Of a stretch of DNA of 17,310 nucleotides, positions 1 through 17,310 are shown piece after piece (position 1 is the stretch's first letter; every line of letters starts with the position of its first letter). The position numbers were made by a program, and so were the translations under genes. The notes beneath the pieces are model-generated. The model worked only from the letters and a program-made list of their open reading frames with translations. It was not told the DNA's origin and did no database searches. The stretch is from a virus (taxonomy: Duplodnaviria > Heunggongvirae > Uroviricota > Caudoviricetes): IMG/VR virus record IMGVR_UViG_2563366958_000013. The stretch is one strand, 5' to 3'.

Positions 1-351
1 TCCGAGCTGGAGACAGCGGTAAAAGACCTGGGTAAAGCGGTGTCCTATAAGGGTATGTATGGCGATGTTGCCATCGTCGTGTATTCCGGACAGTACGTGG
101 AAAACGGCGTCAAAAAGAACTTCCTGCCGGACAACACGATGGTGCTGGGGAACACTCAGGCACGCGGTCTGCGCACCTATGGTTGTATTCAGGATGCGGA
201 CGCACAGCGCGAAGGCATTAACGCCTCTGCCCGTTACCCGAAAAACTGGGTGACCACCGGCGATCCGGCACGTGAGTTCACCATGATTCAGTCAGCACCG
301 CTGATGCTGCTGGCTGACCCTGATGAGTTCGTGTCCGTACAACTGGCGTAA
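1..351 (+). CDS. E: major capsid protein E, C-terminal 116 codons (5' end lies upstream of the window)
   Basis: Frame-1 translation from nt 1 (SELETAVKDLGKAVSYKGMYGDVAIVVYSGQYVENGVKKNFLPDNTMVLGNTQARGLRTYGCIQDADAQREGINASARYPKNWVTTGDPAREFTMIQSAPLMLLADPDEFVSVQLA) matches my recollection of the lambda gpE C-terminus; open from nt 1, stop TAA at 349-351. Confidence 0.9.
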   Translation, partial: SELETAVKDLGKAVSYKGMYGDVAIVVYSGQYVENGVKKNFLPDNTMVLGNTQARGLRTYGCIQDADAQREGINASARYPKNWVTTGDPAREFTMIQSAPLMLLADPDEFVSVQLA

Positions 352-392
352 TCATGGCCCTTCGGGGCCATTGTCTCTCTGTGGAGAAGTCC

Positions 393-788
393 ATGACGAA
401 AGATGAACTGATTGCCCGTCTCCGCTCGCTGGGTGAACAACTGAACCGTGATGTCAGCCTGACGGGGACGAAAGAAGAACTGGCGCTCCGTGTGGCAGAG
501 CTGGAAGAAGAGCTTGATGACACGGGCGACACTGCCGGTCAGGATACCCCTCTCAGCCCGGAAAATGTGCTGACCGGACATGAAAATGAGGTTGTATCAG
601 CGCAGCCGGATACCGTGACTGATACGGCTGATCTGGTCACGGTTGTGGCACTGGTGACGCTGCATACTGATGCACTTCACGCCACGCGGGATGAGGCTGT
701 GGCATTTGTGCTGCCGGGAACGGCGTTCCGTGTCTCTGCCGGTGTGGCAGCTGAAATGACAGAGCGCGGCCTGGCCAGAATGCAATAA
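393..788 (+). CDS. FI: DNA packaging protein FI
   Basis: ORF 354..788; the lambda FI N-terminus MTKDELIARLRSLGEQLNRDVSLTGTKEELALRVAEL begins at the internal ATG 393, preceded by GGAGAAG (383-389). The 354 start adds 13 non-lambda residues with no RBS. Confidence 0.85.
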   Translation: MTKDELIARLRSLGEQLNRDVSLTGTKEELALRVAELEEELDDTGDTAGQDTPLSPENVLTGHENEVVSAQPDTVTDTADLVTVVALVTLHTDALHATRDEAVAFVLPGTAFRVSAGVAAEMTERGLARMQ

Positions 789-799
789 CGGGAGGCGCT

Positions 800-1153
800 G
801 TGGCTGATTTCGATAACCTGTTCGATGCTGCCATTGCCTGCGCCGATGAAACGATACGCGGGTACATGGGAACGTCAGCCACCATGACATCCGGTGAGCA
901 GTCCGGTGCTGTGATACGTGGTGTTTTTGATGACCCTGAAAATATCAGCTATGCCGGACAGGGCGTGCGCGTTGAAGGCTCCAGCCCGTCCCTGTTTGTC
1001 CGGACTGATGATGTGCGGCAACTGCGGCGTGGAGACACGCTGACCATCGGTGAGGAAAACTTCTGGATAGATCGTGTTTCGCCGGATGATGGCGGAAGCT
1101 GTCATCTCTGGCTTGGGCGGGGCGTACCGCCTGCCGTTAACCGTCGCCGCTGA
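800..1153 (+). CDS. FII: head completion / head-tail joining protein FII
   Basis: 117-aa product MADFDNLFDAAIA...HLWLGRGVPPAVNRRR matches lambda gpFII; GTG start at 800 preceded by GGGAGG (789-794). Confidence 0.9.
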   Translation: MADFDNLFDAAIACADETIRGYMGTSATMTSGEQSGAVIRGVFDDPENISYAGQGVRVEGSSPSLFVRTDDVRQLRRGDTLTIGEENFWIDRVSPDDGGSCHLWLGRGVPPAVNRRR

Positions 1154-1164
1154 AAGGGGGATGT

Positions 1165-1743
1165 ATGGCCATACAGGGTCTTGAGCAGGCCGTTGAAAAC
1201 CTCAGCCGTATCAGCAAAACGGCGGTTCCCGGTGCCGCCGCAATGGCCATTAACCGCGTTGCGTCATCCGCGATATCGCAGTCGGCGTCACAGGTTGCCC
1301 GTGAGACAAAGGTACGCCGGAAACTGGTAAAGGAAAGGGCCAGGCTGAAAAGGGCCACGGTCAAAAATCCGCAGGCCAGAATCAAAGTTAACCGGGGGGA
1401 TTTGCCCGTAATCAAGCTGGGTAATGCGCGGGTTGTCCTGTCCCGCCGCAGGCGTCGTAAAAAGGGGCAGCGTTCATCCCTGAAAGGTGGCGGCAGCGTG
1501 CTTGTGGTGGGTAACCGTCGTATTCCCGGCGCGTTTATTCAGCAACTGAAAAATGGCCGGTGGCATGTTATGCAGCGTGTGGCCGGGAAAAACCGTTACC
1601 CCATTGATGTGGTGAAAATCCCGATGGCGGTGCCGCTGACCACGGCGTTTAAACAGAATATTGAACGGATACGGCGTGAACGTCTTCCGAAAGAGCTGGG
1701 CTATGCGCTGCAGCATCAACTGAGAATGGTAATAAAGCGATGA
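1165..1743 (+). CDS. Z: tail completion protein Z
   Basis: 192-aa product MAIQGLEQAVENLSRISKTAVPGAAAMAINRVASSA... matches lambda gpZ in length and sequence; RBS AAAGGGGGA upstream. Confidence 0.9.
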   Translation: MAIQGLEQAVENLSRISKTAVPGAAAMAINRVASSAISQSASQVARETKVRRKLVKERARLKRATVKNPQARIKVNRGDLPVIKLGNARVVLSRRRRRKKGQRSSLKGGGSVLVVGNRRIPGAFIQQLKNGRWHVMQRVAGKNRYPIDVVKIPMAVPLTTAFKQNIERIRRERLPKELGYALQHQLRMVIKR

Positions 1744-2135
1744 AACATACTGAACTCCGTGCAGCCGTACTGGATGCACTGGAGAAGCATGACACCGGGG
1801 CGACGCTTTTTGATGGTCGCCCCGCTGTTTTTGATGAGGAAGATTTTCCGGCAATTGCCGTTTATCTCACCGGCGCTGAATACACGGGCGAAGAGCTGGA
1901 CAGCGATACCTGGCAGGCGGAGCTGCATATTGAAGTTTTCCTGCCTGCTCAGGTGCCGGATTCAGAGCTGGATTCGTGGATGGAGTCCCGGATTTATCCG
2001 GTGATGAGCGATATCCCGGCACTGTCAGATTTGATCACCAGTATGGTGGCCAGTGGCTATGACTACCGGCGCGACGATGATGCGGGCCTGTGGAGTTCAG
2101 CCGATCTGACTTATGTCATTACCTATGAAATGTGA
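1740..2135 (+). CDS. U: tail tube terminator protein U
   Basis: 131-aa product [54 protein letters not shown]... matches lambda gpU; start overlaps the Z stop (ATGA coupling). Confidence 0.9.
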
Positions 2136-2142
2136 GGACGCT

Positions 2143-2883
2143 ATGCCTGTACCAAATCCAGTAATGCCGGTGAAAGGTGCCGGGACCACCCTGTGGGTTT
2201 ATAAGGGGAGCGGTGACCCTTATGCGAACCCGCTTTCAGACGTTGACTGGTCGCGTCTGGCAAAAGTTAAAGACCTGACGCCCGGCGAACTGACCGCTGA
2301 GTCCTATGACGACAGCTATCTCGATGATGAAGATGCAGACTGGACTGCGACCGGGCAGGGGCAGAAATCTGCCGGAGATACCAGCTTCACGCTGGCGTGG
2401 ATGCCCGGAGAGCAGGGGCAGCAGGCGCTGCTGGCGTGGTTTAATGAAGGTGATACCCGTGCCTATAAAATCCGCTTCCCGAACGGCACGGTCGATGTGT
2501 TCCGTGGCTGGGTCAGCAGCATCGGTAAGGCGGTGACGGCAAAGGAAGTGATCACCCGTACGGTGAAGGTCACCAATGTGGGTCGTCCGTCAATGGCAGA
2601 AGAACACAGTACGGTGACGGCGGCAACCGGTATGACCGTGACGCCAGCCAGCGCTTCCGTAGTGAAAGGGAAGAGCACCACGCTGACCGTGGCATTCCAG
2701 CCGGAAGGCGCAACCGACAAGAGCTTCCGTGCGGTGTCAGCGGATAAAACAAAAGCTACCGTGTCGGTCAGTGGTATGACCATCACCGTGAATGGCGTTG
2801 CTGCAGGTAAGGTCAACATTCCGGTCGTATCCGGTAATGGTGAGTTTGCTGCGGTTGCAGAAATTACCGTCACCGCCAGTTAA
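2143..2883 (+). CDS. V: major tail tube protein V with C-terminal Ig-like domain
   Basis: Lambda gpV N-terminus [67 protein letters not shown] begins at ATG 2143 (RBS GAGGACG 2134-2140). The track start at 2113 would overlap U and lacks an RBS. The C-terminal ~90 aa ([12 protein letters not shown]...AEITVTAS) resembles the gpV Ig-like domain. Confidence 0.9.
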
Positions 2884-2898
2884 TCCGGAGAGTCAGCG

Positions 2899-3321
2899 AT
2901 GTTCCTGAAAACCGAATCATTTGAACATAACGGTGTGACCGTCACGCTTTCTGAACTGTCAGCCCTGCAGCGCATTGAGCATCTCGCCCTGATGAAACGG
3001 CAGGCAGAACAGGCGGAGTCAGACAGCAACCGGAAGTTTACTGTGGAAGACGCCATCAGAACCGGCGCGTTTCTGGTGGCGATGTCCCTGTGGCATAACC
3101 ATCCGCAGAAGACGCAGATGCCGTCCATGAATGAAGCCGTTAAACAGATTGAGCAGGAAGTGCTTACCACCTGGCCCACGGAGGCAATTTCTCATGCTGA
3201 AAACGTGGTGTACCGGCTGTCTGGTATGTATGAGTTTGTGGTGAATAATGCCCCTGAACAGACAGAGGACGCCGGGCCCGCAGAGCCTGTTTCTGCGGGA
3301 AAGTGTTCGACGGTGAGCTGA
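2899..3321 (+). CDS. G: tail assembly chaperone G
   Basis: 140-aa product MFLKTESFEHNGVTVTLSELSALQRIEHLALMKRQAEQAESD... matches lambda gpG; RBS GGAGAG upstream. Confidence 0.9.
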   Translation: MFLKTESFEHNGVTVTLSELSALQRIEHLALMKRQAEQAESDSNRKFTVEDAIRTGAFLVAMSLWHNHPQKTQMPSMNEAVKQIEQEVLTTWPTEAISHAENVVYRLSGMYEFVVNNAPEQTEDAGPAEPVSAGKCSTVS

Positions 3322-3737
3322 GTTTTGCCCTGAAACTGGCGCGTGAGATGGGGCGACCCGACTGGCGTGCCATGCTTGCCGGGATGTCATCCACGGAGTA
3401 TGCCGACTGGCACCGCTTTTACAGTACCCATTATTTTCATGATGTTCTGCTGGATATGCACTTTTCCGGGCTGACGTACACCGTGCTCAGCCTGTTTTTC
3501 AGCGATCCGGATATGCATCCGCTGGATTTCAGTCTGCTGAACCGGCGCGAGGCTGACGAAGAGCCTGAAGATGATGTGCTGATGCAGAAAGCGGCAGGGC
3601 TTGCCGGAGGTGTCCGCTTTGGCCCGGACGGGAATGAAGTTATCCCCGCTTCCCCGGATGTGGCGGACATGACGGAGGATGACGTAATGCTGATGACAGT
3701 ATCAGAAGGGATCGCAGGAGGAGTCCGGTATGGCTGA
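2899..3737 (+). CDS. T: tail assembly chaperone G-T fusion, made by programmed -1 ribosomal frameshift near 3297-3303 (G frame to 3302, -1 frame onward)
   Basis: The -1 frame ORF 3303..3737 (…FDGELSFALKLAREMGRPDWRAMLAGMSSTEYADWHRFYSTHYFHDVLLDMHFSG…) matches lambda gpT and has no RBS/start of its own. It is entered from the G frame at the heptamer G GGA AAG. Confidence 0.85.
3297..3303 (+). promoter_or_regulatory. -1 programmed ribosomal frameshift slippery heptamer GGGAAAG (G/G-T)
   Basis: Heptamer g ggA AAG read in the G zero frame (codons GGA 3298-3300, AAG 3301-3303), 6 codons before the G stop; the same slippery sequence and position as in lambda G-T. Confidence 0.85.
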
Positions 3738-6291
3738 ACCGGTAGGCGATCTGGTCGTTGATTTGAGTCTGGATGCGGCCAGATTTGACGAGCAGATGGC
3801 CAGAGTCAGGCGTCATTTTTCCGGTACGGAAAGTGATGCGAAAAAAACAGCGGCAGTCGTTGAACAGTCGCTGAGCCGACAGGCGCTGGCTGCACAGAAA
3901 GCGGGGATTTCCGTCGGGCAGTATAAAGCCGCCATGCGTATGCTGCCTGCACAGTTCACCGACGTGGCCACGCAGCTTGCCGGCGGGCAAAGTCCGTGGC
4001 TGATCCTGCTGCAACAGGGGGGGCAGGTGAAGGACTCCTTCGGCGGGATGATCCCCATGTTCAGGGGGCTTGCCGGTGCGATCACCCTGCCGATGGTGGG
4101 GGCCACCTCGCTGGCGGTGGCGACCGGTGCGCTGGCGTATGCCTGGTATCAGGGCAACTCAACCCTGTCCGATTTCAACAAAACGCTGGTCCTTTCCGGC
4201 AATCAGGCGGGACTGACGGCAGATCGTATGCTGGTCCTGTCCAGAGCCGGGCAGGCGGCAGGGCTGACGTTTAACCAGACCAGCGAGTCACTCAGCGCAC
4301 TGGTTAAGGCGGGGGTAAGCGGTGAGGCTCAGATTGCGTCCATCAGCCAGAGTGTGGCGCGTTTCTCCTCTGCATCCGGCGTGGAGGTGGACAAGGTCGC
4401 TGAAGCCTTCGGGAAGCTGACCACAGACCCGACGTCGGGGCTGACGGCGATGGCACGCCAGTTCCATAACGTGACGGCGGAGCAGATTGCGTATGTTGCT
4501 CAGTTGCAGCGTTCCGGCGATGAAGCCGGGGCATTGCAGGCGGCGAACGAGGCCGCAACGAAAGGGTTTGATGACCAGACCCGCCGCCTGAAAGAGAACA
4601 TGGGCACGCTGGAGACCTGGGCAGACAGGACTGCGCGGGCATTCAAATCCATGTGGGATGCGGTGCTGGATATTGGTCGTCCTGATACCGCGCAGGAGAT
4701 GCTGATTAAGGCAGAGGCTGCGTTTAAGAAAGCAGACGACATCTGGAATCTGCGCAAGGATGATTATTTTGTTAACGATGAAGCGCGGGCGCGTTACTGG
4801 GATGATCGTGAAAAGGCCCGTCTTGCGCTTGAAGCCGCCCGAAAGAAGGCTGAGCAGCAGACTCAACAGGACAAAAATGCGCAGCAGCAGAGCGATACCG
4901 AAGCGTCACGGCTGAAATATACCGAAGAGGCGCAGAAGGCTTACGAACGGCTGCAGACGCCGCTGGAGAAATATACCGCCCGTCAGGAAGAACTGAACAA
5001 GGCACTGAAAGACGGGAAAATCCTGCAGGCGGATTACAACACGCTGATGGCGGCGGCGAAAAAGGATTATGAAGCGACGCTGAAAAAGCCGAAACAGTCC
5101 GGCGTGAAGGTGTCTGCGGGCGATCGTCAGGAAGACAGTGCTCATGCTGCCCTGCTGACGCTTCAGGCAGAACTCCGGACGCTGGAGAAGCATGCCGGAG
5201 CAAATGAGAAAATCAGCCAGCAGCGCCGGGATTTGTGGAAGGCGGAGAGTCAGTTCGCGGTACTGGAGGAGGCGGCGCAACGTCGCCAGCTGTCTGCACA
5301 GGAGAAATCCCTGCTGGCGCATAAAGATGAGACGCTGGAGTACAAACGCCAGCTGGCTGCACTTGGCGACAAGGTTACGTATCAGGAGCGCCTGAACGCG
5401 CTGGCGCAGCAGGCGGATAAATTCGCACAGCAGCAACGGGCAAAACGGGCCGCCATTGATGCGAAAAGCCGGGGGCTGACTGACCGGCAGGCAGAACGGG
5501 AAGCCACGGAACAGCGCCTGAAGGAACAGTATGGCGATAATCCGCTGGCGCTGAATAACGTCATGTCAGAGCAGAAAAAGACCTGGGCGGCTGAAGACCA
5601 GCTTCGCGGGAACTGGATGGCAGGCCTGAAGTCCGGCTGGAGTGAGTGGGAAGAGAGCGCCACGGACAGTATGTCGCAGGTAAAAAGTGCAGCCACGCAG
5701 ACCTTTGATGGTATTGCACAGAATATGGCGGCGATGCTGACCGGCAGTGAGCAGAACTGGCGCAGCTTCACCCGTTCCGTGCTGTCCATGATGACAGAAA
5801 TTCTGCTTAAGCAGGCAATGGTGGGGATTGTCGGGAGTATCGGCAGCGCCATTGGCGGGGCTGTTGGTGGCGGCGCATCCGCGTCAGGCGGTACAGCCAT
5901 TCAGGCCGCTGCGGCGAAATTCCATTTTGCAACCGGAGGATTTACGGGAACCGGCGGCAAATATGAGCCAGCGGGGATTGTTCACCGTGGTGAGTTTGTC
6001 TTCACGAAGGAGGCAACCAGCCGGATTGGCGTGGGGAATCTTTACCGGCTGATGCGCGGCTATGCCACCGGCGGTTATGTCGGTACACCGGGCAGCATGG
6101 CAGACAGCCGGTCGCAGGCGTCCGGGACGTTTGAGCAGAATAACCATGTGGTGATTAACAACGACGGCACGAACGGGCAGATAGGTCCGGCTGCTCTGAA
6201 GGCGGTGTATGACATGGCCCGCAAGGGTGCCCGTGATGAAATTCAGACACAGATGCGTGATGGTGGCCTGTTCTCCGGAGGTGGACGATGA
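3730..6291 (+). CDS. H: tail tape measure protein H
   Basis: 853-aa product, the same length as lambda gpH; N-terminus MAEPVGDLVVDLSLDAARFDEQMARVRRHF and Gly-rich C-terminal region; start overlaps the T stop (ATGGCTGA), RBS AGGAGGAG upstream. Confidence 0.92.
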   Translation: MAEPVGDLVVDLSLDAARFDEQMARVRRHFSGTESDAKKTAAVVEQSLSRQALAAQKAGISVGQYKAAMRMLPAQFTDVATQLAGGQSPWLILLQQGGQVKDSFGGMIPMFRGLAGAITLPMVGATSLAVATGALAYAWYQGNSTLSDFNKTLVLSGNQAGLTADRMLVLSRAGQAAGLTFNQTSESLSALVKAGVSGEAQIASISQSVARFSSASGVEVDKVAEAFGKLTTDPTSGLTAMARQFHNVTAEQIAYVAQLQRSGDEAGALQAANEAATKGFDDQTRRLKENMGTLETWADRTARAFKSMWDAVLDIGRPDTAQEMLIKAEAAFKKADDIWNLRKDDYFVNDEARARYWDDREKARLALEAARKKAEQQTQQDKNAQQQSDTEASRLKYTEEAQKAYERLQTPLEKYTARQEELNKALKDGKILQADYNTLMAAAKKDYEATLKKPKQSGVKVSAGDRQEDSAHAALLTLQAELRTLEKHAGANEKISQQRRDLWKAESQFAVLEEAAQRRQLSAQEKSLLAHKDETLEYKRQLAALGDKVTYQERLNALAQQADKFAQQQRAKRAAIDAKSRGLTDRQAEREATEQRLKEQYGDNPLALNNVMSEQKKTWAAEDQLRGNWMAGLKSGWSEWEESATDSMSQVKSAATQTFDGIAQNMAAMLTGSEQNWRSFTRSVLSMMTEILLKQAMVGIVGSIGSAIGGAVGGGASASGGTAIQAAAAKFHFATGGFTGTGGKYEPAGIVHRGEFVFTKEATSRIGVGNLYRLMRGYATGGYVGTPGSMADSRSQASGTFEQNNHVVINNDGTNGQIGPAALKAVYDMARKGARDEIQTQMRDGGLFSGGGR

Positions 6292-6617
6292 AGACCTTCC
6301 GCTGGAAAGTGAAACCAGGTATGGATGTGGCTTCGGTCCCTTCTGTAAGAAAGGTGCGCTTTGGTGATGGCTATTCTCAGCGAGCGCCTGCCGGGCTGAA
6401 TGCCAACCTGAAAACGTACAGCGTGACGCTTTCTGTCCCCCGTGAGGAGGCCACGGTACTGGAGTCGTTTCTGGAAGAGCACGGGGGCTGGAAATCCTTT
6501 CTGTGGACGCCGCCTTATGAGTGGCGGCAGATAAAGGTGACCTGCGCAAAATGGTCGTCGCGGGTCAGTATGCTGCGTGTTGAGTTCAGCGCAGAGTTTG
6601 AACAGGTGGTGAACTGA
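6288..6617 (+). CDS. M: tail tip protein M
   Basis: 109-aa product MKTFRWKVKPGMDVASVPSVRKVRFGDGYSQRAPAGLNANLKTYSVTL... matches lambda gpM; ATGA overlap with the H stop. Confidence 0.9.
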   Translation: MKTFRWKVKPGMDVASVPSVRKVRFGDGYSQRAPAGLNANLKTYSVTLSVPREEATVLESFLEEHGGWKSFLWTPPYEWRQIKVTCAKWSSRVSMLRVEFSAEFEQVVN

Positions 6618-7315
6618 TGCAGGATATCCGGCAGGAAACACTGAATGAATGCACCCGTGCGGAGCAGTCGGCCAGCGTGGTGCTCTGGGAAATCGACCTG
6701 ACAGAGGTCGGTGGAGAACGTTATTTTTTCTGTAATGAGCAGAACGAAAAAGGTGAGCCGGTCACCTGGCAGGGGCGACAGTATCAGCCGTATCCCATTC
6801 AGGGGAGCGGTTTTGAACTGAATGGCAAAGGCACCAGTACGCGCCCCACGCTGACGGTTTCTAACCTGTACGGTATGGTCACCGGGATGGCGGAAGATAT
6901 GCAGAGTCTGGTCGGCGGAACGGTGGTCCGGCGTAAGGTTTACGCCCGTTTTCTGGATGCGGTGAACTTCGTCAACGGAAACAGTTACGCCGATCCGGAG
7001 CAGGAGGTGATCAGCCGCTGGCGCATTGAGCAGTGCAGCGAACTGAGCGCGGTGAGTGCCTCCTTTGTACTGTCCACGCCGACGGAAACGGATGGCGCTG
7101 TTTTTCCGGGACGTATCATGCTGGCCAACACCTGCACCTGGACCTATCGCGGTGACGAGTGCGGTTATAGCGGTCCGGCTGTCGCGGATGAATATGACCA
7201 GCCAACGTCCGATATCACGAAGGATAAATGCAGCAAATGCCTGAGCGGTTGTAAGTTCCGCAATAACGTCGGCAACTTTGGCGGCTTCCTTTCCATTAAC
7301 AAACTTTCGCAGTAA
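6617..7315 (+). CDS. L: tail tip protein L
   Basis: 232-aa product MQDIRQETLNECTRAEQSASVVLWEIDLTEVGGERYFFCNEQNEKGEPVTWQGRQYQPYPIQGSGFELNGKG... matches lambda gpL; TGATG overlap with the M stop; C-terminal Cys cluster (CSKCLSGCKF). Confidence 0.9.
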   Translation: MQDIRQETLNECTRAEQSASVVLWEIDLTEVGGERYFFCNEQNEKGEPVTWQGRQYQPYPIQGSGFELNGKGTSTRPTLTVSNLYGMVTGMAEDMQSLVGGTVVRRKVYARFLDAVNFVNGNSYADPEQEVISRWRIEQCSELSAVSASFVLSTPTETDGAVFPGRIMLANTCTWTYRGDECGYSGPAVADEYDQPTSDITKDKCSKCLSGCKFRNNVGNFGGFLSINKLSQ

Positions 7316-7320
7316 ATCCC

Positions 7321-8064
7321 ATGACACAGACAGAATCAGCGATTCTGGCGCACGCCCGGCGATGTGCGCCAGCGGAGTCGTGCGGCTTCGTGGTAAGCAC
7401 GCCGGAGGGGGAAAGATATTTCCCCTGCGTGAATATCTCCGGTGAGCCGGAGGCGTATTTCCGTATGTCGCCGGAAGACTGGCTGCAGGCAGAAATGCAG
7501 GGTGAGATTGTGGCGCTGGTCCACAGCCACCCCGGTGGCCTGCCCTGGCTGAGTGAGGCCGACCGGCGGCTGCAGGTGCAGAGTGATTTGCCGTGGTGGC
7601 TGGTCTGCCGGGGGACGATTCATAAGTTCCGCTGTGTGCCGCATCTCACCGGGCGGCGCTTTGAGCACGGTGTGACGGACTGTTACACACTGTTCCGGGA
7701 TGCTTATCATCTGGCGGGGATTGAGATGCCGGACTTTCATCGTGAGGATGACTGGTGGCGTAACGGCCAGAATCTCTATCTGGATAATCTGGAGGCGACG
7801 GGGCTGTATCAGGTGCCGTTGTCAGCGGCACAGCCGGGCGATGTGCTGCTGTGCTGTTTTGGTTCATCGGTGCCGAATCACGCCGCAATTTACTGCGGCG
7901 ACGGCGAGCTGCTGCACCATATTCCTGAACAACTGAGCAAACGAGAGAGGTACACCGACAAATGGCAGCGACGCACACACTCCCTCTGGCGTCACCGGGC
8001 ATGGCGCGCATCTGCCTTTACGGGGATTTACAACGATTTGGTCGCCGCATCGACCTTCGTGTGA
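7321..8064 (+). CDS. K: tail tip assembly protein K (JAB/MPN-like plus NlpC/P60-like domains)
   Basis: 247-aa product MTQTESAILAHARRCAPAESCGFVV...HSHPGG...VTDCYTLFRDAYH... matches lambda gpK. The HSHPGG (JAMM-like) and DCYTLF (NlpC/P60 Cys) motifs are visible in the sequence. Confidence 0.88.
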   Translation: MTQTESAILAHARRCAPAESCGFVVSTPEGERYFPCVNISGEPEAYFRMSPEDWLQAEMQGEIVALVHSHPGGLPWLSEADRRLQVQSDLPWWLVCRGTIHKFRCVPHLTGRRFEHGVTDCYTLFRDAYHLAGIEMPDFHREDDWWRNGQNLYLDNLEATGLYQVPLSAAQPGDVLLCCFGSSVPNHAAIYCGDGELLHHIPEQLSKRERYTDKWQRRTHSLWRHRAWRASAFTGIYNDLVAASTFV

Positions 8065-8633
8065 AAACGGGGGCTGAAGCCATCCGGGCACTGGCCACAC
8101 AGCTCCCGGCGTTTCGTCAGAAACTGAGCGACGGCTGGTATCAGGTACGGATTGCCGGGCGGGACGTCAGCACGTCCGGGTTAACGGCGCAGTTACATGA
8201 GACTCTGCCTGATGGCGCTGTGATTCATATTGTTCCCAGAGTCGCCGGGGCCAAGTCAGGTGGCGTATTCCAGATTGTCCTGGGGGCTGCCGCCATTGCC
8301 GGATCATTCTTTACCGCCGGAGCCACCCTTGCAGCATGGGGGGCAGCCATTGGGGCCGGTGGTATGACCGGCATCCTGTTTTCTCTCGGTGCCAGTATGG
8401 TGCTCGGTGGTGTGGCGCAGATGCTGGCACCGAAAGCCAGAACTCCCCGTACACAGACAACGGATAACGGTAAGCAGAACACCTATTTCTCCTCACTGGA
8501 TAACATGGTTGCCCAGGGCAATGTTCTGCCTGTTCTGTACGGGGAAATGCGCGTGGGGTCACGCGTGGTTTCTCAGGAGATCAGCACGGCAGACGAAGGG
8601 GACGGTGGTCAGGTTGTGGTGATTGGTCGCTGA
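7962..8633 (+). CDS. I: tail tip assembly protein I
   Basis: 223-aa product MAATHTLPLASPGMARICLYGDLQRFGRRIDLRVKTGAEAIRALATQLPAFRQKL... matches lambda gpI; starts 103 nt inside the 3' end of K in another frame, RBS GAGAGAGG (7943-7950). Confidence 0.88.
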   Translation: MAATHTLPLASPGMARICLYGDLQRFGRRIDLRVKTGAEAIRALATQLPAFRQKLSDGWYQVRIAGRDVSTSGLTAQLHETLPDGAVIHIVPRVAGAKSGGVFQIVLGAAAIAGSFFTAGATLAAWGAAIGAGGMTGILFSLGASMVLGGVAQMLAPKARTPRTQTTDNGKQNTYFSSLDNMVAQGNVLPVLYGEMRVGSRVVSQEISTADEGDGGQVVVIGR

Positions 8634-8651
8634 TGCAAAATGTTTTATGTG

Positions 8652-8672
8652 AAACCGCCTGCGGGCGGTTTT
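8652..8672 (+). other. perfect GC-rich hairpin in the I-J intergenic spacer (possible weak terminator or RNA-processing/stability element)
   Basis: aaaccgcc (8652-8659) / loop tgcg / ggcggttt (8664-8671) form a perfect 8-bp stem, followed by T then GTCATTTAT; lies 20 nt after the I stop and 22 nt before the J ATG. Confidence 0.35.
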
Positions 8673-8693
8673 GTCATTTATGGAGCGTGAGGA

Positions 8694-11600
8694 ATGGGTA
8701 AAGGAAGCAGTAAGGGGCATACCCCGCGCGAAGCGAAGGACAACCTGAAGTCCACGCAGTTGCTGAGTGTGATCGATGCCATCAGCGAAGGGCCGGTTGA
8801 AGGTCCGGTGGATGGATTAAAAAGCGTGCTGCTGAACAGTACGCCGGTGCTGGACACTGAGGGGAATACCAACATCTCCGGTGTCACGGTGGTGTTCCGT
8901 GCCGGTGAGCAGGAGCAGACACCGCCGGAGGGGTTTGAATCCTCCGGCTCCGAGACGGTGCTGGGTACGGAAGTGAAATATGACACGCCGATCACCCGCA
9001 CCATTACGTCTGCAAACATCGACCGTCTGCGCTTTACCTTCGGTGTACAGGCACTGGTGGAAACCACCTCAAAGGGTGACAGGAATCCGTCGGAAGTCCG
9101 TCTGCTGGTTCAGATACAACGTAACGGTGGCTGGGTGACGGAAAAAGACATCACCATTAAGGGCAAAACCACCTCGCAGTATCTGGCCTCGGTGGTGGTG
9201 GGTAACCTGCCGCCGCGCCCGTTTAATATCCGGATGCGCAGGATGACGCCGGACAGCACCACAGACCAGCTGCAGAACAAAACGCTCTGGTCGTCATACA
9301 CCGAAATCATCGATGTGAAACAGTGCTACCCGAACACGGCACTGGTCGGCGTGCAGGTGGACTCGGAGCAGTTCGGCAGCCAGCAGGTGAGCCGTAATTA
9401 TCATCTTCGCGGGCGCATTCTGCAGGTGCCGTCGAACTATAACCCGCAGACGCGGCAATACAGCGGTATCTGGGACGGAACGTTTAAGCCGGCATACAGC
9501 AACAACCCGGCCTGGTGTCTGTGGGATATGCTGACCCACCCGCGCTACGGCATGGGGAAACGTCTTGGTGCGGCGGATGTGGATAAATGGGCGCTGTATG
9601 TCATCGGCCAGTACTGCGACCAGTCAGTGCCGGACGGTTTTGGCGGCACGGAGCCGCGCATCACCTGTAATGCCTGGCTGACCACGCAGCGTAAGGCGTG
9701 GGATGTGCTCAGTGATTTCTGCTCGGCGATGCGCTGTATGCCGGTATGGAACGGGCAGACGCTGACGTTCGTGCAGGACCGACCATCAGATAAGGTGTGG
9801 ACCTATAACCGCAGTAATGTGGTGATGCCGGATGATGGCGCGCCGTTCCGCTACAGCTTCAGCGCCCTGAAGGACCGCCATAATGCCGTTGAGGTGAACT
9901 GGATTGACCCGAACAACGGCTGGGAGACGGCGACAGAGCTTGTTGAAGATACGCAGGCCATTGTCCGTTACGGTCGTAATGTCACGAAGATGGATGCCTT
10001 TGGCTGTACCAGCCGGGGGCAGGCACACCGCGCCGGGCTGTGGCTGATTAAAACTGAACTGCTGGAGACGCAGACCGTGGATTTCAGCGTGGGTGCTGAA
10101 GGGCTTCGCCATGTACCGGGCGATGTCATTGAAATCTGCGATGATGACTATGCCGGTATCAGCACCGGTGGTCGCGTGCTGGCGGTGAACAGCCAGACCC
10201 GGACGCTGACGCTCGACCGTGAAATCACGCTGCCATCCTCCGGTACCACGCTGATAAGCCTGGTTGACGGAAGTGGCAATCCGGTCAGCGTGGAGGTTCA
10301 GTCCGTCACCGACGGACTTAAGGTGAAAGTGAACCGGGTTCCTGACGGCGTTGCAGAATACAGTGTGTGGGGGCTGAAGTTGCCGACGTTGCGTCAGCGC
10401 CTGTTCCGCTGTGTGAGTATCCGGGAGAACGATGACGGTGCGTATGCCATCACCGCCGTGCAGCATGTACCGGAAAAAGAAGCCATCGTGGATAACGGGG
10501 CGCACTTTGACGGCGACCAGAGCGGCACGGTGAATGGTGTCACGCCGCCAGCGGTGCAGCACCTGACCGCCGAAGTCACCGCAGACAGCGGGGAATATCA
10601 GGTGCTGGCGCGCTGGGACACGCCGAAGGTGGTGAAGGGCGTGAGCTTCCTGCTCCGTCTGACCGTAACAGCGGATGACGGCAGTGAGCGGCTGGTCAGC
10701 ACGGCCCGGACGGCGGAAACCACTTACCGCTTCAGGCAGCTGGCGCTGGGGCGTTACACGCTGACGGTCCGGGCGGTAAATGCCCGGGGACAGCAGGGCG
10801 ATCCGGCGTCGGTATCGTTCCGGATTGCCGCACCGGCAGCACCGTCGAGGATTGAGCTGACGCCGGGCTATTTTCAGATAACCGCCACGCCGCATCTTGC
10901 CGTTTATGACCCGACGGTACAGTTTGAGTTCTGGTTCTCGGAAAAGCGGATTACCGATATCAGGCAGGTTGAAACCACAGCCCGCTATCTTGGTACGGCG
11001 CTGTACTGGATAGCCGCCAGTATCAATATCAAACCGGGCCATGATTATTACTTTTATATCCGCAGTGTGAACACCGTTGGCAAATCGGCATTCGTGGAGG
11101 CTGTCGGTCAGGCGAGCGATGATGCGGAAGGTTACCTGGATTTTTTCAAAGGCCAGATAACCGAATCCCATCTCGGCAAGGAGCTGCTGGAAAAAGTCGA
11201 GCTGACGGAGGATAACGCCAGCAGACTGGAGGAGTTTTCGAAAGAGTGGCAGGACGCTAACGATAAGTGGAATGCCATGTGGGGCGTCAAAATTGAGCAG
11301 ACCAAAGACGGCAAACATTATGTCGCGGGTATTGGCCTCAGCATGGAGGACACGGAAGAAGGCAAGCTGAGCCAGTTTCTGGTTGCCGCTAACCGTATCG
11401 CGTTTATTGACCCGGCAAACGGGAATGAAACGCCGATGTTTGTGGCGCAGGGCAATCAGATATTTATGAACGACGTGTTCCTGAAGCGCCTGACGGCCCC
11501 GACCATTACCAGTGGTGGAAATCCACCGGCATTTTCCCTGACATCAGACGGAAAGCTGACCGCTAAAAATGCGGATATCAGTGGCAGAGTGAATGCGAAC

Positions 11601-12107
11601 GCCGGGACGCTCAACAATGTCACGGTAAATGAAAACTGTACGATTAAGGGCATGCTGGAGGCGACTCAGGTCAGAGGTGACTTCGTTAAAGCTGTATCCA
11701 AATCATTCCCGAAACAGGCTGGTACGTGGGGTAACACGGAAACACCAAACGGGACGGTTACAGTCACCATCAGCGATGATCATAACTTTGACCGTCAAAT
11801 CATTATTCCGCCCATTATCTTTAACGGAATAGCGTATAGCGATCCGGGAAGTGGTAATAACCCGGGAGGTACAAGATACACGGGTTATGGTTTTGAAGTT
11901 CGCAAAAACGGTGTATTAATCGCATCCAGAGAAACTAAAGGGGCCATTCCCGGTAGCTACAGTGCGGTTATTGATATGCCGAGTGGCAGGGGAAGCGTCA
12001 CTCTGGAGTTTAAGGTTTTCCATAAAGGCAATCAGTGGGCAGGTAATATCACCGACTGTACGGTGATTGTGACCAAAAAAGCCGCTTCCGGCATCAGTAT
12101 TCGTTGA
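8694..12107 (+). CDS. J: tail tip attachment / central tail fiber (host specificity) protein J
   Basis: 1137-aa product; the first ~1000 residues ([34 protein letters not shown]...) closely match lambda gpJ as I recall it; the last ~130 residues look divergent. RBS GAGGAA upstream. Confidence 0.92.
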
Positions 12108-12128
12108 AATTGTTATAACCCATATAAG

Positions 12129-12152
12129 GGCACCAGAAATGGTGCCTTTTTT
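12129..12152 (+). terminator. rho-independent terminator downstream of J
   Basis: GGCACC (12129-12134) / loop agaaat / GGTGCC (12141-12146) followed by TTTTTT (12147-12152); 22 nt after the J stop. Confidence 0.6.
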
Positions 12153-12176
12153 ATTGCAGAAAAGCGAGAGGTAATT

Positions 12177-12776
12177 ATGCGTAAACTTTATGCCGCCATT
12201 TTGTCCGCAGCCATTTGTCTGGCCGTATCCGGTGCGCCTGCATGGGCATCTGAACATCAGTCCACGCTGAGCGCGGGGTATCTTCATGCCCGGACCAACG
12301 TTCCCGGCAGTGATGATCTGAACGGGATTAACGTGAAATACCGTTATGAGTTTACGGATACGCTGGGGCTGGTGACGTCATTCAGCTATGCAGGAGACAA
12401 GAATCGCCAGCTGACCCGTTACAGCGATACCAGCTGGCATGAAGATTCCGTGCGTAACCGCTGGTTCAGCGTGATGGCGGGGCCGTCTGTGCGCGTGAAT
12501 GAATGGTTCAGCGCGTATGCGATGGCGGGTATGGCTTACAGCCGTGTTTCGACTTTTTCCGGGGATTACCTTCGCGTAACTGACAACAAGGGGAAAACGC
12601 ACGATGTGCTGACCGGAAGTGATGACGGTCGCCACAGCAACACGTCTCTGGCGTGGGGGGCTGGCGTGCAGTTTAACCCGACCGAATCCGTGGCCATTGA
12701 TATTGCTTATGAAGGTTCTGGCAGTGGTGACTGGCGCACTGACGGTTTCATCGTGGGTGTCGGTTATAAATTCTGA
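12177..12776 (+). CDS. lom: outer membrane beta-barrel protein Lom (Ail/Lom/PagC/OmpX family), lysogenic-conversion moron
   Basis: 199-aa product MRKLYAAILSAAICLAVSGAPAWASEHQSTLSAGYLHARTNVPGSDDLNGINVKYRYEF...GFIVGVGYKF matches lambda Lom; signal peptide with AWA-SE cleavage context, C-terminal aromatic residue (F) typical of OMP barrels; RBS GAGAGG. Confidence 0.9.
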   Translation: MRKLYAAILSAAICLAVSGAPAWASEHQSTLSAGYLHARTNVPGSDDLNGINVKYRYEFTDTLGLVTSFSYAGDKNRQLTRYSDTSWHEDSVRNRWFSVMAGPSVRVNEWFSAYAMAGMAYSRVSTFSGDYLRVTDNKGKTHDVLTGSDDGRHSNTSLAWGAGVQFNPTESVAIDIAYEGSGSGDWRTDGFIVGVGYKF

Positions 12777-12802
12777 TTAGCCAGGTAACACAGTGTTATG
12801 AC

Positions 12803-12830
12803 AGCCCGCCGGTTCAGGTGGGCTTTTTTG
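12803..12830 (+). terminator. rho-independent terminator downstream of lom
   Basis: AGCCCGCC (12803-12810) / loop ggttca / GGTGGGCT (12817-12824), an 8-bp stem with one G-U pair, followed by TTTTTT (12825-12830). Confidence 0.6.
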
Positions 12831-12840
12831 TGGGGGGAAT

Positions 12841-15237
12841 ATGGCAGTAAAGATTTCAGGTGTACTGAAAGACGGCACAGGAAAACCGGTACAGAACTGC
12901 TCAATCCAGCTGAAAGCAAAACGTAACAGCACCACGGTGGTAGTGAACACGCTGGCCTCAGAAAATCCGGATGAAGCCGGGCGTTACAGTATGGATGTTG
13001 AGTATGGCCAGTACAGCGTTATCCTGCTGGTTGAAGGTTTTTCGCCTTCACATGCCGGGACCATCACCGTGTATGAAGATTCTAAGCCGGGGACGCTGAA
13101 TGATTTTCTCGGTGCCATGACGGAAGATGATGTCATGCCGGAGGCATTGCGTCGTTTTGAGGAAATGGTGGAAGAAGCGGCACGCAACGCTGAAGCCGCC
13201 TCTCAGAGCGCAGCGGCGGCAAAGAAATCCGAAACTGCAGCGGCATCATCGAAGAACGCGGCGAAAACCTCAGAAACGAATGCAGCTAATAGTGCACAGG
13301 CGGCAGCGACCTCAAAGACTGCATCGGCAAACTCCGCGACAGCAGCCAAAAAATCAGAAACCAACGCGAAAAATAGCGAGACAGCCGCAAAGACGAGCGA
13401 AACCAACGCAAAGTCCAGCCAGACGGCAGCGAAAACCAGCGAAACGAATGCCAAAGCCAGTGAAACTGCGGCAAAAAACAGCCAGGTTGCAGCAGCCCAA
13501 AGCGAGAGCGCGGCAGCCGGTTCTGCGACTTCAGCAGCTGGATCAGCAACTGCTGCGGCTAACAGCCAGAAAGCTGCGAAGACGAGTGAAACTAACGCAA
13601 AGTCCAGCCAGACGGCAGCGAAGACCAGCGAAACGAATGCCAAAGCCAGCGAAACTGCGGCGAAAAACAGTCAGGATGCAGCAGCCCAAAGCGAGAGTGC
13701 TGCAGCTGGTTCTGCAAGCGCGGCGGCTGCTTCTGCCACTGCATCAGCCAACAGTCAAAAAGCAGCAAAAACCAGTGAAACCAATGCAAAGACAAGCGAG
13801 ACTGCAGCGGCGAACTCGGCGAAAGCATCGGCAGCAAGCCAGACAGCAGCTAAAGCAAGTGAAGACGCAGCCAGAGAGTATGCAAGTCAGGCAGCAGAGC
13901 CGTATAAATATGTCTTACAGCCACTGCCTGATGTGTGGATACCGTTTAACGATTCACTGGATATGATTACGGGCTTTTCGCCGTCATATAAAAAAATTGT
14001 TATTGGTGATGATGAAATAACGATGCCTGGCGACAAGGTTGTTAAGTTTAAACGCGCATCAACTGCCACATATATCAATAAATCAGGCGTATTTAGTGTT
14101 GCTAAAATTGATGAGCCACGATTTGAAAAAGAAGGTTTATTGATTGAAGGACAGCGCACTAACTATTTTGTTAAATCCAATACTCCCGCTGAATGGACGA
14201 GTACCAGCAATATCGATAAAACTAATAATGGTGTTGATGAATTTGGTTTTTCATATGCCAAAATGCGAACAAAAGATAATATGACAGGACAATCATCTGC
14301 ACTTAGTCTGCATACATGCAGTGCATCCCGGGGGATTGATGTTTGTGGCGATAATAAGTATTGCACTGTTTCATGCAGGGTTAAAGCTCCTGATGGTCTT
14401 CGTTGTCGTTTGCGTTTTGAAAAATACGATGGGTCGGTTTATACATTTTTAGGAGATGCTTATTTAACTTTCGGAACTCTGATAATAGAAAAAACTGGCG
14501 GAGCAGCCAATAGAATAGCAGCTACTGCAACTAAAGATCCGGTTACAGGGTGGATTTTCTATGAGGCAACTATAGAAGCTGTTGAAGGTGAAACCTTAAT
14601 TGGCGCAATGATTCAGTATGCGCCGAAAAAAGGTGGTATAACTGAAGCGGGAGATTATATTTACCTTGCAACACCACAATTTGAAAACGGCGGATGTGCT
14701 TCATCTTTTGTTATTACGACAACTGCACCCGCAACCCGCTCCAGTGATATGGTGACGATCCCAACTGAAAATAATATCTATAATAGACCGCTTACGTGTC
14801 TTGTCGAGGTTAATAGAAATTGGGGCGATATTCCTCCTAATGTAGCACCGCGTATTTTTGATTTTTCTGGTGTGCCACCTATTGAGTCAATTACATACGC
14901 TTTTAACACAACTGAGAAATATTACGGTCAGCTTTATATGCAAACTTATAAAGCGTCGACAAGTACTTACGTTTCTAGTGTGTTTGCTGGTCGAGCTGAT
15001 GTTCGAAAATTCATTGGTGGTTTTAATATTTATTCTGATGGTACTAAACGAGTAGTTTCTAACGGTGAGGCTACTAAAACTATGAAAACGGAGTGGACGG
15101 GCGTAAAAACACGGACCTTTATTCGAATTGGAGGTCAAGCCACATCGGGAACTCGTCATCTATTCGGCCATTTGAGAAATCTTCGTCTCTGGCATAAAGA
15201 ATTAACTGATGCGCAAATGGGGGAGAGTATTAAATGA
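12841..15237 (+). CDS. stf: side tail fiber protein, chimeric: lambda Stf-like N-terminus, Ala/Ser/Thr-rich repeat shaft, non-lambda C-terminal domain with a LamG/ConA-like signature
   Basis: 798-aa ORF; N-terminus MAVKISGVLKDGTGKPVQNCSIQLKAKRNSTTVVVNT...SKPGTLNDFLGAMTEDDVMPEALRRFEEMVEEAARNAEAA matches lambda Stf as I recall it. The central region is tandem repeats (AAKTSETNAKSSQT...). The C-terminal ~440 aa are AT-rich DNA and end ...GHLRNLRLWHKELTDAQMGESIK, which resembles the terminal motif of Laminin_G_3/ConA-like jelly-roll domains. RBS GGGGGGA upstream. Confidence 0.8.
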   Translation: MAVKISGVLKDGTGKPVQNCSIQLKAKRNSTTVVVNTLASENPDEAGRYSMDVEYGQYSVILLVEGFSPSHAGTITVYEDSKPGTLNDFLGAMTEDDVMPEALRRFEEMVEEAARNAEAASQSAAAAKKSETAAASSKNAAKTSETNAANSAQAAATSKTASANSATAAKKSETNAKNSETAAKTSETNAKSSQTAAKTSETNAKASETAAKNSQVAAAQSESAAAGSATSAAGSATAAANSQKAAKTSETNAKSSQTAAKTSETNAKASETAAKNSQDAAAQSESAAAGSASAAAASATASANSQKAAKTSETNAKTSETAAANSAKASAASQTAAKASEDAAREYASQAAEPYKYVLQPLPDVWIPFNDSLDMITGFSPSYKKIVIGDDEITMPGDKVVKFKRASTATYINKSGVFSVAKIDEPRFEKEGLLIEGQRTNYFVKSNTPAEWTSTSNIDKTNNGVDEFGFSYAKMRTKDNMTGQSSALSLHTCSASRGIDVCGDNKYCTVSCRVKAPDGLRCRLRFEKYDGSVYTFLGDAYLTFGTLIIEKTGGAANRIAATATKDPVTGWIFYEATIEAVEGETLIGAMIQYAPKKGGITEAGDYIYLATPQFENGGCASSFVITTTAPATRSSDMVTIPTENNIYNRPLTCLVEVNRNWGDIPPNVAPRIFDFSGVPPIESITYAFNTTEKYYGQLYMQTYKASTSTYVSSVFAGRADVRKFIGGFNIYSDGTKRVVSNGEATKTMKTEWTGVKTRTFIRIGGQATSGTRHLFGHLRNLRLWHKELTDAQMGESIK
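13387..13764 (+). repeat. two tandem ~189-bp (63-codon) imperfect direct repeats inside stf, with a partial third copy starting at 13765
   Basis: Unit beginning gc(a/g)aagacgag(c/t)gaaac(c/t)aacgcaaagtccagccagacggcagcgaa at 13387 recurs at 13576 with about 90% identity; protein repeat AAKTSETNAKSSQTAAKTSETNAKASETAAKNSQ(V/D)AAAQSESAAAGSA... Shorter ~14-codon sub-repeats extend from ~13200 to ~13860. Confidence 0.8.
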
Positions 15238-15381
15238 AAGATTTAACACTCAAATTTGCAGACAGGGCCGACTTTTCGGCCTTTATGGAGAGCATTGGCT
15301 ATTATGATGACGAGTCGATGCAGGATGATATTCTTATTGACGTGATAGGTAATGTGTACAAAGAAACCGGAGAACTTACTG

Positions 15382-15390
15382 AAGATGGCG
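15382..15390. repeat. IS1 target site duplication, left copy (AAGATGGCG)
   Basis: 9 bp immediately 5' of IS1 IRL, identical to 16159-16167. Confidence 0.9.
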
Positions 15391-15445
15391 GGTGATGCTG
15401 CCAACTTACTGATTTAGTGTATGATGGTGTTTTTGAGGTGCTCCA

Positions 15446-15721
15446 GTGGCTTCTGTTTCTATCAGCTGTCCCTCCTGTTCAGCTACTGACGGGGTGGTGC
15501 GTAACGGCAAAAGCACCGCCGGACATCAGCGCTATCTCTGCTCTCACTGCCGTAAAACATGGCAACTGCAGTTCACTTACACCGCTTCTCAACCCGGTAC
15601 GCACCAGAAAATCATTGATATGGCCATGAATGGCGTTGGATGCCGGGCAACAGCCCGCATTATGGGCGTTGGCCTCAACACGATTTTACGTCACTTAAAA
15701 AACTCAGGCCGCAGTCGGTAA
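15446..15721 (+). CDS. insA: IS1 protein InsA (transposition inhibitor / N-terminal part of InsAB' transposase)
   Basis: 91-aa product [91 protein letters not shown], the IS1 InsA sequence with zinc-finger Cys motif; begins at IS1 nt 56. Confidence 0.95.
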
Positions 15722-16143
15722 CCTCGCGCATACAGCCGGGCAGTGACGTCATCGTCTGCGCGGAAATGGACGAACAGTGGGGCTATGTCGGGGCTAAATC
15801 GCGCCAGCGCTGGCTGTTTTACGCGTATGACAGGCTCCGGAAGACGGTTGTTGCGCACGTATTCGGTGAACGCACTATGGCGACGCTGGGGCGTCTTATG
15901 AGCCTGCTGTCACCCTTTGACGTGGTGATATGGATGACGGATGGCTGGCCGCTGTATGAATCCCGCCTGAAGGGAAAGCTGCACGTAATCAGCAAGCGAT
16001 ATACGCAGCGAATTGAGCGGCATAACCTGAATCTGAGGCAGCACCTGGCACGGCTGGGACGGAAGTCGCTGTCGTTCTCAAAATCGGTGGAGCTGCATGA
16101 CAAAGTCATCGGGCATTATCTGAACATAAAACACTATCAATAA
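15640..16143 (+). CDS. insB: IS1 InsB' reading frame; expressed as InsAB' transposase by -1 frameshift at the A6C motif (15697-15703)
   Basis: -1 frame ORF relative to insA, product ...[55 protein letters not shown]... matches IS1 InsB; the ORF-track start at 15640 is the frame opening, not necessarily a used start; slippery TTAAAAAACTC present. Confidence 0.9.
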
Positions 16144-16158
16144 GTTGGAGTCATTACC

Positions 16159-16167
16159 AAGATGGCG
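16159..16167. repeat. IS1 target site duplication, right copy (AAGATGGCG)
   Basis: 9 bp immediately 3' of IS1 IRR, identical to 15382-15390. Confidence 0.9.
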
Positions 16168-16301
16168 AGCCGGTATGTGTTAAGGAGGACGGATATTTTG
16201 TAAATGTGCGCATCATTAATGATTCGCAAATATCGTCATTATTCGATGAATACGTGGTTGCTGTTGAGCATCAACTCCGTAGCTGGATGTGAGGAAGAAA
16301 A

Positions 16302-17006
16302 ATGGCTACATCGACAGTAATTCCTGATGACATCAAAACGCTAAAGGGAGATGTCAGTAAGGCAAAGGAAGATATTTCCTCAATTAACGTAAAAGTATCA
16401 ACGCTTCAGACTGATATGGACAGTGCAAAGCAGGATATCAGTACCAGATACACAAAAACAGAAGTGGATAATAAGCTGAAAAACAAAGTGGAAGTGAACG
16501 ATCTGGAAAGTGGTCGTTATGGCGGAGATTTTTACCCGCTGACTGGCCGTGAAGCGTTTTATTTATGGGGATTGGGCACAACTACAGCGGCGGCAAATCT
16601 TTATCTTAATCCTGACCCTGCAATTTCGTCTGTGCTGCGGTCAACATCGTCTATCCGCTATAAACATTCAGTAGAGACGATAGATTCAGAGCACGCCGAT
16701 CTCATTTTCAGGATGCGCCCTGTGTGGTACAGGTCGCAATGCGAAAATGACAGGCGTGACTGGGGATTCTATGGATTGATTGCCGAGGAAGTAGGAGAAA
16801 TTGCCCCTCAGTTTGTTCACTGGCGACCAGCCAACGAAGATGATGCACCGGAAACCATTTCCAGCAATGGCCTTGTTGCCGAAGGTGTAATGTACGAACG
16901 TCTGGTTGTTCCACTGATTCACCATATCCAGAAACTGACTGAAAGAGTTGATGAACTTGAGTCAGAATTGAAGTTGTTATCAACTTCCCAAAGCGATATC
17001 GGATAA
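16302..17006 (+). CDS. tail-fiber-like protein: N-terminal coiled-coil segment plus C-terminal intramolecular chaperone (peptidase S74-like) domain
   Basis: 234-aa ORF with RBS GAGGAAG. N-terminus has heptad-like pattern (DIKTLKGDVSKAKEDISSINVKVSTLQTDMDSAKQDIS). C-terminal half carries SSIRYKHSVETID...ADLIFRMRPVWYRSQ...DWGFYGLIAEEVGEIAPQFV, which fits the S74 chaperone consensus as I recall it (SDxRxKxNI...L.PV.Y.W...GFIAQEV.EV.PE.V). Motif-level call only. Confidence 0.5.
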   Translation: MATSTVIPDDIKTLKGDVSKAKEDISSINVKVSTLQTDMDSAKQDISTRYTKTEVDNKLKNKVEVNDLESGRYGGDFYPLTGREAFYLWGLGTTTAAANLYLNPDPAISSVLRSTSSIRYKHSVETIDSEHADLIFRMRPVWYRSQCENDRRDWGFYGLIAEEVGEIAPQFVHWRPANEDDAPETISSNGLVAEGVMYERLVVPLIHHIQKLTERVDELESELKLLSTSQSDIG

Positions 17007-17016
17007 AGGAGGAGTA

Positions 17017-17310
17017 ATGGATATAACACCTTTTCTTCATGCGCTTTGTGCTGTGGCTGCGCAGGTAATGATTGGTCTTTTTGCCGGAAACTGGGTTTAC
17101 GGGGCGATAGCCGGTTGTACGTTCTTCATTGCGCGTGAACACACCCAGGCAGAATATCGCTGGATTGAAATGTTCGGGCATGGCAAGTGGATTAACATGC
17201 CGTGGTGGGGCGGTTTTGATCCGCGTGTTTGGGATGTGGCAAGCCTGATAGATTTTGCTGTGCCGGTGGTGGCGTGTCTGCTGGTCTGGCTGTTGGTTAA
17301 TCGTGGGTGA
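17017..17310 (+). CDS. small hydrophobic (predicted inner-membrane) protein, unknown function
   Basis: 97-aa ORF with strong RBS AAGGAGG 8 nt upstream; two long hydrophobic stretches (FLHALCAVAAQVMIGLFAGNWVYGAIAGCTFFIA and LIDFAVPVVACLLVWLLV) with a Trp-rich loop; stop TGA is the last codon of the window. Confidence 0.5.
   Translation: MDITPFLHALCAVAAQVMIGLFAGNWVYGAIAGCTFFIAREHTQAEYRWIEMFGHGKWINMPWWGGFDPRVWDVASLIDFAVPVVACLLVWLLVNRG

Follow-up and report, generated by a model that had tools for sequence, protein, structure and literature searches.

The out-of-frame overlap of the tail genes K and I in a lambda-like element: start of I, constraint and distribution among relatives

Where does the tail gene I begin when the end of its upstream neighbour K is read from the same DNA, and are both frames of the shared stretch under selection? 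The question is raised by a viral stretch of 17,310 nucleotides (IMG/VR record IMGVR_UViG_2563366958_000013, here called the window), in which the ORF list and the translations gave an out-of-frame overlap of K and I of 103 nt on the + strand. Public records conflict on both products, with I given as 223, 210 or 190 aa and K as 199 or 247 aa. The choice is relevant for expressing gpK or gpI or for engineering the junction, now that studies are clarifying how K takes the ubiquitin-like domain off gpI. The comparisons of related sequences favour an I of 223 aa and a K of 247 aa. The K/I junction in the window is likely the lambda K/I gene junction, with I started independently at ATG 7962. The overlap as such is an ordinary and already known feature, annotated in lambda ever since its genome was first sequenced. 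Added here are the comparative support for the 223-aa I and the 247-aa K, the sharing of the constraint between the frames and the confinement of the long overlap to the lambda clade.

K and I at the junction

In the domain search, K residues 3–104 matched PF14464 (JAB, E = 6e-14) and residues 111–224 matched PF00877 (NlpC/P60, C40, E = 6e-13). The JAMM motif HSHPGGLPWLSEAD was seen in the translation. This is the build of the gpK family, with an N-terminal JAB/MPN domain carrying a JAMM motif and a C-terminal NlpC/P60 domain. The last ~10 residues of the latter fall within the overlap. The I protein was one residue apart from chain I of PDB 8iyk (tail tip assembly protein I), having Thr164 instead of Ile, and its residues 133–222 matched chains of PDB 9e7m. 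It has the parts typical of gpI: the N-terminal PF06805 domain, a Gly-rich linker and the tail-tip C-terminal domain. A reading of the sequence alone had named the two genes and placed their overlap at 7962–8064, and both the identities (PF14464 plus PF00877 for K, PF06805 and the PDB matches for I) and the coordinates from the ORFs bore it out.

Iyer, Burroughs and Aravind recognised that I carries a ubiquitin-like domain and that K combines JAB with NlpC/P60, and they predicted release of the ubiquitin-like domain, at its C-terminal glycine, by the JAB domain of K (PMC1779556). According to a 2025 conference report, the Davidson laboratory showed cleavage of gpI by K, and the cleavage orders tail-tip assembly (PMC12908700). 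In virions studied by cryo-EM, only gpI residues 134/135–223 were resolved and gpK was not found (PMC10721106, PMC12617516). For the window, cleavage of I by K is a prediction taken from this literature. In the mechanism we propose, K would be a JAB plus NlpC/P60 peptidase required in tail-tip assembly and absent from the virion, and I would be its downstream partner, with an N-terminal ubiquitin-like domain and a C-terminal plug domain in the tail tip.

The length of K differs between the window (247 aa) and the lambda reference (199 aa). The reference lacks a G present at 7455, with GAGGCGTATT here and GAGGCTATT in lambda, and its K is annotated with 199 aa because the missing base frameshifts the first 48 codons. 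The 247-aa K was present in the window, in several resequenced lambda records and in all relatives examined. Only this form has the complete JAB domain, the 199-aa reference K being without the front of it. The discrepancy leaves the overlap unaffected. At its other end, K has its ATG (7321) 5 nt past the stop of L (TAA 7313–7315) and no obvious Shine-Dalgarno sequence in front. Since the L stop adjoins the K ATG and a clear Shine-Dalgarno sequence is lacking, translation of K may depend on coupling to that of L.

Table 1 Features of the K/I region (positions are those of the window).
Feature	Position	Strand	Basis or remark
Gene K, tail-tip assembly protein, 247 aa, JAB/MPN + NlpC/P60	7321..8064	+	Stop TGA 8062–8064
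G absent from lambda reference J02459/NC_001416 (there ~14267)	7455	+	Base-by-base comparison
Shine-Dalgarno sequence of I, GAGAGAGG	7943..7950	+	11 nt upstream of ATG 7962
Gene I, 223 aa	7962..8633	+	ORF, ATG 7962–7964; PF06805; PDB 8iyk, 9e7m
ATG1, best-supported start of I	7962..7964	+	A falls on the wobble position of K codon 214
Out-of-frame overlap of K and I, 103 nt	7962..8064	+	ORF list, translations
Overlap segment 1, end of K NlpC/P60 over I residues 1–13	7962..8000	+	Diversity, identity
ATG2 (Met14 of I), alternative start	8001..8003	+	PGAP choice, 210 aa
Ubiquitin-like domain of I (PF06805), residues 14–97	8001–8252	+	E = 1e-28
Near-invariant core of the overlap	8019..8047	+	Wobble invariance in 14 diverged sequences
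GTGA, K stop TGA 8062–8064 overlapping I-frame GTG 8061	8061..8064	+	
Gly-rich linker of I	Between ubiquitin-like domain and C-terminal part	+	
C-terminal part of I kept in the virion, residues ~134–223	8361–8630	+	Cryo-EM papers

The I frame is the K frame −1 ((7962−7321) mod 3 = 2), and codon position 1 of I coincides with position 3 of K, position 2 with 1, and position 3 with 2. As the sequence-only reading had it, ~34 codons are dual-coding: codons 1–34 of I lie over codons 215–247 plus the stop of K. An alternative frame that stays open for 34 codons is unremarkable by itself, its chance being ~0.2 by our own rough estimate. We consider the overlap real because both products have homologues and both frames are conserved. 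The ribosome-binding site that had been assigned to I was also recovered. GAGAGAGG has a predicted pairing of −9.3 kcal/mol with the 16S 3′ end, is made of the K codons CGA GAG AGG (Arg-Glu-Arg), and coincides in position with an RBS annotated in OM418625. In the proposed mechanism, I would be initiated independently at ATG 7962 through this Shine-Dalgarno sequence inside the Arg-Glu-Arg codons of K. Other ribosomes would read on in the +1 register and leave K at TGA 8064, so that the 103 nt would be translated in two frames.

The start of I

Three starts of I are used in public records. ATG 7962 (ATG1, 223 aa) is annotated in J02459 and FM180578. ATG 8001 (ATG2, 210 aa) is the start given by the NCBI pipeline and found in cluster P0012, with 5268 members the most abundant in the protein database. 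GTG 8061 (190 aa) is annotated in PV340558, ON470581 and PV340551. If started at 7962, I would have (M)AATHTLPLASPGMAR as its N-terminal peptide.

The comparison between relatives points to ATG1 as the likely main start in the window. ATG1 was found in 61/61 unique sequences of the ATG1 group and was kept in all Escherichia, Shigella, Citrobacter, Edwardsiella and Morganella relatives examined. The conserved Trp215 codon of K dictates the TG, so that only the A counts as independent evidence. This A was kept in all 12 diverged representatives, although it closes three different K codons, AAA (Lys), TCA (Ser) and CGA (Arg); in the neighbouring K-only region of the same sequences, 2% of the K wobble sites were invariant. 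By 16S 3′-end pairing predictions, the strength of the Shine-Dalgarno sequence tracked whichever ATG is usable. In lineages with ATG1, the pairing energy was −5.9 to −9.3 kcal/mol ahead of ATG1 and −1.5 to −3.4 kcal/mol ahead of ATG2, and the three prophages with only ATG2 (L128, L130 and L135) had −6.4 to −9.3 kcal/mol before that codon. In four relatives (L115, L123, L124 and L126) there were stops in the I frame 1–2 codons upstream of ATG1. Literature searches found no published direct mapping of the gpI N-terminus or initiation site, lambda ribosome profiling lying outside their scope, and the one virion mass-spectrometry table searched had a single gpI peptide, not an N-terminal one. From the conservation in relatives we infer ATG 7962 as the initiation site of I in vivo.

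The 223-aa I has to be weighed against two shorter forms. That I truly begins at ATG2, with an overlap of 64 nt and with codons 1–13 untranslated and present only as a side effect of coding for K, is unlikely, although several observations fit it. The PF06805 match begins at residue 14, distant homologues begin only 1–6 residues ahead of strand 1, and the equivalent ATG is exactly the one used in L128, L130 and L135. Residues 2–13 are variable and predicted to be disordered, and the NCBI pipeline prefers 210 aa for most E. coli prophage copies, as reflected in the size of P0012. However, neither the window (−2.5 kcal/mol) nor any other ATG1 lineage had a Shine-Dalgarno match before this codon, and the A of ATG1, a wobble base of K, is kept over three different K codons. 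In addition, Stx-type phages and Morganella have CTG in place of ATG2; they retain ATG1 and its Shine-Dalgarno sequence and have no other start ahead of strand 1. The GTGA at the K stop is a classic coupling motif, and the three records named above annotate I accordingly, as if it began at GTG 8061 by termination-reinitiation with a 4-nt overlap. This start is nevertheless very improbable and was rejected: relatives have GTA, GTC or ATA in place of the GTG, no Shine-Dalgarno match precedes it (+0.4 kcal/mol), and purifying selection is clear in the I frame ahead of 8061. A 190-aa I would also lose residues 1–33, including the invariant LYGDLQRFGRR and the first PF06805 strand, and with them two ubiquitin-like strands.

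A programmed −1 ribosomal frameshift in the overlap, producing a K-I fusion like that of the lambda G/G-T pair, is hardly conceivable. Relative to K, the I frame does lie at −1, open from position 7929 onwards, and fusion proteins of NlpC/P60 and I exist in databases. Yet no slippery heptamer of the form X XXY YYZ was present in the K frame from 7929 to 8064, no stable structure was predicted downstream (fold z = +1.3), and the database fusions have junctions that are all different, in clusters of only 1–2 sequences. The missing heptamer and the heterogeneous junctions led us to reject frameshifting. The fusions (P0009, P0013, P0014, P0018, P0037, P0042, P0064, P0083 and P0100) have their junctions in or beside the overlap, and resemble the outcome of indels, deletions or assembly errors that arose separately in prophage copies.

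With the independent start at ATG1 as the preferred reading, the first 13 residues of I would form a variable extension that is probably unstructured. In the AlphaFold model, which is of low confidence as a whole (mean pLDDT 42.8, alignment of 11 sequences), residues 1–12 had a pLDDT <50 and no secondary structure, and the first strand was at residues 15–19. Since lambda retains ATG2, a minor 210-aa isoform from ATG 8001 may exist there, as in the window, besides the ATG1 product.

Constraint on the two frames

Constraint was measured on 12 diverged representatives, and on 14 diverged sequences for the core block. The mean per-site diversity was 0.33 in the K-only flank (7801–7961) and 0.34 in the I-only flank (8065–8199), vs 0.25 in the first part of the overlap (7962–8000) and 0.21 in the second (8001–8061). 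These values agree with the earlier suggestion that dual-coding sequence is strongly constrained, and the patterns of conservation indicate selection on both the K and the I frame in the overlap.

The two parts of the overlap differed in how the constraint is shared. In 7962–8000, diversity had its maximum at the K wobble, and the mean pairwise amino-acid identity was 0.76 for K vs 0.54 for I. Here the end of the K domain dominates, with I residues 2–13 as a loosely constrained extension. In 8001–8061, invariant wobble sites were 9/21 for K and 8/20 for I, with 2% and 4% in the flanks. In the core (8019–8047), they were 6/10 for K and 5/9 for I, with 0–2% in the flanks; the binomial p-values for such counts overstate the significance and are indicative only, because the compared sequences are related. 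The core was almost invariant even where the sequences were elsewhere only ~50% identical. It encodes YGDLQRFGRR of I, in the region of strands 1–2 of the ubiquitin-like domain, and FTGIYNDL(V/A)A of the C-terminal tail of K. By this evidence, strands 1–2 of I and the conserved 19-residue tail of K are both constrained in 8001–8064.

Each invariant wobble base could be accounted for by the amino acid of the other frame, or by the stop that a change would create there. An RNA element was considered for the near-invariant core and rejected. The fold of 151 nt was less stable than shuffled sequences (z = +1.31), giving no signal of RNA structure, and the Rfam search returned no family, the sole match (E = 0.68) being a chance one elsewhere in the region. 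With the other frame explaining the invariant wobbles, and neither RNA fold, Rfam family nor slippery heptamer found, no further explanation is needed.

The sequence-only reading had advised to look for substitutions that are synonymous in both frames. In this form the check is unworkable: the wobble position of I is the second position of K, so a doubly synonymous change is hardly ever possible. The exceptions are first-position changes in Leu or Arg codons, and the sole one identified was T/C at 8028, which leaves Ile in K and Leu in I. This phase leaves almost no room for silent changes, and nearly any mutation in 7962–8064 alters two proteins.

The 19-residue tail of K, RASAFTGIYNDLVAASTFV, was found only in the lambda clade and is coded wholly over the ubiquitin-like strands 1–2 of I. 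Because the I-wobble sites are invariant, the tail appears to be selected in its own right. Going by this codon-position conservation, from which any function of the tail is inferred, we tentatively suggest that it may be a functional peptide, for example one that docks K onto gpI or the tip complex, and not a by-product of read-through. If so, the overlap would physically tie the tail of the enzyme and the core of its substrate into co-evolution.

Relatives, origin and comparison with known systems

The comparison covered 71 distinct forms of the junction, taken from phage records, from IMG/VR contigs and from bacterial contigs sampled as one genome per species. A scan of viral contigs with the I protein gave 80 loci in which I was essentially identical, of little use for deeper comparison. 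The diversity came from the scan of bacterial genome contigs and from tblastn of phage records with spread sampling. Early termination of K, named by the sequence-only reading as evidence that would count against the overlap, was looked for: the K stop was at 8064 in all E. coli-type relatives except one IMG/VR copy (L083), which had a premature stop at the equivalent of 7971. No start of I downstream of 8064 was found. In more distant relatives, the K stop was at the equivalents of 8058 or 8067. Three chromosomal copies from E. coli/Shigella (L133, L134 and L140) had frameshifted or degraded K/I junctions, consistent with decaying cryptic prophages.

Some assemblies contained contigs with a K/I region mostly 97–100% identical to lambda (L091–L105, L117–L121, L125, L129, L131, L137–L139 and L141; L117 only 67%). 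These contigs were mostly short, many with low coverage by name, and came from assemblies labelled Collinsella, Neobacillus, Pseudoxanthomonas, Chromatium, Paenibacillus, Bradyrhizobium, Streptomyces, Vibrio and others. They are almost certainly contamination of these assemblies with laboratory lambda DNA.

The overlap was 97–106 nt long in Escherichia, Citrobacter, Edwardsiella and Morganella. Prophages of Plesiomonas, an Aeromonadaceae MAG and Testudinibacter (L128, L130 and L135) had an overlap of 58–64 nt in the same phase, with the same K tail (..YTAIYNDL..) over the I motif LYGDLQRFG. In these prophages the equivalent of ATG1 is CTG or TTG, and I starts at the ATG equivalent to Met14, with its own Shine-Dalgarno sequence; in L128 and L130 a stop codon lies directly upstream of the ATG used. 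T1-like phages, Dhillonvirus, Webervirus, HK022-type and other siphophages share the gene order L-K-I-J and have homologous K and I, but their K ends ~19 residues earlier, after an RHKDL-type motif (at about residue 228 of lambda K). Nine such distant relatives were compared: HK022, the T1-like slyngel, Aeromonas pAEv1818, Serratia Bigdog, Yersinia YP10S2, Klebsiella MUC-5.2, Escherichia welsh, Vibrio phiV208 and Pseudomonas D14P. The two genes overlapped by 1–26 nt, in either phase, in seven of the nine, and were apart in HK022 and D14P. The I proteins of the distant relatives start 1–6 residues before the first strand, like a lambda I started at Met14. HK022 (L088, 715–939) carries the moron gp20 between K and I, and a second moron and srb after I.

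From this distribution, the long K/I overlap appears specific to the lambda clade. ATG2 would be the ancestral type of start, as used in the Plesiomonas, Aeromonadaceae and Testudinibacter prophages. The simplest order of events would have two steps. The K stop would have shifted ~19 codons downstream into I, giving an overlap of 58–64 nt, and I would then have come to be initiated 13 codons further upstream, at a new ATG with a new Shine-Dalgarno sequence inside K, giving 97–106 nt.

The region 7200–8800 was 99.6–99.7% identical to lambda and 99.9% to phage PhiR30_1. Across the window, identity to lambda was 97.7% up to ~13190 and then broke down, from which we take the element to be a lambda-like mosaic and not lambda itself. 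The J ORF (8694..12107) was 1137 aa long, compared with 1132 aa in lambda. An uninterrupted ORF of 798 aa was found at 12841..15237; its counterpart in laboratory lambda, the side-tail-fibre gene, is frameshifted (PMC10721106).

The sequence-only reading held that lambda has the same arrangement, as its records indeed annotate: in J02459/NC_001416, K is at 14276..14875 and I at 14773..15444, with an identical 103-nt overlap and the same frame relation. The further proposal, to use the overlap as a marker of closeness to lambda, does not stand. Base by base, there were zero differences from lambda in 7962–8064, where the locus varies least, and the overlap was 94–100% identical in E. coli relatives with I (8065–8200) down to 77–82%. 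It is a poor marker of closeness precisely because it is strongly constrained, and the informative differences lie outside it. In K and I these are the indel at 7455, the synonymous third-position changes at 7539, 7869 and 8222, and the change at 8452 that gives Thr here and Ile in lambda at I residue 164.

Out-of-frame dual coding also occurs elsewhere in lambda. Rz and Rz1 are, like K and I, made from a single stretch of the late operon, but Rz1 is wholly embedded in Rz. G and G-T likewise yield two proteins, but G-T needs a slippery site, and K/I is without one. Unlike either pair, K and I overlap at their ends, and initiation of I is probably independent.

Follow-up and report, generated by a model that had tools for sequence, protein, structure and literature searches.

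The C-terminal region of gpJ in a lambdoid prophage is a phage 434 (h434)-type allele of the Ig-like receptor-binding domain

In the tail tip protein J encoded in a lambdoid prophage sequence, the last ~170 residues correspond to the gpJ specificity region in its phage 434 (h434) allelic form. The divergent tail of this J is a homologous allele of the Ig-like gpJ receptor-binding domain, and we document its sequence identity, domain family, fold, junction, and population frequency in the window analyzed here (i.e., the whole 17,310-nucleotide stretch of IMG/VR record IMGVR_UViG_2563366958_000013). Its receptor is very probably OmpC, as for 434. The feature is already known as the h434/OmpC specificity module, and its occurrence in this prophage is real but ordinary.

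The window represents the tail-gene half of a lambdoid prophage and retains the lambda gene order (i.e., head-tail joining genes, major tail protein, G/T, tape-measure protein, M, L, K, I, J, lom, and side tail fiber). A 4.3-kb stretch (positions 11000 to 15300), which runs from the end of J across lom and the side tail fiber gene, was 100% identical to the chromosome of Escherichia coli AF3, a human blood isolate in which the prophage adjoins ompT, envY, and nfrA, and roughly twelve further complete genomes matched it at 99.4 to 100% identity. E. coli SCU-172 also carries the prophage. Over its whole length, the J protein shared 88% identity with lambda J, and the gpJ annotated in AF3 was 100% identical to it. 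Its Pfam domains follow the order seen in lambda gpJ (FNIII-A_GpJ, Phage-tail_3, Ig_J, Ig_J_second, Phage_Tail_Tip, and Ig_GpJ_C). The coordinates of J, its subdivisions, and the features immediately downstream are listed in Table 1.

Table 1. Features of gene J and of the region downstream of it in the window
Feature	Positions	Strand	Basis or remark
J, tip attachment/central tail fiber protein	8694-12107	+	1,137 aa plus stop (ORF list, translation)
Lambda-like J body, residues 1-964 (hub domains, FNIII domains, alpha-helical shaft, central straight fiber)	8694-11585	+	933/960 residues identical to lambda; DNA identity to lambda of 0.87-1.00 (100-nt bins)
Transition zone, residues 965-1000	11586-11693	+	Decaying identity to lambda; recombination junction of the specificity module
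Ig-like C-terminal receptor-binding domain, 434/h434 allele, residues 1001-1136	11694-12101	+	PF12421
Loop a, hypervariable with indel, residues 1008-1018	11715-11747	+	Putative receptor-contact loop
Loop b, hypervariable with indel, residues 1047-1062	11832-11879	+	Putative receptor-contact loop
Loop c, hypervariable, residues 1079-1088	11928-11957	+	Putative receptor-contact loop
Loop d, hypervariable with indel, residues 1109-1120	12018-12053	+	Putative receptor-contact loop
Terminator-like hairpin plus T-run, J-lom interval	12126-12157	+	Consensus scan: 10-bp stem, 4-nt loop, T tail
lom, 434-type Ail/Lom outer-membrane beta-barrel protein, 199 aa	12177-12776	+	PF06316, E = 6e-119

The departure from lambda was located by pairwise alignment of J with lambda J (NC_001416, 1,132 aa). 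Identity was 97% over residues 1 to 960 (933/960) and 72% over residues 951 to 1000, and it then dropped to 42%, 30%, and 30% in the remaining bins. Within the last 132 residues of J, 47 of 138 alignment columns were identical (34%), and the contrast in identity between the head and the tail of the protein gave a Fisher P value of 2e-72. A preliminary description of this DNA, made from the sequence alone, had given lengths of 1,137 and 1,132 aa for the two proteins and had regarded the last ~130 residues as mostly unlike lambda. Both lengths were confirmed, and the identity of ~34% in the final region is far from the >~90% of a lambda-like tail. The same description had J following lambda up to about residue 1000; this holds for the body of the protein (97% over residues 1 to 960), but the break lies near residues 965 to 975, ~35 to 40 residues further upstream. 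The peptide that it quoted for the divergent region is present and begins at residue 1005 (nucleotide [nt] 11706), but the start that it gave for the region (position 11690) is off the codon boundary. At the DNA level, identity to lambda decreased from ~0.95 to ~0.5 at nt ~11600. Mismatches with lambda cluster from this point and are very dense from ~11645, the onset of the clustering falling within nt ~11600 to 11660 (i.e., codons ~970 to 990). The position of the break agrees with the previously defined specificity region of J (residues 960 to 1132; PMC6646904) and with the point at which foreign J tails have been grafted onto lambda J (residue 964; PMC11338833).

The divergent tail was also described at first as AT-richer than the rest of J, and this proved correct. 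Its GC content was 47.2% (positions 11690 to 12104) versus 57.6% in the rest of the gene (chi-square P = 8e-5), with GC3 values of 0.47 and 0.70, respectively; the GC content of the last 415 nt of lambda's own J is 55.9%. The GC content of J is already down to 0.50 to 0.54 from nt ~10900 onwards, so that only part of the shift in composition can be ascribed to the domain itself.

Comparison with phage 434 identified the allele. The whole J gene was 96% identical in DNA sequence to the J gene of 434, and the two proteins are equal in length (1,137 aa). They aligned without gaps, with 126 of the last 132 residues and 164 of the last 175 residues identical. From the GDFVK motif to the end of the protein, identity was 95% over 143 residues, and the indel pattern was equal in all four loops. 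DNA identity between the window and 434 was 0.8 to 1.0 throughout, and the divergence from lambda that begins at nt ~11600 marks a junction in common with 434. In phage 434 (OL657226), the loop indels and the junction with lambda-like DNA are also those of the window, and the 434-type terminator and lom come next, as they do here. The differences between the two consist of ~5% DNA divergence, mostly synonymous, and a different side tail fiber downstream (798 aa in the window versus 437 aa in 434).

The other domain classes with which we compared the window were far less similar. The domain of the window was 95% identical to that of 434 and 36, 41, and 43% identical to those of lambda, phage 21, and A8, respectively. 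The lambda domain has the same Pfam family, Ig-like fold, and framework motifs as the window and is attached to a J body that is 97% identical, but all four of its bottom loops differ (the window having a net gain of five residues), its conserved cysteine lies in another strand, and its receptor is LamB rather than OmpC. The gpJ of A8, a natural OmpC-targeting J tail of the same family and fold, was the best match among solved structures in both sequence and structure, but it represents a distinct class in which loop a is six residues shorter. The window encodes neither lambda-like LamB-contact loops L1 to L4 (36% identity, with indels in all four) nor an A8-type OmpC-binding domain (43% identity, with the length of loop a off by six). 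The engineered chimeras A8 and 1A2 were rejected as the source of the tail: exact strings from the window are absent from the supplement of PMC11338833, A8 is only 43% identical, and the printed DNA end of 1A2, as read, encodes another tail (...DMPAGHGH...GITIS). Phage 21 was likewise rejected as an OmpC phage of the window's class, being natively a LamB phage with a domain only 41% identical to that of the window.

The link to the classical h434 host-range marker was examined using the sequence of lambda h434 imm21 (OM418627), which was compared with both parents. Its J matches lambda to nt ~2115, and 434-specific differences are found from nt 2133. The classical hybrid thus switches from lambda to 434 DNA between J nt 2115 and 2133 (codons ~706 to 711), which maps the host-range determinant to the final ~430 codons of J or to sequence immediately beyond them. 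Within this 434-derived span, strong differences from lambda are found only in the last ~170 residues. Over residues 965 to 1137, the window differs from the hybrid allele by 11 substitutions (S965R, S970A, I978V, Q980E, A1004S, K1008Q, V1009A, D1019N, D1049S, N1050D, and G1099R), among which K1008Q, V1009A, D1049S, and N1050D fall in the putative contact loops a and b. The hybrid and the sequenced 434 stock themselves differ at two sites (N1050D and W1115R), with W1115 common to the window and the hybrid.

The preliminary description spoke of a replaced domain; what we found instead is an allele that is homologous to that of lambda and has the same Ig-like fold. The C-terminal region matched PF12421 (Ig_GpJ_C) with 90.9 bits (cutoff, 26.2), and J residues 1001 to 1136 covered profile positions 1 to 134 of 135. 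With PF09327 at residues 845 to 972, the receptor-binding domain comes directly after the tail-tip fiber domain. When the last 133 residues alone were searched against structures using phmmer, the A8 gpJ 713 (E = 2e-22) and lambda gpJ (E = 9e-15) were matched over the full length. The AF2 model of residues 933 to 1137, a monomer model of moderate confidence, is an all-beta sandwich (mean pLDDT of 75 and pTM of 0.64, with domain blocks at 78 to 94). Foldseek searches of the PDB with this model returned only four strong matches (8xck, 9wca, 8xcj, and 9wcb; E = 3e-17 to 3e-15), the next match having an E value of 7e-4. These entries are lambda gpJ in the closed state (8XCK) and bound to LamB (8XCJ) and A8 gpJ in the closed state (9WCA) and in the open state with OmpC of E. 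coli EDL933 (9WCB); our literature search found no publication for 9WCA or 9WCB. The predicted structure of the J C terminus is in this way an Ig-like fold whose best matches are gpJ receptor-binding domains. That the tail instead has a non-homologous fold, acquired from an unrelated tail-fiber gene and binding a non-porin receptor such as LPS or FhuA, might be suggested by an identity to lambda of only 34 to 36% and by the shift in base composition. We consider this exceedingly improbable and rejected it on three grounds: the full-length similarity of the domain alone to the lambda and A8 domains, the end-to-end match to PF12421, and the fold search, in which only gpJ domains appeared at E values of <1e-14.

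Variation within the family was evaluated by aligning seven classes of the domain, namely, the window/434 class, those of lambda, phage 21, and A8, and three more taken from a protein search. The protein homologue search gave mostly fragments of J, which are usable as class representatives and not for counting full-length J proteins. The classes were 36 to 50% identical to one another, and the framework motifs FP, DDHxFDRQ, NG, DMPxGxG, and KKxxxGIS were conserved across all seven. Relative to lambda, loop a is longer by two residues (and longer by six relative to A8 and phage 21), loop b has a net insertion of six residues, loop c has a one-residue indel, and loop d has a net deletion, with within-class polymorphisms such as W1115R also falling in loop d. 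Conserved loops (DDHxFDRQ, NG, and DMPxGxG) and the four variable loops follow one another in alternating order. On the basis of this alternation, we infer that the variable loops are grouped at the same end of the sandwich as counterparts of lambda L1 to L4, a placement derived from the conservation pattern rather than from coordinates; the conserved loops would then point toward the fiber.

The six other classes (lambda, phage 21, A8, P0048, P0050, and P0055) all have a cysteine in the strand that follows loop b. In the 434 class, Gly-Tyr-Gly occurs in its place at residue ~1065 (nt ~11886), and a cysteine is found at residue 1122 (nt ~12057) in the penultimate strand (ITDCTV), where the other classes have Leu, Val, or Gln. 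The two changes may compensate for each other, a buried residue having been exchanged between adjacent strands.

The features of this tail correspond to prior knowledge on the recombination of J. Maddamsetti et al. (2018, PMC6646904) defined residues 960 to 1132 as a "specificity region" whose recombination is independent of that of the remainder of J, with indel hotspots at lambda residues 1012, 1048 to 1049, 1077 to 1078, and 1107; these correspond to loops a, b, c, and d, respectively. Boundaries, four hotspots, and independent recombination are all as in the window, and nothing substantive differs. The comparison set of that study included mEp460, cdtI, and Ayreon, all of which carry the 434 allele class. 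The sharp junction in a conserved stretch, together with the drop in GC3, fits homologous recombination of a specificity cassette, by which the module would have been joined to the lambda-like J body within the conserved stretch at residues ~960 to 990. The 434-class domain also occurs in ev243 and Ayreon on a J protein of 1,165 aa with a 28-residue insertion further upstream, which is a further sign of the domain moving independently of the J body.

The allele is widespread. The 415-nt J tail matched 2,111 of 5,426 complete E. coli genomes (760 at ≥99% identity), and lambda's own tail matched 98 of the 5,426, all at ≥99% identity, the matches listed being laboratory strains. Divergence from lambda is the usual state of E. 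coli J tails, and it is lambda's allele that is rare. Among phages, the J-tail DNA was 100% identical to that of PhiR49_1, 99.6 to 99.8% identical to those of Ayreon, cdtI, and Perceval, and 99.2% identical to that of phi458. Some thirty Stx2c- and Stx1a-converting phages also carry J-tail DNA that is 99.2 to 99.8% identical to that of the window. The domain protein of Ayreon is that of the window, with no nonsynonymous differences.

Within the 434 class, pairwise Nei-Gojobori dN/dS ratios in the domain were 0.05 to 0.19, as in the J body (upstream ratios for ev243 and Ayreon were ignored, as the 28-residue insertion shifts the ungapped comparison out of register). These low ratios indicate that the 434-class domain is a maintained, functional allele. 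Diversifying selection within the class was rejected, the ratios of the domain and the J body being the same and giving no gene-wide sign of it. A position beside ompT, envY, and nfrA is that of an integrated prophage, and many E. coli prophages are cryptic; the J tail might accordingly be drifting without function in a defective prophage, in which case no receptor inference would be possible. Such decay is highly improbable. The reading frame of J is intact over 1,137 aa, the complete lambda-like tail operon is intact upstream, and the conserved framework motifs are all kept. Moreover, the dN/dS ratios are low, and the domain is identical or near-identical to those of the plaque-forming phages Ayreon, PhiR49_1, cdtI, and Perceval.

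The block that diverges from lambda does not end with J. It extends from nt ~11600 to ~12710, where the sequence returns to a lambda-like state, and takes in the last part of J, the hairpin, and almost the whole of lom; it is 434-like throughout. A terminator is annotated at the place equivalent to the hairpin in phages 434, mEp460, and Ayreon. The DNA identity of lom was ~0.5 to lambda until nt ~12710 and 0.87 to 1.0 to 434; the Lom gene of lambda is 621 nt long. Despite this single block, lom and the receptor-binding domain are separate modules. Their inheritance as one cassette, which would have hinted at a functional connection, was rejected from phage records: the 434-type lom was present in 175 records and the window-type domain in 74, and among Stx2a records, 42 had the 434-type lom and 4 had the domain, many Stx2a phages being without the domain. 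Conversely, HannyBb and PhiR11_1 carry the window-type domain and no lom. An open reading frame on the minus strand (positions 11916 to 12287, 123 aa) lies antisense to two conserved genes (the end of J and the start of lom), has no Pfam match, and is probably spurious.

Further downstream, the side tail fiber (positions 12841 to 15237, 798 aa) is a second host-range module. Its N terminus is lambda-like to nt ~13130. The shaft that follows is rich in Ala, Ser, Thr, Lys, and Glu and composed of repeats, with a 189-nt unit present 2.3 times and sub-repeats of 21 and 42 nt; the AT skew of the repeat shaft is extreme (0.5 to 0.74). The C-terminal half has a GC content of 37 to 41%. These properties concern above all positions 13200 to 13900 and 13850 to 15200, and the module is even more AT-rich than the J tail.

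In the J body, F924 (nt 11463 to 11465) is conserved together with the whole 32-residue central-straight-fiber peptide (residues 902 to 933). This peptide is reported to activate HepS, the abortive-infection nuclease of Gifsy-1 (PMC13043305, 2026). From its conservation, triggering of HepS would be predicted for the J protein of the prophage.

The receptor assignment rests on characterized relatives. The C terminus of gpJ decides host specificity, and replacement of lambda J with the 434 gene results in binding to OmpC, the receptor of 434 itself (PMC3509688, PMC11101478). In engineered lambda particles, fusion of naturally occurring J tails to lambda J at residue 964 switched delivery from LamB to OmpC (PMC11338833), which independently places the receptor determinant in the divergent region. 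The preliminary description had expected an outer-membrane receptor other than that of lambda, and the region indeed belongs to the 434/h434 allele, which classical genetics has assigned to OmpC and not to LamB. For this J tail, the inference of OmpC holds only because a characterized, near-identical relative exists; divergence from lambda alone is insufficient for it.

The manner of binding can be proposed from the same relatives, as can the contact surface formed by the loops. In lambda, the four bottom loops L1 to L4 insert into LamB, the three domains spread, and the tail tip opens (PMC11101478). By analogy, three copies of the domain would be present at the tip of the central tail fiber of this phage, and each copy would dock, through the four variable loops at its distal end, on the extracellular loops of a trimeric porin, which for the allele of the window would be OmpC and not LamB. 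Docking would then spread the three domains, as in lambda, and the change would travel up the conserved fiber and open the tip for DNA ejection.

Alternatively, the tail could be a 434-class sub-variant with shifted specificity that accepts only certain OmpC alleles (e.g., those of extraintestinal pathogenic lineages) or another or additional porin, such as OmpF. Several of the 11 substitutions relative to h434 are in loops a and b, and OmpC is polymorphic, with the gpJ chimeras A8 and 1A2 accepting different OmpC alleles (PMC11338833). Single mutations in J widen the receptor range in phage 21 and lambda, and the DNA-identical PhiR49_1 has ECOR13 as its host and the 97% variant PhiR26_1 has MG1655. 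However, Ayreon, whose domain protein is identical, was isolated on a K-12 derivative (PMC5764929), and phi458, with 99.2% DNA identity, is recorded on MC1061. These hosts argue that the variant works on K-12, as 434 does. The within-class dN/dS ratios, which are no higher than those of the J body, also argue against strong diversifying selection between sub-variants. We consider shifted specificity quite unlikely for this phage, and use of OmpC in the manner of 434 remains the preferred reading. A related proposal concerns the class as a whole, i.e., that it is not functionally uniform and that its sub-variants are tuned to different OmpC alleles; we give it a small chance. Most of the differences between sub-variants fall in loops a, b, and d (positions 1008, 1009, 1019, 1049, 1050, 1099, and 1115).

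Across the family, sequence class and receptor do not correspond one to one. At least four classes that are only 35 to 45% identical mutually (434, A8, 1A2, and phi330) are reported to use OmpC. The domain of phage 21, a LamB phage, is 80% identical to the OmpC-binding domain of A8 (sequence of PDB 9wca), so that a split between LamB and OmpC occurs at that level of identity. In addition, phage 21 can gain OmpC as a receptor beside its native LamB through a single substitution (PMC11336670).

For annotation, the J protein of this prophage can be labeled 434/h434-type with a predicted OmpC tropism, and not lambda-like and LamB-binding. If sub-variants of the 434 class were matched to particular OmpC alleles, the exchange of these prophages between E. 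coli lineages, including that of toxin-converting ones, would depend in part on the J sub-allele. For the gpJ family as a whole, the comparison carries a caution: sequence class does not equal receptor.

Follow-up and report, generated by a model that had tools for sequence, protein, structure and literature searches.

In phage lambda, the gene lom lies between J and stf (orf-401). The DNA analysed here is a 17.3 kb stretch (hereafter the window) from the tail region of a lambda-like E. coli prophage, and it carries J, lom and stf, all on the + strand, with the same position, gene order and protein family as in lambda. The locus is already known as the textbook lom of lambda-like prophages, and the present work is a refinement of it and not a discovery. 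The lambda lom-stf junction, including the terminator downstream of lom (T2), is 98% identical to that of the window, and the C-terminal 30 aa of the two Lom proteins are identical. A hairpin and a T-run stand ∼22 nt before the lom ATG of lambda, as they do in the window. However, lambda Lom (206 aa) is only 46% identical to the window Lom (199 aa), and the lambda hairpin upstream of lom has another sequence and is weaker than that of the window (T1). Divergence from lambda extends as one block from ∼11650, in the receptor-binding end of J, to ∼12700, at lom codon ∼175, which indicates that allelic exchange ignores the gene borders of lom. When the J end and lom of lambda were used as a megablast query, every full match was lambda or a near-identical relative.

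Phages 434 and Ayreon and prophage Perceval (OL657226, MF807953 and OV696612) share 96–97% DNA identity with the window over the J end, lom and the start of stf. They belong to the same allele class and differ from the window in nothing of substance. The short-tailed Stx phages of the Phi24B/933W type have a Lom homologue that is ∼41% identical and lies in another genomic context. The authors of work on these phages saw no Rho-independent terminator around the gene and reported that its expression is uncoupled from the phage cycle. The small RNA 24B_1 of Phi24B was considered and set aside as not applicable to the lom context of the window. A third Lom class was observed in viral contigs (L128–L163). 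Its members have 207 aa, are ∼60% identical to lambda Lom and adjoin J, with a T1 variant of their own and the same T2.

The Juhala/Hendrix morons (e.g. HK97 gene 15) are another point of comparison. Like lom, they are DNA added between two genes that adjoin each other in close relatives, with their own terminator and a product at the cell envelope. By the definition quoted in PMC3594210 they also have their own promoter and a deviant GC content, whereas neither was found for the window lom. We favour the reading, at a probability of roughly 0.6, that lom is a promoterless passenger of the late operon, which would be read through with the help of Q in lytic growth and silenced by T1 and T2 in the lysogen.

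J (8694–12107, + strand) encodes the tip attachment or central tail fibre protein of 1137 aa. Its Pfam gpJ domains all score above cut-off, and it matches the solved lambda J with an E-value of 0. Its receptor-binding end, which is variable, takes up the last ∼150 codons (from ∼11650). lom (12177–12776, + strand) encodes a 199-aa precursor of an Ail/Lom outer-membrane beta-barrel, as assigned by matches to Pfam PF06316, PHROG 108 and PDB. It is preceded by a 21-nt leader (12156–12176, + strand), in which the Shine-Dalgarno sequence GAGAGG was read at 12166–12171, 5 nt before the ATG. The arrangement of hairpin, T-run, ∼21 nt and ATG is common to all three Lom classes. stf (12841–15237, + strand) encodes the side tail fibre of 798 aa, with Pfam phage_tail_N over residues 1–131 and a match to the tail fibre N-terminus of PDB 9e7m.

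Several features were observed elsewhere in the window. An antisense ORF of 510 aa inside J (9786–11318, − strand) overlaps the stretch of J with a GC content of 0.61–0.67 (∼10500–11000) and is probably not a gene. In distal stf (13900–14500), the GC content falls to 0.36–0.39, which suggests that the fibre tip was acquired recently. A complete IS1 of 768 bp is present in the window at 15382–16167, with inverted repeats at 15391-13 and 16136-58, the InsA and InsB ORFs and a target duplication of 9 bp, AAGATGGCG. It splits a small ORF, whose start at 15234 overlaps the stf stop and whose end would be at 16292. In phage Tritos, the counterpart of the broken ORF is the 282-nt gene that follows stf, and the prophage may lack a working side-fibre accessory function.

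Two intrinsic terminators around lom

The initial annotation placed one terminator after J (12129–12152) and another after lom (12803–12830). Both were confirmed at these coordinates by folding and by a strict scan. T1 (12126–12155, + strand) has its stem at 12126–12149 and its T-run at 12147–12152, followed by ATT; folding, scans and covariation all point to it. The core of the stem (12129–12146) is a perfect 7-bp Watson-Crick helix, GGCACC(A)/(T)GGTGCC, closed by a GAAA loop. The energy of T1 is −13.7 to −15.6 kcal/mol, with z about −4.3 against shuffles. T2 (12803–12829, + strand) has its stem at 12803–12824, a 6-nt loop and a T-run at 12824–12829. Its energy is −15.8 to −16.3 kcal/mol, with z −3.3 to −4.0, and the ribosome-binding site of stf follows directly 3′ of it. 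T1 lies in the spacer between J and lom, T2 in that between lom and stf, and both are on the coding strand. With a G+C-rich hairpin and a T-run 3′ of a stop codon, both are real intrinsic (Rho-independent) terminators, and both are already annotated in the GenBank records of phages 434 and Ayreon.

A lax consensus scan of 8000–17310 found terminator-like sites in no excess (8 found vs 9.6 expected), and T1 and T2 were ranks 1 and 2 among them. In the strict scan, a site needed 7 or more pairs, 5 or more G-C pairs, no more than 1 G·U pair and a T at 5 or more of 7 positions. On both strands of the whole window it returned T1 and T2 as the sole sites, compared with 0.07 per strand in dinucleotide shuffles. 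An Rfam search gave chance-level eukaryotic matches only.

Conservation of T1 was analysed in 80 viral contigs with a 97–100% identical Lom, which yielded 16 variants of the J-lom spacer. Across relatives, the stem alternates between GGCACC/GGTGCC, GGCGTC/GACGCC and GGCGCC/GGCGCC. Three pairs are altered on both sides (10 cells), by swaps of A-U to G-C and of C-G to U-A, and the covariation score of this compensatory change was reached by 0 of 500 shuffles. The uninterrupted T-run right after the T1 stem is invariant in all 17 of 17 spacer variants. At the site of T1, lambda and the third Lom class have unrelated hairpins. T2 is nearly invariant among relatives and shows only one-sided changes from G-C to G·U. 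Terminator sites t′J1–4 were reportedly mapped beyond J in the lambda late operon in 1983, and a literature search for 1983 work on late-operon terminators in this region found none.

The hairpins could also be read as mainly stabilisers or processing sites of mRNA 3′ ends, which would set the ratios of the J, lom and stf messages and would not insulate lom in the lysogen. Such a role fits hairpins that stand inside an operon in need of read-through, that keep their structure by compensatory change and that adjoin the ribosome-binding site of the next gene, at T1 as well as at T2. The invariant T-run, however, is a mark of termination. The two roles are not exclusive, and we consider it quite improbable that stabilisation or processing is the main one.

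Between the lom stop and T2 lies a perfect 6-1-6 palindrome, TAACAC-A-GTGTTA (12786–12798). It is invariant in every lom-T2-stf spacer variant examined, including that of lambda. An RNA hairpin would need a longer loop, so the palindrome may be a protein-binding site. It was also retained in two loci with differing downstream sequence.

lom as a present/absent unit

J is directly followed by stf in two Escherichia genomes (L101 and L092) and in 7 phage records that represent 5 phages (Tritos, ev207, HannyBb, PhiR11_1 and PhiR63_1). In the 7 phage records, this lom-less junction is contiguous and in one piece. The lom-less spacer reads, in order, J stop, TTATAACCC, T1 hairpin, TTTTTTATT, TGTGGAGTGA and ATG of stf, from which it follows that the indel consists of the leader, lom and T2. 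Alignment of the spacers with the lom-less J-stf spacer delimits a unit of 673 nt (12156–12828, + strand) that contains the leader with its Shine-Dalgarno sequence, lom and T2. The junction is ambiguous by ∼2 nt, both borders ending in TT.

T2 is inside the unit and is missing from the lom-less junctions. The T1 hairpin, on the other hand, also precedes stf in L101, L092 and Tritos, and E. ruysiae is among the close relatives without lom that keep T1 before stf. Because lom-less relatives carry T1 directly before stf, T1 belongs to J. Judged from these spacers, it is a standing feature of the J end and not a part of the lom unit. The initial annotation had described lom as a self-contained unit between two terminators. 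The discrete insertion with clean borders and its own T2 agrees with that description, whereas the upstream terminator has to be assigned to J.

Both junctions of the unit lie in T-runs, with ∼2 nt of microhomology. Records that bear lom number about 190, against the 7 without it, and among 5426 complete E. coli genomes, 4709 (about 87%) carry the lom cassette, with a median of two copies. The junctions and these numbers would fit an ancestral lom at this site, the lom-less phages having arisen by deletion between the T-runs and T1 and T2 being mostly deletion end-points. We regard this history as plausible, at somewhat less than even odds. However, the present data do not tell a loss from a gain. 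A deletion would also leave the expression of the locus unchanged, and it is compatible with lom as a promoterless passenger.

Insertion sequences were observed at several related loci. In two E. coli chromosomes, L084 (4560–5748) and L111, an insertion of ∼1.2 kb splits lom between codons ∼141 and ∼138 and encodes a DDE_Tnp_1/DUF772 transposase (IS5-like). The split lom is reminiscent of lomR in the Rac prophage of K-12. In viral contig L007, the J-lom spacer is preceded by an ORF whose end is a transposase-like sequence and not J, and T1 and lom are kept; as far as this ORF tells, an IS has replaced or truncated J.

When genome contigs were scanned for the Stf N-terminus, mostly lambda DNA in unrelated assemblies was returned, plus two lom-less Escherichia loci. 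About 20 assemblies (Leeuwenhoekiella, Pseudomonas, Oceanobacillus, Kitasatospora, Bradyrhizobium and others) have low-coverage contigs (L086–L099, L103–L105, L107–L109, L113, L115, L116 and L118), some of them ∼48.5 kb long and identical to lambda in this region. These contigs in unrelated genomes are laboratory contamination of public assemblies.

Promoter search and transcription in lysogens

Only 21 nt separate the T1 T-run from the lom ATG. On this spacing, there is no room for a −35/−10 promoter in the lom leader. The initial annotation had proposed promoter prediction in the 3′ end of J as a check, and two scans of 11700–12176 gave nothing above background there. A consensus scan of the + strand over 8000–15397, restricted to the sigma-70 consensus, found no promoter-like site. 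In a crude weight-matrix −35/−10 scan of 11700–12176, the best score was equalled at ∼25 places per strand of the window. Across J alleles, no promoter candidate had a conserved position except for codons of an I/V-D-M motif. A recurring −35-like TTGA(T/C)A ∼210 nt upstream was rejected, as it represents the codons of this conserved motif and has poor −10 partners. A promoter belonging to the lom unit is thus not detectable by scans that cover the sigma-70 consensus and are blind to activator-dependent or alternative-sigma promoters. Among the top four + strand matches of the weight-matrix scan was TTGAGT-16-TATCCT at 12998–13025, inside stf.

Base composition was compared as well. The GC content is 0.550 in lom, 0.544 in the window, 0.563 in J and 0.528 in the first 600 nt of stf. 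A compositional anomaly of lom was rejected on these values.

These results bear on the possibility that lom is an autonomous moron, driven by a promoter of its own, weak or conditional, that would lie in the 3′ part of J or over T1, and expressed from the repressed prophage as a lysogenic-conversion factor for adhesion and serum resistance, with a terminator on each side as insulation. Membership in the Ail/Lom family would fit this, and the present/absent polymorphism would fit moron in the sense of "more DNA". However, after T1 a promoter has no room, and before T1 none is detectable. A transcript that starts inside J would need to pass T1, where it would meet a terminator of −13.7 kcal/mol with U6. 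The window Lom allele is found behind at least three unrelated types of J C-terminus, so a promoter internal to J could not travel with lom. The GC content of lom, which is not deviant (0.55 vs 0.544), also speaks against an autonomous moron.

For transcription in lysogens, the prophage Perceval of E. coli LF82 served as a proxy. Only 1 base differs between Perceval and the window in the 477 nt upstream of lom, the J-lom spacer is 100% identical, and Lom is identical at 196 of 199 residues (98%). The LF82 RNA-seq data (PMC9928086, tables S1 and S4) cover five conditions in ten libraries. The raw reads for lom in the two replicates were 8 and 8 in DMEM at 1 h, 6 and 6 in DMEM at 6 h, 7 and 3 in LB overnight, 0 and 1 in macrophages at 1 h, and 0 and 4 in macrophages at 6 h (PMC9928086). 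After normalisation in LB, lom reached 10.7, with 7.13 as the median of the prophage, 35.6 as the cut-off that the authors set for morons and 78.3 for the CI repressor (PMC9928086), in a proxy data set of low LB depth (61–80 reads for CI) with strandedness and multi-mapping unchecked. lom is therefore at 1.5 times the prophage median, vs 5 times for the moron cut-off. Its read density equals that of silent J, and the seven morons called in Perceval exclude lom (PMC9928086).

By way of this near-identical proxy, the lom of the window allele looks silent in the lysogen. The expression from the prophage that the initial annotation had assumed is not borne out in Perceval, where lom stays at the level of a silent late gene and is not called a moron; the reports on lambda conflict. 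As the result that would speak against it, the initial annotation had named a lack of any transcript start upstream of lom in lysogens, with read-through from J only during lytic growth. The silence of Perceval lom comes close to this, and its silence in all five conditions, including macrophages, further weighs against an autonomous moron.

In the macrophage samples, stf and the next two genes had 93–264 reads, whereas J (38–45) and lom (0–4) were low. The rise in the stf region was seen in PERCE_22–24 of Perceval and in TRITO_19–21 of Tritos (corresponding to the window from 12841 onwards), that is, in lom-bearing and lom-less prophages alike. This implies a transcript that starts at or beyond the J/lom-stf junction, or an antisense one.

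The literature on other phages is divided. For lambda, PhoA fusions and arrays have repeatedly led to reports of lom expression in lysogens, which implies some promoter or leak at least in lambda, and lom is linked to adhesion to buccal cells. For Phi24B, equal expression of lom in lysogens and induced cells is reported. These reports favour an autonomous moron. In contrast, one array study did not detect lambda lom in lysogens and adds that little is known about the lom promoter. Lambda lom is strongly expressed late in infection (Liu 2013, as summarised in citing papers). The lambda T1 has a 6-bp stem, −9.7 kcal/mol and U4, compared with −13.7 kcal/mol and U6 for the window T1. Since the lambda T1 is the weaker one, leakage through it is a possible reconciliation of lom expression in lambda with that in Perceval. 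Weighing the two sides, we consider it unlikely that lom is an autonomous moron.

Compared with the moron definition, the window lom is extra DNA between otherwise adjacent genes and has its own terminator, T2. It shows no promoter of its own in the sigma-70 scans, no deviant base composition and, in the proxy, no prophage transcription.

The Lom protein and its possible role

The lom product aligns over residues 1–199 of 199 with positions 1–199 of the Pfam profile PF06316 (Ail_Lom), with an E-value of 5.8e-119 and a score of 395.5 bits vs a gathering cut-off of 23. It also matches PHROG 108, "Lom outer membrane protein", over 1–199 of 199. The signal peptide, as read from the sequence, consists of MRK, a hydrophobic core and the cleavage motif AWA/SE (codons 12177–12248). 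The C-terminus is ...VGYKF, whose aromatic last residue is a barrel-assembly signal. The full-length profile match, AWA/SE and ...GYKF bear out the earlier view of lom as intact, with a signal peptide and a C-terminal Phe. Lom matches lambda Lom in PDB 9wso_C with an E-value of 2e-49, and the solved OmpX and Ail with E-values of ∼1e-18. These matches support the prediction of an eight-stranded barrel. The alignment with lambda Lom and Ail that had been proposed as a check thus gives 46% identity to the former and a match to the solved structure of the latter.

The barrels of Ail, Rck, PagC and OmpX share a Pfam family or clan with the window Lom. Unlike them, the window Lom is phage-borne, lies in a tail operon and falls below the Rck and OmpX equivalog cut-offs. 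Against the NCBIfam Rck equivalog NF011777 (resistance to complement killing) it scored 118 bits, below the cut-off of 258, and against the OmpX equivalog NF006917 it scored 96.5 bits, below the cut-off of 176. A PADLOC search of lom gave no match. Because the Rck and OmpX cut-offs were missed, serum resistance and adhesion, on which the initial annotation had based a likely lysogenic-conversion role of lom, are a family association and not a result. The same scores count against an autonomous conversion factor. Adhesion or serum effects could possibly be a by-product of low-level Lom expression.

A different role is suggested by work on lambda. In a 2025 preprint, over-expressed lambda Lom protects against lambda-vir and not against T7, and Lom is proposed to prevent non-productive adsorption. 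The PDB entry 9wso combines "Outer membrane protein lom" with maltoporin (LamB, the lambda receptor), which is identical in sequence to the maltoporin of the J-LamB complex 8xcj. The combination implies that 9wso is a solved complex of Lom and receptor; a literature search for a paper describing the entry found none. Together, 9wso and the preprint point to a receptor-binding role of Lom late in infection. For the window Lom, this would be the most likely role, by extrapolation from a lambda Lom that is 46% identical.

A coupling of Lom and J alleles would be expected if Lom served to mask the receptor that its phage uses, and the block divergent from lambda does span both. Among 169 loci, however, Lom of the window type has partners in three J clusters, three Lom classes are combined with a single J cluster, and a non-lambda Lom also follows a J end of the lambda type. 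A strict coupling of the Lom allele to the receptor-binding allele of J was rejected, since the classes reassort over the 169 loci. We tentatively suggest, with the odds running against it, that J-adjacent Lom proteins are in general strictly late receptor-masking proteins and not primarily lysogenic-conversion factors. The promoterless design between terminators would keep them off in the lysogen. At lysis they would bind the porin that the phage uses, as 9wso suggests for lambda Lom, and progeny would not adsorb to doomed cells or debris. The 434-type Lom would have another porin partner than lambda Lom, and such units would be gained or lost by illegitimate joining at terminator T-runs.

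On the preferred reading of lom as a promoterless late-operon passenger, a unit of Shine-Dalgarno sequence, lom and T2 would have been gained or lost, joined exactly at the distal edge of T1. In lytic growth, RNA polymerase modified by Q would start at the late promoter and ignore T1 and T2, so that J, lom and stf would be co-transcribed. Read-through of this kind is established for the lambda late operon, and we infer it for T1 and T2 of the window, the Q gene and the late promoter lying outside. In every relative, stf is reached only through T1 or T2, so lytic read-through appears to be built into the design. Translation of lom would start from a strong ribosome-binding site of its own, and Lom would be exported to the outer membrane. 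By binding or covering a receptor at the surface of the dying cell, it would keep progeny from being wasted on that cell. In the repressed prophage, stray transcription of the tail genes would be halted at T1 and leakage at T2, and lom and stf would be essentially silent.

lom is widely cited as a textbook moron and a virulence-associated conversion gene, and an E. coli genome often has several copies of it. If the common 434-type lom indeed lacks a promoter and is silent in lysogens, copies of lom could not safely be counted as virulence determinants. The lytic cycle would then be the place to look for its selective value, for example as a block to re-adsorption.

Follow-up and report, generated by a model that had tools for sequence, protein, structure and literature searches.

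The window, i.e., the whole stretch of 17,310 nucleotides that was analysed, belongs to an E. coli prophage and carries a lambda-type side tail fibre gene (stf), within whose shaft the repeats lie. The 798-residue product matches Pfam PF08400 'Prophage tail fibre N-terminal' over residues 1–131 (E = 1.2e-68, Pfam search) and phrog_1419 over its whole length. Moreover, residues 1–94 resemble the collar domain of lambda Stf (PDB 9e7m/9mgh, E = 5e-50), and the first 166 residues are ungapped and collinear with a lambda-like Stf. The order J, Ail/Lom, stf is the position of the gene in the lambdoid tail module, and it is identical in phage PhiR49_1, with whose Stf gene stf shares 99.1% identity. 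The genes and the main parts of Stf are the following, the limits of collar and linker being borrowed from the Ur-lambda cryo-EM paper (PMC12617516):

8694–12107, J, with gpJ domains present
12177–12776, Ail/Lom gene, between J and stf
12841–15237, plus strand, stf, side tail fibre gene, 798 aa (open reading frame, PF08400, collar match, phrog_1419)
12841–13143, plus strand, N-terminal collar (tail-attachment) domain, aa 1–91, and flexible linker, aa 92–101 (lambda-like collinearity)
13135–13893, plus strand, alpha-helical shaft (proximal coiled coil), aa 99–351 (heptads, AF2, likeness to lambda Stf)
13189–13881, plus strand, 33 strictly regular heptads, aa 117–347 (xxAAxxS, no phase break)
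13894–15237, plus strand, distal part of Stf, aa 352–798, presumed receptor-binding (NF048003, AF2)

The distal part is unrelated to that of lambda, with a beta-sandwich like that of head spike fibres in place of the gp37-like distal fibre of lambda. Its 447 residues have no Pfam match, and residues 434–634 correspond to NCBIfam NF048003 'phage head spike fiber domain' (E = 5.5e-15). For the distal half, AF2 is confident about a beta-sandwich alone (approximately residues 451–616) and gives low confidence for the most part (pLDDT 57), so that the weak Foldseek matches of this model to Pseudomonas phage tail fibres and lectin-like domains are only hints. No Tfa chaperone is encoded next to stf, the following open reading frame specifying a 93-aa phrog_1361 protein of unknown function. 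Therefore, since the distal part is unlike that of lambda and Tfa is not found downstream, membership in the lambda-type Stf proteins is limited to the N-terminal module and the rod. A possible family for fibre repeats, PF03406 'Phage tail fibre repeat', is not matched by the 798-aa protein (Pfam, E ≤ 0.01), in which one sub-threshold CarboxypepD_reg match is found beyond PF08400 at the same cutoff.

The shaft constitutes the proximal rod of a lambda-type Stf, an alpha-helical coiled coil with a heptad core of Ala and Ser. Its xxAAxxS heptads run uninterrupted, with Ala at one position in 30/33 and Ser at another, three (or four) residues away, in 32/33. The AF2 monomer is continuously helical at residues 99–231 and 238–351 (pLDDT ~70–84) and bends back into a hairpin at residues 232–237, a feature of a single-chain model that says little on the trimer; according to the Ur-lambda authors, AF3 gives the same hairpin artefact, and residues 102–393 of lambda Stf form the proximal coiled coil of a trimeric fibre (PMC12617516). 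As in lambda, the Ala/Ser heptad rod follows immediately after a short linker. However, the rod comprises 292 residues in lambda and ~253 here, and the 63-aa tandem duplication described below was not seen in lambda-like alleles (best lag-63 match 28–29/63). A further relative is DpK2, the depolymerase of Klebsiella phage RAD2 (PDB 7LZJ), whose residues 130–173 align with the heptads AAKTSETNAKSSQ (E ~1e-3), the motif AKTSE(T/D)NAKSS being common to the rod and the N-terminal region of DpK2. This region is described as an 'extended triple helical bundle' in a trimer, visible at low resolution only and outside the model, which comprises residues 191–906 (PMC8552709). Unlike the rod, the DpK2 bundle is a short part of a tailspike that has a beta-helix enzyme domain, and no 63-aa tandem duplication has been reported for it. 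By analogy with the trimers of lambda Stf and DpK2, the rod is probably trimeric with parallel chains.

At the DNA level, autocorrelation of the shaft peaks solely at multiples of 21 nt, so the basic period is the seven-residue heptad and not 42 nt. The ~42-bp sub-repeats put forward in an earlier note on this DNA do appear as period-42 arrays in Tandem Repeats Finder (TRF), but on an underlying period of 21 nt. Neither this period nor the coiled coil had been mentioned in that note. The repeats are arranged as follows:

13338–13482 and, as a second run, 13563–13664, plus strand, 42-nt (two-heptad) sub-repeats, AAKxSETNAKxSxT (TRF; repeat families D1 and D3)
13387–13575, plus strand, repeat unit 1 (u1), 189 nt = 63 aa = nine heptads (TRF, self-comparison)
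13576–13764, plus strand, repeat unit 2 (u2), 189 nt = 63 aa = nine heptads (TRF, self-comparison)
13765–13809, plus strand, partial third copy, unit head only, AKTSETNAKTSETA (end of the TRF array)
13405–13433, partner 13594–13622, plus strand, longest perfect u1/u2 match, 29 nt, candidate crossover site

The period-189 array spans 13375–13809 (2.3 copies, 83% matches, no indels, score 604). Thus, the two tandem units and the partial third that the earlier note had proposed are present, the latter with ~80% identity to the head of the unit across 42 nt (13765–13806). The identity of ~90% given there was too high: u1 and u2 are alike at 161/189 nt (85.2%) and at 58/63 residues, and the differing codons comprise 19 synonymous and five non-synonymous changes. 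This identity is unevenly distributed, with ~93% in the first 120 nt and ~72% in the last 69 nt. That the apparent repeat reflects nothing more than the bias in composition or heptads of a coiled coil rich in Ala, Ser, Thr, Lys, and Glu, with no DNA duplication behind it, would fit the low complexity of the entire shaft and the raised self-identity at every 21-nt multiple (45–53%), but this reading, which had been named as the one that could overturn the repeats, is practically untenable given a lag-189 self-match of 160/189 against 116 ± 4.3 (maximum 136) in 2000 shuffles of the 33 heptad (21-nt) blocks, 0/2000 of which reach 160, the sharing of the same codon by 39/58 of the identical u1/u2 residues against a background of 0.30, and the score and lack of indels of the TRF array.

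Of 5,426 complete E. coli genomes, 969 carry the two-copy form without gaps, and it is the standard form in IMG/VR, with at least 120 loci. Across 34 loci, u1 and u2 of the same gene are 83–89% identical, while the same copy is 93–100% identical between genomes; paralogues are less alike than orthologues in 34/34 loci, and 15 diagnostic sites are fixed differently between u1 and u2. Therefore, the duplication, a genuine tandem one of 63 aa (nine heptads), is old and stable. Moreover, at least 28 distinct two-copy haplotypes retain both units despite divergence of up to ~9%, and the two-copy state is kept across hundreds of diverged alleles. Allelic differences in the stf frame comprise 491 synonymous and 165 non-synonymous changes, and 81 of 119 polymorphic sites fall at third codon positions. 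Purifying selection maintains both copies, and the common allele is the one with two copies.

This constraint also bears on the long open reading frames that overlap the shaft on both strands, which the earlier note had already regarded as spurious by-products of the repeats:

13127–13966, plus strand, spurious 279-aa open reading frame, frame +1 of stf (no stop codons across the shaft)
13203–13643, minus strand, spurious open reading frame, 146 aa (same compositional cause)
13286–13549, minus strand, spurious open reading frame, 87 aa (same compositional cause)
13592–13837, minus strand, spurious open reading frame, 81 aa (same compositional cause)

T makes up 9% of the shaft, compared with 21% of the window, which leaves few stop codons in any frame and none across the shaft in frame +1. 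It is almost inconceivable that the 13127–13966 frame or those on the minus strand are real overlapping genes, despite their length (81–279 aa) and the RefSeq annotation of one such frame as a hypothetical protein, as the ratio of non-synonymous to synonymous allelic differences is 572:77 in frame +1 and 602:41 in the other plus frame against 165:491 in that of stf, and purifying selection is visible in the stf frame only. Hence, the earlier reading was borne out, and the minus-strand and +1-frame open reading frames are flagged here as annotation artefacts.

Comparison of related prophages, which the earlier note had suggested, revealed alleles with one, two, and three copies, i.e., copy number varies by whole units among related sequences. 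One-copy alleles occur in phage IdasGreatGrand, in four complete E. coli genome records, and at locus L209 (the labelled one-copy loci being L082, L084–L086, and L209). The single three-copy allele, L087 (IMG/VR record IMGVR_UViG_2541047862_000009), lies on one 8-kb draft contig, was found solely via a DNA pattern (two u1-type tails 189 nt apart), and is absent among the best matches listed in complete genomes. Pattern scans of IMG/VR gave one three-copy variant, one one-copy variant, and three of a re-duplicated type against the standard loci. Copy-number counts by megablast across complete E. coli genomes are unreliable, with overlapping pieces joined and two-copy loci reaching 100% coverage against one- or three-copy queries, and only listed single-piece rows were trusted. 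An artificial three-copy shaft retrieved two-copy proteins only from a collection of 5.8 billion proteins (59% coverage at ~97% identity, or gapped 100% coverage at 70–79%), a collection that probably hides rare variants through clustering at 90% identity and its many partial proteins. The shaft length classes all differ by whole heptads, with steps of two, four, and 15 heptads also occurring; the values 250 and 257 are one length class that the shaft-end heuristic divided by a Met residue. Indels that are not whole heptads (4, 5, and 41 aa) are found in a few alleles, most of these proteins being annotated as partial, and one class with a 152-aa shaft is devoid of any unit tail. In strain EFF60 (L083), an apparent length variant of +105 nt was rejected and excluded from the counts because the gene there is fragmented and pseudogenised; in the RefSeq genome of this strain, one open reading frame of the minus-strand kind is annotated as 'hypothetical protein'.

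The variants also carry recombinant junctions. At the diagnostic sites, one-copy alleles follow u1 in the 5' part and u2 at each of the 13 positions in the tail, and the middle unit of L087 is the reciprocal chimera, with u2 states at the 5' sites and a u1 tail, the head end of this signature consisting of two or three diagnostic sites only. Judged by their diagnostic sites, these junction units (u1 head with u2 tail, u2 head with u1 tail) correspond to the reciprocal products expected of unequal crossover. The 29-nt perfect match is the candidate crossover site because it lies inside the inferred breakpoint interval (unit positions 18–47) of three of four one-copy alleles. Copy numbers of one, two, or three among related prophages indicate that the fibre is now and then lengthened or shortened by recombination between copies, and the 63-residue steps anticipated by the earlier note are, thus, supported on evolutionary timescales by the copy variants and their reciprocal junctions.

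The second part of that expectation, length heterogeneity in a population, is not supported in the sense of rapid switching, as the longest perfect match between the units is 29 nt. This is near the minimum for RecA-dependent exchange, which mismatch repair would also disfavour. A fast contingency locus, in which slipped-strand or recombinational changes give mixed fibre lengths in one lysogen population or lysate, would account for the one-, two-, and three-copy alleles with their junctions and could draw on the homologous stf segments of each genome (median two, up to 11) as partners. However, it is very improbable: the units are 85% identical and not near-identical as expected of a VNTR or contingency locus, the two-copy haplotypes keep both units while diverging, variants are few in IMG/VR, and substitutions have built up even in the recombinant alleles since their formation, the pair of u1-type tails in L087 being 91% identical. 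The variation, as read from these alleles, appears slow and evolutionary.

It is somewhat less improbable, though still unlikely, that the one-copy form is ancestral and that two- and three-copy forms arose via separate duplications instead of crossover between u1 and u2. The one-copy pattern would look no different if the ancestral unit had been u1-like at its 5' sites and u2-like in its tail and the u1 tail had then diverged fast, and the shaft class devoid of unit tails also agrees with such an origin. Nevertheless, under this model 13 changes would have become fixed within the 69 nt of the u1 tail but hardly any within the 120 nt of the head, and the three-copy middle unit is an exact reciprocal chimera. 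Moreover, the one-copy alleles are not mutual nearest relatives: each has its closest match in a different two-copy allele (10–24 mismatches per 931 nt against 33–45 to the other one-copy alleles), a pattern of 'independent' deletions that mosaic recombination among stf alleles could mimic.

The preferred account, to which we assign a probability of about 85%, is that of an Stf coiled-coil rod with an old nine-heptad duplication and rare unequal recombination. The tandem duplication of a nine-heptad rod segment (63 aa, 189 nt) took place long ago. Since the unit consists of whole heptads, gain or loss of a copy preserves the coiled-coil register and would only lengthen or shorten the rod by ~9 nm (63 × ~0.15 nm). 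In turn, rare unequal homologous recombination in the well-conserved 5' two-thirds of the units may generate one- and three-copy alleles, and other whole-heptad indels arise as well. A doubtful extension is that the nine-heptad cassette serves as a length-tuning module, with selection setting rods of one, two, or three copies (~28, 37, and 47 nm). If so, copy number would track the reach past the O-antigen or capsule of the host, or relative to the central J fibre, and heptad quantisation would be an evolved design in which recombination adjusts reach and leaves attachment and receptor-binding modules undisturbed.

The feature is ordinary and well explained, copy change being an ordinary route of fibre-gene evolution, and the understanding of tail fibres is unchanged by it. 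Literature searches returned no specific description of Stf shaft repeats or of length variation in heptad steps. Streptococcal M proteins, coiled-coil surface fibres of tandem repeats, vary in size by whole repeats via intragenic homologous recombination; their repeats are almost identical, and change among them is frequent enough to be observed. They share with the Stf rod the alpha-helical coiled coil of tandem repeats and the whole-repeat steps, whereas the copies here are 15% diverged and change is rare. In phage tape-measure proteins, in-frame duplications and deletions scale tail length. These are likewise helical structural proteins in which in-frame gain or loss of repeats becomes physical length; however, they set the length of the tail tube during assembly, whereas here the rod itself would change. 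What the locus offers is a clean natural example of a phage fibre gene for which both reciprocal products of unequal crossover appear to be preserved in databases. The whole-heptad variation in rod length may also be useful for the engineering of Stf-type fibres, as the natural alleles suggest that ±63 residues are tolerated.

The shaft of Stf (aa 99-351, 13135-13893) contains two tandem units of 189 nt, u1 (13387-13575) and u2 (13576-13764), each encoding 63 residues and followed by a partial third copy (13765-13809) that consists of one more AAKTSETNAK-type head. Tandem Repeats Finder returns a period-189 array at 13375-13809 with 2.3 copies, 83% matches, no indels and a score of 604. The earlier note had described two such units as about 90% identical; the units are present, but in the register it used they share 161/189 nt (85.2%). 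This identity is uneven, being ~93% in the head (first 120 nt) and ~72% in the tail (last 69 nt), while 58/63 residues are identical at the protein level, with 19 synonymous and 5 non-synonymous codon differences. The sub-repeats of ~42 bp proposed in the same note are found as period-42 arrays at 13338-13482 and 13563-13664, but all autocorrelation peaks lie at multiples of 21 nt, and the true period is the heptad, which had been missed. A repeat arising from mere compositional bias is ruled out by shuffling of heptad blocks (33 blocks, 2000 shuffles, mean 116 ± 4.3 and best 136 of 189, the observed 160 being reached in 0/2000) and by shared codon choice, the same codon being used for 39/58 identical residues against a background of 0.30.

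The window corresponds to the tail-tip end of a lambdoid prophage and contains the following features:

8694-12107: gpJ
12177-12776: Ail/Lom gene
12841-15237, plus strand: 798-aa ORF (stf)
13894-15237: distal half of Stf, aa 352-798
15391-16158: IS1 element, 768 bp
15446-15721 and 15640-16143: insA/insB ORFs of IS1
16302-17006: 234-aa ORF with a Peptidase_S74 intramolecular-chaperone domain

The name stf given earlier to the 798-aa ORF is correct, because PF08400 'Prophage tail fibre N-terminal' (Pfam, E=1e-68) covers its residues 1-131, the collar domain of lambda Stf (PDB 9e7m/9mgh, E=5e-50) matches residues 1-94, a gene annotated as side tail fibre in Escherichia phage PhiR49_1 is 99.1% identical and the E. 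coli NCTC86 chromosome carries the shaft segment at 100% identity. The PHROG profile phrog_1419 (793 positions) aligns with Stf end to end. The neighbouring lom gene is one intact 199-aa ORF in the window and corresponds to two shorter annotated Lom CDSs in PhiR49_1 (5328-5941 of locus L001), where it is probably disrupted.

Residues 117-347 of Stf form 33 unbroken heptads, with Ala at one position in 30/33 and Ser three residues later in 32/33. The AlphaFold2 monomer is helical over residues 99-351 (pLDDT about 70-84), with one fold-back break, as is to be expected for an oligomeric rod of which only one chain enters the model. Alignment of the window protein to a lambda-like Stf is collinear and ungapped through residue 166, and cryo-EM/cryo-ET of Ur-lambda divides the trimeric lambda Stf fibre into a collar (1-91), a linker (92-101) and a 'proximal coiled-coil domain' (102-393) (PMC12617516). 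In the Klebsiella phage depolymerase DpK2, the motif AKTSE(T/D)NAKSS, also present in the window Stf, sits in the N-terminal region, for which an 'extended triple helical bundle' has been described. Taken together, these points identify the shaft as the proximal coiled-coil rod of Stf, which belongs to the same N-terminal/rod module family as that of lambda and works alike. Since the 189-nt unit comprises exactly nine heptads, gaining or losing one should, we infer, leave the coiled-coil register intact, and each unit would change rod length by ~9 nm of ~37 nm, at ~0.15 nm per residue.

Among relatives, the 861-nt segment 13100-13960 is ungapped, of the same length and 93-100% identical in 969/5,426 complete E. 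coli genomes. The match to residues 1-370 was measured in 80 IMG/VR loci: it is 1107-1110 nt long in 43, 1068-1071 nt in 11 and 792-795 nt in 21, and the remaining five are lambda-like and diverge after ~residue 160. Shaft lengths fall into classes of ~152, 194, 250/257 and 374 residues, all with unbroken heptad register. Alleles with one copy of the unit are exactly 63 residues shorter and occur in phage IdasGreatGrand, IMG/VR locus L209, four complete-genome records (H91, H101/H102, H108) and seven protein clusters. An IMG/VR pattern scan for two tail-specific motifs spaced exactly 189 nt apart found the standard u1-tail/u2-tail arrangement in at least 120 loci, two u1-type tails in a single locus (L087) and two u2-type tails in L088 and L089, with L210 of the same type. 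L087 has a complete 855-aa ORF with three units, at 2802, 2991 and 3180. A literature search found no paper on this duplication or its copy-number series, although variation of this kind is ordinary in fibre genes. Protein homologues (P0001-P0169) are mostly 'partial' proteins, 470-640 aa long, whose contigs end within stf downstream of the shaft; a possible cause is that several prophages per genome have the N-terminal half in common (median 2, up to 11 places), so that short-read assemblies would break there.

The origin of these variants can be read from 15 sites at which u1 and u2 carry different fixed states in 34 two-copy loci (28 distinct unit haplotypes); two of them are unit positions 3 and 18, and the other thirteen fall within positions 141-183. 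The three one-copy alleles scored (L082, L084, L086) are u1 at both 5' sites and u2 at all 13 tail sites, and the middle unit of L087 is the reverse, with u2 at the 5' sites and a u1 tail, between a pure u1 first unit and a pure u2 last unit. These chimeras are the pair of reciprocal products that an unequal crossover of u1 with u2 inside the conserved head would give. When each of the four one-copy alleles is fitted to its best two-copy 'parent', the breakpoint falls in unit interval 18-47 for three of them, an interval that coincides with the longest perfect u1-u2 identity (29 nt, 13405-13433/13594-13622); this hints weakly at a crossover there, because longer intervals are a priori likelier to hold a breakpoint. 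Each one-copy allele is nearest a different two-copy allele (10-24 mismatches/931 nt vs 33-45 to other one-copy alleles), which suggests recurrent events, a picture that mosaic recombination among alleles could also give. In L088, L089 and L210, both units bear the one-copy signature (u1-like 5' sites and u2 tail) and are 94-95% identical, suggesting that a one-copy allele was duplicated anew or that gene conversion took place.

Identity between u1 and u2 within a gene (0.83-0.89) is always lower than that of u1-u1 or u2-u2 between genomes (0.93-1.00), so the duplication is older than the divergence of the compared alleles, and the units show no general concerted evolution. Both copies are under purifying selection, with 491 synonymous vs 165 non-synonymous allelic differences in the stf frame and third codon positions making up 81/119 polymorphic sites. 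In the IMG/VR scans, only a small minority of loci have a variant copy number, and no such variant occurs among 23 evenly sampled high-identity rows or the best 30 matches to a three-copy query in complete genomes. Frequent switching within populations is expected to be unlikely, given 29 nt of perfect identity, 15% divergence and general knowledge of homeologous recombination, and the units are too diverged for the array to be a classical contingency repeat. The earlier observation and its main interpretation hold, the fibre-length steps of 63 residues being rare, evolutionary changes, represented by the one- and three-copy alleles, rather than a demonstrated mixture of lengths within a population.

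The shaft contains 9% T vs 21% in the window. T occurs in all three stop codons, which the complementary strand also reads as T-containing triplets; within the shaft, stops are absent from frame +1 and few in the minus frames. This scarcity explains four long ORFs in other frames:

13127-13966, plus strand: other-frame ORF
13203-13643, minus strand: other-frame ORF
13286-13549, minus strand: other-frame ORF
13592-13837, minus strand: other-frame ORF

They are spurious, as had been supposed, and in both plus-strand frames other than that of stf, non-synonymous allelic differences far outnumber synonymous ones (572:77 and 602:41). In the degraded stf of E. coli EFF60 (NZ_CP086678.1, locus L083), a RefSeq minus-strand 'hypothetical protein' (1607-1963) wholly within the T-poor shaft is such a spurious ORF annotated as a gene.

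The distal half of Stf is unlike that of lambda: no Pfam domain was found in it, NCBIfam NF048003 'phage head spike fiber domain' matches aa 434-634, and no tfa-type chaperone gene follows stf in the window. A low-confidence AF2 model gives a beta-sandwich. Its best Foldseek matches are weak and comprise tail fibres of Pseudomonas phage Pa193/E217 and lectin-like domains (BoNT Hc, CBM40). A 93-aa ORF (phrog_1361, function unknown) begins at 15234, where it overlaps the stop codon of stf, and is intact in PhiR49_1 and interrupted here by IS1, which is flanked by a 9-bp target-site duplication (AAGATGGCG, 15382-15390 and 16159-16167); if its product is needed for fibre assembly, the side fibre of this prophage may be non-functional. 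The 234-aa ORF matches only the last ~240 positions of phrog_3299 (1147-1384 of 1385) and has the appearance of a free-standing C-terminal fibre module encoded downstream of stf. Many relatives, both phages and genomes, match the stf query only to nt 888 or ~1287, and the same shaft is joined to differing distal domains (e.g., the 250-aa class ends ...RIAEDAADPASVPP). The rod may therefore serve as a conserved linker at which recombination exchanges receptor-binding modules.

Follow-up and report, generated by a model that had tools for sequence, protein, structure and literature searches.

Directly downstream of the side tail fibre gene stf, in the 17,310-nt stretch of prophage DNA analysed here (the window), lies a small gene, now split by an IS1 element, whose 93-aa product may well be an accessory subunit dedicated to the lectin-like (CBM + LamG-type) head in which the side fibre ends. 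As judged from gene context, this protein probably acts as a fibre helper and/or as a joint for a distal fibre. What invariably accompanies the small protein is a CBM/LamG-like head: wherever upstream sequence is available (37 of 37 loci), the gene immediately 5' of the small ORF is a fibre gene ending in such a head, and in every locus the head ends in the motif G-h-(I/L)-(R/K)-x-h-R-h-(W/F/Y)...L-(T/S)-x-x-(Q/E)-(L/M).

In the window (Table 1), Stf begins with a PF08400 attachment domain, followed by an Ala/Ser-rich repeat shaft and the two domains of the head. The ATG of the small ORF overlaps the stf TGA as ATGA, as the earlier note had read, and a Shine-Dalgarno-like run, GGGGAGAG, is present a few bases 5' of this start. 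The small ORF is translationally coupled to stf; thus, both proteins are made together. The protein encoded by the next ORF contains, in order, an N-terminal motif (TVIPDDIKTLK) common to the distal fibres of related cassettes, a coiled coil, and a Peptidase_S74 intramolecular chaperone domain (residues 116-172). The alignment of this protein with PHROG 3299 falls at the C-terminal end of that family, and the protein is 59% identical to a KarlJaspers protein annotated as a "putative lateral tail fiber chaperone". Since this ORF encodes a second fibre with a chaperone domain, the locus is a proximal fibre-small protein-distal fibre cassette rather than an stf-tfa pair. The predicted PHROG 1443 membrane protein, whose phage 21 relative gp24 is annotated as having 2 transmembrane domains, is the last gene of the cassette in lambdoid relatives. 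The gene lom is found upstream in this window.

Table 1. Features of the fibre cassette and of the IS1 insertion (positions in the window)
Feature	Position	Strand	Remarks
stf, side tail fibre	12841-15237	+	798 aa
Stf "head spike fibre"/CBM-like domain	14140-14742	+	residues ~434-634
Stf terminal LamG-like domain	14743-15234	+	residues ~635-798; ends ...RHLFGHLRNLRLWHKELTDAQMGESIK
Small acidic ORF, 5' part	15234-15390	+	codons 1-52; identical to intact PhiR49_1 gene
IS1 target-site duplication, left copy	15382-15390	none	AAGATGGCG
IS1	15391-16158	+	768 bp exactly; insA, insB, terminal inverted repeats
insA (IS1)	15446-15721	+	intact, 91 aa, GTG start
insB (IS1)	15640-16143	+	
IS1 target-site duplication, right copy	16159-16167	none	AAGATGGCG
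Small acidic ORF, 3' part	16168-16292	+	codons 53-93 and stop; holds GYFVNVR and C-terminal (P)xRxW
Second short fibre protein	16302-17006	+	234 aa; Peptidase_S74, PF13884 E 4.6e-6
Predicted membrane protein	17017-17310	+	97 aa; PHROG 1443; 89% identical to phage 21 gp24

The insertion has the full set of IS1 features: the length, ~23-bp imperfect terminal inverted repeats, insA/insB, and a 9-bp direct duplication of the target on its flanks. Its megablast matches in E. coli are annotated as IS1A/IS1B family transposase. When IS1 and one copy of the duplication are taken out, the 5' and 3' parts of the small ORF join to give 282 nt, or 93 codons plus a stop, encoding a protein with a pI of 4.05, 21 Asp/Glu, and 7 Lys/Arg. 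The interrupted copy yields 52 native residues and one Gly before a stop. The earlier note had deduced both the acidic 93-aa product and its disruption after codon 52, and both hold. The 282-nt reconstruction is 100% identical to an annotated intact gene of Escherichia phage PhiR49_1, and intact genes that are 100% identical at the DNA level are also present in E. coli prophages. Furthermore, an IS1-free query of 1290 nt, comprising the end of stf, the small ORF, and the next gene, was searched in complete E. coli genomes; it is matched with 100% identity in five of them and covered to at least 80% in 182 of 5426. Because the identical intact gene exists both in PhiR49_1 and in E. coli genomes, the reconstruction is not an artefact. 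The exact IS1 junction sequence has no match in species-representative genomes or in complete E. coli genomes.

The reconstructed protein belongs to PHROG 1361 (E 2.7e-46, with residues 1-93 on positions 1-92 of the 92-position profile), which is annotated as function unknown. Members include IrisVonRoten Gp23 (bas32_0023), AKFV33 ORF136, phage 21 gp23, KarlJaspers bas06_0036, and E. coli prophage entries named "hypothetical protein" or "Prophage protein"; these match the small protein in length, in acidity, and in position after a LamG-headed fibre gene. The family is found in lambdoid, Drexlerviridae, Queuovirinae, Dhillonvirus, T5-like, rV5-like, and P2-like phages and in environmental contigs, and between the small protein and its homologues in four further phage lineages (Drexlerviridae, Seuratvirus, T5-like) identity is 39-54%. 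All members are acidic (pI 4.05-4.9). The reconstructed protein has all the family motifs: an N-terminal MxDxxLxF, D-x-I-G, G-(Y/W)-(F/H)-V-N-(V/L)-R, and a C-terminal R-x-W. Three residues (M1, G39, and R90) never vary, and L6, F8, D36, G61, V64, N65, and W92 are conserved at 90% or more. With a dN/dS of 0.06-0.46, the small gene is under purifying selection. An AF2 model of the protein is confident (pLDDT 86.6) and predicts a mixed alpha/beta fold, in which R90 and W92 sit in a C-terminal tail of lower pLDDT. The PHROG match, the diverged homologues, the dN/dS values, and the confident model together establish the small ORF as a real gene.

Scans of the 93-aa protein returned no match in Pfam (E<=1) or NCBIfam and no PADLOC family at E<=0.1. 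The AF2 model has no meaningful neighbour in the PDB, a search of PDB sequences with the family profile returned nothing beyond chance-level hits to telomerase p19 (E 0.018), and Foldseek against BFVD returned only uncharacterised phage proteins of equal size. Natural fusions of head and small protein were sought among the listed relatives; there were none, all of these being 150 aa or shorter. Protein representatives were searched with P0001, 98% identical to the protein of the window, and related loci with single family members. A literature search for a description of the small protein or of PHROG 1361 found nothing. The family is already catalogued and widespread, has no assigned function, and is undescribed in the literature.

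IS1 takes away residues 53-93 of the small protein, which is nearly the whole conserved core; the most conserved motifs of the family, GYFVNVR and (P)xRxW, are absent from the truncated product. The element also probably lowers expression of the two downstream genes through a polar effect. Given this loss and the probable polarity, the prophage should make defective or incomplete side fibres; this is the most likely consequence of the insertion, which is an ordinary instance of prophage decay. Lambda PaPa has no functional Stf, and by analogy the IS1-hit prophage could still form J-dependent infectious particles.

The adjacency of head and small ORF, usually with an ATGA or 1-nt overlap at the junction in the 37 loci, spans lambdoids, Drexlerviridae, Seuratvirus, T5-like, rV5-like, and P2-like phages and environmental contigs. 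Exemplars are IrisVonRoten gp22-23-24 and AKFV33 orf137-136-135 among T5-like phages and EmilHeitz among rV5-like phages. In a phage collection, the head is present in 205 records and the small protein in 183, with matching taxon spectra. Cases missed by tblastn still carry the small protein; AKFV33 orf136, for example, was missed in this way and recovered by HMM (E 8e-22). This distribution bears on the idea that the gene is an unrelated passenger (a moron, an anti-defence factor, or an exclusion factor) lying in the variable region after stf. Morons are often located at the right end of lambdoid late operons, the window has lom upstream and a small membrane protein downstream, and neither sequence nor fold reveals a function. 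However, strict coupled adjacency to one head domain in virulent T5-like, rV5-like, Drexlerviridae, and P2-like phages and in environmental contigs is unlike the behaviour of morons. In addition, no PADLOC model of an anti-phage defence protein matches at E<=0.1, and reading the sequence by eye reveals no obvious signal peptide or membrane segment. We therefore regard a passenger as highly improbable.

An arrangement in which a fibre gene is followed by an assembly gene is found in P2 H/G, Mu S/U, lambda stf/tfa, and T4 37/38. Like lambda Tfa, P2 G, and Mu U, the small protein is co-expressed with the fibre protein from a gene directly downstream, and it plausibly acts on the distal domain of the fibre. 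The ATGA overlap with stf places the small ORF in a Tfa-type position, although this position is common to many unrelated accessory genes. The earlier note had argued that the product is not a Tfa. This is borne out: an identity with Tfa/Caudo_TAP (PF02413) was rejected, with no Pfam match at E<=1, no NCBIfam match, and an hhalign probability of 0.08% against lambda Tfa. Nor does the protein resemble T4 gp38 at the profile level (hhalign probability 0.35%). T4 gp57A is a small, soluble, general fibre chaperone that is all-helical and whose gene is not known to lie beside those of its client fibres; the small protein, in contrast, is predicted to be mixed alpha/beta and is strictly beside one head type. 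The Peptidase_S74 intramolecular chaperone was also rejected as an identity, since the 93-aa protein has no PF13884 match and that domain sits in the next ORF. Gene context supports the suggestion in the earlier note of a fibre chaperone, or of an adaptor for the distal domain. Intact homologues lie beside tail fibre genes in every locus examined, and there is no match to a characterised family unrelated to fibres; thus, this is the best-supported reading.

The protein could be a purely non-structural folding factor for the LamG/CBM-type head, which does the job of Tfa with a different fold, works while trimer and head are folding, is then released and absent from virions, and leaves the distal fibre to dock straight on Stf. 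The coupled position right after the fibre gene fits this proposal, as does co-occurrence with the head whatever comes next, even in phage 21, which has no distal fibre. In a monomer model, moreover, the LamG-like terminal domain is poorly modelled (pLDDT 32-74) next to a confident CBM domain. However, no known fibre chaperone resembles the small protein, which also does not co-vary with head alleles. The proteins of the window and of 2G7b are 98% identical, with heads that are 48% identical; for 2G7b and VogelGryff, the heads are 82% identical and the small proteins 42%. Small-protein and head alleles therefore reassort freely, without allele-specific co-evolution. For Tfa, such co-evolution has been reported between its C-terminal domain and the fibre tip. 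Correlation of variation in the small protein with that in the head or in the N-terminus of the distal fibre is weak and of similar size (rho 0.46-0.54, from non-independent pairs), favouring neither partner. Finally, two features described below suit a structural joint at least equally: the gene repeatedly lies between those of a proximal and a distal fibre, and a docking peptide is specific to split fibres. A pure chaperone is thus possible but rather doubtful.

The small protein might instead be a transient cap or regulator that masks the lectin site of the head in the cell or on fresh progeny, averting trapping on host debris, and is later shed. A carbohydrate-binding-type head is always found alongside the small protein, and an acidic protein meets a basic head: in 22 of 32 loci the C-terminal 150 aa of the head have a pI >8, although this acid/base complementarity has exceptions. 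Chaperones of lectin-like-headed fibres in Alteromonas phages have been proposed as transient caps [PMC10579305] and, like S74 domains, are accessory elements for distal fibre ends. Yet those trans-acting caps are described as resembling intramolecular chaperone domains [PMC10579305], and the predicted mixed alpha/beta fold of the small protein differs. Free reassortment with heads of differing specificity also speaks against binding at a variable glycan site. A cap is, in our view, very unlikely.

The small ORF is usually followed in turn by a second fibre gene; phage 21 is an exception. The order proximal fibre-small ORF-distal fibre occurs in the window and in five other lineages, and it recurs with three unrelated types of distal fibre: an S74 type (window, KarlJaspers), a T-shaped type (IrisVonRoten, AKFV33), and a gp53-like type with its own Caudo_TAP Tfa (loci L010-L012). 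P2-like relatives also carry the small protein alongside a true Tfa. In T-shaped distal fibres the first ~26 residues are found only in the split arrangement; in the single-polypeptide fibres of DT57C (LtfA) and Wifcevirus, the homology begins at residue ~27. In T4, the proximal (gp34) and distal (gp36-gp37) half-fibres are linked by the hinge connector gp35, whose gene likewise lies between proximal and distal fibre genes; this suggests a role for the small protein at a non-covalent fibre-fibre joint. Similarity to gp35 itself was rejected (hhalign probability 0.33%); gp35 has 372 aa versus 93 aa, and the small protein also occurs without a following distal fibre gene. The small ORF has no adjacent distal fibre gene in phage 21, PhiR49_2, locus L009, and many environmental loci; therefore, a joint role could not be universal.

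In the model of the BASEL authors, IrisVonRoten Gp22 is the proximal fibre, and a protruding galectin-like C-terminal domain, termed "additional", bears Gp24 [PMC11990801]. The model joins Gp24 to Gp22 and leaves Gp23 unmentioned, as a pure chaperone would have it. The ability of IrisVonRoten to infect O16-restored K-12 has been ascribed to the lateral fibres of this phage [PMC8594841]. The proximal and distal fibres of AnnaHegner are numbered consecutively, Gp9 and Gp10 [PMC11990801]; the published wording and numbering can be read as meaning that this phage lacks both the galectin-like domain and the intervening gene. Published virion proteomics of AKFV33 and rV5 report major proteins only or do not cover the small-protein gene.

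As an accessory subunit of the head, the small protein would, judging from synteny, bind a conserved part of the head and not its variable receptor-binding surface. Contacts would probably involve two strands, the conserved N-terminal MKDLxLKF and GYFVNVR, together with the PxRxW tail at the C-terminus, which is conserved but weakly structured, and, since the head is usually basic, the strongly acidic surface of the small protein may aid binding. The protein would assist folding or solubility of the head and, when a second fibre gene is present downstream, would stay on the fibre as part of a joint. This joint would take the N-terminal docking peptide of the distal fibre, comparable to T4 gp35 between the half-fibres. 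A more tentative extension is that the small protein and the lectin-like head form a portable plug-and-socket joint of a kind not recognised before, with the small protein as a structural "knee-cap" kept in the virion that receives the short N-terminal docking peptides of interchangeable distal fibres, with one joint serving siphoviruses (lambdoid, T1-like, T5-like, Queuovirinae) and myoviruses (P2-like, rV5-like). If true, this would explain the swapping of distal receptor-binding modules between the two.

Side and lateral tail fibres set the host range of phages on enterobacteria bearing O-antigens and capsules, and they are the parts that are swapped in engineered phages and delivery particles. 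Heads of this type with the small ORF behind them are common: sequence matching the module is present in roughly one complete E. coli genome in five and in several phage families that serve as models, among them BASEL phages, T5-like phages, and phage 21. If the small protein is dispensable, this too would be worth knowing. If, however, it is needed for folding of the head or for distal attachment, chimeras assembled from these fibre modules would not work in its absence, and structural models, such as that of IrisVonRoten Gp22/Gp24, would have to include it.

The window is tail-region DNA from a lambda-like prophage and carries tail genes, a tape measure gene, J, lom and stf. The small ORF in the tfa position, directly after stf, is a real gene that is translationally coupled to stf and disrupted by IS1. 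Its ATG is preceded by a Shine-Dalgarno-like run (GGGGAGAG). The IS1 is exactly 768 bp long, with imperfect terminal repeats and intact insA and insB, and is flanked on both sides by a 9-bp target duplication, AAGATGGCG. The split copy codes for 52 native residues plus one Gly; with IS1 and one duplicate taken out, a 282-nt ORF of 93 residues results (21 D/E, 7 K/R, pI 4.05). The earlier note had given the start, length, acidity and interruption after codon 52 of this ORF, all correctly when checked on the sequence, and the in silico excision it proposed yields a gene 100% identical to the intact copy annotated in Escherichia phage PhiR49_1, in which stf and the genes for 93, 234 and 97 aa follow one another as they do in the window. 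Five complete E. coli genomes contain a 1290-nt IS1-free reconstruction at 100% identity, and 182 of 5426 cover at least 80% of it. These identical intact copies validate the reconstruction from outside the window. The exact IS1 junction matches neither complete E. coli genomes nor species-representative ones, and thus the insertion looks strain-specific.

Coordinates of features in the window and in related loci
Feature	Sequence	Position	Remark
J	window	8694-12107	
Antisense ORF in J	window	9786-11318 (- strand)	510 aa
lom	window	12177-12776	
stf	window	12841-15237	
Stf shaft repeats	window	13338-13809	
Small ORF, start	window	15234	ATG overlaps stf stop codon as ATGA
IS1	window	15391-16158	splits small ORF
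Second fiber protein	window	16302-17006	234 aa; coiled coil and Peptidase_S74 intramolecular chaperone domain
97-aa protein	window	17017-17310	PHROG 1443; stop is the window's last codon
lom, two CDSs	L001 (PhiR49_1)	2935-3548	
tfa fragment	L001 (PhiR49_1)	8383-8641	
tfa fragment	L036 (2G7b)	6587-6885	
Small protein Gp23	L004 (IrisVonRoten)	6001-6279	
Second IS1	L039 (E. coli FDAARGOS_1250)	3194-3961	
P2-like fiber cassette	L010	5001-6401	
P2-like fiber cassette	L011	3495-5027	
P2-like fiber cassette	L012		

The truncated 53-aa product is missing G61, V64, N65, R90 and W92 as well as roughly half of the fold. Consequently, the small gene is inactivated, as the earlier note had held. A polar effect of IS1 on the 234-aa and 97-aa genes downstream is likely. 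Since lambda PaPa is viable without Stf, the prophage may still be viable despite defective side fibers. A second, independent IS1 is found in the same 282-bp gene of E. coli FDAARGOS_1250 (NZ_CP069571), within a decayed prophage adjoining appY. It lies at the equivalent of window positions ~15341-15349, 41 bp upstream of the window's IS1, and has its own 9-bp duplication, ACGTGATAG. Two separate insertions in so small a gene suggest either that IS1 favors a target site here or that inactivation is selected for. Elsewhere in the window, lom is intact (199 aa, full-length Ail_Lom match); in the otherwise near-identical PhiR49_1 it is annotated as two separate CDSs. The antisense ORF inside J most likely arose by chance, as an open frame in coding sequence with a GC bias.

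The 93-aa protein has no match among Pfam, NCBIfam or PADLOC models. What it matches is not a well-characterized, fiber-unrelated family, which would have refuted the earlier note's reading, but PHROG 1361, of which it is a full-length member (E 2.7e-46) and which has no assigned function. A search of 1.84 billion representative proteins gave 49 clusters at 50% identity with E<=1e-3 and, among 90%-identity clusters, 227-363; every one goes by the name "hypothetical" or "prophage protein" and lacks a Pfam domain. This is a small family restricted to phages. Its consensus reads MKDLxLKF ... D-x-I-G ... G-Y-F-V-N-V-R ... P-x-R-V-W-A, all members examined are acidic (pI 4.05-4.9), and dN/dS is 0.06-0.46 for closely related pairs; the gene is under purifying selection. 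Profile comparison with a 20-member family alignment gave probabilities of <0.4% for lambda Tfa, T4 gp35 and T4 gp38, so that the small protein, judged in the earlier note not to be a Tfa, is unrelated to all three. PDB sequences searched with the family profile yielded chance-level matches only. AF2 modeling from the family alignment gave a confident prediction (pLDDT 86.6, pTM 0.72), a small alpha/beta unit of a strand, a helix, a short helix, four strands and a helix, the final ~13 residues being less well defined.

The small protein is always paired with one type of fiber end, a CBM/LamG-type head at the C-terminus of Stf. A tblastn search with the small protein matched 183 phage records, including lambdoids (phage 21), Drexlerviridae, Dhillonvirus, Queuovirinae, T5-like and rV5-like phages, and in every annotated record among the matches listed it falls under or adjoins a fiber/tail gene. 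Annotated loci were read in PhiR49_1, KarlJaspers, VogelGryff, IrisVonRoten, EmilHeitz, AKFV33, phage 21, 2G7b, IdasGreatGrand and PhiR49_2, together with 26 loci from IMG/VR and two from metagenomes, retrieved by searching with distant members of the family. In 37/37 loci with upstream sequence, the small ORF follows a fiber-like protein with one shared C-terminal motif, mostly through an ATGA or 1-nt overlap; intact copies are thus found where the earlier note had suggested looking for them. The motif is RHLFGH(I/L/V)RN(F/L)R(I/L)WHK(A/E)LTDxQ in enteric phages, with recognizable variants, such as GWLRNVRYIPRRITNAELQALTT, in distant ones. A regular expression finds it in 32 of the 37 upstream ORFs, the remaining five having visibly the same motif; as a control, 774 ORF segments drawn from these loci gave 28 matches, no more than the count of true upstream ORFs within the control set. 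That the small gene is an unrelated passenger is unlikely, given this strict adjacency to the head in virulent phages of several families.

The Stf C-terminal region matches the NCBIfam "phage head spike fiber" domain (5.5e-15), has a weak PDB match to the RcGTA head spike fiber, and is 81% identical over 62% of the query to a 252-aa homologue with Laminin_G_3. These matches agree with the "galectin-like domain" that the BASEL authors place at the C-terminus of IrisVonRoten Gp22 (PMC11990801) and with the "lectin-like head D69" that the RBPseg study describes on siphovirus lateral fibers and an EmilHeitz fiber (PMC12143355). With the last 206 Stf residues, tblastn found 205 phage records of the same taxon spectrum as for the small protein. 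Search sensitivity accounts for at least part of the excess, since AKFV33 orf136 was missed by tblastn, yet fits the small-protein family HMM (E 8e-22); by these searches, head and small protein are essentially an obligate pair. The 2025 BASEL paper names the IrisVonRoten proximal fiber Gp22 in the legend of a figure but Gp23 in its main text, and does not discuss the small protein (PMC11990801); the genome assigns Gp23 to the small protein of 92 aa, with the annotation "tail fiber protein". The Stf shaft contains imperfect tandem DNA repeats (periods 21, 42 and 189 nt) encoding Ala/Ser/Thr-rich, KTSETNAK-type heptad-like repeats; recombination here would likely produce length variants.

Downstream, the small ORF is frequently followed by a distal fiber gene. 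The 234-aa protein of the window is 59% identical to a KarlJaspers protein annotated in BASEL as "putative lateral tail fiber chaperone" and aligns with the C-terminal end of PHROG 3299 (1385 positions). Its S74 domain begins at ~residue 116, and predicted autocleavage to a ~115-residue chain would leave a very short stub fiber. Its first ~20 residues (MATSTVIPDDIKTLK) are common to otherwise unrelated downstream fibers, among them those of loci L007 and L008 (346 aa), 2G7b (345 aa), and the T-shaped fibers of IrisVonRoten (574 aa) and AKFV33 (557 aa). T-shaped fibers have the first ~26 residues only where they are a separate polypeptide after head and small ORF; in DT57C LtfA and the Wifcevirus and Dhillonvirus fibers, homology starts at residue ~27, within a longer chain. 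Three P2-like loci have the order LamG-headed fiber, small ORF, distal fiber (Gp53-like_C, gp37_trimer), Caudo_TAP Tfa, sheath. Thus, the small protein coexists with a classical Tfa and lies between proximal and distal fiber genes, as does T4 gene 35. Phage 21 and PhiR49_2 have a 97-aa membrane protein directly after the small ORF and no distal fiber gene, L009 has a Mu gpP/gp44-type baseplate gene, and many environmental loci have holin-like or other genes. The window's 97-aa protein shares 89% identity with phage 21 gp24, for which 2 transmembrane domains are annotated, and ends the cassette in lambdoid relatives. Beyond the cassette in PhiR49_1 and 2G7b, beside a ybcY-like methyltransferase gene, "tail fiber assembly protein" fragments of about 44-66 aa resemble relics of an ancestral tfa that stayed behind as the fiber cassette replaced the stf-tfa end.

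The three parts of the cassette are mosaic. Between the window and 2G7b, the small proteins are 98% identical, the heads (last 206 aa) 48%, and the distal fibers 73% over the first 30 aa and 22% over the rest; between 2G7b and VogelGryff, the corresponding values are 42%, 82% and, for the first 30 aa, 50%. Small-protein identity correlates weakly, and about equally, with that of the head and of the distal N-terminus (rho 0.46-0.54, for non-independent pairs). The presumed contact of the small protein must therefore be with a conserved surface rather than the allele-specific receptor-binding part.

Some form of association of the small protein with the head is quite probable. We give about even odds to a specific form of it, in which the small protein would bind the head, aid its assembly, and then stay on the fiber within the joint that takes the distal fiber. 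A released, non-structural chaperone is possible, though doubtful. The published virion proteomics examined does not resolve small proteins, and the literature yielded no experimental description of this one. In a lower-probability variant, the small protein would cap the lectin site transiently, on the model of the "chaperone caps" of Alteromonas phages; however, those are IMC-like and differ in fold from the small protein (PMC10579305), and such a cap seems improbable.

An accessory gene after a fiber gene is a familiar arrangement. The family found here is undescribed, widespread, tightly tied to one head type, and structurally unrelated to known fiber chaperones and connectors. Tentatively, the small protein could be the structural core of a portable fiber-fiber joint used by sipho- and myoviruses; if so, the family would be of greater interest.

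Follow-up and report, generated by a model that had tools for sequence, protein, structure and literature searches.

A complete IS1 element with a 9-bp target duplication in a 93-aa gene beside stf of a lambdoid Escherichia coli prophage

The DLP12 prophage of Escherichia coli K-12 carries an IS5 element in nmpC, and its structural genes are absent. When IS1 inserts into operons that are not antiterminated, it is classically strongly polar in both orientations. The hallmarks of IS1 are a length of 768 bp, inverted repeats (IRs), the A6C motif, the InsAB' fusion protein, and an 8-9 bp duplication of the target (PMC12428005). Copies of the IS1A/IS1E type are responsible for >99.9% of IS1 transposition in K-12, and the promoter of the element is described as a very weak one that InsA represses (PMC12428005). 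In bacteriophage lambda, the lom-stf-tfa region is dispensable for plaque formation (PMC10695390).

Here we describe a copy of IS1 that interrupts a small gene adjacent to the side tail fiber gene of a lambdoid prophage. The DNA that was analyzed, referred to below as the window, is a viral sequence of 17310 bases. We are confident that the IS1 arrived by simple transposition, with duplication of 9 bp of the target, in a lambdoid prophage at the argU/DLP12 site of E. coli. IS1 is an archetypal and well-known element, and the insertion is an ordinary one that is already present in public assemblies.

The IS1 element and its empty site

The features of the locus are collected in Table 1. The element is oriented in the same direction as the tail genes. 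It starts with GGTGATGCTGCCAACTTACTGAT, finishes with ATCAATAAGTTGGAGTCATTACC, and is bounded by imperfect terminal inverted repeats of 23 bp each (IRL, GGTGATGCTGCC...; IRR, ...GGAGTCATTACC), which were determined with a repeat finder to be complementary at 18/23 positions. The insB' frame overlaps insA in the -1 frame, and the slippery A6C motif is located near the end of insA. A -1 shift at this motif yields the 232-aa InsAB' protein, which scored 245 bits against the NCBIfam equivalog model NF033558 ("IS1 family transposase", cutoff of 100 bits) and also matched the Zn domain model NF050000. For the identical gene in two of the carrier loci (L003 and L004), matches were obtained to PF03811 and PF12759 (Zn_ribbon_InsA / HTH_Tnp_IS1) and to PF03400 (DDE_Tnp_IS1). 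InsAB' belongs to the IS1-family DDE transposases and bears a zinc ribbon and an HTH domain at its N-terminus. The location of the promoter match at the left end fits that of PIS1 (PMC12428005).

Table 1. Coordinates of the IS1 insertion and of the surrounding genes in the window
Feature	Position	Strand	Evidence or remark
stf, side tail fiber, 798 aa, intact, directly upstream	12841..15237	+	PF08400, 229.8 bits; phrog_1419
Upstream (5') portion of the interrupted gene, reading as a 53-aa ORF whose ATG overlaps the stf stop (ATGA)	15234..15395	+	
Target-site duplication (9 bp), left copy, AAGATGGCG	15382..15390	.	single copy in the SCU-172 and PhiR49_1 empty site
IS1, complete, 768 bp, insA and insB'	15391..16158	+	767/768 identical to K-12 IS1A
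IRL, left terminal inverted repeat	15391..15413	+	repeat finder; 23 nt, 78% complementary to IRR
Sigma-70-like promoter match, CTGCCA-16-TATGAT, partly over IRL	15398..15425	+	promoter scan
insA, 91 aa, GTG start; repressor, also the N-terminal portion of the transposase	15446..15721	+	intact
insB' frame, DDE catalytic part, expressed solely as the 232-aa InsAB' fusion	15640..16143	+	intact
A6C (AAAAAAC), site of -1 programmed frameshifting	15697..15703	+	role: PMC12428005
IRR, right terminal inverted repeat	16136..16158	+	repeat finder
Target-site duplication (9 bp), right copy, AAGATGGCG	16159..16167	.	script and repeat finder
Orphaned 3' part of the interrupted gene, 41 codons and stop	16168..16292	+	
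234-aa fiber-like protein, C-terminal Peptidase_S74 chaperone, intact, own ribosome-binding site	16302..17006	+	
97-aa hydrophobic protein, phrog_1443, intact, own ribosome-binding site	17017..17310	+	

The copy of IS1A from K-12 used for comparison is found at NC_000913.3:19796-20563. The sole mismatch between the two elements is at position 444, where a G in place of a T changes residue 65 of InsB' from Ser to Arg. The element possesses every sequence-level property of IS1 for which we looked, as was anticipated in the first-pass annotation, where a complete 768-bp IS1 with both inverted repeats, insA/insB, and the A6C motif had been described. All of its sequence features are intact, and it may be competent for transposition.

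The 9-mer AAGATGGCG occurs exactly twice in the window, each time abutting one end of the IS1, and the match between the two flanks ends at the 10th base. The pair was returned by the repeat finder as a 9-nt direct repeat with a spacing of 777. The probability of a chance 9/9 match is 4^-9 (~4e-6), and this length corresponds to the direct target duplication of 8 or 9 bp that is made by IS1.

When the two flanks of the insertion (14400-15390 and 16168-17310) are joined, they are identical at 2134/2134 positions to the chromosome of E. coli SCU-172 (NZ_CP054353.1:1408174-1410307). An exact copy of the 60-nt empty site is also present in phage PhiR49_1, the host of which is given as ECOR13 in the GenBank record. 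No paper describing PhiR49_1 was found, but a panel of related PhiR phages is employed in bioRxiv 10.1101/2025.11.03.685801. A megablast search with 14400-17310 as the query against 5426 RefSeq complete E. coli genomes demonstrated that the insertion is carried by 0/5426 of these genomes and that the two flanks are adjacent in many of them (74% of the query covered over a span of 2134 bp). It had previously been proposed that identical 9-bp repeats flank the element, that it was inserted by simple transposition with no later rearrangement, and that the empty site should be sought in related prophages. These proposals are supported by the abutting copies of AAGATGGCG, by the empty sites of SCU-172 and PhiR49_1, in which the 9-mer is single, and by the colinearity of the flanks with the empty site.

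From established IS1 biology, the InsAB' transposase would be produced via -1 ribosomal frameshifting at A6C and would join both ends of the IS1 to cuts staggered by 9 bp in the target AAGATGGCG. The 9-bp direct repeats would then arise as the gaps are repaired. We infer this mechanism for the present copy by carrying it over from what is known of IS1.

The 10-nt sequence at 15373-15382 (AACTTACTGA) is the same, in the same orientation, as IRL positions 13-22 (15403-15412) and overlaps the target duplication by one base. There are three 10-mers in the IS-free window that are common to the IS1 ends, and ~1.3% of positions are found within 30 nt of one. The IRL-like 10-mer beside the target is a weak, post hoc signal.

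The prophage, the interrupted gene, and its neighbors

In the carrier loci, the genes downstream of the prophage are ompT, envY, ybcH, and nfrA. In strains SCU-172 and ST3, the prophage starts at intD beside a tRNA-Arg gene. The general architecture of the prophage is intD/argU ... quuD-porin-lysis-head-tail-stf ... ompT. Since intD is located by tRNA-Arg and the other end is followed by ompT-envY-ybcH-nfrA, the site of integration is argU/DLP12. The host is E. coli and the prophage is lambda-like. The earlier suggestion of an E. coli or Shigella-type host can therefore be narrowed to E. coli, based on the four downstream genes and on the fact that all of the named carriers are E. coli.

The window and SCU-172, the closest relative with an empty site, are 99.8% identical over 15390 nt in a gap-free alignment. 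In SCU-172, ~15 kb of early genes, from yfdQ to quuD, are gone. An IS1 at 15043-15810 of this locus (L014) is 100% identical to that of the window and has the same orientation, and it is found without a target duplication because its flanks differ. The early region that is missing from SCU-172 is kept in ST3 (L015, NZ_CP121087.1, 29817-39357). Judging from these sequences, the early genes of SCU-172 seem to have been deleted through the action of IS1. If the genome from which the window originates shares this lesion, the prophage would be unable to express its late genes at all. If that genome holds both copies of IS1, they would form direct repeats that bracket ~27 kb of late genes, and the prophage would be an intermediate caught en route to a DLP12-like remnant.

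The insertion truncates a 93-aa ORF, as had been noted for a small ORF in the first-pass annotation, to 52 native residues followed by GG and a stop codon that are supplied by IRL. The restored ORF (15234-15390 joined to 16168-16292) is identical to WP_001522483.1. The 3' part that is lost contains the most conserved segment of the protein, GYFVNVRIIND...RxWM. The ORF family was found, beside genes of the stf type, in 988/5426 complete E. coli genomes (~18%) and is uninterrupted in 985 of the 988, and thus the intact form is the norm. Since the conserved C-terminal 41 residues are replaced by Gly-Gly-stop, the insertion is most likely a null allele of the 93-aa gene.

The 93-aa protein belongs to phrog_1361, which is labeled "unknown function" in PHROGs, and sequence and profile searches of Pfam, NCBIfam, and the PDB returned no match. 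AF2 gave a low-confidence model (pLDDT 63.6), for which Foldseek against BFVD found uncharacterized phage proteins only. A word-indexed homologue search returned near-identical Escherichia proteins only. With an exhaustive HMMER search, the family was resolved into 49 clusters at 50% identity, made up of small stand-alone relatives, and no informative fusions were found among them. Similarity to the Tfa/gp38-type chaperones was not found in Pfam, NCBIfam, the PDB, PHROGs, or with Foldseek, and the identification of this ORF as Tfa was dropped for lack of a sequence or fold match to these chaperones. We tentatively suggest, while considering it doubtful, that phrog_1361 might be an assembly or attachment factor of the side tail fiber that links Stf to the S74-bearing 234-aa fiber. 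If this suggestion is true, the lineage with the IS1 would be a ready-made natural knockout.

The gene order upstream of the insertion is J, Lom, and Stf, and Stf contains the PF08400 prophage tail fiber N-terminal domain. Residues 116-172 of the 234-aa ORF match PF13884 (Peptidase_S74) with 27.3 bits (cutoff of 22), as a C-terminal domain. These two assignments bear out the earlier placement of the insertion in the fiber module. The 234-aa ORF also matches the C-terminus of an L-shaped tail fiber (PDB 8hqz_d, E value of 4.9e-7); the protein resembles the C-terminal 240 residues of long fibers (phrog_3299), and its N-terminal part is coiled-coil-like. The motif TSSIRYK in this ORF aligns to TSGIEYK of the L-shaped tail fiber (PDB 8hqz). 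If the 234-aa protein is autocleaved in the manner of its relatives, the mature form would be ~115 aa, an unusually short piece of fiber. For the 97-aa ORF at 17017-17310, no match was found in Pfam or NCBIfam. Three hydrophobic segments are apparent by eye, and the last bases of the window are those of its stop codon. This protein may be a membrane protein or a moron that closes the fiber module. The stf gene and the two downstream genes are left structurally untouched by the IS1.

Other features of the tail region were noted. Within stf there is an internal repeat of ~249 nt (13372-13620 and 13561-13809, offset by 189 nt) that is 83.5% identical, as found in secondary BLAST alignments. The lom gene is intact in the window (199-aa Ail/Lom, 12177-12776), is annotated in two pieces in PhiR49_1 (L002, 3328-3941), and is not called in CP164702.1 (L003, 6876-7608). 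A 510-aa ORF is found antisense within J on the minus strand (9786-11318) and is most likely a compositional by-product.

It had been proposed that the IS1 probably exerts polarity on the 234-aa and 97-aa genes and that, if these encode fiber accessory functions, particles lacking functional side fibers may be produced. No + strand intrinsic terminator was found within the IS1, and no hybrid promoter was found that spans its right junction. There are ~580 untranslated nt between the insA stop codon and the next start codon, and a crude C/G scan for Rho-loading regions indicated that this segment is G-rich. The downstream effect, if any, would be Rho-dependent polarity over these ~580 nt. The intact form of the prophage, from strain ST3, has the full early region, and its porin, lysis, head, and tail genes are preceded by the gene for QuuD, an antiterminator of the Q family. 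Transcription of the late genes that is antiterminated by QuuD would be expected to largely suppress polarity (for Q antitermination, see PMC12360218), and strong polarity during induction would be unlikely. Shine-Dalgarno sequences precede both the 234-aa and the 97-aa genes. Given QuuD, these separate ribosome-binding sites, the dispensability of lom-stf-tfa, and the loss of the early region in a close relative, polarity on the two genes and the production of fiber-less particles are doubtful. Some polarity from the IS1 is conceivable at this locus. We infer that the expected phenotype is a loss of the 93-aa function only, and not of the whole fiber module.

Origin of the allele and alternative explanations

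The exact 53-aa truncated product, which owes its existence solely to this insertion, was found on 121 public E. coli contigs and in 158 collection blocks, and the named copies are all labeled as E. coli (9 named among the 11 matches listed). Both junctions, together with an identical IS1, are present in CP164702.1 (5.16 Mb), OZ039802.1 (5.20 Mb), and JAFMTP010000038.1 (a 39-kb contig). The left junction is also present in KE137066.1 and in several gut-metagenome scaffolds. From ~13490 to 17310, two of the carriers (L004 and L006) are identical to the window, as are two others (L007 and L009) as far as they reach. The differences between the window and the carriers are clustered in K (7395-7689), J (9119-10904), lom (12531-12572), and stf (13290-13489). 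This clustering indicates that patches were acquired by recombination after the insertion, probably from other lambdoid prophages.

The simplest reading of these sequences is that the insertion was one event that has been inherited vertically in a lineage of E. coli, and that recombination subsequently altered other segments of the prophage in patches. The single origin is deduced from the identical junctions and orientation rather than from a strain phylogeny. With the same junctions and IS1 accompanied by different patches in J and K, the insertion is an allele of a lineage and not a private new event. The description of the insertion as recent in the first-pass annotation holds insofar as the locus shows no decay after the event, but not in the sense of a private new event, given that the allele is inherited and found on 121 contigs.

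It could be argued that the insertion has been kept because it confers an advantage on the host, either by disabling a fiber accessory gene or by altering the expression of the downstream 234-aa and 97-aa genes in the lysogen via read-out from the weak IS1 promoter. The allele is fairly common (121 contigs with the truncated product, compared with 704 with the exact intact 93-aa protein), and no + strand intrinsic terminator separates the downstream genes from the IS1 promoter. However, clonal expansion and sampling account equally well for this frequency, no promoter-like site was found across the right junction, and the IS1 promoter is extremely weak and InsA-repressed (PMC12428005). We consider such an advantage to be unlikely.

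Recurrent and independent insertions at a hotspot would also explain why there are multiple carriers. It is known that IS1 has regional preferences. At this locus, the IRL-like 10-mer AACTTACTGA directly adjoins the target, and the AT content of the flanks is high (57-60%, compared with 45.6% for the window). However, the position, the orientation, and the sequence of the IS1 are the same in every carrier examined, and the sequence adjoining the element is identical in all of the carriers that were compared. A true hotspot should give more insertions, and in both orientations, whereas 985/988 of the genomes with the ORF family are uninterrupted and the insertion is found in 0/5426. Repeated insertion is very improbable, and a single event remains the preferred explanation.

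An IS1-mediated adjacent deletion or inversion, recombination between two copies of IS1, or the end of a composite transposon could likewise place an IS1 at this position. The early region of SCU-172, from the same prophage lineage, is replaced by an IS1 without a target duplication. At the present site, the IS-free sequence aligns colinearly with the flanks over 2134/2134 positions, and both copies of the 9-mer are preserved. Matching repeats would not survive if a segment had been deleted or inverted or if two copies of IS1 had recombined, and so rearrangement is refuted here. The colinear flanks and the exact empty site exclude these three events at 15382-16167, and we regard this alternative as extremely improbable.

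The misplacement of a multicopy IS1 by an assembler is of negligible probability. Copies of IS1 are numerous in E. coli (many genomes with at least 40 matching pieces), and short-read contigs do break at the junction (L007-L012 terminate within IRL). However, the 9-mer that is found once in the empty site is perfectly duplicated here, a hallmark specific to genuine transposition. Both junctions and the full IS1 are contained in two chromosome-sized records and a 39-kb contig, and independent metagenome scaffolds again contain the left junction. The preferred explanation for the IS1 at this site is simple transposition accompanied by duplication of 9 bp of the target.

Comparison with known systems

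The analysis identifies a pseudogenized accessory gene of a prophage, which is of little import beyond annotation. The two junction sequences and the diagnostic 53-aa product provide a clean marker for the lineage. The sole wider use of the allele would be as a natural knockout for the role of the conserved 93-aa gene beside stf.

The element itself is like IS1A and IS1E of K-12 in its length of 768 bp, its IRL and IRR, insA, insB', the A6C motif, and the 9-bp target duplication. It differs from these copies at position 444 (G for T; Arg65 rather than Ser) and in its genomic location.

The lesion is similar to the stf frameshift of laboratory lambda, a natural loss of the side tail fibers, in that both affect the lom-stf-tfa region, a non-essential part of lambda-like tail modules. 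In the prophage described here, however, stf is intact, and the lesion is in the downstream 93-aa gene. Relative to lambda, a complete tfa is replaced in this module by the 234-aa fiber gene with the S74 chaperone and by the 97-aa membrane-like gene.

The locus provides a further example of the erosion of an argU/DLP12-site prophage by IS1. The resemblance to the decay of prophages at the DLP12 site is that the site of integration is the same and that IS1 is eroding this prophage lineage too. The difference is that the head and tail genes of the window are all intact and that a single 93-aa accessory ORF is interrupted.

What the first reader, a model, noticed from the sequence alone, without database searches (positions are those of the whole stretch)
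16302..17006. Free-standing 234-aa protein with a tail-fiber intramolecular chaperone (S74-like) motif set
The C-terminal half contains the three motif blocks I associate with peptidase S74 autoproteolytic chaperone domains of phage tail fibers and endosialidases: SSIRYKHSVETID, LIFRMRPVWY and GFYGLIAEEVGEIAPQFV. These domains normally end large fiber or spike proteins and cleave themselves off after trimerisation. Here the domain follows only ~110 residues of coiled-coil-like sequence in a separate gene. It could be a minimal fiber or adaptor, a remnant of a larger fiber gene from the donor module, or a trans-acting chaperone for stf.
Basis: partly seen in the sequence, partly recalled or inferred. 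Interest (0 to 1): 0.6.

Follow-up and report, generated by a model that had tools for sequence, protein, structure and literature searches.

The report
Minimal self-cleaving distal side-tail-fibre subunit
This 234-residue prophage gene is a real, conserved mini tail-fibre protein with its own self-cleaving folding domain; it most likely plugs onto the end of the phage's side tail fibre, and does not look like a leftover fragment or a helper that folds the main fibre.

Summary
ORF 16302..17006 (+) encodes 234 aa. Its C-terminal half is a Peptidase_S74 intramolecular chaperone (IMC) domain: Pfam 27.3 bits against a cut-off of 22, an invariant Ser116/Lys121 pair, and a predicted fold whose best PDB matches are all IMC domains.

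It is not a remnant. dN/dS is about 0.2. Its own region, together with the downstream orf97, is in 740 of 5,426 complete E. coli genomes. A 60%-identical, syntenic orthologue is present in virulent T1-like phages.

It sits in a conserved cassette: a proximal fibre ending in a lectin-like domain, then a ~93-aa protein, then a distal protein. All the distal proteins share the N-terminal motif M.T.T.IP.DI and a C-terminal S74 domain, but range from 221 to 574 aa. One of them is IrisVonRoten Gp24, which has been modelled as docking on the proximal fibre. This ORF is among the shortest alleles seen.

Residues 49-234 also occur fused to the C-terminus of single-chain Stf proteins. Phage 21 and PhiR49_2 have the same Stf type, orf93 and orf97 without any S74 gene, and IMC type does not track Stf type. 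Both points argue against a role as a trans chaperone for Stf.

In this window an IS1 element splits the upstream 93-aa gene. It is a new member of a known kind, of modest interest.

The parts
16302..17006 (+). orf234: CDS of the distal side-tail-fibre subunit (234 aa plus stop; 26.3 kDa)
   Evidence: ORF listing and translation. 100% identical protein in phage PhiR49_1 and in E. coli SCU-172 WP_000235966.1, annotated 'tail fiber domain-containing protein'. Molecular weight.
16291..16295 (+). Shine-Dalgarno GAGGA, 6 nt upstream of the ATG; it overlaps the stop codon of orf93 (16290-16292)
   Evidence: Read directly from the sequence.
16302..16346 (+). N-terminal adaptor motif MATSTVIPDDIKTLK (M1, T3, T5, I7, P8, D10, I11 invariant); inferred docking element for the proximal fibre and/or orf93
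   Evidence: Invariant in 7 syntenic distal proteins of 221-574 aa from lambdoid, T1-like, Nonagvirus and T5-like phages. tblastn with the N-terminal 68 aa finds it at the start of otherwise unrelated proteins. PHROG 4563 'tail fiber protein' matches residues 1-49 to profile positions 1-47.
16326..16481 (+). Predicted alpha-helical (coiled-coil-like) stalk, residues 9-60
   Evidence: AF2 helices 9-49 and 52-60, with pLDDT about 77-81 for 11-40. Weak coiled-coil Pfam hits. Heptad-like D(V/I)S(T/S)LK repeats whose number varies among alleles.
16482..16646 (+). Small pre-cleavage tip segment, residues 61-115; with the YTKTEVD fibre-repeat motif at residues 49-55 it is the part that would remain on the mature fibre
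   Evidence: dN/dS 0.09-0.12 for residues 50-115. Homologous to the segment just before the IMC in long fibres. The YTKTEVD motif aligns with repeats of the L-shaped tail fibre protein 8hqz_d. Low pLDDT as a monomer, as expected for an interdigitated trimer.
16647..16649 (+). Ser116 codon: predicted nucleophile; predicted scissile bond Thr115|Ser116
   Evidence: Invariant in 33 homologues. Aligns with residue 1 (SDERHK) of the crystallised GA-1 gp12 IMC chain 3gud_A, and with the corresponding positions of MyRF ICA and of 8hqz_d.
16662..16664 (+). Lys121 codon: predicted general base, at Ser+5
   Evidence: Invariant in 33 homologues. Aligned with the Lys of SDERHK, SDRRIK and SGIEYK in solved IMC-containing chains.
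16647..17003 (+). Peptidase_S74 intramolecular chaperone domain, residues 116-234 (13.75 kDa), ending in a long C-terminal helix (198-233)
   Evidence: Pfam PF13884 above its cut-off. AF2 pLDDT 82-95. All Foldseek PDB hits with E<0.3 are IMC/ICA domains: 7dc3, 3gud, 3gw6. Profile search against PDB sequences: 8hqz_d 7e-16, 6f45_A 5e-11, 7dc3 2e-7, 3gud 5e-4.
12841..15237 (+). stf: proximal side tail fibre (798 aa) with phage_tail_N N-terminus, an Ala-rich repeat shaft and a lectin-like (LamG/galectin-type) C-terminal ~450 aa
   Evidence: Pfam and PHROG hits. The C-terminal 450 aa are 48-58% identical to the proximal fibres of KarlJaspers, HMD-P4, IrisVonRoten Gp22 and others. A galectin-like domain is described for Gp22 in PMC11990801.
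15234..15390 (+). orf93, 5' fragment (codons 1-52); its start overlaps the stf stop (ATGA)
   Evidence: Alignment with the intact gene of E. coli SCU-172. Family phrog_1361, function unknown.
15391..16158 (+). IS1 (768 bp; insA/insB ORFs 15446-16143) inserted in orf93; 9-bp target duplication AAGATGGCG at 15382-15390 and 16159-16167
   Evidence: Sequence and alignment. Hits are annotated as IS1 family transposase, and no complete E. coli genome carries this junction.
16168..16292 (+). orf93, 3' fragment (to stop TGA at 16290-16292)
17017..17310 (+). orf97: small predicted membrane protein that forms the conserved downstream flank of the variable distal-subunit slot
   Evidence: phrog_1443. 89-97% conserved next to different distal alleles, and in phage 21 and PhiR49_2, which have no distal gene. 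Phage 21 annotation: putative membrane protein with 2 TMDs.

Best explanation
orf234 is one of the shortest alleles of a facultative distal subunit of a multi-component side (lateral) tail fibre. Three chains are proposed to be nucleated and registered by their own C-terminal S74 intramolecular chaperone domains (residues 116-234). After trimerisation, each chain would cut itself between Thr115 and Ser116, using Ser116 as nucleophile and Lys121 as base, and release the 13.75-kDa chaperone. That would leave a 12.6-kDa-per-chain mature trimer made of an N-terminal adaptor (MATSTVIPDDI...), a short coiled-coil stalk and a small tip. The adaptor would dock this mini-fibre non-covalently on the distal end of the proximal fibre Stf. 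Stf's lectin-like C-terminal domains would splay sideways, and the ~93-aa protein encoded between the two genes might take part. What is shown: the domain identity, the catalytic residues, the fold, the synteny, the adaptor conservation, the cassette mosaicism, the purifying selection and the dispensability of the gene for the Stf/orf93 pair. What is inferred: trimerisation, cleavage, docking on Stf and any receptor binding by the tip. In this particular window an IS1 insertion splits orf93, so the module may be impaired here.
For: 1. Domain: PF13884 scores above its gathering cut-off. Ser116 and Lys121 are invariant in 33 homologues. They align with the first residue of the crystallised GA-1 gp12 IMC chain and its Lys at +5, and with MyRF and the L-shaped tail fibre protein 8hqz_d. 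AF2 models the IMC at pLDDT 82-95, and the top Foldseek PDB hits are only IMC/ICA structures.
2. Synteny: the order proximal fibre, then ~92-aa protein, then adaptor+S74 protein is found in lambdoid phages (PhiR49_1, PhiR63_1, 2G7b, IdasGreatGrand, PhiR55_1), Drexlerviridae (KarlJaspers), Nonagvirus ESCO3, and the T5-like HMD-P4 and IrisVonRoten. All distal proteins tested carry PF13884.
3. Adaptor: the N-terminal motif is invariant while the protein bodies range from 221 to 574 aa.
4. Published precedent: AlphaFold-Multimer models place IrisVonRoten Gp24, which occupies the same slot, on the proximal fibre Gp22, which carries a galectin-like domain (PMC11990801). The window's Stf C-terminus is 51% identical to that of Gp22. 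DT57C LtfB is a separate fibre protein with pfam13884 that attaches through LtfA by its N-terminus (PMC4728585).
5. Mosaic: compared with 2G7b and PhiR63_1, identity is 92-97% across orf93, stays high for the first ~60 nt of the distal gene, falls to 20-40% across its body, and returns to 91-97% in orf97.
6. Fused relatives: residues 45/49-234 are 57-61% identical to the extreme C-termini of Stf proteins of 735 and 958 aa that carry the same phage_tail_N N-terminus. In those proteins this cassette is the distal end of a one-chain fibre.
7. Selection: dN/dS is 0.19-0.23 overall, and 0.09-0.12 for residues 50-115, the part that would remain on the virion.
Against: The mature part is tiny (115 aa) and has no recognisable receptor-binding domain. 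AF2 gives residues 59-114 a pLDDT below 50. GenBank records from the BASEL collection call the orthologues 'putative lateral tail fiber chaperone'. The co-variation between the adaptor and orf93 could simply reflect that they are physically adjacent. The text and figure legend of the Humolli paper disagree on whether Gp22 or Gp23 is the proximal partner. Side tail fibres are dispensable in lambda, so the viability of phages that lack the gene is only indirect evidence.
Confidence: 0.68

Rival explanations
1. Trans-acting chaperone: orf234 trimerises and acts only as an assembly factor for the 798-aa Stf encoded two genes upstream. It would occupy the functional niche of lambda Tfa and would not become a structural part of the virion.
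For: It lies downstream of stf, in the region where lambda encodes tfa. Its mature part is very small. BASEL and other depositors annotate the orthologues as 'putative lateral tail fiber chaperone' or 'chaperone of endosialidase'. Golomidova et al. noted that LtfA seems unstable without LtfB (PMC4728585).
Against: Phage 21 and PhiR49_2 have the same Stf C-terminal domain (51-54% identity over ~440 aa), orf93 and orf97 with no S74 gene or S74 motif in the locus. The Vequintavirus EmilHeitz has a homologous fibre C-terminus (35% identity) plus an orf93-like gene, again without an adjacent S74 gene. IMC type does not follow Stf C-terminus type: KarlJaspers is 48% (Stf C-terminus) and 65% (IMC) identical, PhiR63_1 is 58% and 27%. 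The Ser/Lys self-cleavage pair is invariant, and residues 50-115 are under the strongest purifying selection; neither is needed for a pure trans chaperone. There is no Tfa-type Pfam hit. The same slot holds a 574-aa protein described as a T-shaped receptor-binding fibre.
Confidence: 0.12
2. Structural cap without receptor function: the mature 115-aa trimer (or the uncleaved protein) merely plugs or stabilises the distal end of Stf, or transiently masks its lectin domains. The larger alleles in the same slot would be the true receptor binders.
For: Only about 55-65 residues separate the stalk from the cleavage site, and no binding domain is recognisable. The slot is facultative. Transient chaperone caps on fibres are cited as a concept in PMC11990801.
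Against: The same residues 49-115 form the distal end of one-chain Stf proteins of 735-958 aa, which have no other recognised distal domain after the shaft. That suggests the tip can be the business end. The strong purifying selection on this segment fits either reading.
Confidence: 0.15
3. Non-functional remnant: a C-terminal fragment left over from a larger fibre gene after recombination or IS1 activity.
For: PHROG 3299 aligns the whole protein to the last 240 positions of a 1,385-position profile. Nearly all of the 150 best relatives carry the homologous region at the C-terminus of 300-1,284-aa proteins. An IS1 lies 143 bp upstream.
Against: It has its own SD and ATG, and the same start in all orthologues. 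Identical or near-identical full-length copies, in a query that also spans orf97, are in 740 of 5,426 complete E. coli genomes and in inducible or virulent phages. dN/dS is about 0.2. The IS1 is a simple insertion with a 9-bp duplication inside orf93 and does not touch orf234.
Confidence: 0.03

Closest known systems
C-terminal intramolecular chaperone domain / Peptidase S74 (K1F endosialidase gp17, T5 pb1 L-shaped fibre, GA-1 gp12; Pfam PF13884)
   Same: HMM match above the cut-off, Ser...Lys(+5) pair, predicted fold with a long C-terminal helix, and position at the extreme C-terminus after fibre-like sequence.
   Different: The cargo is only 115 residues, against many hundreds in the classic cases. 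The protein is not itself anchored to the tail; it has an adaptor N-terminus and is encoded downstream of another fibre gene. Cleavage is untested.
IrisVonRoten (Tequintavirus) Gp22-Gp23-Gp24 lateral fibre; T-shaped distal fibre Gp24 (Humolli et al. 2025, PMC11990801)
   Same: Orthologous three-gene cassette. The Stf C-terminus is 51% identical to that of Gp22 and orf93 is 40% identical to Gp23. The N-terminal motif (MVTKTVIPTDI versus MATSTVIPDDI) and the C-terminal PF13884 domain are shared with Gp24.
   Different: Gp24 is 574 aa, with Gp12-like and T5-like receptor-binding domains. orf234 lacks both and keeps only the adaptor, a short stalk, a small tip and the IMC.
DT57C / DT571/2 LtfB, branched L-shaped tail fibre (Golomidova et al. 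2016, PMC4728585; Ayala et al. 2023, PMC10713586)
   Same: A second fibre protein encoded in a separate gene, with its own pfam13884 autocleavable domain, attached to the virion through the first fibre protein by its N-terminus.
   Different: No detectable homology was shown between the LtfB N-terminus and this adaptor. LtfA itself carries an IMC, whereas the Stf here ends in a lectin-like domain. There is no small intervening gene in DT57C as described.
Single-chain lambdoid Stf proteins ending in the same tip+IMC cassette (P0065, 735 aa; P0066, 958 aa)
   Same: 57-61% identity to residues 45/49-234; the same phage_tail_N N-terminus as the window's Stf.
   Different: There the cassette is covalently fused to the shaft. 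Here it is a separate polypeptide with an added adaptor.
Lambda Tfa / Mu U / T4 gp38-type tail fibre assembly proteins (trans chaperones)
   Same: A small gene downstream of the fibre gene. Some depositors apply a chaperone label to the orthologues.
   Different: No sequence-family match. It is not obligatorily coupled to its supposed client. It carries a self-cleavage pair typical of cis-acting IMCs.
MyRF ICA domain (7dc3)
   Same: Best structural match (Foldseek E=6e-5) and a significant sequence-profile match. The Ser/Lys positions align, with Ala at the Ser position in the crystallised chain.
   Different: A eukaryotic membrane-bound transcription factor; it is relevant only as a structural homologue.

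Membership tests
Peptidase S74 / intramolecular chaperone domain (PF13884) | Match to the family HMM above the curated gathering score | tested here: met
   27.3 bits against a cut-off of 22, E=4.6e-6, residues 116-172 on profile positions 1-57 of 58.
Peptidase S74 / intramolecular chaperone domain (PF13884) | Catalytic Ser with Lys five residues downstream at the domain's N-terminal boundary | tested here: met
   S116 and K121 are invariant in 33 homologues. They align with S1/K6 of the GA-1 gp12 IMC chain 3gud_A, with SGIEYK of 8hqz_d and with the MyRF ICA site.
Peptidase S74 / intramolecular chaperone domain (PF13884) | IMC fold (compact alpha/beta core followed by a long C-terminal helix that forms a trimeric coiled coil) | tested here: met
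   The AF2 monomer gives residues 120-234 a pLDDT of 82-95, with helix 198-233. All Foldseek PDB hits with E<0.3 are 7dc3, 3gud or 3gw6. The trimeric state itself was not modelled.
Peptidase S74 / intramolecular chaperone domain (PF13884) | Located at the extreme C-terminus of a fibre or spike polypeptide | tested here: met
   The domain ends the protein. The upstream part contains the YTKTEVD fibre motif and is homologous to the pre-IMC segment of long fibres.
Peptidase S74 / intramolecular chaperone domain (PF13884) | Autoproteolytic release after trimerisation | not testable with these tools
   Needs expression and SDS-PAGE or mass spectrometry. Predicted products are 12.57 and 13.75 kDa from a 26.3-kDa precursor.
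Multi-component / branched lateral tail fibres (distal subunit docking on a proximal fibre; IrisVonRoten Gp24, DT57C LtfB) | Separate gene downstream of the proximal fibre gene in a conserved cassette | tested here: met
   The same gene order is found in 10 loci from five phage groups.
Multi-component / branched lateral tail fibres (distal subunit docking on a proximal fibre; IrisVonRoten Gp24, DT57C LtfB) | Conserved N-terminal attachment module in front of exchangeable distal bodies | tested here: met
   M1, T3, T5, I7, P8, D10 and I11 are invariant in 7 proteins of 221-574 aa. The recombination boundary lies just after the adaptor.
Multi-component / branched lateral tail fibres (distal subunit docking on a proximal fibre; IrisVonRoten Gp24, DT57C LtfB) | Physical attachment to the proximal fibre in the virion | not testable with these tools
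   Only monomer prediction was available. The published multimer model concerns the IrisVonRoten orthologue.
Multi-component / branched lateral tail fibres (distal subunit docking on a proximal fibre; IrisVonRoten Gp24, DT57C LtfB) | Recognisable receptor-binding domain in the distal subunit | tested here: inconclusive
   No domain other than S74 is detected. Residues 59-114 are modelled with low confidence. However, the same segment ends one-chain Stf proteins.
Trans-acting tail fibre assembly chaperones (lambda Tfa / Mu U type) | Membership of a Tfa-type sequence family | tested here: not met
   No such Pfam or NCBIfam hit.
Trans-acting tail fibre assembly chaperones (lambda Tfa / Mu U type) | Obligatory co-occurrence and co-variation with the client fibre domain | tested here: not met
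   The Stf C-terminal domain plus orf93 occur without the S74 gene in phage 21, PhiR49_2 and EmilHeitz. IMC identity does not track Stf C-terminus identity.

The most novel reading that the evidence does not exclude
orf234 would be the smallest natural cargo of an S74 intramolecular chaperone: a 115-residue mature trimer with no receptor-binding domain. On this reading its role is regulatory. It would act as a facultative cap that docks through the conserved adaptor (with orf93) on the lectin-bearing end of Stf and switches or masks glycan binding, possibly with the uncleaved chaperone serving as a transient cap. That would define a plug-in slot, shared by lambdoid, T1-like, T5-like and Nonagvirus phages, that accepts anything from a bare cap to a dual-domain T-shaped fibre.
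Probability: 0.15. Interest if true: 0.55.

Novelty: new member of a known kind. Interest (0 to 1): 0.33.

Why it matters
The gene family is common. The query spanning this gene and orf97 is found in 740 of 5,426 complete E. coli genomes, and homologues are in many T1-like phages used in phage collections. Yet it is labelled inconsistently: 'hypothetical', 'tail fiber domain-containing', 'chaperone of endosialidase', 'lateral tail fiber chaperone'. Recognising it as a minimal allele of an exchangeable distal-subunit slot gives a concrete handle for engineering host range. The slot is bounded by a ~15-residue adaptor plus orf93 on one side and orf97 on the other. It also corrects a likely mis-annotation. 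A 115-residue cargo would be a convenient minimal system for studying how an IMC nucleates trimer folding and then cuts itself off.

Tried and rejected
1. A profile of the full-length mixed alignment A1 searched against PDB sequences gave no hit. Trimming to the IMC region (A5) fixed this.
I re-ran it with alignment A2.
3. orf93: there was no Pfam family, PHROGs gave only families of unknown function, the only PDB sequence hits were chance GAPDH matches, and the AF2 model was unusable (pLDDT 49). Its role therefore stays open. The homologue search returned only close E. coli relatives among those listed.
4. The promoter and terminator scan between the IS1 and orf234 found nothing above shuffled expectation, so it does not show whether orf234 is still expressed in this window.
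5. A search for the IS1/orf93 junction in complete E. coli genomes found no genome with this insertion, so I could not identify the source strain.
6. A literature search for in-trans action of IMC domains turned up nothing relevant.
7. The pseudogene or remnant reading was rejected on conservation and dN/dS.
8. The minus-strand ORF 16708..17181 that overlaps the gene was treated as a mechanical ORF and not pursued.
Full report
**Observation**

The ORF at 16302..17006 on the + strand exists as described. It has an ATG start, encodes 234 aa and ends with TAA. A GAGGA Shine-Dalgarno sequence lies six bases upstream.

Pfam PF13884 (Peptidase_S74, 'chaperone of endosialidase') matches residues 116-172 with 27.3 bits, above the curated cut-off of 22. 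An exhaustive HMMER search of 1.84 billion cluster representatives finds 3,465 relatives at E<=1e-3.

**Catalytic residues and fold**

In an alignment of 33 homologues, S116 and K121 are invariant. A profile built from the chaperone region alone matches solved chains that contain this domain:
- the L-shaped tail fibre protein 8hqz_d (E=7e-16);
- a 'long tail fiber distal subunit', 6f45_A (5e-11);
- the MyRF ICA domain 7dc3 (2e-7);
- the GA-1 gp12 intramolecular chaperone 3gud_A (5e-4).

The 3gud chain begins SDERHK, and its first Ser aligns with S116 and its Lys with K121. The predicted scissile bond is therefore Thr115|Ser116, giving fragments of 12.57 and 13.75 kDa.

AlphaFold2, run as a monomer with a 33-sequence alignment, models residues 120-234 at pLDDT 82-95 with a long terminal helix. 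It predicts an N-terminal helix at 9-49 and leaves 59-114 at low confidence. Foldseek against the PDB returns only IMC/ICA structures at E<0.3: 7dc3, 3gud and 3gw6.

**Genomic context**

The window is the tail end of a lambdoid prophage. The gene order is:
- J (8694-12107);
- lom (12177-12776);
- stf (12841-15237, 798 aa);
- a small gene starting at 15234;
- IS1;
- orf234;
- a 97-aa membrane-like ORF that runs to the window end.

Comparison with the intact locus of E. coli SCU-172 shows that a 768-bp IS1 (15391-16158) has inserted into a 93-aa gene (orf93). It is flanked by a 9-bp duplication, AAGATGGCG. None of 5,426 complete E. coli genomes has this junction. By contrast, a query spanning orf234 and orf97 is present at >=80% coverage in 740 of them. 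A protein 100% identical to orf234 is encoded by phage PhiR49_1.

**A conserved cassette**

The order proximal fibre, then ~92-aa protein, then S74 protein recurs in five phage groups:
- lambdoid phages: PhiR49_1, PhiR63_1, 2G7b, IdasGreatGrand, PhiR55_1;
- Drexlerviridae: KarlJaspers;
- a Nonagvirus: ESCO3;
- T5-like phages: HMD-P4 and IrisVonRoten gp22-23-24.

The C-terminal ~450 residues of the proximal fibres are 48-58% identical to the window's Stf, and orf93 is 40-98% identical. The third gene varies from 221 to 574 aa. It always starts with M.T.T.IP.DI (seven invariant positions) and, in every case tested, ends with PF13884. orf234 is among the shortest alleles of this slot.

For IrisVonRoten, Humolli et al. 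(PMC11990801) published AlphaFold-Multimer models. In them Gp24, a T-shaped fibre with an IMC, attaches to the proximal fibre, whose galectin-like domain protrudes at its C-terminus. For DT57C, Golomidova et al. (PMC4728585) showed genetically that a second fibre protein with its own pfam13884 domain is held on the virion through the first fibre protein by its N-terminus.

**Cassette behaviour**

Against 2G7b and PhiR63_1, nucleotide identity changes along the locus as follows:
- 92-97% across the end of stf and orf93;
- still high for the first ~60 nt of the distal gene;
- 20-40% across the rest of the distal gene;
- 91-97% in orf97.

So the body of the distal gene, including its IMC, is exchanged between conserved flanks, as host-range modules are. 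Residues 45/49-234 of orf234 are 57-61% identical to the extreme C-termini of 735- and 958-aa proteins. Those proteins start with the same phage_tail_N domain as the window's Stf. The same tip-plus-IMC unit therefore exists either fused to a one-chain Stf or, as here, as a separate polypeptide with an adaptor.

**Against the remnant reading**

dN/dS against two alleles that differ by 7-9% at the protein level is 0.19-0.23. Values are 0.09-0.12 for residues 50-115 and 0.09-0.23 for the IMC. The orthologue in virulent T1-like phages is 60% identical over the same start and about the same length. The IS1 does not touch orf234.

**Against the trans-chaperone reading**

Phage 21 and PhiR49_2 encode an Stf with the same C-terminal domain (51-54% identity over ~440 aa), an orf93 homologue and orf97 (89-90%). 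They have nothing between orf93 and orf97, and no S74 motif in the locus. The Vequintavirus EmilHeitz has a 1,478-aa fibre with a homologous C-terminus (35%), followed by an orf93-like gene and then an unrelated 196-aa protein.

The Stf C-terminal domain therefore travels with orf93, not with the S74 protein. The S74 gene is a facultative insert.

IMC type is also uncoupled from Stf C-terminus type. KarlJaspers is 48% (Stf C-terminus) and 65% (IMC) identical to the window, while PhiR63_1 is 58% and 27%. Invariance of the self-cleavage pair and strong constraint on the pre-cleavage segment are expected for a cis-acting chaperone with a structural cargo, not for a dedicated trans chaperone.

One caveat applies. 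Side tail fibres are dispensable in lambda, which rests on established knowledge and was not tested here. The viability of phage 21 therefore does not by itself prove that its Stf assembles.

**Most likely mechanism**

Shown: the domain, the catalytic residues, the fold, the synteny, the adaptor, the mosaicism, the selection and the facultative nature of the gene.

Inferred: three orf234 chains trimerise through their IMC domains. This registers the small 61-115 tip and the 9-60 coiled coil. Each chain then cleaves at Thr115|Ser116 and the chaperone leaves. The mature 115-residue trimer docks through its N-terminal adaptor on the distal end of Stf, possibly with orf93, and extends the fibre axis beside the lectin-like domains.

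It remains open whether the tiny tip binds a receptor or only caps the fibre. In this window the IS1 in orf93 may impair the module. A consensus scan gave no information on residual expression.

**Unresolved**

The role of orf93 is unknown: it has no informative family match and the AF2 model failed at pLDDT 49. orf97 is a conserved small membrane protein of unknown role.

**Verdict**

This is a genuine S74-bearing tail-fibre protein. It is best read as a minimal member of a known class, the separately encoded distal lateral-fibre subunits with their own intramolecular chaperone. It is a new member of a known kind. Interest is modest, with some value for annotation and for phage host-range engineering.

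Noticed in passing
window 15391-16158 (TSD at 15382-15390 and 16159-16167): A 768-bp IS1 with a 9-bp target duplication (AAGATGGCG) is inserted in the 93-aa gene between stf and orf234. None of 5,426 complete E. coli genomes carries this junction, so the insertion looks private to the source strain and may be polar on orf234.
   Followed up: yes
window 15234-15390 + 16168-16292 (orf93); L003:5853-6134: The 93-aa protein (phrog_1361, function unknown) co-occurs with the lectin-like fibre C-terminus in 183 phage records, including lambdoid, T1-like, T5-like, Dhillonvirus, Queuovirinae and rV5-like phages, even where no S74 gene follows. It is probably a partner or assembly factor of that fibre domain. 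The AF2 model was unusable.
   Followed up: partly
window 17017-17310 (orf97): A small hydrophobic 97-aa protein (phrog_1443) is 89-97% conserved downstream of very different distal-subunit alleles, and directly after orf93 in phage 21 and PhiR49_2. The phage 21 record annotates it as a membrane protein with 2 TMDs. Its function is unknown; it could be a moron or an exclusion factor.
   Followed up: partly
L012 (phage 21) 3501-4085; L013 (PhiR49_2) 3501-4082: These lambdoid phages have stf-orf93-orf97 with an empty distal-subunit slot: only a 9-12-nt spacer separates orf93 from orf97.
   Followed up: yes
window 13150-13900 (stf shaft): The Stf shaft is a long Ala/Ser/Thr-rich array of imperfect ~14-residue repeats (SETNAK.S.TAAK...). 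It also generates long spurious ORFs in other frames and on the opposite strand (for example 13127-13966 + and 13203-13643 -).
   Followed up: no
L003 7172-8369 (downstream of the window's end in E. coli SCU-172): Fragments annotated as 'tail fiber assembly protein' pseudogenes lie downstream of orf97. They suggest that the LamG-type Stf end plus orf93/orf234/orf97 displaced an ancestral stf-tfa arrangement. The prophage sits next to ompT-envY-ybcH.
   Followed up: no
hits H158-H161: Several records named 'Campylobacter phage' (A116, A12a, C12, C2) give orf93 hits with the same coverage, identity and score as the listed E. coli rV5-like phages. This raises the question of whether those records are mislabelled or contaminated.
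   Followed up: no
PMC11990801, Fig. 12 legend versus main text: The paper names the proximal fibre of IrisVonRoten as Gp22 in the legend and Gp23 in the text. In the GenBank record, gp22 is the 796-aa fibre and gp23 is the 92-aa orf93 homologue.
   Followed up: partly
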